From assembly GCF_048403405.1 (NCBI RefSeq), contig NZ_CP183129.1: a stretch of 64,000 nucleotides of DNA; one strand, written 5' to 3'. The notes under the pieces are model-generated. The model was not told the DNA's origin. It ran no database searches and saw nothing but the letters and a program-made list of their open reading frames with translations. Position numbers and translations under genes: made by a program. Shown here piece after piece: positions 1 through 64,000 of the stretch (position 1 is its first letter; every line of letters begins with the position of its first letter). The DNA comes from Escherichia coli (GTDB lineage: Bacteria; Pseudomonadota; Gammaproteobacteria; Enterobacterales; Enterobacteriaceae).

Positions 1-157
1 GAGGTTTTTGCGATATTTAGCTTTTGTCGTTGGAAAATTCGCTATTTTTTTGACTTAAGTTAAACAACATCCCTTATTGCTGGCAGGTTATTAAACTGTT
101 GAGCGAGGGTAAAGGATAGTGTCAAATAGCCATCATACTTCAATGAGAGGCAATGAC

Positions 158-1198
158 ATGAGCGACAACATCCGTGTTGGGTTGATTGGGTATGGTTATG
201 CGAGCAAAACCTTCCATGCGCCCCTGATTGCGGGCACGCCCGGGCTGGAACTGGCGGTAATCTCCAGCAGCGATGAAACAAAAGTAAAAGCCGACTGGCC
301 AACGGTTACGGTTGTCTCTGAGCCGAAGCATCTGTTTAACGATCCCAACATAGACCTGATTGTCATTCCTACACCCAACGATACCCATTTCCCGTTAGCC
401 AAAGCGGCGCTTGAGGCGGGTAAACATGTGGTCGTTGATAAACCCTTTACCGTGACACTGTCACAAGCGCGAGAGCTGGAAGCGCTGGCAAAAAGCCTGG
501 GGCGTGTGCTGTCTGTATTCCATAACCGTCGCTGGGATAGCGATTTCCTGACGCTAAAAGGTTTGCTCGCGGAAGGCGTACTGGGTGAAGTTGCTTACTT
601 TGAGTCTCATTTTGACCGCTTCCGTCCGCAGGTGCGCGATCGTTGGCGTGAACAGGGCGGCCCTGGCAGCGGTATCTGGTACGATTTAGCACCGCATCTT
701 CTTGATCAGGCCATTACGCTATTTGGTTTACCGGTTAGCATGACGGTAGATTTGGCACAGTTACGGCCCGGAGCGCAGTCGACTGATTATTTCCACGCCA
801 TCTTGTCCTATCCGCAGCGGCGAGTCATTTTACACGGCACCATGCTGGCAGCCGCTGAGTCAGCACGTTATATCGTGCATGGATCCCGAGGCAGTTATGT
901 GAAATATGGCCTCGATCCACAGGAAGAACGTCTGAAAAATGGCGAGCGTCTGCCGCAGGAAGACTGGGGCTACGATATGCGTGATGGCGTACTTACCCGC
1001 GTGGAAGGTGAGGAACGTGTCGAAGAAACGCTGTTGACAGTACCAGGGAATTATCCGGCTTACTATGCGGCTATTCGTGATGCGTTAAATGGCGATGGTG
1101 AAAATCCGGTTCCGGCAAGTCAGGCAATCCAGGTAATGGAGTTGATTGAGCTGGGCATCGAATCCGCCAAACATCGCGCGACGCTGTGCCTTGCGTGA
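158..1198 (+). CDS. ydgJ: Gfo/Idh/MocA-family NAD(P)-dependent oxidoreductase YdgJ
   Basis: Supplied ORF 119..1198 contains the recalled 346-aa YdgJ from internal ATG at 158 (MSDNIRVGLIGYGYASK, Rossmann GxGxxG-like N-terminus); GAGAGG RBS upstream of 158. Confidence 0.9.
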   Translation: MSDNIRVGLIGYGYASKTFHAPLIAGTPGLELAVISSSDETKVKADWPTVTVVSEPKHLFNDPNIDLIVIPTPNDTHFPLAKAALEAGKHVVVDKPFTVTLSQARELEALAKSLGRVLSVFHNRRWDSDFLTLKGLLAEGVLGEVAYFESHFDRFRPQVRDRWREQGGPGSGIWYDLAPHLLDQAITLFGLPVSMTVDLAQLRPGAQSTDYFHAILSYPQRRVILHGTMLAAAESARYIVHGSRGSYVKYGLDPQEERLKNGERLPQEDWGYDMRDGVLTRVEGEERVEETLLTVPGNYPAYYAAIRDALNGDGENPVPASQAIQVMELIELGIESAKHRATLCLA

Positions 1199-1233
1199 AA
1201 AGAGGATGGTGCAATTAGCACCATCCATTTTTG

Positions 1234-2235
1234 TTACTTCGCAGCGACTTTTTCTCGCAGTGCGCGTTTTTCCTCTGCGCTGAGGAAAGCCATTTCCAGA
1301 CCATTAATCTGCGCCTGGCGGATTTGCTCGCGGGATAACCCAGCAGCCGGCGCGGCAACGGTATATTCGTGAATGATATCCACTCCCTGTACGCCGGGAT
1401 CGTCAGTGTTAATGCTGGCACGAATGCCATGCTCAAGGAACGTTTTCAGCGGATGTGCCGCCAGCTCTGCCACGGTGCTGGTCTGAATATTGGAGGTCAG
1501 ACAGGATTCAATACCAATTTGCTGCTCGGCGAGAAAATCCATCAGCGCCCGATCTTCAATGGCTTTTACGCCATGTCCAATACGTTCCGCCCCCAGTTCA
1601 CGAATCGCCTGCCAGATGCTTTCCGGCCCGGCAGCTTCGCCTGCATGGACGGTAATATGCCAGCCCGCATCACGCGCGCGGTTGAAGTGAGAAAGGAACA
1701 GACTTCCCGGGAAACCAAGTTCATCACCGGCTAAATCAAGTGCGGTAATCTGGTCACGATGGGCTAAAAAGGCCTCCAGCTCTTGCTGACAGGCAGCTTC
1801 ACCGAAGGTCCGGCTCATAATGCCGATAAGCTTCGCCTGCACACCAAAGGTACGGCAACCTTCACATACGCCATCGATCACCGCTTCGACAACACCCGCT
1901 ACAGGCAGCTGATGAGCCATTGCCATGTAGCCCGGTGAAAAACGCAGCTCGACATAGTGCAGGCCGTTACGGGATGCATCTTCAATGTTTTCAAATGCCA
2001 CGCGGCGACAGGCATCAAGAGAGGCGAGAACTTTAACGCCCCAGTCAAGTTTGGTCAGAAAGCTCACCAGATCGGGTTCGTTGGCAATGACCTGAACGTG
2101 GGGAATCAGTGTTGCCAGGGATTGTGCAGGAAGCGAGATATTATACTGGCGGCCAAGTTCAAGAATGGTCTGGGGACGAATGTTGCCATCAAGGTGGCGA
2201 TGGATATCAGTTAATGGCAGGGTGGTATCAATCAT
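1234..2235 (-). CDS. add: adenosine deaminase
   Basis: 333-aa translation with the HxH metal-binding N-terminus (DIHRHLDG) and full-length match to recalled E. coli Add. Confidence 0.95.
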
Positions 2236-2338
2236 GGTCGCACTCTTTTTCTGGATATAAAAGTGCGCACCATTATAAAAACAAAGCAGGGTAAAAATCC
2301 ACGATTGCGCAACGATTTTTTACGTTGCGCAATTGGGG

Positions 2339-3511
2339 TTAGCGAACAGCGCGGATGGCGTTAATTAATCCAGCCACACCTTTTTCCAGTTTCGAACGCG
2401 GGCACCCGGCATTGAGACGGACAAAACCACGACCTTCTTCACCGTAGGTATACCCCGGCATGATCGCGACCTTCTCTTGCTCGATAAGCGCTTTTTGCAA
2501 CGCGTTGTCGTCAATATTCAACGGACGTAGATCAATCCAGGCCAGATAAGTGGATTGCGGGATCTGCCAGTTGAGTTCAGGGAACGCGGCGTTCATTTTA
2601 TCTGCGATATACGTCAGGTTATCTTTCAGATAGACGCGTAAGGCATCCAGCCACGGCGCGCCTTGCTGATAGGCGGCGATATGGGCAGTTAACGCCAGTA
2701 CTGAAGGGGAAGAAAGGCCATCACGTCCTTTCAGTGCCGATAAATAGGCATCACGGCTGCTGCTATTTTCTATAATCCCGTAAGCACCGGTCAGGGCGGG
2801 AATATTGAAACTTTTCGATCCCGACGTTAGCAATGCCCAGTCTCCGCGCGCCACATTACTCCAGGGAATATGCGGCTGCTCGCCCCAAACCATATCCATA
2901 TGGATTTCATCGGAAATAACCCGCACACCATGACGCTCGCACAGGTCAGCCATGATCTCCAGCTCATCGCACGTCCACACTTTCCCGGTAGGATTCTGTG
3001 GGCTACACAGGAGCATAATTTTACATTCTGGTTTCGCCAACACGGCTTCCAGCTTGCCCATATCGCAAAACCAGCCGTCAGCCTGCTTCTCTAAAGCAAC
3101 GGGCATTACTGTGCGCTGGTTACCTTCAATGGCCTTGTAAAATGCGTCATAGGCGGGTGTGTGGATCACCACGCCTTCACCTGTTTCAGACCACTGACGA
3201 ATCAGTTCTGAAACCATATAGATAACAGAAGGGCCATACACCACCGATTGCGTATCAATTGCGGTGTAATGCTGGGTGGAAAACCAGTGGGCAATAGCCG
3301 CGAGAAACTCATCGTTTTTCCAGCGGCTGTAGCCAAACACGCCGTGCATCAGGCGCTGATTCAGCGCCTCGATAATGCAGGGGGCAGTGGCAAAATCCAT
3401 GTCTGAAATCGTGAACGGTAACAGGTCAGCAGTGCCGAAACGGTCAGCGACATAATCCCACTGCGTACACCATGTGCCATGACGATCCACGACCTTTGAA
3501 AAATCGAACAT
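2339..3511 (-). CDS. malY: PLP-dependent cystathionine beta-lyase / maltose regulon modulator MalY
   Basis: 390-aa translation recognised as MalY (aminotransferase class I/II fold); immediately downstream of malX as in the malXY operon. Confidence 0.95.
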   Translation of the reverse strand: MFDFSKVVDRHGTWCTQWDYVADRFGTADLLPFTISDMDFATAPCIIEALNQRLMHGVFGYSRWKNDEFLAAIAHWFSTQHYTAIDTQSVVYGPSVIYMVSELIRQWSETGEGVVIHTPAYDAFYKAIEGNQRTVMPVALEKQADGWFCDMGKLEAVLAKPECKIMLLCSPQNPTGKVWTCDELEIMADLCERHGVRVISDEIHMDMVWGEQPHIPWSNVARGDWALLTSGSKSFNIPALTGAYGIIENSSSRDAYLSALKGRDGLSSPSVLALTAHIAAYQQGAPWLDALRVYLKDNLTYIADKMNAAFPELNWQIPQSTYLAWIDLRPLNIDDNALQKALIEQEKVAIMPGYTYGEEGRGFVRLNAGCPRSKLEKGVAGLINAIRAVR

Positions 3512-3520
3512 ATCTTATCC

Positions 3521-6316
<2,796 letters not shown>

Positions 6317-6427
6317 CCCTCTCTTTATCTGCTATACCTGGTAGTGTCCTTTCCTCAAGGTTAATGATAAAAAATGTGGCACACAGGCGGTGCCTTTTAT
6401 TTTTACTGAAGTTCACAGGAGGTTTAT

Positions 6428-7195
6428 GTGTTTAATTCTGACAACCTGAGACTCGACGGAAAATGTGCCATCATCACAGGTGCCGGTGCAGGTATTGGTA
6501 AAGAAATTGCCATTACATTCGCGACAGCTGGCGCATCTGTGGTGGTCAGTGATATTAACGCCGATGCAGCTAATCATGTTGTAGATGAAATTCAACAACT
6601 GGGTGGTCAGGCATTTGCCTGGCGCTGCGATATTACTTCCGAACAGGAACTCTCTGCACTGGCAGACTTTGCCGTCAGTAAGCTGGGTAAAGTTGATATC
6701 CTGGTTAACAACGCCGGTGGCGGTGGGCCTAAACCGTTTGATATGCCAATGGCAGATTTTCGCCGCGCTTATGAACTGAATGTATTTTCTTTTTTCCATC
6801 TGTCACAACTTGTTGCGCCAGAAATGGAAAAAAATGGCGGTGGCGTTATTCTGACCATTACTTCTATGGCGGCAGAAAATAAAAATATAAACATGACCTC
6901 CTATGCATCATCTAAAGCTGCGGCCAGTCATCTGGTCAGAAACATGGCGTTTGACCTGGGTGAAAAAAATATTCGGGTGAATGGCATTGCGCCGGGGGCA
7001 ATATTAACCGATGCCCTGAAATCCGTTATTACACCTGAAATTGAACAAAAAATGTTACAGCACACACCGATTAGACGTCTGGGCCAACCGCAAGATATTG
7101 CTAACGCGGCGCTGTTCCTTTGCTCGCCTGCAGCCAGCTGGGTAAGCGGACAAATTCTCACCGTCTCCGGTGGTGGGGTACAGGAGCTCAATTAA
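6428..7195 (+). CDS. hdhA: 7-alpha-hydroxysteroid dehydrogenase (SDR family)
   Basis: 255-aa SDR with TGAGAGIG cofactor motif and YxxxK active site (YASSKAA); GTG start at 6428 read in sequence (the adjacent ATG at 6426 is out of frame). Confidence 0.95.
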   Translation: MFNSDNLRLDGKCAIITGAGAGIGKEIAITFATAGASVVVSDINADAANHVVDEIQQLGGQAFAWRCDITSEQELSALADFAVSKLGKVDILVNNAGGGGPKPFDMPMADFRRAYELNVFSFFHLSQLVAPEMEKNGGGVILTITSMAAENKNINMTSYASSKAAASHLVRNMAFDLGEKNIRVNGIAPGAILTDALKSVITPEIEQKMLQHTPIRRLGQPQDIANAALFLCSPAASWVSGQILTVSGGGVQELN

Positions 7196-7207
7196 TACAC
7201 TAACGGA

Positions 7208-7238
7208 CCGGTAAACAACCGTGCGTGTTGTTTACCGG
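7208..7238 (+). terminator. inverted repeat downstream of hdhA (putative terminator or REP-like element)
   Basis: Palindrome ccggtaaacaacc-gtgcg-tgttgtttaccgg seen directly after the hdhA stop; no clear T-tract follows, so the assignment is tentative. Confidence 0.35.
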
Positions 7239-7415
7239 GATAAACTCATCAACGTCTCAGCTAAATAACTGGCAGCCAAATCACGGCTATTGGTTAACCA
7301 ATTTCCGAGTGAAAAGTATACGAATAGAGTGTGCCTTCGCACTATTCAACAGCAATGATAGGCGCTCACCTGACAACGCGGTAAACTAGTTATTCACGCT
7401 AACTATAATGGTTTA

Positions 7416-8006
7416 ATGATGGATAACATGCAGACTGAAGCACAACCGACACGGACCTGGATCCTCAATGCTGCCAGAGAGATTTTTTCAGAAAATGGAT
7501 TTCACAGTGCCTCGATGAAAGCCATCTGTAAATCTTGCGCCATTAGTCCCGGGACGCTCTATCACCATTTCATCTCCAAAGAAGCCCTGATTCAGGCGAT
7601 TATCTTACAGGACCAGGAGAGGGCGCTGGCCCGTTTCCGGGAACCGATTGAAGGGATTCATTTCGTTGACTATATGGTCAAGTCTATTGTCTCTCTCACC
7701 CATGAAGCCTTTGGACAACGGGCGCTGGTGGTCGAAATTATGGCGGAAGGGATGCGTAACCCACAGGTCGCCGCCATGCTTAAAAATAAGCATATGACGA
7801 TCACGGAATTTGTTGCCCAGCGGATGCGTGATGCCCAGCAAAAAGGCGAGATAAGCCCAGACATCAACACGGCAATGACTTCACGTTTACTGCTGGATCT
7901 GACCTACGGTGTACTGGCCGATATCGAAGCGGAAGATCTGGCGCGTGAAGCGTCGTTTGCTCAGGGATTACGCGCGATGATTGGCGGTATCTTAACCGCA
8001 TCCTGA
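7416..8006 (+). CDS. uidR: TetR-family repressor of the uid operon
   Basis: 196-aa translation with TetR-type N-terminal HTH; directly upstream of uidA. Confidence 0.95.
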   Translation: MMDNMQTEAQPTRTWILNAAREIFSENGFHSASMKAICKSCAISPGTLYHHFISKEALIQAIILQDQERALARFREPIEGIHFVDYMVKSIVSLTHEAFGQRALVVEIMAEGMRNPQVAAMLKNKHMTITEFVAQRMRDAQQKGEISPDINTAMTSRLLLDLTYGVLADIEAEDLAREASFAQGLRAMIGGILTAS

Positions 8007-8345
8007 TCCTCTCTCTCTTTCCGCGGGCTGGTGACAACTGAGCCCGCGTTTCATATCGTAATTTCTCTGTGCAAAAATTATCCTTCCCGGGTTCGGAGAA
8101 TTCCCCCCAAAATATTCACTGTAGCCATATGTCATGAGAGTTTATCGTTCCCAATATGCTCGAACGAACGTTCGATTGCTTATTTTGTGTCTTATGTCAA
8201 CGCTGTTTTAAAGATTAATGCGATCTATATCACGCTGTGGGTATTGCAGTTTTTGGTTTTTTGATCCCGGTGTCAGTTCTTTTTATTTCCATTTCTCTTC
8301 CATGGGTTTCTCACAGATAACTGTGTGCAACACAGAATTGGTTAA

Positions 8346-11578
<3,233 letters not shown>

Positions 11579-11616
11579 TATTCAATAAAAATAATCAGAA
11601 CATCAAAGGTGCAACT

Positions 11617-12882
11617 ATGAGAAAAATAGTGGCCATGGCCGTTATTTGCCTGACGGCTGCCTCTGGCCTTACCTCTGCTTACGCGGCGCAACTGGCTGAC
11701 GATGAAGCGGGACTACGCATCAGACTGAAAAACGAATTGCGCAGGGCTGATAAGCCCAGTGCTGGCGCGGGAAGAGATATTTACGCATGGGTACAGGGAG
11801 GATTGCTCGATTTCAATAGTGGTTATTATTCCAATATTATTGGCGTTGAAGGCGGAGCGTATTATGTTTATAAATTAGGTGCTCGTGCTGATATGAGTAC
11901 CCGGTGGTATCTTGATGGTGATAAAAGTTTTGGCTTTGCCCTGGGGGCAGTAAAAATAAAACCCAGTGAAAATAGTCTGCTTAAATTAGGTCGCTTCGGG
12001 ACGGATTATAGTTATGGTAGCTTACCTTATCGTATTCCGTTAATGGCTGGCAGTTCGCAACGTACATTACCGACAGTTTCTGAAGGAGCATTAGGTTATT
12101 GGGCTTTAACGCCAAATATTGATCTGTGGGGAATGTGGCGTTCACGAGTATTTTTATGGACCGATTCAACAACCGGTATTCGTGATGAAGGGGTGTATAA
12201 CAGCCAGACGGGAAAATACGATAAACACCGCGCACGTTCTTTTTTAGCCGCCAGTTGGCATGATGATACCAGTCGCTATTCTCTGGGGGCATCGGTACAG
12301 AAAGATGTATCCAATCAGATACAAAGTATTCTCGAGAAAAGCATACCGCTTGACCCGAATTATACGTTGAAAGGGGAGTTGCTCGGCTTTTACGCGCAAC
12401 TCGAAGGTTTAAGTCGTAATACCAGCCAGCCCAATGAAACGGCGTTGGTTAGTGGACAATTGACCTGGAATGCGCCGTGGGGAAGCGTATTTGGCAGTGG
12501 TGGTTATTTGCGCCATGCAATGAATGGTGCCGTGGTGGATACCGACATTGGCTATCCCTTTTCATTAAGTCTTGATCGTAACCGTGAAGGAATGCAGTCC
12601 TGGCAATTGGGTGTCAACTATCGTTTAACGCCGCAATTTACGCTGACATTTGCACCGATTGTGACTCGCGGCTATGAATCCAGTAAACGAGATGTGCGGA
12701 TTGAAGGCGCGGGTATCTTAGGTGGTATGAACTATCGGGTCAGCGAAGGGCCGTTACAAGGGATGAATTTCTTTCTTGCTGCCGATAAAGGACGGGAAAA
12801 ACGCGATGGCAGTGCGCTGGGCGATCGCCTGAATTACTGGGATGTGAAAATGAGTATTCAGTATGACTTTATGCTGAAGTAA
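11617..12882 (+). CDS. uidC: glucuronide outer-membrane channel
   Basis: 421-aa protein with N-terminal signal peptide (MRKIVAMAVICLTAASGLTSAYA) and C-terminal aromatic residue typical of beta-barrels; third gene of uidABC. Confidence 0.95.
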   Translation: MRKIVAMAVICLTAASGLTSAYAAQLADDEAGLRIRLKNELRRADKPSAGAGRDIYAWVQGGLLDFNSGYYSNIIGVEGGAYYVYKLGARADMSTRWYLDGDKSFGFALGAVKIKPSENSLLKLGRFGTDYSYGSLPYRIPLMAGSSQRTLPTVSEGALGYWALTPNIDLWGMWRSRVFLWTDSTTGIRDEGVYNSQTGKYDKHRARSFLAASWHDDTSRYSLGASVQKDVSNQIQSILEKSIPLDPNYTLKGELLGFYAQLEGLSRNTSQPNETALVSGQLTWNAPWGSVFGSGGYLRHAMNGAVVDTDIGYPFSLSLDRNREGMQSWQLGVNYRLTPQFTLTFAPIVTRGYESSKRDVRIEGAGILGGMNYRVSEGPLQGMNFFLAADKGREKRDGSALGDRLNYWDVKMSIQYDFMLK

Positions 12883-12890
12883 CAAATAAC

Positions 12891-12917
12891 GCCGGAGAGA
12901 AAAATCTCCGGCGTTTT
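12891..12917 (+). terminator. intrinsic terminator after uidC (possibly bidirectional with ydgA)
   Basis: GC hairpin gccggagag-aaaaa-tctccggc followed by gtttt, 9 nt after the uidC stop. Confidence 0.7.
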
Positions 12918-12926
12918 GGCTGTGAA

Positions 12927-14435
12927 TTACTGCTGCGGAATAGCGGGTACAGCCGGAACGTTTAATGCCGGCATTGCAAACATCCCAACAAAATCTTCCA
13001 GTGGCATTTTCTGCCCGTTTAACGTGATCTGACCGTTAGCATATTGCAGGCTGGTGGTGATGGTATTGTCCTGCAAGGTGGTCAGGCGGAACATCTGCCC
13101 CATTGCTGACGCACCTTCAACTTGCTGTTTCGCCAGTTTTTTTGCTTGATCTTCCTGATAACCTTCCAGCTTCGCTACCTGAGTCATAAACTCAGTTGCC
13201 ATATCCACCGGAATGGTCAGTTTCGCATCCAGAGATTTAACCGAGCGGTCTACTTCCTGCGCCAGCGTTTGCGGCGCTTCTTTAGTCGTTGCCGGATCTT
13301 TCAGGAACAGCGACAGATTCAGCGCACTTTCACCCTGACTGTTTTTCCAGCTTAGCGGCGCGATAGTAATCACCGGATCGCCTTTCAACATCAGCGGCAG
13401 GGCGCTAAAGAAGGCTTCCGTCACTTTCTCCTGATAAAGTTCGGGATTGTTGGCAATTTCTGGCTGTGCCAGCAGCGCCTGAGTTTGCGCGTTATATTGC
13501 TGGCTAAACTGATGCCAGGCTTCACCATCAATCTGGCCGACTTTTAAAGTCAGCTTGCCGCTGCCCAGATCCTGATTCTGTACCTTCAGGCTGTTTAGCG
13601 AGTAATCCAGTTGGCTATTGATCGTTTTACCGTCATTGACCAGATCCGATTTACCGCTGATCTCCATGCCTTCCAGCAGTGCCAGTTCTTTGCCTTCCAC
13701 TGAAATGGTCATTTTTTCCAGCGACAGTTTTTGATTTCCTACGCGCTCACCAAAACTTGCCAGCGTGCTGGAACCGTCGGTTTTCAGATTATTAAAGGTC
13801 AACTGTACTTTCTGGTTGTATTCGTTAACCGCGTCTATCCGACCACTTTGCGCCTCCCCGGAAAGGGAGATAGCTTTGCCGTCTCTGTCTGCATTTAACT
13901 GGAACTCGCCGCCGCTAAAGGCGACTTTTTCATCCTTTTGCTCGTAATTCAGTGGCTTGAGCGAAATATCGGAACTGGAATCACCTCTGTAACCAATGCG
14001 GGAGTTAATCTCAAAAGGCGTTTCACCTTTTGCCATATCAAACAGTGGCTTGCTAACTTCGTTATTAACCAGCGTGGTTTGAATTGATGCCATCGACGGG
14101 ATCAGGTTCAGTTTTTTTAGCTGGGCAAGGGGGAAGGGACCATGATCAACTGATTCGTTGAAGATGACGCTCTGACCGCTTTTAATCCACGGATTTTCTT
14201 TCCCGGCAATGGGTTTCACCAATAGTTGCAGCTGACTGCTGAATACGCCGCGATGATAGTTTTGATAACTCACTTCCAGGTTGGATTCAGGAGCGGTCAG
14301 TTTGAGTTGCGCGTTCGCCTGCGCGACCATGTCTTCGAGATGGGTTTCAATCTTCTTGCCTGTATACCATGCGCCGCCTGTCCAGACTACGCCTAGCGCA
14401 ACAATGACGCCTACCGCTACCAGCGATTTATTCAT
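12927..14435 (-). CDS. ydgA: DUF945-family exported protein YdgA
   Basis: 502-aa translation with N-terminal signal/anchor segment (MNKSLVAVGVIVALGVVWTGGAWY); position between uidC and manA as in K-12. Confidence 0.9.
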   Translation of the reverse strand: MNKSLVAVGVIVALGVVWTGGAWYTGKKIETHLEDMVAQANAQLKLTAPESNLEVSYQNYHRGVFSSQLQLLVKPIAGKENPWIKSGQSVIFNESVDHGPFPLAQLKKLNLIPSMASIQTTLVNNEVSKPLFDMAKGETPFEINSRIGYRGDSSSDISLKPLNYEQKDEKVAFSGGEFQLNADRDGKAISLSGEAQSGRIDAVNEYNQKVQLTFNNLKTDGSSTLASFGERVGNQKLSLEKMTISVEGKELALLEGMEISGKSDLVNDGKTINSQLDYSLNSLKVQNQDLGSGKLTLKVGQIDGEAWHQFSQQYNAQTQALLAQPEIANNPELYQEKVTEAFFSALPLMLKGDPVITIAPLSWKNSQGESALNLSLFLKDPATTKEAPQTLAQEVDRSVKSLDAKLTIPVDMATEFMTQVAKLEGYQEDQAKKLAKQQVEGASAMGQMFRLTTLQDNTITTSLQYANGQITLNGQKMPLEDFVGMFAMPALNVPAVPAIPQQ

Positions 14436-14535
14436 AATGATTATCCATAAAATGAAATCAGGCGGACTGGCCGCCTGAAGGTGTTATAAGCCTTTAATAA
14501 GCTTAGCAAGAGATGTTAATTTTTTCAGTAAGCTC

Positions 14536-15711
14536 TTACAGCTTGTTGTAAACACGCGCTAAACGGCCGTGGCCTTTGACAGTCACCGGTGATTCGTTGG
14601 CGGCAATAAACGCTGATTCACCCGGTTTAAGCTGTAACTGCTGAGAACCTTTCCACAGCGTTGCATCGCCTTCGACGCAGAACAAAATGGCGGCACTCTG
14701 CTGGCTGATGGTGGTTTCTTTATCACTAAGGTCATGCAGCGAGAAGGCAAAATCATCCACAGGAATCGGGAAGTCCAGTTCTGCACCTTGTTTCACCGGC
14801 TGGGTCAACAACTGGTTAGCCGGTTTGGCTTCGAACTTCACATTGGCAACCAGTTCCGGAATATCAATGTATTTAGGCGTCAGACCCGCACGCAGCACGT
14901 TATCGGAGTTCGCCATCACTTCCAGCGCCACGCCTTGCAGGTAAGCGTGCGGTGTTTCAGCGAACAGGAACATCGCTTCGCCAGGATTCAATTTCACCAC
15001 ATTCAGCAACAGCGGGGAGAACAGACCGCTGTCATCCGGGTAAAATTCAGAAATTAAACGAATTGTTTGCCACGGTTCACCCTGCTGGCTGTCAAGGGCC
15101 GATTTTAAAATCGCCAGCGCGCGGGATTTTTCTTCACCCTGCATATTCAACAGGCTGGCGAACAGTTCGCTTAAACGTTCGGCATCAGGCTGTTGTAAAA
15201 AGTGAGCAATCGCCGGATGTGCACCTGCGACCGGCTGGAGCAGGGAGACAATCTCGGAAAACTCACGAAACGCGTTCATCGCAAGGAAAGGCGTCAGCGC
15301 AAAAACCAGCTCCGGCTTGTGGTTAGGATCTTTATAGTTACGCTCGGCGGCATCCAACGGAATACCTGCGGCATTTTCTTTGGCAAAACCGATTTCAGAA
15401 TTGCGTTTGTTTGGATGAACCTGAATGGAGAGCGGCTGTGCTGCGCATAATACTTTGAACAGGAAAGGCAGTTCGCCAAAGCGTTTGGCAACGGCCTCTC
15501 CGAGCAGAGTCGATTTATCACTCTCAATCACATCACGCAGTGAAACGATATCTCCGGCGGCATTCTGCACTCGTGAACTGCTTTTCGGATGTGCGCCCAT
15601 CCACAGCTCGGCCATCGGCTGGCTGGACGGATTTTCCATACCATAAAGTTCAGTCAACGCCGTTTTGCTGCCCCAGGCATAGTTTTGCACTGAGTTAATG
15701 AGTTTTTGCAT
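14536..15711 (-). CDS. manA: mannose-6-phosphate isomerase
   Basis: Supplied ORF 14536..15789 has a 26-codon extension; recalled 391-aa ManA starts at MQKLINSVQNYAWGSK (cat at 15709..15711). Confidence 0.95.
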   Translation of the reverse strand: MQKLINSVQNYAWGSKTALTELYGMENPSSQPMAELWMGAHPKSSSRVQNAAGDIVSLRDVIESDKSTLLGEAVAKRFGELPFLFKVLCAAQPLSIQVHPNKRNSEIGFAKENAAGIPLDAAERNYKDPNHKPELVFALTPFLAMNAFREFSEIVSLLQPVAGAHPAIAHFLQQPDAERLSELFASLLNMQGEEKSRALAILKSALDSQQGEPWQTIRLISEFYPDDSGLFSPLLLNVVKLNPGEAMFLFAETPHAYLQGVALEVMANSDNVLRAGLTPKYIDIPELVANVKFEAKPANQLLTQPVKQGAELDFPIPVDDFAFSLHDLSDKETTISQQSAAILFCVEGDATLWKGSQQLQLKPGESAFIAANESPVTVKGHGRLARVYNKL

Positions 15712-15909
15712 GATCAATCCCTGTTTTAATGTGGAAATTAATCCCGCTATTAAAGCAAGAATCCTACGGGAAGTAACCTGGAGCCGCAAAAAGTCGTACT
15801 AGTCTCAGTTTTTGTTAAAAAAGTGTGTAGGATATTGTTACTCGCTTTTAACAGGGCAACGGAACACCCGCCCAGAGCATAACCAAACCAGGCAGTAAGT
15901 GAGAGAACA

Positions 15910-17556
15910 ATGTCAAACAAACCCTTTCATTATCAGGCTCCTTTTCCACTCAAAAAAGATGATACTGAGTATTACCTGCTAACCAGCGAACACGTTAGCG
16001 TATCTGAATTTGAAGGGCAGGAGATTTTGAAAGTCGCACCCGAAGCGTTAACTTTGTTGGCGCGTCAGGCGTTTCATGATGCGTCATTTATGCTGCGTCC
16101 GGCTCACCAACAACAGGTGGCCGACATTCTGCGTGACCCGGAAGCCAGCGAAAATGATAAATATGTGGCGCTGCAATTCCTGCGCAACTCCGACATCGCC
16201 GCAAAAGGCGTTCTGCCAACCTGTCAGGATACCGGCACCGCGATTATTGTTGGTAAAAAAGGGCAGCGTGTATGGACCGGTGGCGGTGATGAAGCGGCGC
16301 TGGCACGCGGTGTCTATAACACTTATATCGAAGATAATCTGCGCTACTCGCAAAACGCGCCGCTGGATATGTATAAAGAGGTGAATACCGGCACCAATCT
16401 ACCAGCGCAGATCGATCTTTATGCCGTTGATGGCGACGAGTACAAATTCCTCTGTATCGCCAAAGGTGGCGGTTCGGCAAACAAGACGTATCTCTATCAG
16501 GAAACCAAAGCGTTACTGACGCCGGGGAAACTGAAAAATTACCTGGTTGAGAAGATGCGCACGCTGGGTACGGCGGCCTGTCCTCCGTATCATATTGCGT
16601 TCGTTATTGGTGGAACTTCTGCAGAAACGAACCTTAAAACGGTGAAACTGGCTTCCGCTAAATACTATGATGAACTGCCAACGGAAGGGAATGAGCACGG
16701 ACAGGCGTTCCGCGATGTGGAACTGGAAAAAGAATTGCTGATCGAAGCGCAAAATCTTGGTCTGGGTGCGCAGTTTGGCGGTAAATACTTCGCTCACGAC
16801 ATCCGCGTGATTCGCCTGCCACGTCACGGCGCATCCTGCCCGGTCGGTATGGGCGTCTCCTGTTCTGCTGACCGTAATATCAAAGCAAAGATCAACCGTC
16901 AGGGGATTTGGATCGAAAAACTGGAACATAATCCAGGCAAATATATCCCGGAAGAGCTGCGCAAAGCGGGAGAAGGCGAAGCGGTGCGCGTTGACCTTAA
17001 CCGTCCGATGAAAGAGATCCTCGCACAGTTGTCGCAGTATCCCGTTTCTACACGCTTATCGCTGAATGGCACGATTATCGTTGGTCGTGATATTGCTCAC
17101 GCCAAACTGAAAGAGCGGATGGATAACGGCGAAGGGCTGCCGCAGTATATTAAAGATCATCCGATTTACTACGCGGGTCCGGCCAAAACGCCGGAAGGTT
17201 ATGCCTCCGGTTCTCTTGGCCCAACGACCGCCGGACGGATGGATTCTTATGTCGATCAACTGCAAGCGCAGGGCGGAAGTATGATCATGCTGGCGAAAGG
17301 CAACCGCAGCCAGCAGGTGACGGATGCCTGTAAAAAACACGGCGGTTTCTACCTCGGTAGTATCGGTGGTCCGGCAGCTGTATTGGCGCAGGGAAGTATT
17401 AAGAGCCTGGAATGTGTTGAATATCCGGAACTGGGAATGGAAGCCATCTGGAAAATTGAAGTGGAAGATTTCCCGGCATTTATCCTTGTGGATGATAAAG
17501 GAAATGACTTCTTCCAGCAGATACAACTCACACAGTGCACCCGCTGTGTGAAATAA
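15910..17556 (+). CDS. fumA: class I fumarate hydratase (Fe-S, aerobic)
   Basis: 548-aa translation recognised as FumA. Confidence 0.95.
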
Positions 17557-17561
17557 ACAGA

Positions 17562-17586
17562 GCCGCCCTTCGGGGCGGTTTTTTTA
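17562..17586 (+). terminator. Rho-independent terminator after fumA
   Basis: agccgccc-ttcg-gggcggtt hairpin followed by a run of T residues immediately after the fumA stop. Confidence 0.8.
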
Positions 17587-17698
17587 CATGGCACGAAAGA
17601 CCAAACATTTGTTATCAAATAGTAAATAATAAGTGAGCTAAAAGTTGCTTAACGAAAGCAAAACAGAAAGAAAAAATTAATCAGGTGAGGAGCAGGCC

Positions 17699-21406
<3,708 letters not shown>

Positions 21407-21409
21407 CGC

Positions 21410-22129
21410 TTATTCCCATGCATGAGGCGCAAAAAGATAGCCTTTGTTACGCACAGTTTTAATGCGATAAGGTTCTGCGGCGTTATCGAGCAGTTTTTTT
21501 CTTAACCGCGAAATAGCCACGTCCACGCTACGATCCAGTCCGTCATAACTGACGCCACGTAAATTTTTCAGCAATGCATCGCGGTCCATGATTTGCCCAG
21601 CATGGGTAGCTAATTCCCACAATAATTCGAAATCAGCTGTCGAGAGCGAGATTTCAGTGTTAGCCAGGGTGACTACGCGGTTGATAGGATCGATGGTCAA
21701 CGTGCCGAAATGCAGGGCTTTGTAGGGAGTCAGAGACGTTTCCTGAAGACCTTTGCTCAGTGTGGCTTGCTCATTCTGACGCAAATGCAAACGTAAACGC
21801 GCTAACAAAACAGCAGGGGGCGTCGTTTTGAGAATATAGTCGCAGGCTCCCATTTCCAGTGCCAGGATGTGGTTCATATCGCTATCGAGAGAGGTTAGAA
21901 GAACAATTGGTCCGGACCACTTTGCGCGTAAATCACGACAAATGGTCATGCCGTCCTTGCCTGGTAGCATGATGTCGAGTAACACCAAATCCGGATTTTC
22001 TCGCAGAATAGTTTCTTCGGCCTGGTCGCCGCGCGGCTCTACGGTAACCTGCATATCATGTTTTGCCAGGTACGCGGCAATCAGTGAACCGACTTCCGCA
22101 TCATCTTCCACAAATACGATAGTGTTCAT
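21410..22129 (-). CDS. rstA: OmpR-family response regulator RstA
   Basis: Supplied ORF 21410..22189 has an extension; recalled 239-aa RstA begins MNTIVFVEDDAEVG (cat at 22127..22129). Receiver domain plus winged-helix output. Confidence 0.9.
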   Translation of the reverse strand: MNTIVFVEDDAEVGSLIAAYLAKHDMQVTVEPRGDQAEETILRENPDLVLLDIMLPGKDGMTICRDLRAKWSGPIVLLTSLDSDMNHILALEMGACDYILKTTPPAVLLARLRLHLRQNEQATLSKGLQETSLTPYKALHFGTLTIDPINRVVTLANTEISLSTADFELLWELATHAGQIMDRDALLKNLRGVSYDGLDRSVDVAISRLRKKLLDNAAEPYRIKTVRNKGYLFAPHAWE

Positions 22130-22257
22130 ATTATTCACGGTAGATATAAAAACGTCACAATACACCGCGCTGTTTTTACTTACTATCAATCGTTTCTAAA
22201 CAAGTTTTCATCAGGTATTCTACTGATGACTTGTTATGGAAGTGTTAAGGTAAAAAG

Positions 22258-22593
22258 ATGGGGCTGGTAATCAAAGCCGCGCTCGGTGCGCTGGTAGTGC
22301 TGTTGATTGGTGTTTTAGCAAAAACGAAAAATTATTATATCGCCGGGCTGATCCCACTTTTCCCGACCTTTGCGCTCATCGCGCATTATATTGTTGCCAG
22401 CGAACGCGGCATTGAAGCCTTACGCGCAACCATCATTTTTAGCATGTGGTCGATTATTCCCTATTTTGTTTACCTGGCGTCGCTGTGGTATTTCACCGGA
22501 ATGATGCGCTTGCCCGCCGCTTTTGTTGGTTCTGTTGCGTGTTGGGGGATAAGCGCATGGGTGTTGATTATATGCTGGATAAAGCTGCATTAA
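22258..22593 (+). CDS. ydgC: GlpM-family inner-membrane protein YdgC
   Basis: 111-aa hydrophobic protein; convergent 4-nt overlap with the folM stop. Confidence 0.9.
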   Translation: MGLVIKAALGALVVLLIGVLAKTKNYYIAGLIPLFPTFALIAHYIVASERGIEALRATIIFSMWSIIPYFVYLASLWYFTGMMRLPAAFVGSVACWGISAWVLIICWIKLH

Positions 22594-23312
22594 CGCAGAT
22601 GACGACCGCCATCAAGAGGGAAACTGCGTCCGGTGACAAAGCAGCTGGTAAGTAAGTAATCGACCAGGTCGATCACTTCTTTCTCGCCAGGCGCGGTTTT
22701 CATCAGTGATTTATTCAGCGCCTGTTGTCGATATTCGGCATCATCATGTTCATTAAACAGGATCAGCGATGGCGCAATAGAATTCACTTTCACTTCCGGT
22801 GCCAGCTTGCGGGCAAACGAGCGGGTCATATTATCCAGTGCCGCTTTGCTTGCAGCATACGCAACATGTTTGTCGCTACCGCGCTCCACCACATAATCGG
22901 TAAAGTGAATGATATCGCTGGCGGCGTGTCCGTGCCCACGCAGTAATCTTTCCAGCGCATGGTTGAGCAGGTATGGGGTATTAACGTGGATCTGCATCAT
23001 GCAAGCCAGTACGTCGGCCAGTGGTGTACCTGGTTTTTCTGCCATCCACGCACTGGCGTTATGCAAAATAGCACGCAGACCATGGGTGCTTTTTAGTACT
23101 TCATCGGCAAACGCCATCACACCGTCGTTGGTCGAAAAATCAGCCTGAATACACTGCGCACCTGCGTTAATCAGTCCATCAATGGCTGGATAGTGCGTCC
23201 GATAGCTGATAATCACCGGTTGCTTTTGATTAATGAAATGCCATGCGAGGGCGAGGCCGATGCGACGACCACCGCCAGTAATTAATATTGGCAAGGGCTG
23301 GGCTTTACCCAT
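22590..23312 (-). CDS. folM: dihydromonapterin / dihydrofolate reductase (SDR family)
   Basis: 240-aa SDR (ITGGGRRIG cofactor motif; YAASKAAL active site) recognised as FolM. Confidence 0.9.
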   Translation of the reverse strand: MGKAQPLPILITGGGRRIGLALAWHFINQKQPVIISYRTHYPAIDGLINAGAQCIQADFSTNDGVMAFADEVLKSTHGLRAILHNASAWMAEKPGTPLADVLACMMQIHVNTPYLLNHALERLLRGHGHAASDIIHFTDYVVERGSDKHVAYAASKAALDNMTRSFARKLAPEVKVNSIAPSLILFNEHDDAEYRQQALNKSLMKTAPGEKEVIDLVDYLLTSCFVTGRSFPLDGGRHLR

Positions 23313-23348
23313 CGTTATCTCCTTTGCTATCCAACGATGGGATGAACG

Positions 23349-24731
23349 TTATCCCACCAGCATCCAGGTCGCCGGAACTGAGGCAATTAACAGCATGCCA
23401 ATCAGCACCATTTCCTGACGATTCAGTACATTATCATGGGTATGCGTTTTACGCGCGTACAGGAAAACCAGCAGCCCCGGTGCATACAGAACAACGGATA
23501 ACAGCAAGTGCATTGGACCAGAGGCGTACAATAACCATAAGCCATAAATGCAGGCACCGACACCTACCGCTTTATGCAGTGGACGGGTTGCGATTTTCAG
23601 CAAGAACGCGCCGACCAGGAAATAGGGCACCAGAATCATTTCTGAGGCGATGGTCAGCAACGTGTTGTAATCGGAACCGGTCAGCCAGATGAGTACCAGA
23701 CAAATTTGCACGCAGATGTTGGTCAACCACAGTGAGGCGGATGGCGCAGCTTGTGTGTTCTGGCGCGCAAAAATGCGCGGGAATGCTTTATGAGTGGCGG
23801 CCAGGAACGGAACTTCTGCCGCCATGATGGTCCAGCTTAAGTACGCGCCGCAAACGGAAACGATTAAACCGGCAGCGATGATGATTTCGCCCCATGGTCC
23901 CATCATTTCCACCATCAGACCGGCCATTGACGGGTTACGAATTTCAGCCAGTTCAGGACGTGCCACCACACCCAACGAAAGCAGCGTTACCAGCAAGTAA
24001 ACGCCCAGAGCGGAGAGAACCGCCAGCAGTGTCGCTTTGCCAACATCACGTTTATTACGCGCACGCGCAGAAACAACCACGGCACCTTCCACACCAATGA
24101 AAACCCACAGGGTGATCAGCATGGTGTTTTTCACCTGTTCCCAAACGGGTACGCCAAGTGCAAGTCCGGTGAAGTCGAGCTTGAAGGTATCCAGTTTGAA
24201 CATCATCATCGCCAACACAACAAACAGACCCAGCGGCAACAGTTTTGCCAGTGTTGCCACCAGGTTAATGCTGGCAGCGGTTTGCACCCCGCGCAGGATC
24301 AAAAAGTGAACAATCCACAATAAAGCCGATGCACCGACGATCGATTGCCAGGTATTACCATCGCCAAACAGGCGCAATTCCGGCGTGTCCGTAAAAAAGC
24401 TTAACGCGGAAAAAACGATCACCAGATAGGAGACGTTGGCGATGACCGCGCACAGCCAGTATCCCCATGCGGAACAAAAGCCGATTAGCTCGCCAAACCC
24501 TTCGCGGGCATAGGTAAAGATACCGCCGTCAAGTTCGGGACGAATGCGCGTGAGGATCAGCATGGCAAAGGCCAGCAATAAAATGCCAGCGCCAGTAATG
24601 CCCCAGCCGATGAGCAGTGCTGCCGGGCTGGCAACTGCTGCCATATTTTGCGGCAGACTGAAAACACCCGCGCCCAGCATTGAGCTTAATACCAGCGCGG
24701 TGAGTGCGCTCAGTCCCAGTTTCTTTTCCAT
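23349..24731 (-). CDS. ydgI: APC-family basic amino acid antiporter (ArcD-like) YdgI
   Basis: 460-aa polytopic membrane protein at the K-12 ydgI position. Confidence 0.9.
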   Translation of the reverse strand: MEKKLGLSALTALVLSSMLGAGVFSLPQNMAAVASPAALLIGWGITGAGILLLAFAMLILTRIRPELDGGIFTYAREGFGELIGFCSAWGYWLCAVIANVSYLVIVFSALSFFTDTPELRLFGDGNTWQSIVGASALLWIVHFLILRGVQTAASINLVATLAKLLPLGLFVVLAMMMFKLDTFKLDFTGLALGVPVWEQVKNTMLITLWVFIGVEGAVVVSARARNKRDVGKATLLAVLSALGVYLLVTLLSLGVVARPELAEIRNPSMAGLMVEMMGPWGEIIIAAGLIVSVCGAYLSWTIMAAEVPFLAATHKAFPRIFARQNTQAAPSASLWLTNICVQICLVLIWLTGSDYNTLLTIASEMILVPYFLVGAFLLKIATRPLHKAVGVGACIYGLWLLYASGPMHLLLSVVLYAPGLLVFLYARKTHTHDNVLNRQEMVLIGMLLIASVPATWMLVG

Positions 24732-24867
24732 CGATATCCAGTGATTAAAACGTGATAAGAAGAATAAATATTAGGGCAAAACGCATAAAAATGGAGTTTG
24801 CCACTGAAGCGCGGGATTTTACGAAGAGATGTGTCTGCATGCAATGGTCGCGGGGAAATTTGTGACT

Positions 24868-24897
24868 AAAAATGCGAAAGGCGGCATCAAGCCGCCT
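24868..24897 (-). terminator. intrinsic terminator after ydgH
   Basis: Hairpin aggcggc-atcaa-gccgcct; on the minus strand it is followed by a T-rich tract, about 20 nt past the ydgH stop. Confidence 0.6.
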
Positions 24898-24916
24898 TAT
24901 AGGAGTAACTGAATAG

Positions 24917-25861
24917 TTATTTATACAGATCTGCGCTGACGGTCAGGTTATTACCACGTTCCTGCCACTGGCGGGTGATGTGGTAATATTTAGCACCTTT
25001 CTTCGCGGCACGTTTCGCAACCTGATAGGAGACTTCAGTCATGTTGCCGTAGTTGCCAGAGAATTTGATGCTGTCGAACGGGACCATCATCGCTGCGGTC
25101 GCTTTGTTCAGTTCTTCGACTTTAGTGCCGTCAGGAAGCGTGACAGTGTAACGCCCGCCTTTTGATGACTGGGTTTCAAAGAAGCGACCGACTTCAGAGC
25201 TTGGTGATGCGGTAGTCGCAACACCCGGAATCTCAACTTTCTTCGCGGCTTCGCCACCGGCAGCCAGAGCTGCACGTCCTGCTTCGGAATCTGCCGGGAT
25301 CACATCCGGGCTCTGGACGATACGTTTCTTCGCATCTTTTTTATAGATGAATGCAGTAATACGCTGGTTGCCGCCCTGGTTGGCATCGATTTGACGAACG
25401 ATGTAGAAAGAGTAGGCACCTTTCGCTTTTGCCGCTTTGGTGATGGCATCATTGACTTCTGGCTGGCTACGATAGAAGCCCTGGACGGTGACCGTGTCAA
25501 ACGGTTCAATCAGAACAGCCTGATCTTTCGGCAGTTCGACAACACCGTTAATTACGCGATTACTTGTTTCTTCTGCTTTTTCAGCATCGGCTTTATAGAG
25601 GTCAGCGACCACACGCCAGTTACCGCTGTTACCAAAATCAGAAGTGTCGACAACATAAAAAGAGGCGGCACCTTCTTTATCTGCGCGACGAGAAACGGCT
25701 TTCACCGCTTCGCCAATAGCATTAAAACGACCGGTAACCACTACACGGTCAAAAGGTTTAACCGCTGCCGCTTGCTCCGGTGTCAGTTCTGTTGCTGCGT
25801 TAACGGAGAATGCCGTAGCAGAAAGCAGTGCCGACGCCAGGAGGGTGTTCTTAAGCTTCAT
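24917..25861 (-). CDS. ydgH: DUF1471 (YdgH/BhsA/McbA-like) periplasmic protein
   Basis: 314-aa protein with signal peptide and three internal DUF1471-like repeats (recurring FYVV/FYIV segments). Confidence 0.9.
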   Translation of the reverse strand: MKLKNTLLASALLSATAFSVNAATELTPEQAAAVKPFDRVVVTGRFNAIGEAVKAVSRRADKEGAASFYVVDTSDFGNSGNWRVVADLYKADAEKAEETSNRVINGVVELPKDQAVLIEPFDTVTVQGFYRSQPEVNDAITKAAKAKGAYSFYIVRQIDANQGGNQRITAFIYKKDAKKRIVQSPDVIPADSEAGRAALAAGGEAAKKVEIPGVATTASPSSEVGRFFETQSSKGGRYTVTLPDGTKVEELNKATAAMMVPFDSIKFSGNYGNMTEVSYQVAKRAAKKGAKYYHITRQWQERGNNLTVSADLYK

Positions 25862-26321
25862 AAAAATAATCCTTCGCCTTGCGCAAACCAGGTACTGGTA
25901 TTGTTATTAACGAGAAACGTGGCTGATTATTGCATTTAAACGGTGTAACTGTCTGCGTCATTTTTCATATCACATTCCTTAAGCCAATTTTAATCCTGCT
26001 CAAATGACCGTCTATGCTTAAAAAACAGCCGTATCAGCATCAATACTACTGAAGCAACTGAATTGTATAAGTTAATTTAATGTTAAGTAGTGATTCGTGC
26101 CGGGGCGATGTCTCGTTTTACCTGACCGTCGAAGACAATTATCAGTCTTTATCCAACGTTCTAAGGTGTTTATCCCACTATCACGGCTGAATCGTTAATA
26201 TTTTGCGAGTTCACGCCGAAATACTGATTTTTGGCGCTAGATCACAGGCATAATTTTCAGTACGTTATAGGGCGTTTGTTACTAATTTATTTTAACGGAG
26301 TAACATTTAGCTCGTACATGA

Positions 26322-27917
<1,596 letters not shown>

Positions 27918-27924
27918 GGGGTAA

Positions 27925-29316
<1,392 letters not shown>

Positions 29317-29321
29317 CCCTG

Positions 29322-29350
29322 ACGGCCTCTGCGGAGGCCGTCACTCTTTA
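29322..29350 (+). terminator. putative bidirectional terminator between pntB and tqsA
   Basis: Hairpin acggcctc-tgcg-gaggccgt followed by a T-rich stretch; overlaps the convergent tqsA stop. Confidence 0.5.
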
Positions 29351-30375
29351 TTGAGATCGCTTAACAGAACGGCGATGCTTTGACCTCCCGCTGTTTGTTC
29401 AAGCGCAATTTTGACAATAATTGTCAACGGCACGGAAAGCAGCATACCCACCGGTCCTAACAACCATCCCCAAAAAATCAACGACAAAAATACCACCAAT
29501 GTGGAAAGCCCCAGCCCACGCCCCATGATGCGTGGCTCCAGAATATTGCCGAAGACCAGATTAATCAGCAGATATCCCGCCAGCACGAACAACGCTTCGT
29601 AGAAGCCATTAAACACCAGTACCTGAGCGATAGGGGGGATTGCCGCGAGAACTGAACCAATATTCGGGATGTAATTAAGCGCAAAGGCCAGCAATCCCCA
29701 GACAAAAGCGAAGCGAACATCGAGTGCGGCGAGCATCGCCCAGGCGACCAGGCCGGTGATGATGCTGATGGCTGTTTTCAGCACCAGATAATGAGACACA
29801 CTGTCAATCGCACGCTGAATCGCCGCCATCCCTTCAACCGGACGCGCCATCATTTGCTGAAATTTTCCGGGCAATTGTGGCACTTCGAGCAGCATAAACA
29901 GCACCGTCAGCAGCAATAAAAATATTGATGACATGGCATTAGATAACTGCGTCAATAAGTTGGTGAGCAACGTCATCGCCGCGTTCGGATCAATGTAATG
30001 CGCCAGCTGGTCAACTGAGACGTCAATCCCTACGCGTTGCAACAACGGTTCAAGCGCTTGCAGCGGCGTCATAATAGAGTTGCGATATTGCGGTAACGTC
30101 CGCGTCAACTCGTTGAGTGCGGAACCCAGATAAGCTAACAGCAACACCATCGCCATCACGATGATGGTCATCAAAATCGACACCGCCAGTACACGCGGCA
30201 CTCGCCAGCGGACCATGTGTTGCACCAGCGGGTTAAGAATAACAGCAATAAATAATGCGAGAATAAACGGCACGATGATCTCGGCGGCAAAACGGATACC
30301 GCAGAGAATAATGACCAGCATTCCCAACATAATGACGATTTTTAGGCCATTGAGCGTGATGATCGGCTTTGCCAT
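29341..30375 (-). CDS. tqsA: autoinducer-2 exporter (AI-2E family)
   Basis: 344-aa polytopic membrane protein at the K-12 tqsA (ydgG) position. Confidence 0.9.
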
Positions 30376-30786
30376 GCTTGTCCCCGTTTTTTCTTCCTTT
30401 GCTAATAATAATGTCTTTTTCGCTCCGTCATCATAACGAAAATCAAACTGCTCAGGTAAAGAAGTGAAAATATTTTGAGTTAATTCTTAAGCTATGATAC
30501 AAATCAGGCGTGTTCAACTACCGAGGACAATTATCATCCGCGATGACGAGAAGCAACACTGCGGATAATTGTAATATTATGGACAATTTTTTCAGGACGT
30601 TATTTTCTACATTTACCCATCTTCGTACCTCATCCACTATCTTGCTCGTAGGTGAGCAGCACTGGCGCAACGCGCTTTAGTCCTTTCTTCTGCCTAAGCT
30701 TGCGCTATGCGCGGGGCTTGACCACTTTACTTTGGTTTCGCTGAAATAAGCGAAAATTAAAATAATTCTCTTGCAGGAGAAGGACA

Positions 30787-31152
30787 ATGTATATTTATTG
30801 GATTTTATTAGGCCTGGCTATTGCTACGGAAATTACCGGTACGCTGTCAATGAAATGGGCGAGCGTCAGTGAGGGAAATGGCGGCTTTATTTTAATGCTG
30901 GTGATGATTTCTCTGTCGTATATATTTCTCTCTTTCGCCGTTAAAAAAATCGCCTTAGGCGTGGCTTATGCGCTGTGGGAAGGTATCGGTATTTTATTTA
31001 TTACCTTGTTTAGCGTTTTGTTATTCGACGAAAGTTTATCGCTGATGAAAATTGCCGGGTTAACCACCCTGGTGGCCGGGATTGTATTGATCAAATCAGG
31101 TACCCGTAAAGCGCGTAAACCTGAACTGGAGGTGAACCATGGCGCAGTTTGA
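30787..31152 (+). CDS. mdtJ: SMR-family spermidine exporter subunit MdtJ
   Basis: 121-aa four-helix SMR-type protein. Confidence 0.9.
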
Positions 31153-31468
31153 ATGGGTTCACGCCGCCTGGCTGGCATTGGCAATCGTGCTGGAAATCGT
31201 TGCTAACGTTTTTTTGAAATTTTCTGACGGCTTTCGTCGCAAAATATTTGGCTTGCTCTCCCTGGCGGCGGTGCTGGCTGCCTTTAGTGCGCTTTCTCAG
31301 GCCGTTAAAGGGATCGACTTGTCTGTCGCTTATGCATTGTGGGGCGGGTTTGGTATTGCCGCCACGTTAGCCGCAGGTTGGATCTTGTTTGGTCAACGGT
31401 TAAATCGTAAAGGCTGGATTGGCCTGGTCTTGCTGTTGGCTGGAATGATCATGGTGAAACTTGCCTGA
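31139..31468 (+). CDS. mdtI: SMR-family spermidine exporter subunit MdtI
   Basis: 109-aa SMR-type protein; start overlaps the mdtJ 3' end by 14 nt. Confidence 0.9.
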
Positions 31469-31474
31469 TGAACA

Positions 31475-31505
31475 CGCTGCCCGCACTGTCGGGCAGCGTT
31501 TGAAC
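31475..31505 (+). terminator. intrinsic terminator after mdtI
   Basis: Hairpin cgctgcccg-cactgt-cgggcagcg followed by a T-rich tract; overlaps the convergent ydgD 3' end. Confidence 0.7.
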
Positions 31506-31506
31506 A

Positions 31507-32328
31507 TTATTTTTGCGACAGTTGATCCAGCTTGTCGCGAAAACCGGTAACAGAAATGGCCCGGTTATCGGCGCGCCAGCGATCTTTCGCGGCAGGAGCC
31601 GAACTTTGCACCCCAATTAATTGCCAGCCGTCATTGGTATGCAACATCAGAGGCGAACCGCTGTCACCCGGCAAGGTATCGCACTGATGTGACATCACCG
31701 ACGTTTGCGCCCAGCCAGTCACTTCACAGTTTTGATGACTGTACAACGTATCGAGATGATCTTCAGGGTATCCTGCCTGAGTCACTTTACGGCCAGCCGA
31801 TTTTAATGCGGCGGTAAGCGCGGCTTTATCTCCCTCAAATAACGGCAACGGTGTAATGCCAGAAGGGGGATTACGTAGCACAATCAAACCGAAGTCCCAC
31901 GGCGCAGCTGCGGGAGGAACAATCCAACCATCCCCATCTGCTTTTAACCGCTTTCCCAGTGTCGGATCAACGCGGCCTTCTATGTCGTGGATCTCATAGC
32001 GCCAAAGACCTTTATTTGACACGAAACGCAGCGCTACCGCTTTATCGGCTTTACCCTTTGGCGGCGTCAATAAACAGTGTCCTGCCGTTAATGCCAGATT
32101 GGGTGCAATCAGCGTCGCCGTACATAAATTGCCGCTGGCCGTTTCCAGTTGGCCAACCGCATCCCACGGTGATTGGGTCGTGTCATTCACTGGCACACGA
32201 TCATCATGACCAAAAAACAGGGTGCTGACCTCATCGTTTGCCGATTTGGCAACGTCTGGTTTATCTGCAAACACAAAAGCAGACGTCAAACTAATTGCAC
32301 CCAACACTACAGCAATGGTTGTACGCAT
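31507..32328 (-). CDS. ydgD: secreted trypsin-like serine protease YdgD
   Basis: 273-aa protein with signal peptide, TAGHC histidine motif and GDSGSPL serine motif. Confidence 0.9.
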
Positions 32329-32427
32329 ATCACACTCTGGTGGGTAATTATGATTATTAAAAGCAAACCCTCATAAATACTATAGACGGGACGGGATGAA
32401 AGTGGGAGTAAAATCAGATAACTACGA

Positions 32428-32511
32428 TCAGGAAAGATAAAAACGGGCGGCAATCAGTGCGCATAAAATAAGGATGATAAGAATGAACTCAAAGCGATAA
32501 CGGCCCACCAT
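32428..32511 (-). CDS. ydgU: 27-aa hydrophobic micro-protein
   Basis: Hand-translated minus-strand ORF MVGRYRFEFILIILILCALIAARFYLS between asr and ydgD; below the ORF-track size cut-off. Matches my memory of a 27-aa YdgU at this position. Confidence 0.55.
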   Translation of the reverse strand: MVGRYRFEFILIILILCALIAARFYLS

Positions 32512-32603
32512 ACTACCCTCCGCTAAAGGCGGTGCTAAACGTTATCCGCTTAGCACCGTAATTTTCAGGCGCGAGGGGGCGCGCCAGCATTACTATTGAT
32601 AAC

Positions 32604-32912
32604 TTACGCTGCGGGTTGTGCAGCAGGTTTTGCCGGTTGCTGATGGCTGTGTTTCTTGGCGTGTTTCTTCGCTGCCTGCGCTTTTTGTTCAGGAGCTTTC
32701 TGTTCAGCTTTGGCATTTTTATGATGCTTTTTAGCCGCCTGCGCTTTCTGGGCAGGTGCTGCTTTATGCTGTTTTTTATGATGTGTGGTTTTCGCCGGCG
32801 CTGCTTTGGTGGTCGTCGCAGTCGGAGCAGGTGTGGTCGCAGTCTCTGCAGCAAAGGCAGCAGAAGACAGACCCATAGCAGCGGCAACAACCAGAGCTAA
32901 TACTTTTTTCAT
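32604..32912 (-). CDS. asr: acid shock protein precursor
   Basis: Supplied ORF 32604..32939 has an extension; recalled 102-aa Asr starts [21 protein letters not shown] (cat at 32910..32912) and continues as a low-complexity Lys/Ala/Gln/His-rich repetitive protein. Confidence 0.9.
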
Positions 32913-33335
32913 TGTCATACCCTCAATTTGTTTTTTCATTTAACCCCACTGCGGGGCCGTTGAAATAACTATATCCCTGGGAATGGCAGACTTCCGTGAG
33001 TGGTTGGTTTCAGCGTGTAACGATATGTACAAACGCTGAATAAATTACAGCGTTGATAATAACGTATTGTGACTTAAGGGAAATTTAGCTACCAATAATA
33101 GTAGTCTTGATCGGGTTAACTATTTTACTACTTACAAAGCGGTAGAATAACTGCGCATCAGTAATAAATGACACACAGCAAAATGAATCCGTTTATTTGG
33201 GTACTTATAATCCTGATGACACTAGATGCGCTGCGGGAATTGGCTGGCGCTTCGTCTATTTTAGGATGGCTATTAACGTTGGTTTGAGCAGACAATAAGT
33301 CCGGATGGGTATTTACCGCAGTCCGGACTTATTTT

Positions 33336-34589
33336 TCAGGCGTGCAGACGACGATGCAAACGCGTCCCGACCAGCAGAGCAATGACCAGCATCAGAGCAA
33401 TAAATGCGCCGACGCCGTTCCAGCCATAGTTATGCCAGAAAACACCACCCAGCGTCCCGGCAATACTCGACCCCAGATAGTAACTGAACAGATACAGCGA
33501 GGAGGCCTGGCCTTTAGCGCGTTTTGCTCGGGGGCCGATCCAGCTGCTGGCTACTGAGTGGGCTGCGAAGAATCCGGCTGAGAAGAGTAACATTCCGGCA
33601 AAGATCAGCCACAGCGAGCTAAATAAGGTCATCAGTAAACCAAACAGCATAACCCCCGTCGAAAACAACATCACCGGACCGCGCCCATAGCGGGTGGTCA
33701 TGGTTCCGGCTTTGGGTGAGCTCCATGTACCGGTCAAATAGGCCAGCGATAATAAGCCAACCACAGCCTGACTGACATGCCAGGGGGAGAGCATCAACCG
33801 ATAGCCGATGTAATTAAACAGCGTGACGAACGACCCCATCAGCAAAAAGCCTTCTGCGAACAATAACGGTAATCCCCGGTCACGCCAGTGCAGACGAAAG
33901 TTGATAAACAACGTCTTAGGTCGCAGCGAAGTCGGGCGAAAATGGCGTGATTCAGGGAGGATTTTCCAGAACATTAACGCCGAGGCCAGCGCGAAACAAC
34001 CGATTGCCGCCAGCGCAATTCGCCAGTTGAAAAAGTCCGTGAAGACACCGCTAATTAAGCGTCCGCTCATGCCGCCAATTGAGTTGCCGCTGATATACAA
34101 CCCCATCGAAAAGGCCACGAAACTGGGGTGGATTTCCTCACTAAGATAAGTCATGCCAACAGCTGCTACGCCACTTAACGAAAGCCCAATCAAGGCGCGC
34201 ATAATCAAAATGCCGTGCCAGCTGGTCATCATTGTTGAAAGTAATGTGCAAATGGAGGCCAACAGTAGCGCCGTTACCATCACTGGTTTGCGACCAATGG
34301 CATCGGATAGCGGGCCAGTAAACAGCAAACCGATAGCCAACATCGCCGTGGAAATGGACAGTGAAATACTACTGTTCGCGGGTGTTAAGCCAAACTCTTG
34401 TGAAAGCACCGGAAGGATAGGTTGCACACAATAGAGAAGTGCGAAGGTTGCCAGTCCGGCAGAGAACAGCGCCAGGGTGACGCGCATAAATTGCGGCGTA
34501 CCGCGTTTAATAAATTGATTTGGCTGAGAAATGCTTTGCTTGTCAGTGTCGCTTGCCGGAGCGCCATCAACAGTTGTAGTACGGCTCAC
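33336..34589 (-). CDS. ynfM: MFS transporter YnfM
   Basis: 417-aa, about 12-helix MFS-like protein; divergent from LysR regulator ynfL. Confidence 0.9.
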   Translation of the reverse strand: MSRTTTVDGAPASDTDKQSISQPNQFIKRGTPQFMRVTLALFSAGLATFALLYCVQPILPVLSQEFGLTPANSSISLSISTAMLAIGLLFTGPLSDAIGRKPVMVTALLLASICTLLSTMMTSWHGILIMRALIGLSLSGVAAVGMTYLSEEIHPSFVAFSMGLYISGNSIGGMSGRLISGVFTDFFNWRIALAAIGCFALASALMFWKILPESRHFRPTSLRPKTLFINFRLHWRDRGLPLLFAEGFLLMGSFVTLFNYIGYRLMLSPWHVSQAVVGLLSLAYLTGTWSSPKAGTMTTRYGRGPVMLFSTGVMLFGLLMTLFSSLWLIFAGMLLFSAGFFAAHSVASSWIGPRAKRAKGQASSLYLFSYYLGSSIAGTLGGVFWHNYGWNGVGAFIALMLVIALLVGTRLHRRLHA

Positions 34590-34695
34590 TTGAAATCCTT
34601 GCTAAATATGCCTGTGGATCAGGCTTATGAATAGATTAGGAAAATCGAATTGTTCTGTCTAATATATTAATAATCTCAAATAAGATGTTTTAAAT

Positions 34696-35589
34696 ATGAA
34701 TATTGAACTTCGTCATCTGCGTTACTTTGTTGCGGTTGCAGAAGAGCTGCATTTCGGGCGCGCCGCTGCCCGCCTGAATATTTCGCAACCACCGCTAAGT
34801 CAACAGATTCAGGCGCTGGAGCAACAAATTGGTGCCCGACTGCTGGCACGGACCAATCGCAGTGTATTGCTGACGGCAGCAGGAAAACAGTTTCTTGTAG
34901 ATAGTCGGCAAATCCTGTCTATGGTGGATGATGCTGCCGCTCGCGCTGAAAGACTGCATCAGGGTGAAGCGGGGGAGTTGCGCATTGGTTTTACTTCGTC
35001 CGCTCCTTTTATTCGGGCGGTGTCCGATACGTTATCGCTGTTTCGCCGTGATTATCCCGATGTCCATTTACAAACCCGCGAAATGAACACTCGCGAGCAA
35101 ATCGCTCCGCTCATTGAAGGAACGCTGGATATGGGATTGCTGCGTAACACAGCGTTACCGGAGACGCTTGAACACGCAGTCATCGTCCATGAACCGCTTA
35201 TGGCGATGATCCCGCACGATCATCCCCTGGCAAATAACCCGAGTGTAACGCTGGCTGAACTGGCGAAAGAACCCTTTGTCTTTTTTGATCCGCACGTAGG
35301 GACAGGGCTGTATGACGATATTCTCGGGCTGATGCGACGTTACAATTTGACGCCCGTCATCACTCAGGAGGTGGGTGAGGCAATGACCATCATCGGTCTG
35401 GTTTCCGCTGGTCTGGGTGTTTCAATTTTGCCTGCGTCATTTAAACGTGTTCAGCTCAACGAAATGCGCTGGGTGCCGATTGCTGAAGAGGATGCGGTTT
35501 CTGAAATGTGGTTGGTCTGGCCGAAACACCATGAACAAAGTCCGGCTGCGCGTAACTTTCGTATTCATCTGCTGAATGCTCTCAGGTGA
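34696..35589 (+). CDS. ynfL: LysR-family transcriptional regulator
   Basis: 297-aa protein with LysR N-terminal HTH (LRHLRYFVAVAEELHFGRAAARLNISQPPLSQQI). Confidence 0.9.
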   Translation: MNIELRHLRYFVAVAEELHFGRAAARLNISQPPLSQQIQALEQQIGARLLARTNRSVLLTAAGKQFLVDSRQILSMVDDAAARAERLHQGEAGELRIGFTSSAPFIRAVSDTLSLFRRDYPDVHLQTREMNTREQIAPLIEGTLDMGLLRNTALPETLEHAVIVHEPLMAMIPHDHPLANNPSVTLAELAKEPFVFFDPHVGTGLYDDILGLMRRYNLTPVITQEVGEAMTIIGLVSAGLGVSILPASFKRVQLNEMRWVPIAEEDAVSEMWLVWPKHHEQSPAARNFRIHLLNALR

Positions 35590-35723
35590 GGGAAATTTCA
35601 GCGAAAAAGCCCGAAAAATGTGCTGTTAATCACATGCCTAAGTAAAAATTTGACGACACGTATTGAAGTGCTTCACCATAGCCTACAGATTATTTCGGAG
35701 CGCGAAAATATAGGGAGTATGCG

Positions 35724-36944
35724 GTGGTTGCTGAAAATCAGCCTGGGCACATTGATCAAATAAAGCAGACCAACGCGGGCGCGGTTTATCGCCTGATTGA
35801 TCAGCTTGGTCCAGTCTCGCGTATCGATCTTTCCCGTCTGGCGCAGCTGGCTCCTGCCAGTATCACTAAAATTGTCCGTGAGATGCTCGAAGCACACCTG
35901 GTGCAAGAGCTGGAAATCAAAGAAGCGGGGAACCGTGGCCGTCCGGCAGTGGGGCTGGTGGTTGAAACTGAAGCCTGGCACTATCTTTCTCTGCGCATTA
36001 GTCGCGGGGAGATTTTCCTTGCTTTGCGCGATCTGAGCAGCAAACTGGTAGTGGAGGAGTCGCAGGAACTGGCGTTAAAAGATGATTCGCCATTGCTGGA
36101 TCGTATCATTTCCCATATCGATCAGTTTTTTATCCGCCACCAGAAAAAACTTGAGCGTCTGACTTCGATTGCCATTACCTTGCCGGGAATTATTGATACG
36201 GAAAATGGTATTGTACATCGCATGCCGTTCTACGAGGATGTAAAAGAGATGCCGCTCGGCGAGGCGCTGGAGCAGCATACCGGCGTACCGGTTTATATTC
36301 AGCATGATATCAGCGCATGGACGATGGCTGAGGCCTTGTTTGGTGCCTCACGCGGGGCGCGCGATGTGATTCAGGTAGTTATCGATCACAACGTGGGGGC
36401 GGGCGTCATTACCGATGGTCATCTGCTACACGCAGGCAGCAGTAGCCTCGTGGAAATAGGTCACACGCAGGTCGACCCGTATGGGAAACGCTGTTATTGC
36501 GGGAATCACGGCTGCCTCGAAACCATCGCCAGTGTGGACAGTATTCTTGAGCTGGCACAGCTGCGTCTTAATCAATCCATGAGCTCGATGTTACATGGAC
36601 AGCCGTTAACCGTGGACTCATTGTGTCAGGCGGCATTGCGCGGCGATCTACTGGCAAAAGACATCATTACCGGGGTGGGCGCGCATGTCGGGCGCATTCT
36701 TGCCATCATGGTGAATTTATTTAACCCACAAAAAATACTGATTGGCTCACCGTTAAGTAAAGCGGCAGATATCCTCTTCCCGGTCATCTCGGACAGCATC
36801 CGTCAGCAGGCCCTTCCTGCGTATAGTCAGCACATTAGCGTTGAGAGTACTCAGTTTTCTAACCAGGGCACGATGGCAGGCGCTGCGCTGGTAAAAGACG
36901 CGATGTATAACGGTTCTTTGTTGATTCGTCTGTTGCAGGGTTAA
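35724..36944 (+). CDS. mlc: ROK-family global repressor Mlc (DgsA)
   Basis: 406-aa ROK protein with C-terminal zinc motif (CYCGNHGCLE); GTG start read at 35724. Confidence 0.95.
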   Translation: MVAENQPGHIDQIKQTNAGAVYRLIDQLGPVSRIDLSRLAQLAPASITKIVREMLEAHLVQELEIKEAGNRGRPAVGLVVETEAWHYLSLRISRGEIFLALRDLSSKLVVEESQELALKDDSPLLDRIISHIDQFFIRHQKKLERLTSIAITLPGIIDTENGIVHRMPFYEDVKEMPLGEALEQHTGVPVYIQHDISAWTMAEALFGASRGARDVIQVVIDHNVGAGVITDGHLLHAGSSSLVEIGHTQVDPYGKRCYCGNHGCLETIASVDSILELAQLRLNQSMSSMLHGQPLTVDSLCQAALRGDLLAKDIITGVGAHVGRILAIMVNLFNPQKILIGSPLSKAADILFPVISDSIRQQALPAYSQHISVESTQFSNQGTMAGAALVKDAMYNGSLLIRLLQG

Positions 36945-37068
36945 CATTTTTTAACTGTTCTACCAAAATTTGCGCTATCTCAATTTGGGCCAGGAAAGCA
37001 TAACTTAGACTTTCAAGGTTAATTATTTTCCTGGTTTATATTTGTGAAGCATAACGGTGGAGTTAGTG

Positions 37069-37764
37069 ATGCTGAAGCGTTTCTTTATTACCGGTACAGA
37101 CACTTCTGTAGGGAAAACGGTGGTTTCCCGCGCATTGCTACAAGCGTTAGCCTCCCAGGGAAAAACGGTTGCGGGATATAAACCCGTAGCGAAGGGGAGC
37201 AAAGAGACACCCGAAGGGCTGCGTAATAAAGATGCCCTGGTGTTGCAGAGTGTTTCAACCATCGAACTGCCTTATGAAGCAGTGAATCCTATCGCGTTAA
37301 GCGAAGAAGAAAGTAGCGTGGCGCACAGTTGCCCAATCAATTACACCCTCATTTCAAACGGCCTGGCAAACCTGACCGATAAAGTCGATCATGTGGTGGT
37401 AGAAGGGACTGGCGGCTGGCGCAGTCTGATGAATGATTTGCGTCCGCTCTCTGAATGGGTGGTGCAGGAACAACTGCCGGTGTTGATGGTTGTCGGTATT
37501 CAGGAAGGTTGCATTAACCATGCACTGCTAACAGCTCAGGCGATCGCCAACGACGGGCTACCGCTCATTGGCTGGGTGGCTAACCGAATCAACCCAGGAC
37601 TTGCGCATTATGCGGAAATCATTGATGTGCTCGGTAAAAAACTTCCGGCACCGCTCATTGGTGAACTGCCTTATCTGCCGCGCGCCGAACAGCGTGAACT
37701 GGGGCAATACATCCGCTTAGCTATGCTTCGCAGTGTGCTGGCGGTAGATAGAGTCACGGTGTAA
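37069..37764 (+). CDS. ynfK: dethiobiotin synthetase paralogue
   Basis: Recalled 231-aa protein from the internal ATG at 37069 ([21 protein letters not shown]-loop); 3' end overlaps the convergent clcB 3' end by about 48 nt. Confidence 0.9.
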
Positions 37765-38973
37765 CGTCCGCGAAATTACCGACGCAATTACGCAGGCAAT
37801 CAATAAACCGGGGAGTAGCTGATACTCCCCGGTCATTTCACATATCATCAACGTCGACATAATCGGCGCGTGCGTGGTTGCCGCCAACAGTGTCGCCATC
37901 CCGGTCAATCCGAGTAAAAGCGTAATTTCTTCGCCATCAGGGAACCATAATCCCAGGCTACGACCATACAACATGCCAATGGCAAGACCGATAAATAGCG
38001 TCGGTGTAAAGACACCACCGGGCGCGCCAGAACCACTACTCGCCAGCACGGCAAACAGTTTACAGAGGAAGATCCCGGCAATGATCATTAACAGTGGCGG
38101 AGCGGTTAAAAAGGATTGTACGGTGCTATAGCCGTTGCCCCACACTGCAGGTGTGAACAGGGAAAGCAGACCCACGATCAACCCGCCCAGTGCCAGTTGC
38201 CAGGGCGGCGCAAGCTTGAGACTTACAAATTCACGATGACAGGCGTTCATCAACGTTAACAACAGTGGTCCGCACAGACCTGCCAGCACACCTGTACTGA
38301 TAATCAGCGCATAGTCACGAGCCTGAACCGTCACTGAGAGTTGTACACTGTAGAGTAACGCGTCGCTATGATTAATCAGATTGCTAACCAGCAATGCCAC
38401 GACGGCGGAAATAATCACCGGGCCGAGAGAGGCCAACATCATAGTGCCAAACAGCACTTCGGCTATAAATAAACTGCCAGCAAGCGGGGCGCGATAGGCC
38501 GCAGCCATTCCCGCCGCAGCTCCACAGGCGATCCATAATTTCCACTCCTGGCGTGGCGTAAAACGTTGGGCAAAACAGGAGGCGGCAAGGGCAGCTAAAA
38601 GAATCATCGCACCTTCGCGACCAATTGCACTGCCGCTGGTTACTACCAGCAGAGAGGCAAGGGATTTAACCAGGCTTGCTGCGTAATCAAACTGCCCATC
38701 GGTTTGCAACGCTTCCATGTAATCGGTCGGCGCATGAGGGCGTTGCTGGGTAAATTTCTGCCAGCCCATCAGCAACAAACCCGCCGCCAGTCCGCCGAGC
38801 GCCGGAGTTAGCAGCCGTCGCCAGGGGGAAAGATTTGTCGCTGCATTGACCAGACTGCCCGAGTCATTATTGAGGAACAACCACTCCAGTAGCAGCATTG
38901 CATGACGAAACCCGGCAACGGCAAAGGCCGCAAGAATACCGACGACTGTTGCGATAAGCAGACGGCGGAACAT
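37717..38973 (-). CDS. clcB: ClC-family voltage-gated chloride channel
   Basis: Supplied ORF has a 12-codon extension; recalled 418-aa ClcB begins [12 protein letters not shown] (cat at 38971..38973); ClC selectivity motifs GSGAPGG and GREG present. Confidence 0.9.
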
Positions 38974-39166
38974 AGTGCGCAGATCCGGATAGATGTGTAG
39001 ATGATGCATGAGCAGAAATGGGCAATGAAATACGGGCGACTATTTTGCGGCAAAAGAAGCCAGACGCAAAAGCAGTGCGTGCTTTAAGAGATAAAAAACG
39101 TGACACTGTAACCTATTATTGCCGAATTGCGCCTAATCGACACCATCCGGCAATATTACGGTGATC

Positions 39167-39781
39167 CTATCGAAAGAGTGGTTTAACCGCGACAGGAATT
39201 AACAGTTGTGATTGCCATTGCGCCAGCGTTAAGCGAGCCAGTTCACCCAGTGCACGGTAGAAAGGGTGTTCTGCTTTTTCGATAAAAACGTCAAGAAAAC
39301 GTGTTGACCACGGAAAAAGGTGCCATGCCAGCAATTCTTCGCATTCTGTCTGGCGACCATTCTCCGCCAACCACGCAGCCATCAACAGCAGTGAACCAAA
39401 ATGATCTTCCGGTTCGTTTTGCTTCATTTCAAACTGAATGCCTTTCTCGCGCATCCACTGACGAAGTGCCAATGTTGAATCGCCAAACAGCACAGATTCG
39501 CGATCCAGCCAGACCGACCCCCACGGCGGTGATGGCAGAGCCCACGGACCGACAAACAAACGCTGCCAGGCCTGGGCGCGAGTCTCTTCACTCTGTGCCT
39601 GAAAAGCCGTCACCAGCGGCGCTAATGACGCTTCTGGTAGAGGCCACTGAGTTTCCCAGCCGTCACGGGTGAGTACCGCAACCAGAGGTGCGGCTTCCGC
39701 ACTCTCTGGAGCGTAATAAAACAGCGCGCCCAACACGCGCGCCGCGACAGAAAAATTATCTTGCTGTGAAAAATGGGTCAT
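39167..39781 (-). CDS. dmsD: Tat proofreading chaperone for DMSO-reductase-type enzymes
   Basis: Recalled 204-aa DmsD from internal start MTHFSQQDNFSVAARV (cat at 39779..39781); last gene of the ynfEFGH-dmsD operon. Confidence 0.9.
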   Translation of the reverse strand: MTHFSQQDNFSVAARVLGALFYYAPESAEAAPLVAVLTRDGWETQWPLPEASLAPLVTAFQAQSEETRAQAWQRLFVGPWALPSPPWGSVWLDRESVLFGDSTLALRQWMREKGIQFEMKQNEPEDHFGSLLLMAAWLAENGRQTECEELLAWHLFPWSTRFLDVFIEKAEHPFYRALGELARLTLAQWQSQLLIPVAVKPLFR

Positions 39782-39823
39782 TCCTAACATCCTGAAATGT
39801 GCGGGTTGCCCCGCACCAATTTG

Positions 39824-40678
39824 TTAACCTGCAATAGCCATTCCTACCGTCATGTGCAGGCCATAAAAGAGCACACGCCCGATCATCTCACCGCCAAGTA
39901 TGAGGATTAGCCCCAGAACAAGTCCGGCAACGTGAGGTTCACGGCGACGAATGAGCGGACAAAGCCAGCATCCTAGACCTGCGCATAACAATACCACACG
40001 CCAGACCTGTAAGGAGGCGTAATCTGGTACCAGTGCGCTGGCTTGTTGTACGGATGAGTGAATAGACGCCAGAGACAAACCTTGCAGCACAATCACCCCG
40101 GCACAAGCGATCAGCGCCAGAACGCTAATGATGGCAAAGGGTGTGGTATTAAATGTAATGCGGGCTGCCCGCAGAATTGCGGCAGCAAGTATTGGACCGC
40201 TCAACAATACTGTCAGGAAGAAAGCCAGCGTAGTGTAACCGTTATGCCAGGTTGGCACTGTGTCGATTTGATACACGCAGGTCATCATCCAGACGAAAAT
40301 GACGCCGAGCGCCATGCTGACAAGTAACCAGAGTTTCCCCAACGCTTGCGGCATTTTACCGATGACTGCCACCAGCCACCATAATCCGCCAACGGCAAAA
40401 AATATTGAACCGGCAGCAATTTCGTTACTCAGACCAGAAGCACCGATTCGATTCAGCGAGTTAAACGCTCGCAGTGGCGATCCCAGGTGCATGACAGAGG
40501 CAATAAACCCGATGCCCATCAACAGCCAGAGGAAAAACATGCCACGGACAATACGCTGACGGTCTGCGTCATTATTGGCGGCGAACCAGCCAATTCCGCT
40601 AACAATCAGCGCGCCTACTACGCATTGACCCAATACGGTAAAGATAACCAGTGGCCATTCATGCCATCCATTTCCCAT
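39824..40678 (-). CDS. ynfH: DmsC-type membrane anchor subunit
   Basis: Supplied ORF has a long extension; recalled 284-aa YnfH starts MGNGWHEWPLVIFTVLGQ (cat at 40676..40678), one nt after the ynfG stop. Confidence 0.9.
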   Translation of the reverse strand: MGNGWHEWPLVIFTVLGQCVVGALIVSGIGWFAANNDADRQRIVRGMFFLWLLMGIGFIASVMHLGSPLRAFNSLNRIGASGLSNEIAAGSIFFAVGGLWWLVAVIGKMPQALGKLWLLVSMALGVIFVWMMTCVYQIDTVPTWHNGYTTLAFFLTVLLSGPILAAAILRAARITFNTTPFAIISVLALIACAGVIVLQGLSLASIHSSVQQASALVPDYASLQVWRVVLLCAGLGCWLCPLIRRREPHVAGLVLGLILILGGEMIGRVLFYGLHMTVGMAIAG

Positions 40679-40679
40679 T

Positions 40680-41297
40680 TTACACTTCCTCCGGATTAGC
40701 CAGATAACCAGTGGTATCGCCGGTCGGGCGGCTATTGGCGTTAGGTTTGATAACGATATTGGGTTTTGTGAAATGCGCGCGCGGCAGTGGCGCGACGGCA
40801 GCCAGAGTGCCGTGCTTCTGGCGCAGCTCTTCAATTGGACCGAACTCAAGTGCACGCAGCGGGCAGGATTCGACACATATGGGTTGTTTCCCCTCGGCGA
40901 CGCGCGAATAACAACCATCGCACTTCGTCATGTGCCCTTTTTCAGCATTGTACTGTGGCGCGCCGTACGGACAAGCCATGTGGCAGTAGCGGCAGCCGAT
41001 ACAAACATCTTCATCAACCACCACAAAGCCATCTTCACGCTTATGCATTGCGCCGCTGGGGCAGACTTTTGTACATGCGGGGTCATCGCAATGGTTACAG
41101 GAGATGGAGAGATAATAAGCGAACACGTTCTGGTGCCAGACGCCATTATCTTCCTGCCAGTCGCCGCCAGCATATTCATAAATACGGCGGAAACTGACTT
41201 CCGGGCCAAGATCTTTAAAATCTTTGCACGCCAGTTCGCAGGTTTTACAGCCAGTACAGCGGCTGGAATCGATAAAAAATCCATATTGTGTGGTCAT
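40680..41297 (-). CDS. ynfG: DmsB-type 4Fe-4S ferredoxin subunit
   Basis: 205-aa protein with four Cys clusters (CxxCxxCxxxC-type). Confidence 0.95.
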   Translation of the reverse strand: MTTQYGFFIDSSRCTGCKTCELACKDFKDLGPEVSFRRIYEYAGGDWQEDNGVWHQNVFAYYLSISCNHCDDPACTKVCPSGAMHKREDGFVVVDEDVCIGCRYCHMACPYGAPQYNAEKGHMTKCDGCYSRVAEGKQPICVESCPLRALEFGPIEELRQKHGTLAAVAPLPRAHFTKPNIVIKPNANSRPTGDTTGYLANPEEV

Positions 41298-41307
41298 GGG
41301 CTACTCC

Positions 41308-43731
41308 TTAAACCTTTTCGATCTGGACAAGATTGCTGTGCGACGGGTTTCCCTTTGCCAGCGGTGAAGGGCGGTGAGAGGTCAGAATATTGATACTGCC
41401 GCCGTGATCGACCCGGTCACCAAACATATCCGCTTTAAGCCACGCACCTTGCCCGATGGCGGTAACGCCAGGCAGAATACGCGGAGTCACTTTTGCGGCA
41501 ATCAGCATTTCTCCATTATTGTTAAATACCCGCACGGTATCGCCATGACGGATACCGCGTGCCTGAGCATCAATAGGGTTGATCCACACCTCTTGTGGGC
41601 AGGCCTGCTGTAACACATCAATATTGCCGTAGCTGGAGTGGGTACGCGCTTTGTAGTGGAAGCCCGTTAGCTGCAGTGGATAGGTTTTCCGCAGGGGATC
41701 GTCCCAGCCATCAAAACCTGGGGTATACGCAGGAAGGGGATGAATAATTTCATCTTTTTTCAATTCCCAGGTATCCGCAATCGTCGCCAGTCGTTCAGAA
41801 TAAATTTCGATTTTCCCCGAAGGTGTTTTCAACGGGTTTGCCTGTGGATCTTCACGGAATGCGCGGAAAGCGACGTAGTGTTCTTCCGGGCATTTTTTCT
41901 TAAAGATCCCGGTCGTTTTCATCTCCTCGTAGTCGGGCATCTCAGGGTTACGTTCCTTCGTTTTCGCATGGAGATATTTGATCCATTCATGCTGACTGCG
42001 ACCTTCAGTAAAGGTTTGATAAACGTCTGGTCCTAAGCGTTTGGCGACTTCGCTCAGCATCCAGTAGATGGGTTTGCGTTCAAATTTTGCTGAGGTTGCG
42101 GGTTGGGCGAGGATCACATAGCCCATATTCCCGGCAGATTCGTGAGAGATAAGGTCTTCTTGCTCTGTTGGCATCAGGTCGGGCAACAGGATATCGCAAT
42201 ACTTAGCCGAGGCCGTCATGAAGTGGTCAATGCCAACAATCATCTCGCACTTGCTGTCATCCTGAAGCACCTCATGGGTGTGATTGATGTCGCCATGTTG
42301 ATTGATCAATGTGTTACTGGCGTAGCACCATAAAAACTTGATGGGGACATCCAGTTTTTCTTTTCCACGAACACCATCACGGGTCGCGGTCATTTCCGTA
42401 CCATGGTCGATGGCATCTGTCCATGTAAAGACGGAAATCTGCGTTTTAACAGGATTCTCAAGCATCGGGAACCATTCTACCCCCAGATCCCAGCTACCTT
42501 CGCGTACACCTGAGTTGCCGCCGTTTATGCCGACGTTACCGGTGAGAACGGAAAGCATGGCAATAGCGCGGGACGTTTGCTCGCCGTTGGAGTGTCGTTG
42601 TGGCCCCCAACCCTGACAAATATAAGCAGGTTTTGCTGAACCGATCTCTCGTGCCAACTGGATAATTTTTTCTGCCGGGATGCTGGTGATTTTTGCTGCC
42701 CATTCCGGCGTTTTAGCTATGCCGTCAGGCCCTTCGCCCAGAATATAGGCTTTATAATGCGCGTTACGTGGTGCGTTGGCGGGCAGCGTTTTTTCATCGT
42801 AACCAACACAATATTTGTCGAGAAATGGCTGATCGACCATGTTTTCAGTAATCAGTACCCAGGCAATCGCACAGGCCAGTGCGCCATCGGTGCCTGGGCG
42901 AATGGGCAGCCATTCATCTTCACGCCCGGCAGCAGTGTCGTTATAACGTGGATCGATGACGATCATGCGTGCGTTTGAACGTTCTCGGGCTTGCTCGACG
43001 TAGTAAGTGACACCACCGCCGCTCATCCGGGTTTCTGCCGGGTTATTTCCGAACATAACGACCAGTTTCGTATTGGCTATATCATCCGGGCTGTTGCCAT
43101 CATTGGCACCGAACATATAACTCATTGCGGCACTGATTTGAGCGGTACTGTAGCTGCCATAGCGACTGAGAAAACCACCGCAAGAGTTCATCAGACGGTA
43201 CGGGACGTTCGAGTTGGTGATGTTTCCGCCATCTACGCCTGTTCCGTACAGGACATGTACAGCCTCATTGCCGTATTCTTTCAGGATCCGCCGAAGATTA
43301 TCACTGATGGTATCCAGGGCTTCATCCCAACTTATCCGTTCAAATTTACCTTCACCGCGCTTGCCGACGCGCTTCATGGGATATTTCAACCTGTCAGGAT
43401 GATTCATCCGTCGGCGGATAGAGCGCCCGCGTAAACACGCCCGAACCTGATGATTACCGTAGACGTCGTCACCTGTCGTATCAGACTCCACCCAGTACAC
43501 GGTGTCATCTTTCACATGCAAACGTAACAGACAGCGGCTCCCGCAGTTAACGGTGCAGGAACTCCAGACCGCTTTCTCTTCTACCGGTGCCTCTGCCGCT
43601 CGGACCATTTGGGAAAATGGCAGAGTGAAAGCACTGCTTGCCAGCGCAAGACTGCCAAGTGCGGAGGTTTTCATCAGACTTCTACGGCTGATTTCAGCCT
43701 TCATGAGCGCCTCTGTGATATGGATTTTCAT
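41308..43731 (-). CDS. ynfF: molybdopterin oxidoreductase catalytic subunit (DmsA paralogue) with Tat signal
   Basis: About 807-aa protein with twin-arginine signal (SRRSLMKTSALGSLALA) and N-terminal Cys cluster; start taken at the second Met of the supplied ORF (MMKIH...), so it is uncertain by one codon. Confidence 0.9.
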   Translation of the reverse strand: MKIHITEALMKAEISRRSLMKTSALGSLALASSAFTLPFSQMVRAAEAPVEEKAVWSSCTVNCGSRCLLRLHVKDDTVYWVESDTTGDDVYGNHQVRACLRGRSIRRRMNHPDRLKYPMKRVGKRGEGKFERISWDEALDTISDNLRRILKEYGNEAVHVLYGTGVDGGNITNSNVPYRLMNSCGGFLSRYGSYSTAQISAAMSYMFGANDGNSPDDIANTKLVVMFGNNPAETRMSGGGVTYYVEQARERSNARMIVIDPRYNDTAAGREDEWLPIRPGTDGALACAIAWVLITENMVDQPFLDKYCVGYDEKTLPANAPRNAHYKAYILGEGPDGIAKTPEWAAKITSIPAEKIIQLAREIGSAKPAYICQGWGPQRHSNGEQTSRAIAMLSVLTGNVGINGGNSGVREGSWDLGVEWFPMLENPVKTQISVFTWTDAIDHGTEMTATRDGVRGKEKLDVPIKFLWCYASNTLINQHGDINHTHEVLQDDSKCEMIVGIDHFMTASAKYCDILLPDLMPTEQEDLISHESAGNMGYVILAQPATSAKFERKPIYWMLSEVAKRLGPDVYQTFTEGRSQHEWIKYLHAKTKERNPEMPDYEEMKTTGIFKKKCPEEHYVAFRAFREDPQANPLKTPSGKIEIYSERLATIADTWELKKDEIIHPLPAYTPGFDGWDDPLRKTYPLQLTGFHYKARTHSSYGNIDVLQQACPQEVWINPIDAQARGIRHGDTVRVFNNNGEMLIAAKVTPRILPGVTAIGQGAWLKADMFGDRVDHGGSINILTSHRPSPLAKGNPSHSNLVQIEKV

Positions 43732-43791
43732 CATTACTCACTTATTGCTTTTCAAACAAAATGTCATGTCAGAATTTATGGTTGTAGTGGG

Positions 43792-46218
43792 TTATATTTT
43801 TTCGATCTCGACCAGATTAGTGTGCTGCGGGTTTCCCTTCGCCAGTGGTGAAGGGCGCAGAGTGGTTAGCGTATTCACACAGCCGCCGTGGTCGATTTTA
43901 TCGCCAGACATATTGGCCTCGTGCCAGGCTCCCTGGCCCATAGCGCTAACCCCAGGGAGAATGCGTGGTGTTACTTTGGCTGGTAGCCGAACTTCGCCAC
44001 GATGGTTAAACACCCGCACCATATCGCCGTTGGCAATCCCACGTTTCTGTGCATCTATAGGGTTGATCCACACCTCCTGACGGCAGGCTGCCTTCAGGAC
44101 ATCAATATTGCCGTAGGTCGAGTGGGTACGGGATTTGTAATGGAAACCAAACAGTTGCAGTGGGAAGGTTCTACGTTCAGGGGAGTCCCAGCCTTCAAAG
44201 GTTGAGGCATAAACTGGCAGTGGGCTTATCACTTCATCTTTTTCCAGTTCCCAGGTACGGGCAATTTCCGCCAGCTTGCTGGAATAAATTTCAATCTTAC
44301 CGGAAGGCGTTTTAAGTGGATTTTCCTCGGGGTCGTCACGAAATGCTTTGTAGGCGACAAAATGACCATTGGGATCTTTACGCTTATAGATACCCATTTT
44401 TTTCAGTTCGTCGTAAGACGGTAACGCCGGATCTTTGGCAAGCATTTTGGCGTACAGATGTTGTAACCATTGTTCCTGCGTGCGACCTTCTGTGAACTTT
44501 TGATAGACGTCAGGTCCAAGACGTTTCGCGACCTCACTCAGGATCCAGTAAATCGGTTTGCGTTCGAATTTTTCGCTGGTGACTGGCTGGAGGAAAATGA
44601 GATATCCCATGTTACCGGCGTAGTCGTTAGGAATTATATCTTCCTGCTCAACGGTCATCAGGTCTGGCAGCAGAATGTCGGCATATTTTGCCGATGAGGT
44701 CATAAAGTTTTCGATGACCACAATCATTTCGCATTTCGATTCGTCCTGCAGAATTTCATGCGTTTTGTTGATGTCAGAATGCTGATTAACCAGGGTATTT
44801 CCCGCGTAGTTCCAGATGAACTTAATGGGCACATCCAGTTTATCTTTGCCCCGGACGCCGTCGCGGATTGCCGTCATTTGCGGGCCATGATCGATAGCAT
44901 CTGTCCAGCTGAAGCAGGAGATTGACGTTTTGACCGGATTATCCAGCACCGGTAGGCGTTCTATGGTAATGGTATAGGTCGATTCACGCGCGCCACTATT
45001 CCCGCCGCTGATGCCGACATTGCCCGTCAAAATAGGCAACATAGCAATAGCGCGTGCGGTCAGCTCACCGTTTGCCTGGCGTTGCGGCCCCCAACCCTGG
45101 CAGATATAAGCGGGTTTTGCTGTGCCAATTTCACGCGCCAGTTTGATGATACGGTCCACCGGGATACCGGTAATTTGCGAAGCCCACTGCGGCGTTTTCG
45201 CTGTTTTATCGTCACCTTCACCAAGAATATAGGCTTTATAGTGACCATTTTTTGGTGCATCTGCGGGTAAGGTTTTTTCGTCATAGCCGACGCAGTATTT
45301 ATCGAGAAAAGGTTGATCAACGAGATTTTCGTTAATCAATACCCAGGCAATACCCGCAACCAGCGCGGCATCGGTGCCCGGGCGAATAGGTAGCCATTCG
45401 TCTTCACGACCAGCAGCTGTATCGGTATATCGCGGATCGATAACAATCATTTTTGCGTTCGATTTCTCGCGCGCTTTTTCAAGAAGATAAGTGATGCCAC
45501 CGCCGCTCATGCGGGTTTCTGCCGGGTTGTTACCAAACATCACGACCAGCTTGCTGTTTTCAATATCCGTGGTGCTGTTGCCATCATTACTGCCGTAGGT
45601 GTAGGGCATGGCACAGGAAATTTGCGCGGTGCTGTAGGAGCCATACTGGTTGAGTGAACCGCCGTAGCAGTTCATCAGGCGTTTGACCGCCGAGGCGGAT
45701 GGCGAAGAGCGGGTCATATTGCCGCCAACGATCCCTGAAGAGTACTGAATATATACAGCCTCATTGCCATATTGTTCGACGGTTTTTTTCAGGCTACTGG
45801 CGATAGTATCCAGGGCTTCATCCCAGCTAATCCGTTCGAATTTGCCTTCGCCGCGTTTGCCCACGCGTTTCATTGGGTAATTCAAGCGATCGGGATGATT
45901 AATACGCCGACGGATGGAGCGACCGCGCAAACAGGCACGTACTTGATGATTGCCATACTCGTCGTTGCCGGTGTTGTCAGTTTCCACCCAGGTCACTTCA
46001 TTATCTTTAACATGCAGACGAAGTGCACAGCGGCTACCACAGTTGACGGAACAGGCACCCCAGACCACTTTCTCGCTGGCCTGCTGTACCGCTGCCGCTG
46101 CACTGCGCAGGGTGAACGGTAAAGAAAAACCGCCTGCAGCCAGCGCCAGAGAACCTATCGCGGTAGATTTAACGAGTGTTCTGCGGCTGATGCCCACCAT
46201 TTGTTCATTTTTGGACAT
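43792..46218 (-). CDS. ynfE: molybdopterin oxidoreductase catalytic subunit (DmsA paralogue) with Tat signal
   Basis: 808-aa protein with twin-arginine signal (SRRTLVKSTAIGSLALAAG); tandem paralogue of ynfF. Confidence 0.9.
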   Translation of the reverse strand: MSKNEQMVGISRRTLVKSTAIGSLALAAGGFSLPFTLRSAAAAVQQASEKVVWGACSVNCGSRCALRLHVKDNEVTWVETDNTGNDEYGNHQVRACLRGRSIRRRINHPDRLNYPMKRVGKRGEGKFERISWDEALDTIASSLKKTVEQYGNEAVYIQYSSGIVGGNMTRSSPSASAVKRLMNCYGGSLNQYGSYSTAQISCAMPYTYGSNDGNSTTDIENSKLVVMFGNNPAETRMSGGGITYLLEKAREKSNAKMIVIDPRYTDTAAGREDEWLPIRPGTDAALVAGIAWVLINENLVDQPFLDKYCVGYDEKTLPADAPKNGHYKAYILGEGDDKTAKTPQWASQITGIPVDRIIKLAREIGTAKPAYICQGWGPQRQANGELTARAIAMLPILTGNVGISGGNSGARESTYTITIERLPVLDNPVKTSISCFSWTDAIDHGPQMTAIRDGVRGKDKLDVPIKFIWNYAGNTLVNQHSDINKTHEILQDESKCEMIVVIENFMTSSAKYADILLPDLMTVEQEDIIPNDYAGNMGYLIFLQPVTSEKFERKPIYWILSEVAKRLGPDVYQKFTEGRTQEQWLQHLYAKMLAKDPALPSYDELKKMGIYKRKDPNGHFVAYKAFRDDPEENPLKTPSGKIEIYSSKLAEIARTWELEKDEVISPLPVYASTFEGWDSPERRTFPLQLFGFHYKSRTHSTYGNIDVLKAACRQEVWINPIDAQKRGIANGDMVRVFNHRGEVRLPAKVTPRILPGVSAMGQGAWHEANMSGDKIDHGGCVNTLTTLRPSPLAKGNPQHTNLVEIEKI

Positions 46219-46416
46219 AACTCACTCCCTGTTCTTTATCGTTATATAAAAGTTTATATATTGAATATTTAGCGCGCTAACAATAGAGGGAGTCTACCTA
46301 TTTTGGGTTAAGAATTATTAATCCATATCAATAGAAGGGTATGAGTAATAAGGTGGGATTATGTTGTATGTTCAAATCGCCGGATGTGTCGTATCCGGCG
46401 TGCAGTCGATAATGTA

Positions 46417-46722
46417 TTACTGCGGTTCGGCAGGCGCGCCATCCTGGGTAGACTGCGCGGGAGCAGAGACGTTACCGCTGGTGGTGCGGGTGTAGAGAAT
46501 TTTATGCGTATCATTAGCGCAATGCCCGACGACCTGGGAATCAGGCTGATCAACCTGGTCATTGGGTACAATACTTAACGTGAAGCTGCTTTCGGGAACG
46601 CCATTATTGATAATGCGCTGTGATATATCGCTCTGTATGCGCTCACAGGATCCCGGCGCGGCGAGTACCGCGGGTGAGGCGAGGGCGAGCAGAAGCGCGG
46701 CACAGCAGGTTGAGAGTTTCAT
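46417..46722 (-). CDS. ynfD: small secreted DUF1161 protein
   Basis: Recalled 101-aa YnfD from internal start MKLSTCCAALLLALASPAVLA (cat at 46720..46722). Confidence 0.85.
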   Translation of the reverse strand: MKLSTCCAALLLALASPAVLAAPGSCERIQSDISQRIINNGVPESSFTLSIVPNDQVDQPDSQVVGHCANDTHKILYTRTTSGNVSAPAQSTQDGAPAEPQ

Positions 46723-46829
46723 CATAAGCTCCTTACGCGAAGATAACTTCTTTAAGCATAGCATTTAACGTGTAAAGTACTGTATTTGCTACTATGATTG
46801 AGAATCATCTCTACTCTCTGGTGACTGTT

Positions 46830-47540
46830 GTGAAATACAAATTACTGCCATGCTTACTCGCGATATTCCTCACAGGATGTGACCGCACAGAGGTAACACT
46901 TTCATTTACCCCTGAGATGGCCAGTTTCTCTAATGAATTCGATTTTGATCCGCTGCGTGGTCCGGTAAAAGATTTCACTCAGACATTAATGGATGAGCAA
47001 GGTGAAGTGACGAAACGTGTTTCGGGGACTTTGTCGGAAGAAGGCTGTTTTGATTCACTCGAATTACTGGATCTGGAAAATAATACCGTGGTCGCTCTGG
47101 TACTGGACGCCAATTATTACCGTGATGCCCAGACACTGGAGAAAAGAGTTCGTTTGCAGGGAAAATGCCAGCTTGCTGAATTACCTTCTGCCGGGGTGAG
47201 CTGGGAAACCGATGATAATGGCTTTGTGATTAAAGCCAGCAGCAAACAGATGCAGATGGAATATCGCTATGATGATCAGGGGTATCCGCTGGGTAAAACC
47301 ACGAAAAGTAACGACAAAACATTATCTGTCAGCGCCACGCCATCAACGGATCCGATCAAAAAATTAGATTACACAGCGGTTACTTTACTGAATAATCAAC
47401 GGGTTGGTAATGTAAAACAGAGCTGCGAATATGACAGTCACGCCAATCCCGTGGACTGTCAGCTAATCATTGTTGATGAAGGAGTAAAACCCGCCGTCGA
47501 ACGGGTTTACACCATCAAAAATACTATCGATTATTATTAA
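46830..47540 (+). CDS. ynfC: UPF0257 lipoprotein
   Basis: Recalled 236-aa YnfC with lipobox (LLAIFLTGC) from an inferred GTG start 12 codons into the supplied ORF; I could not verify this start base by base. Confidence 0.75.
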   Translation: MKYKLLPCLLAIFLTGCDRTEVTLSFTPEMASFSNEFDFDPLRGPVKDFTQTLMDEQGEVTKRVSGTLSEEGCFDSLELLDLENNTVVALVLDANYYRDAQTLEKRVRLQGKCQLAELPSAGVSWETDDNGFVIKASSKQMQMEYRYDDQGYPLGKTTKSNDKTLSVSATPSTDPIKKLDYTAVTLLNNQRVGNVKQSCEYDSHANPVDCQLIIVDEGVKPAVERVYTIKNTIDYY

Positions 47541-47542
47541 TG

Positions 47543-48103
47543 CTATTGTGCGGTCGGCTTCAGTAGAGTCTGACCCGGTGTTTTGTGCTCTGCCAGATAC
47601 TGATGCTGGAATATGCACATGCGAATGGCATTACGATATTGACCATTAATAAAGAACTCGTGCATCAATTCACCTTCAACCGTAAAGCCAAGCTTGCGGT
47701 AAATGTGAATCGCTTTTTCATTCTCTTTATCGACGATCAGATACAGCTTATAGAGATTAAGAACGGTGAAGCCATAGTCCATTGCTAATTTTGCGGCACG
47801 CGTTGCCAGACCTTTCCCCTGATATTCCGGGGAGATAATTATCTGAAATTCTGCGCGGCGATGAACATGGTTAATTTCCACCAGCTCCACCAGACCGGCT
47901 TTTTCGCCGTCACATTCCACCACAAAGCGCCGTTCGCTCTGATCGTGAATATGCTTATCGTACAGATCAGAGAGTTCAACAAAGGCTTCGTAGGGTTCCT
48001 CAAACCAGTAACGCATCACACTGGCGTTATTGTCGAGTTGATGTACATAGCGTAAATCTTCACGCTCCAGCGGGCGTAGCTTAACACTGTGGGCGCTTGG
48101 CAT
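47543..48103 (-). CDS. speG: spermidine N1-acetyltransferase (GNAT)
   Basis: 186-aa GNAT protein recognised as SpeG. Confidence 0.95.
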
Positions 48104-48137
48104 AACGTGTCCTTACATTCCTTAAATCAATAACAGG

Positions 48138-48479
48138 TTAGGGGGTAATAACGCGGCCAGTTCGACGGTCCAGGCAGCGCAAAGTATTTGGCTCCCAGTA
48201 GGCATTGATGTTGGCGCTTTGCTCACATTTATCGCGGTTATCAAAAGCGGCGTCGGCTTTATCCCACTCTTTTTCAGTGCGTTTATTCACTTTCTGGCGC
48301 AGATTGCGCGTGTCATTCCATTGCTCTTTTTCCATAGCGGCGTGCTGGCGGCTTTGTGCACTGTCGCCAGACTCAATCACCAGTTTGTTAGTTTCGGCAT
48401 GAACAGTTGTGCTCAATGCCAGTGTGCAAGGCAGCAGAAAAGCGAGCAGGCCAATTCGTTTGCTGAGAGTAATTTTCAT
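48138..48479 (-). CDS. ynfB: UPF0482 exported protein
   Basis: 113-aa protein with signal peptide at the K-12 ynfB position. Confidence 0.9.
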
Positions 48480-48613
48480 AATTCATTCCCTATGTGAATG
48501 ATTAAAGGTGATTCTACACCATCCACTGCGAACGCAAAACGTACCAGGAGGATGTTTATATTGATGATATTATGTCGTCCTATAACTATACATGATGTCA
48601 ATAAGTGACAAAG

Positions 48614-48940
48614 ATGATTAAAACAACGTTACTATTTTTTGCTACTGCGCTGTGTGAAATTATTGGATGCTTTCTGCCCTGGTTGTGGTTAAAACGAAAC
48701 GCCAGTATCTGGCTGTTGCTTCCGGCGGGGATTTCTCTGGCACTGTTTGTCTGGTTGTTAACGTTGCATCCTGCGGCGAGTGGGCGTGTTTACGCGGCTT
48801 ATGGTGGCGTTTATGTCTGCACGGCGTTGATTTGGCTGCGCGTTGTGGATGGCGTGAAACTGAGTCTTTATGACTGGACGGGGGCGTTGATTGCGCTTTG
48901 CGGCATGTTGATCATTGTTGCGGGCTGGGGGCGCGCGTAA
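48614..48940 (+). CDS. ynfA: UPF0060 small membrane protein
   Basis: Recalled 108-aa protein from the internal ATG at 48614 ([26 protein letters not shown]). Confidence 0.85.
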
Positions 48941-49145
48941 GGACATAAATCCATTTTATCAATAAGATACGAGGAAGTGTCAGCTGACAAAAGGTATTCT
49001 ATTTCATCTTTTGTCAACCATTCACGGCGTAAATATACGCCTTTTTTTGTGATCACTCCGGCTTTTTTTGATCTTCATACTTGTATGGTAGTAGCTCAGT
49101 TGCGTAGATTTCATGCATCACGACAAGCGATGCAAGGAATCGAAC

Positions 49146-50360
49146 ATGAAGATCGTAAAGGCTGAAGTTTTTGTTACCTGTCCGGGGCGTAATTTCGTCA
49201 CATTAAAAATCACCACTGAGGACGGTATTACGGGCCTTGGGGATGCCACCCTCAATGGACGTGAGCTTTCCGTGGCCTCTTATTTGCAGGATCACCTTTG
49301 TCCGCAGCTTATTGGTCGCGATGCACACCGTATCGAAGATATCTGGCAGTTTTTCTATAAAGGAGCTTACTGGCGTCGCGGCCCGGTGACGATGTCGGCC
49401 ATTTCAGCGGTTGATATGGCGCTGTGGGATATTAAAGCCAAAGCTGCCAACATGCCGCTTTACCAGTTACTCGGCGGCGCGTCTCGTGAAGGGGTGATGG
49501 TTTATTGCCATACCACCGGTCACAGTATTGATGAAGCTCTGGATGATTATGCTCGTCATCAGGAGCTGGGATTCAAAGCCATCCGCGTGCAGTGCGGAAT
49601 CCCTGGTATGAAAACCACCTACGGCATGTCGAAAGGTAAAGGTCTGGCTTATGAACCCGCAACCAAAGGACAGTGGCCGGAAGAGCAGCTGTGGTCGACG
49701 GAGAAATACCTCGATTTCATGCCGAAATTGTTTGACGCGGTACGTAACAAGTTTGGTTTTAATGAACATTTGCTGCATGACATGCACCATCGCTTAACGC
49801 CTATTGAAGCGGCGCGCTTTGGTAAAAGCATTGAAGATTATCGCATGTTCTGGATGGAAGACCCGACGCCTGCGGAAAACCAGGAATGCTTCCGTCTCAT
49901 TCGCCAACATACCGTCACACCCATCGCGGTGGGTGAAGTCTTCAACAGCATCTGGGACTGCAAGCAACTGATTGAAGAGCAACTTATCGATTATATCCGC
50001 ACCACGCTGACCCATGCAGGCGGAATTACCGGTATGCGCCGGATTGCCGATTTTGCTTCGTTGTATCAGGTACGTACTGGCTCACACGGTCCTTCCGATT
50101 TGTCACCAGTCTGCATGGCTGCGGCGCTGCACTTTGATCTGTGGGTCCCCAATTTCGGTGTTCAGGAGTACATGGGTTATTCCGAACAAATGCTTGAAGT
50201 CTTCCCGCACAACTGGACTTTCGATAACGGCTATATGCATCCGGGAGACAAACCGGGTCTTGGCATCGAATTCGATGAAAAGCTGGCGGCGAAATATCCC
50301 TATGAACCTGCTTATCTGCCAGTCGCACGTCTGGAAGATGGCACGCTGTGGAACTGGTAA
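49146..50360 (+). CDS. rspA: starvation-sensing protein RspA (enolase-superfamily mannonate dehydratase-like)
   Basis: Recalled 404-aa RspA from [17 protein letters not shown] (atg at 49146). Confidence 0.9.
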
Positions 50361-50371
50361 GGAGTAAGATA

Positions 50372-51391
50372 ATGAAAAGCATTTTAATTGAAAAACCGAA
50401 TCAACTGGCAATTATCGAACGCGAAATACCCACCCCGTCAGCGGATGAAGTACGAGTAAAAGTGAAACTTGCCGGAATTTGTGGTTCGGATAGCCATATT
50501 TATCGTGGGCATAATCCTTTTGCGAAATATCCGCGCGTCATTGGTCATGAATTCTTTGGCGTCATTGATGCAGTGGGTGAAGGCGTGGAAAGCGCCAGAG
50601 TCGGTGAACGCGTTGCTGTCGATCCGGTGGTCAGCTGTGGGCATTGCTATCCGTGCTCTATAGGTAAGCCGAACGTTTGTACAACACTGGCTGTATTAGG
50701 TGTGCACGCTGACGGTGGTTTCAGTGAATATGCCGTGGTTCCGGCAAAAAATGCGTGGAAAATTCCTGAAGCAGTGGCCGATCAATATGCGGTGATGATC
50801 GAACCTTTTACCATTGCGGCGAACGTAACCGGTCATGGTCAACCGACTGAAAATGATACCGTTCTGGTTTACGGTGCCGGTCCAATCGGCCTGACGATCG
50901 TTCAGGTATTAAAAGGCGTCTATAACGTTAAAAATGTGATTGTTGCCGATCGCATTGATGAACGACTGGAAAAAGCGAAAGAGAGCGGGGCTGACTGGGC
51001 GATTAATAACAGCCAGACACCGCTTGGCGAGATTTTCGCTGAAAAAGGCATAAAGCCGACATTAATTATCGATGCGGCTTGCCATCCTTCAATCCTGAAA
51101 GAAGCCGTAACGCTGGCTTCTCCGGCGGCACGTATTGTATTGATGGGCTTCTCCAGTGAACCGTCTGAAGTGATTCAGCAAGGAATTACCGGAAAAGAAC
51201 TCTCTATTTTCTCTTCACGCTTAAATGCAAATAAATTCCCGGTCGTTATCGACTGGTTAAGTAAAGGGTTAATTAAACCAGAAAAATTAATTACCCATAC
51301 GTTTGATTTCCAGCATGTTGCTGATGCCATTAGTTTATTTGAACAGGATCAAAAACATTGCTGCAAAGTCTTACTCACTTTTTCTGAATAA
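50372..51391 (+). CDS. rspB: starvation-sensing protein RspB (Zn-dependent alcohol dehydrogenase family)
   Basis: Recalled 339-aa RspB from MKSILIEKPNQLAI (atg at 50372, AAGGAG RBS); zinc-ligand GHEFFG and GCG motifs. Confidence 0.9.
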   Translation: MKSILIEKPNQLAIIEREIPTPSADEVRVKVKLAGICGSDSHIYRGHNPFAKYPRVIGHEFFGVIDAVGEGVESARVGERVAVDPVVSCGHCYPCSIGKPNVCTTLAVLGVHADGGFSEYAVVPAKNAWKIPEAVADQYAVMIEPFTIAANVTGHGQPTENDTVLVYGAGPIGLTIVQVLKGVYNVKNVIVADRIDERLEKAKESGADWAINNSQTPLGEIFAEKGIKPTLIIDAACHPSILKEAVTLASPAARIVLMGFSSEPSEVIQQGITGKELSIFSSRLNANKFPVVIDWLSKGLIKPEKLITHTFDFQHVADAISLFEQDQKHCCKVLLTFSE

Positions 51392-51448
51392 TACCAATAA
51401 CGGCGAGTAAGTAGTACGCATCTTACCTCTTTTTTAGAGATAACCATT

Positions 51449-51559
51449 ATGACAATAGAAAAACACGAAAGAAGCACTAAGGATTTGGTGAAAGCAGCAG
51501 TATCGGGATGGCTGGGCACAGCGCTTGAATTTATGGATTTCAAGAGTCATGCGTGTTAA
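51449..51559 (+). pseudogene. ydfJ: 5' fragment of MFS transporter gene ydfJ, truncated by prophage insertion
   Basis: Hand-translated MTIEKHERSTKDLVKAAVSGWLGTALEFMDF matches my memory of the YdfJ N-terminus; the frame then runs into a stop after 5 foreign codons (KSHAC) at the prophage junction. Confidence 0.6.
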
Positions 51560-51578
51560 CTGTTTGATAAATATTAAA

Positions 51579-52859
51579 TTAATTTTTCATTGCTTCGTTA
51601 TGGGGCATGGTTGGGGCAAACTCGCTTAACTGTGTATTTAACAAAGCTACCTGTGCATTATTGTTTTCAGACATCCATTTTCCGTATACCTGAAATACCA
51701 TTTGCGCATCTGCATGGCCCATCTGGTTTGCTATAAATGCCGGGTTAGCACCAGCTGTCAGCGACCAGCAGGCATAAGTATGTCTCGACTGATATGATTT
51801 TCGATGGCGGAGTCCGGCACGTTTTATCGCTGCGTCCCACATCTGCCTTATTGAGTCAACGGTAAAATGGTCACCATAATTTTTTACTCTCGCTGACACT
51901 TCAGGTTGAAAAACAAAGGTGCATTTTTGTTTTTCTGTTCTGCCATACTCTCTGAGGTGAACATCAATGATATGCTCTTTGCTCAGTCTCGTTAATGTCA
52001 TCTGACTCCGGAGAGCGTCGATTGCTGGCTTAATAAGATGAATGACCCGATTGGTTCCCGCCTGTGTTTTTGGTACCGTGAAACGGTCTTTTGCTAAATT
52101 TCTCCTGATCATCATTGTTCCATTTTTCAGATCTATGTCCTCCCATCCAAGTGCACACAGCTCACCAGGGCGAACGCCAGTATAAACAGAAACACACCAT
52201 AAATTTTTGGCTTGCTGATTTCTGCACGCATCGATAAGACGGATGAATTCCTCCCGCGAAAGAGGATCCGGAATGGTTCTTGATTCCTTTAATGGCGAGA
52301 TCCCCTTAAACGGATTATCTGCCAGGTAACCGTTATCAACACCAAACTGGAACACGGCGTTAAGATTTGTCATGTAATTATTTACAGTTACAGCCGATCT
52401 CCCTGGTTGTGTAACAATATAGTTACTTTTGGGGATCTGGTATCCAGTCAGTAGCTCTTTACGAACCTCCAGTAATTTTTCTTTATTAATCGATGAGGCA
52501 AGATTTTTTTCACCGATTATGCTCAGGATATTTTTGATGACGGCACGGTATGTGTTGAGTGATGTTTTGGCGACTTCAGTTTCTTTCAGTGCCAGAAATT
52601 TTTCAGCCAGTTCTTTTATGGTTAAATCTTGTCGGGCCTCACCAAATTTTTCCAGATTGCGTGAGGAGGGAAACTGTTTTGCATAGTCGAAAACACCAGT
52701 TTTTATTGCGTAACAAACAGAGGAGCGTAGTTCACCTGCAACGCGCCTGTTTTTTGCTGTGTCAGGAACCCCCAGATTTTCCCTGACTCTTACGCCTTTA
52801 TAAACAAACCAGATACGTAATTTCCCTCCATGGTTTTCCACGCCTGTCGGATATTTCAT
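51579..52859 (-). CDS. phage tyrosine integrase (lambda Int family)
   Basis: About 426-aa protein with an R...HxxR...Y-type catalytic C-terminus (GLRHRKSYQSRHTYA region). Start placed at the Met with the better upstream purine-rich spacing; the supplied ORF start at 52874 is the alternative. Confidence 0.85.
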   Translation of the reverse strand: MKYPTGVENHGGKLRIWFVYKGVRVRENLGVPDTAKNRRVAGELRSSVCYAIKTGVFDYAKQFPSSRNLEKFGEARQDLTIKELAEKFLALKETEVAKTSLNTYRAVIKNILSIIGEKNLASSINKEKLLEVRKELLTGYQIPKSNYIVTQPGRSAVTVNNYMTNLNAVFQFGVDNGYLADNPFKGISPLKESRTIPDPLSREEFIRLIDACRNQQAKNLWCVSVYTGVRPGELCALGWEDIDLKNGTMMIRRNLAKDRFTVPKTQAGTNRVIHLIKPAIDALRSQMTLTRLSKEHIIDVHLREYGRTEKQKCTFVFQPEVSARVKNYGDHFTVDSIRQMWDAAIKRAGLRHRKSYQSRHTYACWSLTAGANPAFIANQMGHADAQMVFQVYGKWMSENNNAQVALLNTQLSEFAPTMPHNEAMKN

Positions 52860-52893
52860 TTCAACTTCTCTCATTAGTTAGTGTGGCTTTTAG

Positions 52894-53145
52894 TCAAGTA
52901 AGATGACGTCTTGGTCTCGCTGATGCCTGGCGCTCAATCCAGCGATCAATTTCTTCCAGGTTGTAAAAGCATGGACTGTTATCCCATGGCATACCGTCAT
53001 GAGCGACATGCTTATATTCCCTTCCTTCCATAAACGATTTTTCCCGGGCCTTTTTTAACGTACCTTTTTTTATTCCTTTCAGCGCAATTAACTGCTCTTC
53101 GGATACCCATTTGCCGGGAGAGACAATCATGATTACTTCGCTCAT
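52894..53145 (-). CDS. excisionase-like small DNA-binding protein
   Basis: 83-aa basic protein directly upstream of the integrase in the same orientation; annotated by size and position. Confidence 0.6.
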   Translation of the reverse strand: MSEVIMIVSPGKWVSEEQLIALKGIKKGTLKKAREKSFMEGREYKHVAHDGMPWDNSPCFYNLEEIDRWIERQASARPRRHLT

Positions 53146-53217
53146 CGATTTCTTTATCTCTTACATCAGACGAGCGCCGGTTGCAGAATACCAGTCACAA
53201 CCGGCGACAGTTGAACA

Positions 53218-55689
53218 TTAAGAATCAGCCTGACTCGGGATCAGTTTTTGCCAGATAACTGAAACGTATTTTGCCTGGTAACGGGCGTCATCAAGTGCAT
53301 TATGGCGCTCACCTTCGAATGGAATAGCCGTTCTGGCATCGAAGTCTATGGCTTTCCCCAGCTCAACGATTGTGCGTACATCGCGATCGTTGTAGTAACG
53401 CCACGGGCAGGGGATCCCCTGCCGTTCGTATGAACGGCGCAAAATCGTGTTGTCGAAGTTGGCTCCATTTCCCCAAACCTGAACAAAAAATTCACCGGAG
53501 TTTTCGTCGATAAATTCCCGCAATTGTAACAGTGCATCATCTAACGGGATTTCATCGGTCATAATGGCAGATTGCGCTTCGCGTGATTGCTTAAGCCACC
53601 ATTTAATGGTGTCCCGATCAATGACTCCGCCAGCAGTTTCCAGATCGATAGTCTTACTAAATTCCGGTCCCATATCTCCGGTTTGCGGATCGAAAAATAT
53701 TGCACCTATTGAGATGATCGGGGCATCAGGATTTTTTCCCATGGTTTCAAGGTCGATCATTAGATGGTCACACGTCCTGCTGGTGGATGTGATTTCGTGA
53801 TGACCGTTCACCTTAATTGGGTGATCTGCCGTCTCGCCAGTTTCATTATCGCTATTGTGATGCTGATTGCCGCCAGTGTTCTCCTTGTGTGGATGTTCAG
53901 CGCCTTCCATTTCCTCCGGATCATCTTCCTGAACTTCAACCTGATACTCTTCATCGAATGTTTCTTGGTATGTTGCGTCGCCCATCACCGCGCCACAATC
54001 AGGGCAGTTGCCGCCGCCGGTCTGACCGCAGGCGGTGCAGGCTTTTTCCACTTCCTGTTGCGCCACTGGTTCAGGCTGTTTCGTTTCTGGCTCGTTTTGT
54101 AACGCATTTGGACTGTTTTGTTCCGCTTTTTGGTAGTTCCGTTCCGATTCATGCTGGTTCTGGTTCACAGAATCGCGGGTCTGGATCCCCTTAACCCATT
54201 TCGGATCATTCGGGTCACTAATCCCTTCAACAAATTCACCACGTGATGCAGCAAGCAACTTATCGGCGTCAGGCTGGCTGATATTGGCTGCCTGCATAAT
54301 TTTGTTTACTTCGTCAGCGGTAACTTTTATCGGCTCTGGTTGTTCTGAATCTTCAGCGGTATCTACATTTTGCGGTAAGCCCGTGTATGTGCCATTTTTT
54401 CGGGCAAAATATTCTTCTTTTGTGATTTCAGTGGCGCCAGCAGCCAGTGCCTTATCCAGACCAGAAAGTTTGTTTGCGCGACCGTATTTTTCTCCGTCCT
54501 TATCTGCGAAGAGGAAATAGAACGGCCCCTCACGCTCTACAGATGGTTCAGTTTCCGGCGCGGTTTCATTTTTTGGGATATCAGATACCTCAGTTTCCAC
54601 TGCATCAGTTTGTGTTTCTGATGACTGGAGAACAGCAACAGTGCCCAGGTCTGTTTCTTCATTCTCAAACACGCCCTTTGTCGTCAGGTATTCGCAGATA
54701 TATTTGTTCAGTGCTACGGGATCTTTGTGAATGTCGATCGGACGCTCACGGACAAGGCCAAAAATAGTTTGGCGGTCGTAGCGAAGGGCATCAGGCTGTT
54801 TGCGTATTGATGCCGAGATACGCTTCCAGTCTTCGCGGTCGTTGTCGATAACTTCTTTTTTTGCCCAGCGATGGATGCTGCCGTCAATGTTTCCGGCATC
54901 CACATCACCAGGCCAGAGAGCGTAGGCCAGTTCGTCATCCAGTGTTTTCCATGTCTGCTTGTATTCGCGATGAATGGCAGCAATGACCGAGCTGATTTTT
55001 CCTGTTGAATTTTCAGTGTACTGTTGATTGGCTCTGGCGCGGGCGAGATCAACAACAGACGTGTATTTTCCGGTTTCCTTGCGTTCACCTTCGCGACGTT
55101 TTTTCCAGATGCGCATCTCTGCCTGAATTTCGGGCCATTTAGCACCAGGAATACATTTATGCTTAACCCACCCAATGGCGTGCAACTTAAGCTCCGGATA
55201 CATGGCGTTAACTTCTGGCATTTTCATCAACGCTTCAACGATATGTCCGTCGAATGTTGCCATGTCTTCCTGCAACAATTCCTGTGCGCTAATAACCATA
55301 TCAACGGTGATGTTTTCACATGTGTCGAACTTAACCATGACAGCGTTCTGTACTTCAGGGGCCAGCTTGTCAAAAGTGACGTTCATCGGATCGGATTCAG
55401 TCTCAACCGGGACAAAAGAAGCAGACTCCTCATCCCAGCGGTTTTCCTGCATATATTCAGCATCCCATGAATCGAGGGCAGGGCGGGGTATGCCAGGTTT
55501 ATCCTCGCAGACAATAAATTTATAAGCGCAGTCCTGAGCAGCCGGATAATGTTCCAGGAATTGCCAGTGAAATTTTGCTCGAGCACGGCGTTCGTCGCCA
55601 GCTTCAATGGCTGTGGCTACAGCCACAGCGCCTTCTTCCCTTGTTGCCAGTTCGTCAGGAATAGCGGCGCAAATAAAGACTTTACTCAT
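53218..55689 (-). CDS. prophage exonuclease (exodeoxyribonuclease VIII-like; C-terminal DEDDh/DnaQ-type 3'-5' exonuclease domain)
   Basis: 823-aa protein; the C-terminal part has Exo I (MIDLETMG), Exo II (GANFD) and Exo III (HNALDDA) motifs; a central acidic low-complexity tract with a CxxC-x7-CxxC knuckle (CTACGQTGGGNCPDC). It sits where K-12 Qin has the truncated ydfE. Confidence 0.75.
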   Translation of the reverse strand: MSKVFICAAIPDELATREEGAVAVATAIEAGDERRARAKFHWQFLEHYPAAQDCAYKFIVCEDKPGIPRPALDSWDAEYMQENRWDEESASFVPVETESDPMNVTFDKLAPEVQNAVMVKFDTCENITVDMVISAQELLQEDMATFDGHIVEALMKMPEVNAMYPELKLHAIGWVKHKCIPGAKWPEIQAEMRIWKKRREGERKETGKYTSVVDLARARANQQYTENSTGKISSVIAAIHREYKQTWKTLDDELAYALWPGDVDAGNIDGSIHRWAKKEVIDNDREDWKRISASIRKQPDALRYDRQTIFGLVRERPIDIHKDPVALNKYICEYLTTKGVFENEETDLGTVAVLQSSETQTDAVETEVSDIPKNETAPETEPSVEREGPFYFLFADKDGEKYGRANKLSGLDKALAAGATEITKEEYFARKNGTYTGLPQNVDTAEDSEQPEPIKVTADEVNKIMQAANISQPDADKLLAASRGEFVEGISDPNDPKWVKGIQTRDSVNQNQHESERNYQKAEQNSPNALQNEPETKQPEPVAQQEVEKACTACGQTGGGNCPDCGAVMGDATYQETFDEEYQVEVQEDDPEEMEGAEHPHKENTGGNQHHNSDNETGETADHPIKVNGHHEITSTSRTCDHLMIDLETMGKNPDAPIISIGAIFFDPQTGDMGPEFSKTIDLETAGGVIDRDTIKWWLKQSREAQSAIMTDEIPLDDALLQLREFIDENSGEFFVQVWGNGANFDNTILRRSYERQGIPCPWRYYNDRDVRTIVELGKAIDFDARTAIPFEGERHNALDDARYQAKYVSVIWQKLIPSQADS

Positions 55690-55782
55690 TTTGTTTTAAC
55701 CTCATGACAGATTTAAGGATGAACAAATCCCTGCCATTGCTGGAATATAAGAATGAAACCGGATATTTATTACGGAACTGTT

Positions 55783-55974
55783 TTAAAGACCTGCCGGGAT
55801 TTCGATATTATCCTGGTGAATAACTTTATCGACCGGGTAACAGTTACCGGGAATTTTCTGTTCGGTTGCTGCAGTCATACACTCCTGCATTGTCCTGTGA
55901 ACACTGACTGCAATATCAACTGGCACTCCGGAAACAAGAAAAACTGTCAGAACAAGCGCAAATGCTGAATTCAT
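55783..55974 (-). CDS. ydfD: prophage lysis protein YdfD
   Basis: 63-aa protein MNSAFALVLTVFLVSGVPVDIAVSVHRTMQECMTAATEQKIPGNCYPVDKVIHQDNIEIPAGL, close to my memory of K-12 YdfD; N-terminal hydrophobic segment. Confidence 0.85.
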   Translation of the reverse strand: MNSAFALVLTVFLVSGVPVDIAVSVHRTMQECMTAATEQKIPGNCYPVDKVIHQDNIEIPAGL

Positions 55975-56159
55975 TGTGCACATCCTTTTGGCATCAGACG
56001 TAAACGAGCCAGCATTGAAACAATGCATATTTTATTTAATAGCTCCCGTTCTTGTTTTCTCTTGTTAATGGCATCTTCAGTAAATACAGGGTTACTGATA
56101 GTGACACCAATTTCAAAACAACCTTCAGACGTATTAACGTTTGGTAATAACGTTTTCAT
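55971..56159 (-). CDS. dicB: cell-division inhibitor DicB
   Basis: 62-aa protein MKTLLPNVNTSEGCFEIGVTISNPVFTEDAINKRKQERELLNKICIVSMLARLRLMPKGCAQ, matching my memory of DicB; 4-nt overlap with ydfD. Confidence 0.9.
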   Translation of the reverse strand: MKTLLPNVNTSEGCFEIGVTISNPVFTEDAINKRKQERELLNKICIVSMLARLRLMPKGCAQ

Positions 56160-56333
56160 TATCGCGTCCTCAACAATGAATTTTGTGATGCAGTGCCTGG
56201 TGCCTCCAGGTGACGTTAACCAGTTAACAATTAACGTCGGATACAGAGAATCCACCCATAACACTGTTTTTGGTTTTAACTGTTCCGCGTGCGCTTAGCC
56301 GCATTCACCGCATCACAAAATTCACTTTAAAAA

Positions 56334-56386
56334 CGGCGGCAGAGCAGTCACGGAGTAAAACTGATACCGCCAAACGTCACCAGAAA
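56334..56386 (-). ncRNA. dicF: DicF small regulatory RNA
   Basis: Minus-strand sequence TTTCTGGTGACGTTTGGCGGTATCAGTTTTACTCCGTGACTGCTCTGCCGCC matches my memory of the 53-nt DicF; the exact 3' end is not determinable from sequence. Confidence 0.85.
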
Positions 56387-56645
56387 ATTGATAACAGAGG
56401 GCGTTGCAGCGGGGTTGTCACTTAAGCGTATGGTCAACCTGACAACTCGGTGTCCTCAACGGGGAAGGAATAACCCCGCCATACTTACCGCCGCGCCATT
56501 TTGCGGGTTGCCACAACCGGAAGCGCACGGTCGAATTAAATTTAACGACACCGTACAGTGAGACGAACTTCGCCGTGCGCTTTCGTGTTGTGTGCCTGCT
56601 TTTAACCACGTCAGGCGAGGTGGTATCCTTAAAATCACCACAGTT

Positions 56646-57221
56646 TTAAGGATTCATTAAGCAATGTCGCAACCACCAATAAATCCGCTTAAGAACATGA
56701 AAATTGATTACTGGTATAAAGCGCTTACAGTTGTTGGCGCTGCGTTGTTTGTCTTTAATGGAACGTCTTTTTTTGACAGATATCCCGTTGTTCCATTGGG
56801 TTTTTTGTCCTCCGGCATCTTTTTTATTGGTTTGGGGGAGTGGATTAATCACCCTCTCAAAGTGAGATTTATTGGTCCTGGAGTTTGGACTCGTGGATAT
56901 AATCGTTCTTCGTGCGCACTCGGTATCATCTTCGACATACTTGGTTGTTTCCTGATTGTTACAGGAGTCGTCAAGTTCTTCTGATGTAAAACCGCAAATG
57001 GGGCACGTAACGGGAATTTTGAAAAGCGTTTCTCCGGGTTCCAGAACAAAATTTTCTGCGGTCTGATTTTGCTTCTCATATTTGTGCTCCGCGTCATTGT
57101 GAGAGCACATTCTTATTCTGAGTGCCTGTTTAAACTCACTGAAGCTGAGAGCTTCTTCGCCTTCGGCAAGGCCTTCGAAGTATTCTTCGTAAGCCTTTTC
57201 CATGATTGTGTCGAAATCCAT
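56646..57221 (-). CDS. hypothetical early-left protein (ydfB/ydfC region)
   Basis: Start MDFDTIMEKAYEEYFEGL at 57221 with AGGTGAG RBS, 1 nt after the ydfA stop; contains a CPxC knuckle (PVTCPICGF). The C-terminal two-thirds is low-complexity N/K/R-rich and overlaps the plus-strand ORF, so the true 3' end is uncertain. Confidence 0.45.
   Translation of the reverse strand: MDFDTIMEKAYEEYFEGLAEGEEALSFSEFKQALRIRMCSHNDAEHKYEKQNQTAENFVLEPGETLFKIPVTCPICGFTSEELDDSCNNQETTKYVEDDTECARRTIISTSPNSRTNKSHFERVINPLPQTNKKDAGGQKTQWNNGISVKKRRSIKDKQRSANNCKRFIPVINFHVLKRIYWWLRHCLMNP
56664..56984 (+). CDS. candidate 106-aa three-helix membrane protein, antisense to the early-left operon
   Basis: ORF with three hydrophobic segments and basic residues in the loops, AAGGA about 11 nt upstream of the ATG, G-rich first codon positions. 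It is exactly codon-antisense to the 3' part of the minus-strand ORF 56646..57221, so only one of the two is likely to be real. Confidence 0.4.
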   Translation: MSQPPINPLKNMKIDYWYKALTVVGAALFVFNGTSFFDRYPVVPLGFLSSGIFFIGLGEWINHPLKVRFIGPGVWTRGYNRSSCALGIIFDILGCFLIVTGVVKFF

Positions 57222-57222
57222 A

Positions 57223-57378
57223 TCACTCACCTGAGTTTCTTTCCAGCCAGCGACGGGCACCATTTTCGGTTTTAAACGTTTTGCTTTTGGTATACGTCAT
57301 CGCGGTGAACGTGCCGTCCTGGTTGGGGAACACGCCACATACCAGAGATTCGCTGTTGCCAAGATCGATAGTATCCAT
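57223..57378 (-). CDS. ydfA: small prophage protein YdfA
   Basis: 51-aa protein MDTIDLGNSESLVCGVFPNQDGTFTAMTYTKSKTFKTENGARRWLERNSGE, matching my memory of K-12 YdfA; first gene after the left operator. Confidence 0.8.
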   Translation of the reverse strand: MDTIDLGNSESLVCGVFPNQDGTFTAMTYTKSKTFKTENGARRWLERNSGE

Positions 57379-57491
57379 GCTGACCTCATTTCCCCTTAAC
57401 GCCGGGGTCGCGGAACTGTTTGCTGAGAACACCGTGCGGTGTCTTGATGGAAAGTAATTTAGAATAACCTAACATGAGAGGCAAGTGTTTT

Positions 57492-57511
57492 TTGTTAGAT
57501 TGATCTAACAA
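57492..57511. promoter_or_regulatory. palindromic operator (GTTAGA-N4-TCTAAC) between dicA and ydfA (early-left promoter region)
   Basis: Seen in sequence: TTGTTAGAT-TG-ATCTAACAA, perfect 9-bp half-sites; same half-site as the operator in the dicA-dicC intergenic region. Confidence 0.65.
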
Positions 57512-57546
57512 AAAGAGTGGGCGCAACTAATCACTTGAAAAGAATG

Positions 57547-57954
57547 TTATTTTATTGATTTATTTTTACGCGCTTTAAGCATTTCTTCGAAGAGTTTGTT
57601 GAAGTTTTCTACTCTTGCGCGCATTTCAGACAGCAAGGCTTCCTGCTCGGAAGATGGAAGAGCATCGAATAATTCGATCAATTCTTTGTGGTTGGGAGTT
57701 AGCTCTGTTTCCACATGAAGTTCTTGTGCAGGCACTGGTGCCTTGTCTTCGTCACCAAACATTAGCCATGTAGGTGAGCACTTCAGAGCATCCGCTAAAG
57801 CAAACAATCGTTTTCCGACTGGCTGGGTTTCGTCTCTTTCCCATTGTGAAATTGTGACGTGAGCAACTCCAGCGAGGCGCGCAGCTTCTCGTTGTGTTAA
57901 GCGTAATTCTTTTCGTCGCGCCAGAACTCGCTGGCCTAGGGTTCTTGTATCCAT
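57547..57954 (-). CDS. dicA: DicA-like HTH_XRE immunity repressor (cI functional analogue)
   Basis: 135-aa protein with XRE-type HTH (LRLTQREAARLAGVAHVTISQWERDE); similar to, but clearly diverged from, my remembered K-12 DicA; divergent from the Cro-like gene. Confidence 0.85.
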   Translation of the reverse strand: MDTRTLGQRVLARRKELRLTQREAARLAGVAHVTISQWERDETQPVGKRLFALADALKCSPTWLMFGDEDKAPVPAQELHVETELTPNHKELIELFDALPSSEQEALLSEMRARVENFNKLFEEMLKARKNKSIK

Positions 57955-57976
57955 AGTTAGGTAATTCTAATTTTTC

Positions 57977-58020
57977 TTGACTTAGGTATCCCGCGCACAA
58001 TAATGTTAGAAAAGTCTAAC
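57977..58020 (+). promoter_or_regulatory. dicC-type promoter with overlapping palindromic operator
   Basis: TTGACT (57977..57982), about 18-bp spacer, TAATGT (58001..58006), overlapped by the palindrome GTTAGA-AAAG-TCTAAC (58005..58020); GGGGG RBS before the dicC-like start. Confidence 0.6.
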
Positions 58021-58031
58021 AAGAGGGGGCT

Positions 58032-58262
58032 TTGATGCTTAAAGTTGACGCAATTACTTTTTTTGGCAGCAAAACAAAGCTTGCCAATGCCGCAGGAGTG
58101 AGACTGGCAAGTGTTGCTGCTTGGGGGATACTGGTTCCTGAAGGTCGCGCGATGCGTCTACAGGAGGCATCTGGCGGGGAGCTTCAGTATGATCCCAAAG
58201 TTTATGACGAATATCGTAAGACGAAGCGGGCGGGGCGGTTGAACAATGAAAATCACTCCTGA
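58032..58262 (+). CDS. dicC: DicC-like Cro-type repressor
   Basis: 76-aa protein; its C-terminal half (EGRAMRLQEASGGELQYDPKVYDEYRKTKRAGRLNNENHS) matches my memory of DicC. Confidence 0.85.
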   Translation: MMLKVDAITFFGSKTKLANAAGVRLASVAAWGILVPEGRAMRLQEASGGELQYDPKVYDEYRKTKRAGRLNNENHS

Positions 58263-58767
58263 ACAGGCTCGTGAGGCTCTGGATGCCTGGATATGTCGAC
58301 CAGGAATGACACAGGAGCAGGCGACGATATTAATCACTGAAGCATTCTGGGCTTTGAAAGAGCGCCCGAACATCGATGTTCAGCGTGTCACATATGAAGG
58401 TGGCGCGGTTGATCAGCGAGCGCTTAGCGTTAATCGAGTGAAGATATTCGAACGCTGGAAGGCTATCGACACCAGGGATAAGCGTGAAAAGTTCACAGCG
58501 CTAGTGCCTGCAATTATGGAGGCTATCCGGATTAGTGATTTCAGGTTGTATCGTGAGATCAGTGATGGAAAAAGTATTACGTACATGATCGCCGGGTTAA
58601 ATAAAGAATATGGCGATGTGGTGGAATCCGGACTGCTTTTTGCAGATCCTGCCGTTGTAGATCGTGAAACTGACGAACTTATAGAAAAAGCAATTGCTTT
58701 CAAGCTTGCGTATCGACAGCAATACCAACAAAAAGCTGGATGGAATTATGAGTCTTCTTTTTGCTGA
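58246..58767 (+). CDS. hypothetical protein in the cII-equivalent position (possibly YdaT-like)
   Basis: 173-aa ORF overlapping the dicC-like 3' end by 17 nt; the YdaT/cII-analogue assignment is by position only. Confidence 0.4.
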   Translation: MKITPEQAREALDAWICRPGMTQEQATILITEAFWALKERPNIDVQRVTYEGGAVDQRALSVNRVKIFERWKAIDTRDKREKFTALVPAIMEAIRISDFRLYREISDGKSITYMIAGLNKEYGDVVESGLLFADPAVVDRETDELIEKAIAFKLAYRQQYQQKAGWNYESSFC

Positions 58768-59713
58768 ACGCCCACTGGTTATAAACACGCAGCTGGCAAT
58801 GAAAATCGGCTTAAACGAAGCCATTGTTTTGCAACAACTGCACTACTGGTTGAGAGATACCAACTCCGGTATGGAATGTGATGGTGTTCGCTGGATTTAT
58901 AACACAACGGAACAATGGCTGGAACAGTTCCCATTCTGGTCAGAGTCAACGTTAAAGCGCGCGTTTGCAAGTCTGAAAACGCTGGGGCTTTTGCGTTGTG
59001 AAAAGCTCAATAAATCAAAGCGCGATATGACCAATTTCTACACGATCAACTATGGGAGCGAGCTTTTAGATGGTGGCAAATTGAACGAATCCATCGGTTC
59101 AAAATGCGCCGCTCCATCAGGTCAAAATGACACGATGGAAGAGGTCAAAATGAAACGCTCCATTGGTTCAAAACGACCCAATGTCATCGGGTCAAAATGG
59201 CCTGATGATCTTACAGAGAATACAACAGAGATTACTACAGAGAATAAAAACACTTTTCGTCCGGAAGCTTCGCAACCGGACCCGCAGACGACTGAACAGG
59301 ATTTTTTAACCCGGAACCCCGACGCGGTTGTGTTTAGTGTGAAAAAACGCCAGTGGGGTAGCAGGGAGGATTTGGCGTGTGCGCAGTGGATTTGGGGGCG
59401 GATCGTGAACCTTTACGAACAGGCTGCCAGCGACGATGGAGAGATCATGCGACCAAAAGAGCCTAACTGGACAGCCTGGGCCAATGACGTGCGCACAATG
59501 CGGATGCTGGATGGCAGAAGCCACAGACAAATTTGCGAAATGTTTGGTCGGGTACAGCGGGATCCATTCTGGGTAAAAAACATCATGAGCCCGTCAAAAC
59601 TCCGCGAAAAATGGGACGAACTGGTCATCCGCCTGGGACGTTCACCTGTACAGCGTTGTGTTAATCATATTTCTGAACCGGATACAGAAATTCCGCCTGG
59701 TTTCAGGGGATAA
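58748..59713 (+). CDS. phage replication initiator / replisome organiser (lambda O-like)
   Basis: N-terminal wHTH-like segment (LAMKIGLNEAIVLQQLHYWL) typical of phage replisome-organiser N-domains; the gene contains an iteron array followed by an AT-rich tract; the protein has the corresponding IGSK peptide repeats. Start codon uncertain (58694 or 58748). Confidence 0.7.
   Translation: MSLLFAERPLVINTQLAMKIGLNEAIVLQQLHYWLRDTNSGMECDGVRWIYNTTEQWLEQFPFWSESTLKRAFASLKTLGLLRCEKLNKSKRDMTNFYTINYGSELLDGGKLNESIGSKCAAPSGQNDTMEEVKMKRSIGSKRPNVIGSKWPDDLTENTTEITTENKNTFRPEASQPDPQTTEQDFLTRNPDAVVFSVKKRQWGSREDLACAQWIWGRIVNLYEQAASDDGEIMRPKEPNWTAWANDVRTMRMLDGRSHRQICEMFGRVQRDPFWVKNIMSPSKLREKWDELVIRLGRSPVQRCVNHISEPDTEIPPGFRG
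59093..59200. repeat. origin-like iteron array inside the O-like gene
   Basis: Five direct repeats of (A/T)TCNGGT(T)CAAAA(T/C)G spaced 21-25 bp apart (about 59096, 59120, 59144, 59165, 59190), followed by an AT-rich stretch (about 59200..59260). Confidence 0.65.
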
Positions 59714-59753
59714 GTGTTGATTTCAGGTCATGAGATAATTTTAAGGGGGACTT

Positions 59754-60155
59754 GTGGCAAAAGTTTTTACACAAGAAGAGCGGGAAAAAATTAAAGGGCA
59801 GGTTGTTGAACTCGTACGCCGGAGTGGGCGTGAGACGTTACGGCAACTGGAAGTCAAGACAGGTGCGACAAGATATCTGATGAGCGTTCTCGCAAGAGAG
59901 CTGGTTGCCAGCGGCGATGTATACAACTCTGGTTACGGGTTATTCCCGTCTGAACAGGCGCGTAAGGACTGGCAAAATGCCCGTAAAAAGCTCTCAAGGG
60001 CAAAGCTGAAGAAACCATCTGCGGTTGATCCGGACCTTATCTGGTCATTACCTGACGGAGAAATACGTCGCTACGACAGGCGTCAGAACATAATCTGCCG
60101 CGAGTGCCGGAAGAGTGAAGTTATGCAGCGCATACTGGCATTTTATCAGGGATAA
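59754..60155 (+). CDS. hypothetical prophage protein
   Basis: 133-aa ORF with GTG start and strong AAGGGGGA RBS; basic, contains a CxxC pair (CRECRK); function unknown. Confidence 0.55.
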   Translation: MAKVFTQEEREKIKGQVVELVRRSGRETLRQLEVKTGATRYLMSVLARELVASGDVYNSGYGLFPSEQARKDWQNARKKLSRAKLKKPSAVDPDLIWSLPDGEIRRYDRRQNIICRECRKSEVMQRILAFYQG

Positions 60156-60688
60156 TGTTAGGTATTTTAGACGTTACTAGATTAAAAAGCATTAGTTCAG
60201 GAGTGAATTGACATTCTCATTTTTCATGGCACAGGGTAGATCTGGCGTGGTTGTCCGCTTTGTGCCAACAGCGGACGTTACTAACGAAACTGTGAGTTAA
60301 AAACGGGAGCTGGTCACCTCCATCCCGCGAAATGGAATTCAAAAATGCCCTCATGTACGGTACTTCTAGTCTGATGTGAGCATTTTCGTGGATTTTTTCG
60401 AGCCACTCCAACGAATGATTACATTCAGTTTCGGGCACTAAAACGTCATAAATCCGCAAGTTGAGGAGTAGCGATCAGCCAATTGGTTAAAAAACAGCTT
60501 TAATTCCCTTTTTCAAGCAGGCTCCTTGTCGCACGTCTGGTGCATCCAATTCATTTCAGTTACCCTGATGCCATACTGGCACGGACTAGCTCTCTTAATT
60601 GGCGCTGGTTTGTTAACCTTGTCCGCTGTCGGGTCTTTGTAAGTTGTAATTCCTAAACTAGCATAATTTTATTATAAGGCCTCTTACT

Positions 60689-61714
60689 ATGCACATTTTA
60701 TCTGTTTCAAAAAAGGAAGTTGGAAGAGCTGGGGATAGATTAGTTTCTCAGTTTGGTACAGGTGAAAAATATAAAGAGGAAGATGTACAAATTCTTCATG
60801 AGTGGAGGATGTTGCATTTATATCCTTTAAGTAAAATACAATTTTATATGGAAAGAGAGGCTATTTCCTTAAACAAAAATGCGTTACTATCCTCTAGAAT
60901 TAAGAGGATGCCTTCCATTGTTACTAAGCTTTCTAGATTTCCTGATATGAAGTTAAATAAGATGCAGGATCTTGGTGGGTGCCGGGCTATTTTAAATAAT
61001 CTGGATCAAGTGTATGATTTAGTTAATAAAATAAAATCATCTAAATTCTCACATGAACTAGTTAGAATGGATGATTACATGATAGACGTGAAAGATTCTG
61101 GTTATAGAAGCTTTCATATGGTCTATTCATTCCAAAATAAAAAATTTCCATCTTTAAATGGGTTGCGCATTGAAATGCAAATAAGAACAGCTATTCAACA
61201 TAGCTGGGCTACAGCAGTTGAAATGGTTGGTTTGTTTCGAAAGGAATCATTGAAATCTGGTTTTGGTGATGCAAGATGGCTTAGGTTTTTTGAATTGGTA
61301 TCAGAGCTTTTTTATAAACTTGAGTATGAAAAAGAACCATCTGGGAGTTATATAAAAATATCAGAAGAATTAAGTTATTTATCCGTCGAGTTGAATGTTT
61401 TCGATATATTAGCTGCTTACAATGCCGTAGTTAGCCATATTGAGGGTAGCAAAAAATATGATAAAGGACTTTGCATAATTGTTGTTGATACCATAAAGCG
61501 GAATATAAATATAAAGAGCTTCGAAAATCACAATCATGCGAAGGCGGCAGAAGCTTATGTCGAGTCTGAAAAATACTGCGCGGAAAATAAAGGCTGTGAA
61601 GTGGCTATGGTTTCTGTTAGTTCAATTAGTGAATTAAAAAATGCATATCCTGCTTACTTTTTAGATACGAAAACTTTTTTAAATTATCTCAGTAGGTATG
61701 TTTTTATAAAATAA
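60689..61714 (+). CDS. RelA/SpoT-domain nucleotide pyrophosphokinase (toxSAS-like; candidate fused CapRel-type toxin-antitoxin defence protein)
   Basis: 341-aa protein with the four synthetase motifs in order: RIKRMPSIVTK, DLGGCRAIL, YRSFHMVY, EMQIRTAIQHSWATAVE. No HD hydrolase, TGS or ACT domains; about 130 C-terminal residues unassigned. The gene is markedly AT-rich compared with its flanks. Confidence 0.8.
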   Translation: MHILSVSKKEVGRAGDRLVSQFGTGEKYKEEDVQILHEWRMLHLYPLSKIQFYMEREAISLNKNALLSSRIKRMPSIVTKLSRFPDMKLNKMQDLGGCRAILNNLDQVYDLVNKIKSSKFSHELVRMDDYMIDVKDSGYRSFHMVYSFQNKKFPSLNGLRIEMQIRTAIQHSWATAVEMVGLFRKESLKSGFGDARWLRFFELVSELFYKLEYEKEPSGSYIKISEELSYLSVELNVFDILAAYNAVVSHIEGSKKYDKGLCIIVVDTIKRNINIKSFENHNHAKAAEAYVESEKYCAENKGCEVAMVSVSSISELKNAYPAYFLDTKTFLNYLSRYVFIK

Positions 61715-62448
61715 AAAATGTTATCTGGAGTGGTCTGAATTCTACTAACTTAGTTTTTTCAGACCGCTTCTGACCACAATGGCCTGTGAGGTTCTGCTGC
61801 TAGTCAACATAAAATAACAAAGCCGGCAGGTGGTGGTTGTTGTAAAGTTATTCAATGACATTCATGGAGGCTTAAGCGAATTATTTGTCCCTGGTCGGTA
61901 TGGTGGCAACAGCTTGTTGCGAGAATTTGGCTAATTTGGACTGACTTCCGCTCCTTGCTCAAAGCGGACTAGAAGGTTAGCTTGTGTCGGACTTTGCGTA
62001 TTAAAAGAAGTGCTGGTGGTGACTAGTGGTTGAGCCCCATTTCCACAGAAAAAATCAGAGAAACTATACCCAATAGTTGTATTGAATCACTGACGAGACA
62101 GCCTCATATTCATCAGGACTGGTGTACGTCCAATACAGGAGGTTGTGGTGCTGGTTCTCAAATGTGCGCTGGCTATTACGGCTGTAATGGCGATTTATTG
62201 TCTTGCTATTGTTCTTATGGATCGCCTTTCTGACTGATTTCATATTGGCGAGGTAAAGGTAGTTAAGTAGAATGGCTGCGGGTGCTTGAGGCTATCTGCC
62301 TCGGGCATGAACACCAAAGGCAGATAGAGAAAAGCCCCAGTTAACATTACGCGTCCTGCAAGACGCTTAACATTAATCTGAGGCCAATTTCATGCTAGAC
62401 ACATGTAGGTTAGCCTCTTACGTGCCGGAAGGCAAGGAGAAGCAGGCT

Positions 62449-62604
62449 ATGAAGCAGCAAAAGGCGATGTTAATCGCCCTGATCGTCATCTGTTTAACCG
62501 TCATAGTGACGGCACTGGTAACGAGGAAAGACCTCTGCGAGGTACGAATCCGAACCGGCCAGACGGAGGTCGCTGTCTTCACAGCTTACGAACCTGAGGA
62601 GTAA
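62449..62604 (+). CDS. hokD: Hok/Gef-family membrane toxin
   Basis: 51-aa protein MKQQKAMLIALIVICLTVIVTALVTRKDLCEVRIRTGQTEVAVFTAYEPEE, matching my memory of HokD; AAGGAGA RBS; upstream fold-back elements typical of hok mRNAs. No relB/relE ORFs are present upstream. Confidence 0.9.
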   Translation: MKQQKAMLIALIVICLTVIVTALVTRKDLCEVRIRTGQTEVAVFTAYEPEE

Positions 62605-62820
62605 GAGACCCGGCGAGGGAGAAATCCCTCGCCACCTCTGATGTGGCAGGCATCCTCAACGCACCCGCACTTAACCCGCTTCGGCGGGTTTTTGTTTTTA
62701 TTTTCAACGCGTTTGAAGTTCTGGACGGTGCCGGAATAGAATCAAAAATACTTAAGTAGCGCGCAGGGATAAGAGGGATGGTCCCTTAAAGGGGAGAGCT
62801 AATTATCCGGAAGAATTCTG

Positions 62821-63072
62821 ATGATGAACATCGAAGAACTGCGTAAAATTTTTTGTGAAGATGGCCTCTATGCTGTGTGCGTTGAAAATGGAAATCTTGT
62901 TAGTCATTACCGCATTATGTGTTTGCGAAAGAATGGGGCTGCGTTAATTAATTTTGTGGATGGTCGAGTGACAGACGGATTTATCTTGCGCGAAGGTGAG
63001 TTTGTCACTTCATTACAGGCACTGAAAGAGATCGGAATAAAAGCAGGCTTTTCAGCTTTTGCAGAAGAATAA
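62821..63072 (+). CDS. rem: Qin prophage protein Rem
   Basis: 83-aa protein MMNIEELRKIFCEDGLYAVCVENG..., matching my memory of K-12 Rem; downstream of hokD as in K-12. Confidence 0.8.
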   Translation: MMNIEELRKIFCEDGLYAVCVENGNLVSHYRIMCLRKNGAALINFVDGRVTDGFILREGEFVTSLQALKEIGIKAGFSAFAEE

Positions 63073-63138
63073 ACTCATCTACAATCTTGCGCGGGGCTGA
63101 ACTCCCGCTGAGTAACACCGTGCCACCGGAGAAAACCG

Positions 63139-63417
63139 ATGGCACGCAACGTAAAATATTACAATTCTGATAATTCGCCCGTTCTTGCCTGCACGCACGG
63201 GCGGTATTCTCACGCATTCAAGTCTGAATGGTTCCAGCACCCTCCATGCACTGCAGAACAGGCCGAATGGCTGATTCATTCTTACCGCAGGCGCGGGTTC
63301 GAGGTTAAGAAAGCTCTCAGTCTCGACTATCGGCACTGGATAATCTCTGTCAGGCTGCCTTATTCCGAACGCCCACCACGTGCGTCCCGCACTTTCCAGC
63401 AACGGATCTGGAGGTAA
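63139..63417 (+). CDS. hypothetical prophage protein
   Basis: 92-aa ORF whose stop immediately precedes, with a GGAGG RBS embedded for, the following gene. Confidence 0.5.
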   Translation: MARNVKYYNSDNSPVLACTHGRYSHAFKSEWFQHPPCTAEQAEWLIHSYRRRGFEVKKALSLDYRHWIISVRLPYSERPPRASRTFQQRIWR

Positions 63418-63418
63418 C

Positions 63419-64000
63419 GTGCGGGTATTACTTAGACCTGTTCTGGTGCCTGAGCTTGGGCTGGTGGTCCTTAAGCCGGGCCGTGAATCCATACAGATAT
63501 TTCATAATCCTCGAGTGCTGGTGGAACCGGAACCAAAAAGCATGCGTAATCTGCCATCCGGAGTCGTTCCTGCCGTTCGCCAGCCGCTGGCGGAAGACAA
63601 AACATTGCTGCCGTTTTTTAGTAACGAACGGGTGATTCGTGCTGCTGGCGGCGTTGGCGCATTGTCTGACTGGCTATTACGTCATGTTACATCCTGCCAG
63701 TGGCCTAATGGCGATTACCATCACACTGAAACAGTCATTCACCGTTATGGTACCGGCGCAATGGTGTTGTGCTGGCACTGCGACAACCAACTGCGTGACC
63801 AGACATCGGAATCACTGGAGCTGCTTGCTCAACAAAATCTGACAGCATGGGTGATTGACGTCATCCGTCACGCAATAAGCGGTACGCAGGAGCGGGAATT
63901 ATCTTTGGCTGAATTATCCTGGTGGGCGGTCTGCAATCAGGTGGTGGATGCACTACCTGAGGCTGTATCGCGTCGTTCGCTGGGATTACCAGCGGAAAAA
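63419..64000 (+). CDS. YdfU-like prophage protein (5' part only; runs off the window)
   Basis: Hand-translated from a GTG at 63419 with GGAGG RBS: VRVLLRPVLVPELGLVVLKPGRESIQIF..., open to the window end (194 codons). Absent from the ORF track because it has no in-window stop. Confidence 0.6.
   Translation, partial: MRVLLRPVLVPELGLVVLKPGRESIQIFHNPRVLVEPEPKSMRNLPSGVVPAVRQPLAEDKTLLPFFSNERVIRAAGGVGALSDWLLRHVTSCQWPNGDYHHTETVIHRYGTGAMVLCWHCDNQLRDQTSESLELLAQQNLTAWVIDVIRHAISGTQERELSLAELSWWAVCNQVVDALPEAVSRRSLGLPAEK

Follow-up and report, generated by a model that had tools for sequence, protein, structure and literature searches.

What is encoded in the stretch of DNA that precedes the type I toxin gene hokD in a lambdoid prophage of Escherichia coli? 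The window, i.e., the whole 64,000-nt stretch that was analysed, contains at this point an ORF that a preliminary description had singled out for a Cys/Gly-rich C-terminus reminiscent of small cysteine-rich secreted peptides, rating it at the same time as probably spurious. The two elements concerned are the following.

62030..62233, plus strand: flagged ORF (ORF list), TTG start, 67 aa, MSPISTEKIRETIPNSCIESLTRQPHIHQDWCTSNTGGCGAGSQMCAGYYGCNGDLLSCYCSYGSPF.
62449..62604, plus strand: coding sequence of the type I toxin HokD (RefSeq annotation of an identical genome, E. coli strain 104; ORF list).

The flagged ORF lies upstream of hokD, at about 215 nt from its coding sequence, and the composition of its C-terminal end, GGCGAGSQMCAGYYGCNGDLLSCYCSYGSPF, had been read correctly, with 5 Cys and 8 Gly among the last 31 residues. 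Both the existence of this ORF and its spuriousness stood up to the analysis, whereas a real gene that overlaps it, in another reading frame, had been missed.

62148..62237, plus strand: small gene, GTG start, 29 codons and a TGA stop, encoding MLVLKCALAITAVMAIYCLAIVLMDRLSD.
62137..62142, plus strand: Shine-Dalgarno (SD) sequence AGGAGG, 5 nt 5' of the conserved GTG (read directly).

The model favoured here as a whole, in which this 29-codon gene would be an autonomous prophage accessory, expressed from its own weak promoter and encoding a single-pass membrane peptide, is considered very probable.

The comparison of homologous loci establishes 62148..62237 as a conserved, selected and, judging from its signals, translatable protein-coding gene. 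Thus, CAGGAG(G), a spacer of 5-6 nt, the GTG and the codons CTG GTT CTC AAA are common to all ten aligned homologs, and the SD sequence is kept in all lineages, as CAGGAGG, TGGGAGG, CAGGGGG or CAGGAGA. The start codon, GTG in prophages, becomes ATG on the Shigella virulence plasmid pINV, with the same AGGAGG before it. The small ORF was found intact in 10/10 and 16/16 BLAST-derived homologs. A first scan of viral sequences used a pattern placed inside the gene and was therefore biased for codons 12-29, so the tests were redone on BLAST-derived loci and on a flank-anchored scan, in which the pattern covers only the SD region and the hok -35, without the gene interior. None of the 127 flank-anchored copies (23 unique) carries a premature stop or a frameshift, and 124 have an identical ORF length; the other three share a common 11-bp deletion at the stop codon, by which the C-terminus is extended to give 35 aa.

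The pattern of substitutions points in the same direction. Among 11 unique BLAST/tblastn-derived sequences, the summed pairwise pN/pS is 0.40 in the frame of the small ORF and 1.11 in that of the flagged ORF, while the third frame carries stops. When pINV is compared with L014 (a locus without functional hok), the values are 0.19 in the small-ORF frame (Fisher p<0.001) and 5.08 in the flagged frame; for the window against pINV they are 0.31 (Fisher p=0.004) and 4.62, respectively. In sets not selected by frame, the synonymous fraction reaches 0.43 against 0.26 expected in the small-ORF frame (P=0.017-0.025), and 0.19-0.23 against 0.21 expected by chance in the flagged one; the former excess is only moderately significant (P about 0.02), since the gene is 87 nt long. 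The small-ORF frame shows 25 types of amino acid replacement, all of them conservative (V/A, A/T/V/S, M/L/V/I, V/I, L/F, D/E, R/H). Divergent members of the family differ in length by whole codons, each with its own SD sequence and its own start, and the breakpoints of homology in HannyBb, BL21 and PS3T spare the SD sequence and the small ORF and remove most of the flagged one. Thus, the general features of protein-coding sequences, namely a start codon with a ribosome-binding site, a maintained frame, and an excess of synonymous and conservative changes, are found at 62148..62237 and absent at 62030..62233.

The product would be a single-pass inner-membrane peptide, with a helix of about 19 residues and a short polar tail. 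With a GRAVY of 1.74, the peptide reaches 2.58 in its best 19-aa Kyte-Doolittle window (residues 6-24), far over the customary cut-off of 1.6. Lys5 precedes the helix, which is followed by a polar tail of the type D/E-R/H-L-S-D (DRLSD in the window copy), the peptide ending 5 residues past the helix. Little or no variation is seen at L8, A9, I10, A12, V13, I16, Y17, C18, L19 and L23, and small or beta-branched residues alternate at positions 6, 7, 11, 14, 15 and 20-22. A packing face cannot be claimed for the helix, because the helical periodicity of the conservation is not significant (P=0.18). The peptide falls among hydrophobic membrane peptides of less than 60 aa, an assignment from sequence that refers to the physical class only. 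A reading of 'LKC' as a lipoprotein motif was discarded, given that Lys is disallowed at -1 and that Cys6 varies to Gly or Tyr.

The signals that could govern the expression of the small gene, and those of its neighbour hok, are arranged as follows.

62082..62110, plus strand: candidate sigma-70 promoter of the small gene (TTGAAT at 62082-62087, 17-nt spacer, CATATT at 62105-62110).
62245..62273, plus strand: hok promoter TTGGCG-17-TAGAAT (promoter scan), beginning 7 nt past the small-gene stop.
62280..62454, plus strand: hok mRNA leader / sok target (Rfam RF01794, 117 bits, E 4e-27, above the gathering score).
62673..62690, plus strand: intrinsic terminator after hok (terminator scan), the first terminator 3' of the small gene.

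The candidate promoter of the small gene matches 8/12 consensus positions, which places it below the threshold of the consensus scan; a relaxed scan recovered it in 77% of unique segments, against 85% for the hok promoter. CATATT or TATATT is retained in 134/136 copies, a TTGxxx hexamer lies exactly 17 bp 5' of this -10-like element in 115 of the 136, and at least five upstream lineages, with unrelated spacers, converge on TTGAAT/TTGAAG/TTGAGT/TTGCTG-17-CATATT. TTGAAT-17-CATATT is thus the phylogenetic footprint of a candidate promoter. These elements make it probable that a weak sigma-70 promoter of its own drives the small gene, with read-through of the early-right operon adding to its transcription in lytic growth. 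The terminator scan returned no terminator between the small gene and hok in hok-linked copies, and the small-gene transcripts probably run on into hok. A terminator-like hairpin inside the ORF (62172-62191) was not retained as a candidate, as direct reading found it not conserved in L014. In BL21 (locus L011), the annotated DUF977 coding sequence (1204-1563) runs into the small ORF (1524-1613), and homology to the module begins only at TATACGTC; since the promoter-like region is missing there, expression of the small gene in this strain would need read-through.

With respect to hok itself, the 5' end of its mRNA, GGGTGCTTGAGG, is located at 62280. An in-frame upstream ATG (62392-62604, plus strand) gives a Hok ORF of 70 aa extended at its N-terminus; the equivalent in HannyBb is named 'MokW-like host killing protein', and RefSeq has only the 51-aa HokD. 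At the 3' end of the hok mRNA and its terminator (62613-62694, plus strand), a sub-threshold Rfam match to isrK was obtained (25.7 bits, the gathering score being 50), which is probably just the fold-back/terminator structure of hok.

The window belongs to a Qin-like lambdoid prophage, with the following annotated gene order: cI/cro-like, YdaT, a replication gene, DUF977, the cargo gene given below, hokD, rem, DUF968 and the antiterminator Q.

60689..61714, plus strand: variable cargo gene, RelA/SpoT-domain protein (RefSeq; PADLOC PDC-S33, E 5e-119).

Judging from these matches, this candidate defence protein may correspond to a defence gene of the small alarmone or nucleotide pyrophosphokinase type. 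Each prophage (L004-L011, L014-L016, L141, L142, L144) carries a cargo of its own in the slot that separates DUF977 from the small ORF/hok (~60500-61945), including AbiH, SIR2, an AAA ATPase, a SAM methyltransferase, QueH, DUF4145, ORF6N, DUF551 and HigBA, with relBE in K-12. The slot behaves like a hotspot for defence and TA genes in lambdoid prophages of the Qin/mEp460 type; its right-hand landmark is the small ORF, usually placed just 5' of the hok/sok promoter. The small gene is accompanied by no functional hok in about 17 viral copies, in L014/L015 and on pINV; in plasmid hok/sok loci, the match begins at the hok promoter and leaves out the small ORF. Taking into account that each of the two elements is found without the other, the small gene can be regarded as autonomous. 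In one divergent lineage (L142, 2994-3040), a perfect 20-bp palindrome, GATATGGGAATTCCCATATC, is placed between the small-ORF stop and the hok promoter.

The core of the small gene was detected in 1965/5426 complete E. coli genomes (~36%). A megablast search of these 5,426 genomes found that the region ~61945-62400 of the window recurs at 86-99% identity in many prophages, where it is almost always unannotated. Four sequenced phages carry the gene, which is annotated in none of their four records, and tblastn located it on 143 plasmids, of which 124 are from Shigella (flexneri, sonnei, dysenteriae and boydii). A few of the 19 E. coli plasmid records look prophage-type or like misfiled chromosomal sequence, and not like pINV. 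In pWR501 (L012, NC_002698.1, 2880-3200), the small ORF, which starts with ATG and has an intact promoter-like region, lies ~380 bp upstream of icsP and is followed by a diverged, truncated 5' remnant of hok/sok. This suggests that the pINV fragment is derived from a prophage and that a copy was captured by the virulence plasmid of Shigella/EIEC. In a search of 100,044 species, represented by one genome each, the only matches beyond Escherichia/Shigella were two short MAG contigs; E. albertii also matches. K-12 MG1655 does not contain the small gene, since relBE abuts hokD in that strain, and this absence from K-12 is the reason why the gene has never been studied; a literature search for the gene, its sequence, its accession or the icsP/ospZ intergenic region found nothing on it.

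At the protein level, an exhaustive HMMER search against 1.84 billion representatives retrieved 17 proteins, all of the same family. Its divergent members (MLAALKGFVAILAVVAIYCLVVVLMDRLSD, MLIIKGVLAIVIVVAIYCLVVTLWERLSD and two forms of 31 aa and 34 aa, the latter having its N-terminus replaced by an acidic one) are located, again, between variable cargo (ORF6N, DUF551, HigBA) and a HOK_GEF gene. No match to NCBIfam, Pfam or PHROGs was obtained for the flagged ORF, the small ORF or a minus-strand ORF of 59 aa, nor did the small ORF have any relative in PADLOC or in a PDB sequence search. The small gene is unannotated in almost every RefSeq genome checked, and one genome annotates it, as WP_000960667.1; the 29-aa form is a MULTISPECIES RefSeq 'hypothetical protein', and in one source the pINV form goes under the name 'membrane protein'. 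Small hydrophobic peptides of prophages and plasmids are a kind already known, of which this is an uncharacterised member without family assignment. It provides a cheap and well-defined candidate for small-protein or toxin screens and, situated between the swap-in slot and hok/sok, a convenient landmark for the defence hotspot.

As regards function, its size, hydropathy and context point to a small membrane-acting accessory peptide. It is tentatively proposed, by analogy and with a likelihood somewhat short of even, that this peptide is a non-lethal small membrane protein, which would insert in the inner membrane like other bacterial small membrane proteins, would bind a membrane protein of the host or the phage through specific helix-helix contact, and would thereby have a lysogenic-conversion or exclusion-type function. 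Such a modulator is favoured over a freely expressed pore-forming toxin because the SD sequence is strong and unmasked, an antitoxin was not found, and the ORF is intact on pINV without hok. Among small single-TM regulatory or accessory proteins are KdpF (29 aa), CydX, AcrZ, MgtS and PmrR. The small peptide resembles them in length and architecture, in its ordinary SD sequence and start, in its constitutive-type candidate promoter and in its conserved mid-helix residues; however, it has no sequence similarity to them, and its gene is mobile (prophage/plasmid) instead of being part of a host operon, with no partner protein encoded beside it. The gene resembles phage morons and small superinfection-exclusion membrane proteins in being an accessory of a prophage operon that bears a promoter-like signal of its own, has a predicted membrane product and lies among defence and TA genes expressed in the lysogen; its hok-linked copies, however, are not provided with a separate terminator, and the candidate promoter has the 8/12 matches given above. 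The predicted peptide is far smaller than the exclusion proteins that have been characterised.

The small gene stays next to hok even in the divergent members, and this persistent adjacency could reflect a toxin-like or hok-linked role instead of a benign one. Among such possibilities, the 29-aa peptide might be the membrane-depolarising toxin of an unrecognised type I TA system (or an orphan type I toxin), in tandem with hok/sok and silenced by a small RNA, whether antisense or divergently encoded, or by folding of its mRNA; this is judged rather improbable, although it accounts for several features. Its 29 aa, single TM helix and charged polar C-terminal tail fit the search criteria for type I toxins of Fozo et al. 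2010 (PMC2887945), most copies, divergent ones included, adjoin hok/sok, and the slot abounds in defence and TA genes, such as relBE in K-12 and HigBA in L144. Like the enterobacterial type I toxins Hok/Gef, Ldr, TisB, Ibs, ShoB, DinQ and ZorO, the peptide has less than 60 aa, one hydrophobic helix and a polar, charged C-terminus, and its gene is likewise found on prophages and plasmids, missed by standard pipelines and, as regards its position, adjoining hok/sok. However, it shows no detectable sequence relationship to these or any other known toxin family. Homology to Hok was specifically rejected: no match to Hok_Gef (Pfam PF01848) was obtained at E<=10, and hhalign of the small-peptide family alignment against HokD gave a probability of 0.7% over 2 aligned columns. 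Neither does the peptide correspond to the description of that family, whose members of ~50 aa have a TM helix and a periplasmic domain with a conserved Cys.

RNAalifold pairs the SD sequence, as CAGGAGG (62136-62142), with CCUUUCUG at the 3' end of the ORF (62226-62233) through 7 pairs, which are kept through one-sided changes, without compensatory change and with weak significance. By our own estimate, a 7-nt match of this kind would be expected by chance ~20% of the time, and the fold is not unusually stable, the single-sequence z-score being -0.51; no convincing SD-sequestering fold was found, and the SD sequence appears strong and unmasked. On the minus strand, 69% of unique variants have a promoter-like GTGATT-16-TATAGT (62063-62090, 8/12 matches) back-to-back with the small-gene -35. 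Transcription from this site would proceed leftward across 61945-62056, a region that is conserved within one lineage only and has a 14-nt deletion in mEp460/MINF9A. Complementarity to the mRNA of the putative toxin amounts to only 8-9 nt, in a segment that mEp460 lacks. A second promoter-like sequence, TTAACT-18-TAAAAT (62238-62273, minus strand), is placed just 3' of the small ORF in ~36% of unique variants and, if active in some lineages, would produce an RNA antisense to the entire small ORF; the -10 of the window copy is TGAAAT, without the critical A at position 2. The minus-strand scan of unique variants found no antisense or divergent promoter conserved across lineages, and no Rfam sRNA match was obtained at the locus besides hok/sok itself. 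Moreover, the ORF remains intact on pINV and in hok-less prophages without a recognisable antitoxin.

Beyond the non-lethal modulator that is preferred here, it is conceivable, though rather doubtful, that the peptide founds a family of mobile small membrane proteins restricted to Escherichia/Shigella and with a dedicated role, selected on pINV upstream of icsP. If this were true, it might act beside Hok, in abortive infection or in the timing of lysis, as a new membrane toxin that has no antitoxin or is controlled by RNA or, alternatively, as a Hok-modulating or exclusion peptide.

A different explanation is that the conserved block is non-coding, as a regulatory region or leader of hok/sok or as a recombination flank of the hotspot, the ORF being incidental or a uORF that tunes hok. 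This has a very low likelihood, despite the position of the block at the right border of the variable slot, the distance of 7 nt between the small-ORF stop and the hok -35, with no terminator between them, and the conservation of the 16 nt after the stop in hok-linked and hok-less copies alike. The substitutions are aware of the frame, with their synonymous excess and conservative replacements, indels occur by whole codons, and the SD sequence and start codon are maintained by different sequences. In addition, the small ORF persists where hok is gone or decayed, and canonical plasmid hok/sok loci work without it. Since substitutions are frame-aware and hok-less copies exist, a purely non-coding or hok-leader-peptide role of the small ORF is unlikely.

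Returning to the flagged ORF, the comparison of frames identifies 62030..62233 as an out-of-frame shadow of the 29-codon gene, extended 5' through unconstrained sequence, and not a gene. Its 28 C-terminal codons overlap the hydrophobic small ORF one base out of register, so that the codons GCN, GTN, CTN, ATT and TGT of the latter are read as GGN, TGY, TAY and TCN, which explains the richness in Cys and Gly. The shifted frame stays open because a stop can arise in it only where the next codon of the real frame is for Lys, Asn, Ser, Arg, Asp or Glu, residues that are rare in a TM segment. With 49 ORFs of at least 20 aa overlapping the same 3.5-kb stretch, an ORF of 67 codons is here no more than chance would give.

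The ORF is refuted on the terms of the preliminary description itself, which had suggested a check of the reading frame in homologous loci: its start varies, it has no RBS, and pN/pS is at least 1. The TTG at -118 is common to only 23 of ~135 related copies, in which the first start codon of the frame occupies more than nine different positions, and the length from that codon varies between 0 and 114 codons, with only 11 left on pINV and in L141. Its rating as probably spurious is thus justified by the unfixed start and length, the lack of a good SD sequence 5' of the TTG, confirmed by direct reading, and a frame without purifying selection. The likeness to Cys-rich secreted peptides or microcins is not supported: relatives have R, Y, S or F in place of the Cys residues, the ORF has a GRAVY of -0.34 and a hydrophilic N-terminus, no hydrophobic or double-glycine leader was found in its 67 aa, no export or immunity genes lie near it (the neighbours being the RelA/SpoT gene, hokD and rem), and no match was obtained in Pfam, NCBIfam or PHROG. 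With respect to class II microcins, the sole resemblance lies in the Cys/Gly composition of the shifted-frame translation, since leader, processing motif in context, export/immunity genes, profile match and selection are all lacking. Hence a small secreted Cys-rich, microcin- or bacteriocin-like peptide starting at this TTG is an almost negligible possibility, even if the ORF exists, its frame is open through the overlap in most copies and some pipelines call the same sequence a protein, considering its pN/pS of 1.1-5, its replaced Cys residues, its unconserved start and length, the lack of RBS and hydrophobic segment, and an N-terminal part missing or non-homologous in many lineages.

The exact 67-aa sequence is labelled 'hypothetical protein' by some annotation pipelines, which constitutes an annotation trap, with some GenBank records calling the shadow ORF a protein and the real 29-codon gene mostly unannotated. 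The 59-aa ORF of the minus strand (62064..62243) was also discarded, since it carries stops in several homologs, although HannyBb annotates an ORF on that strand. Finally, most of the flagged ORF falls in the following stretch.

61945..62081, no strand assigned: upstream stretch present in one module lineage only (alignment).

In the alignment of lineages, this stretch shows elsewhere a 14-nt deletion, a 1-nt indel or complete replacement. Among the ten aligned homologs, HannyBb, BL21 and PS3T each lose the upstream similarity at a point of their own, and most of the others have a 1-nt indel with respect to the window; the N-terminal two thirds of the flagged ORF are consequently unconserved, being missing or non-homologous in HannyBb, BL21, PS3T, pINV, L014 and others. 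At the junction of this stretch with the cargo, a hairpin TCCGCT..AGCGGA is located at 61947-61968.
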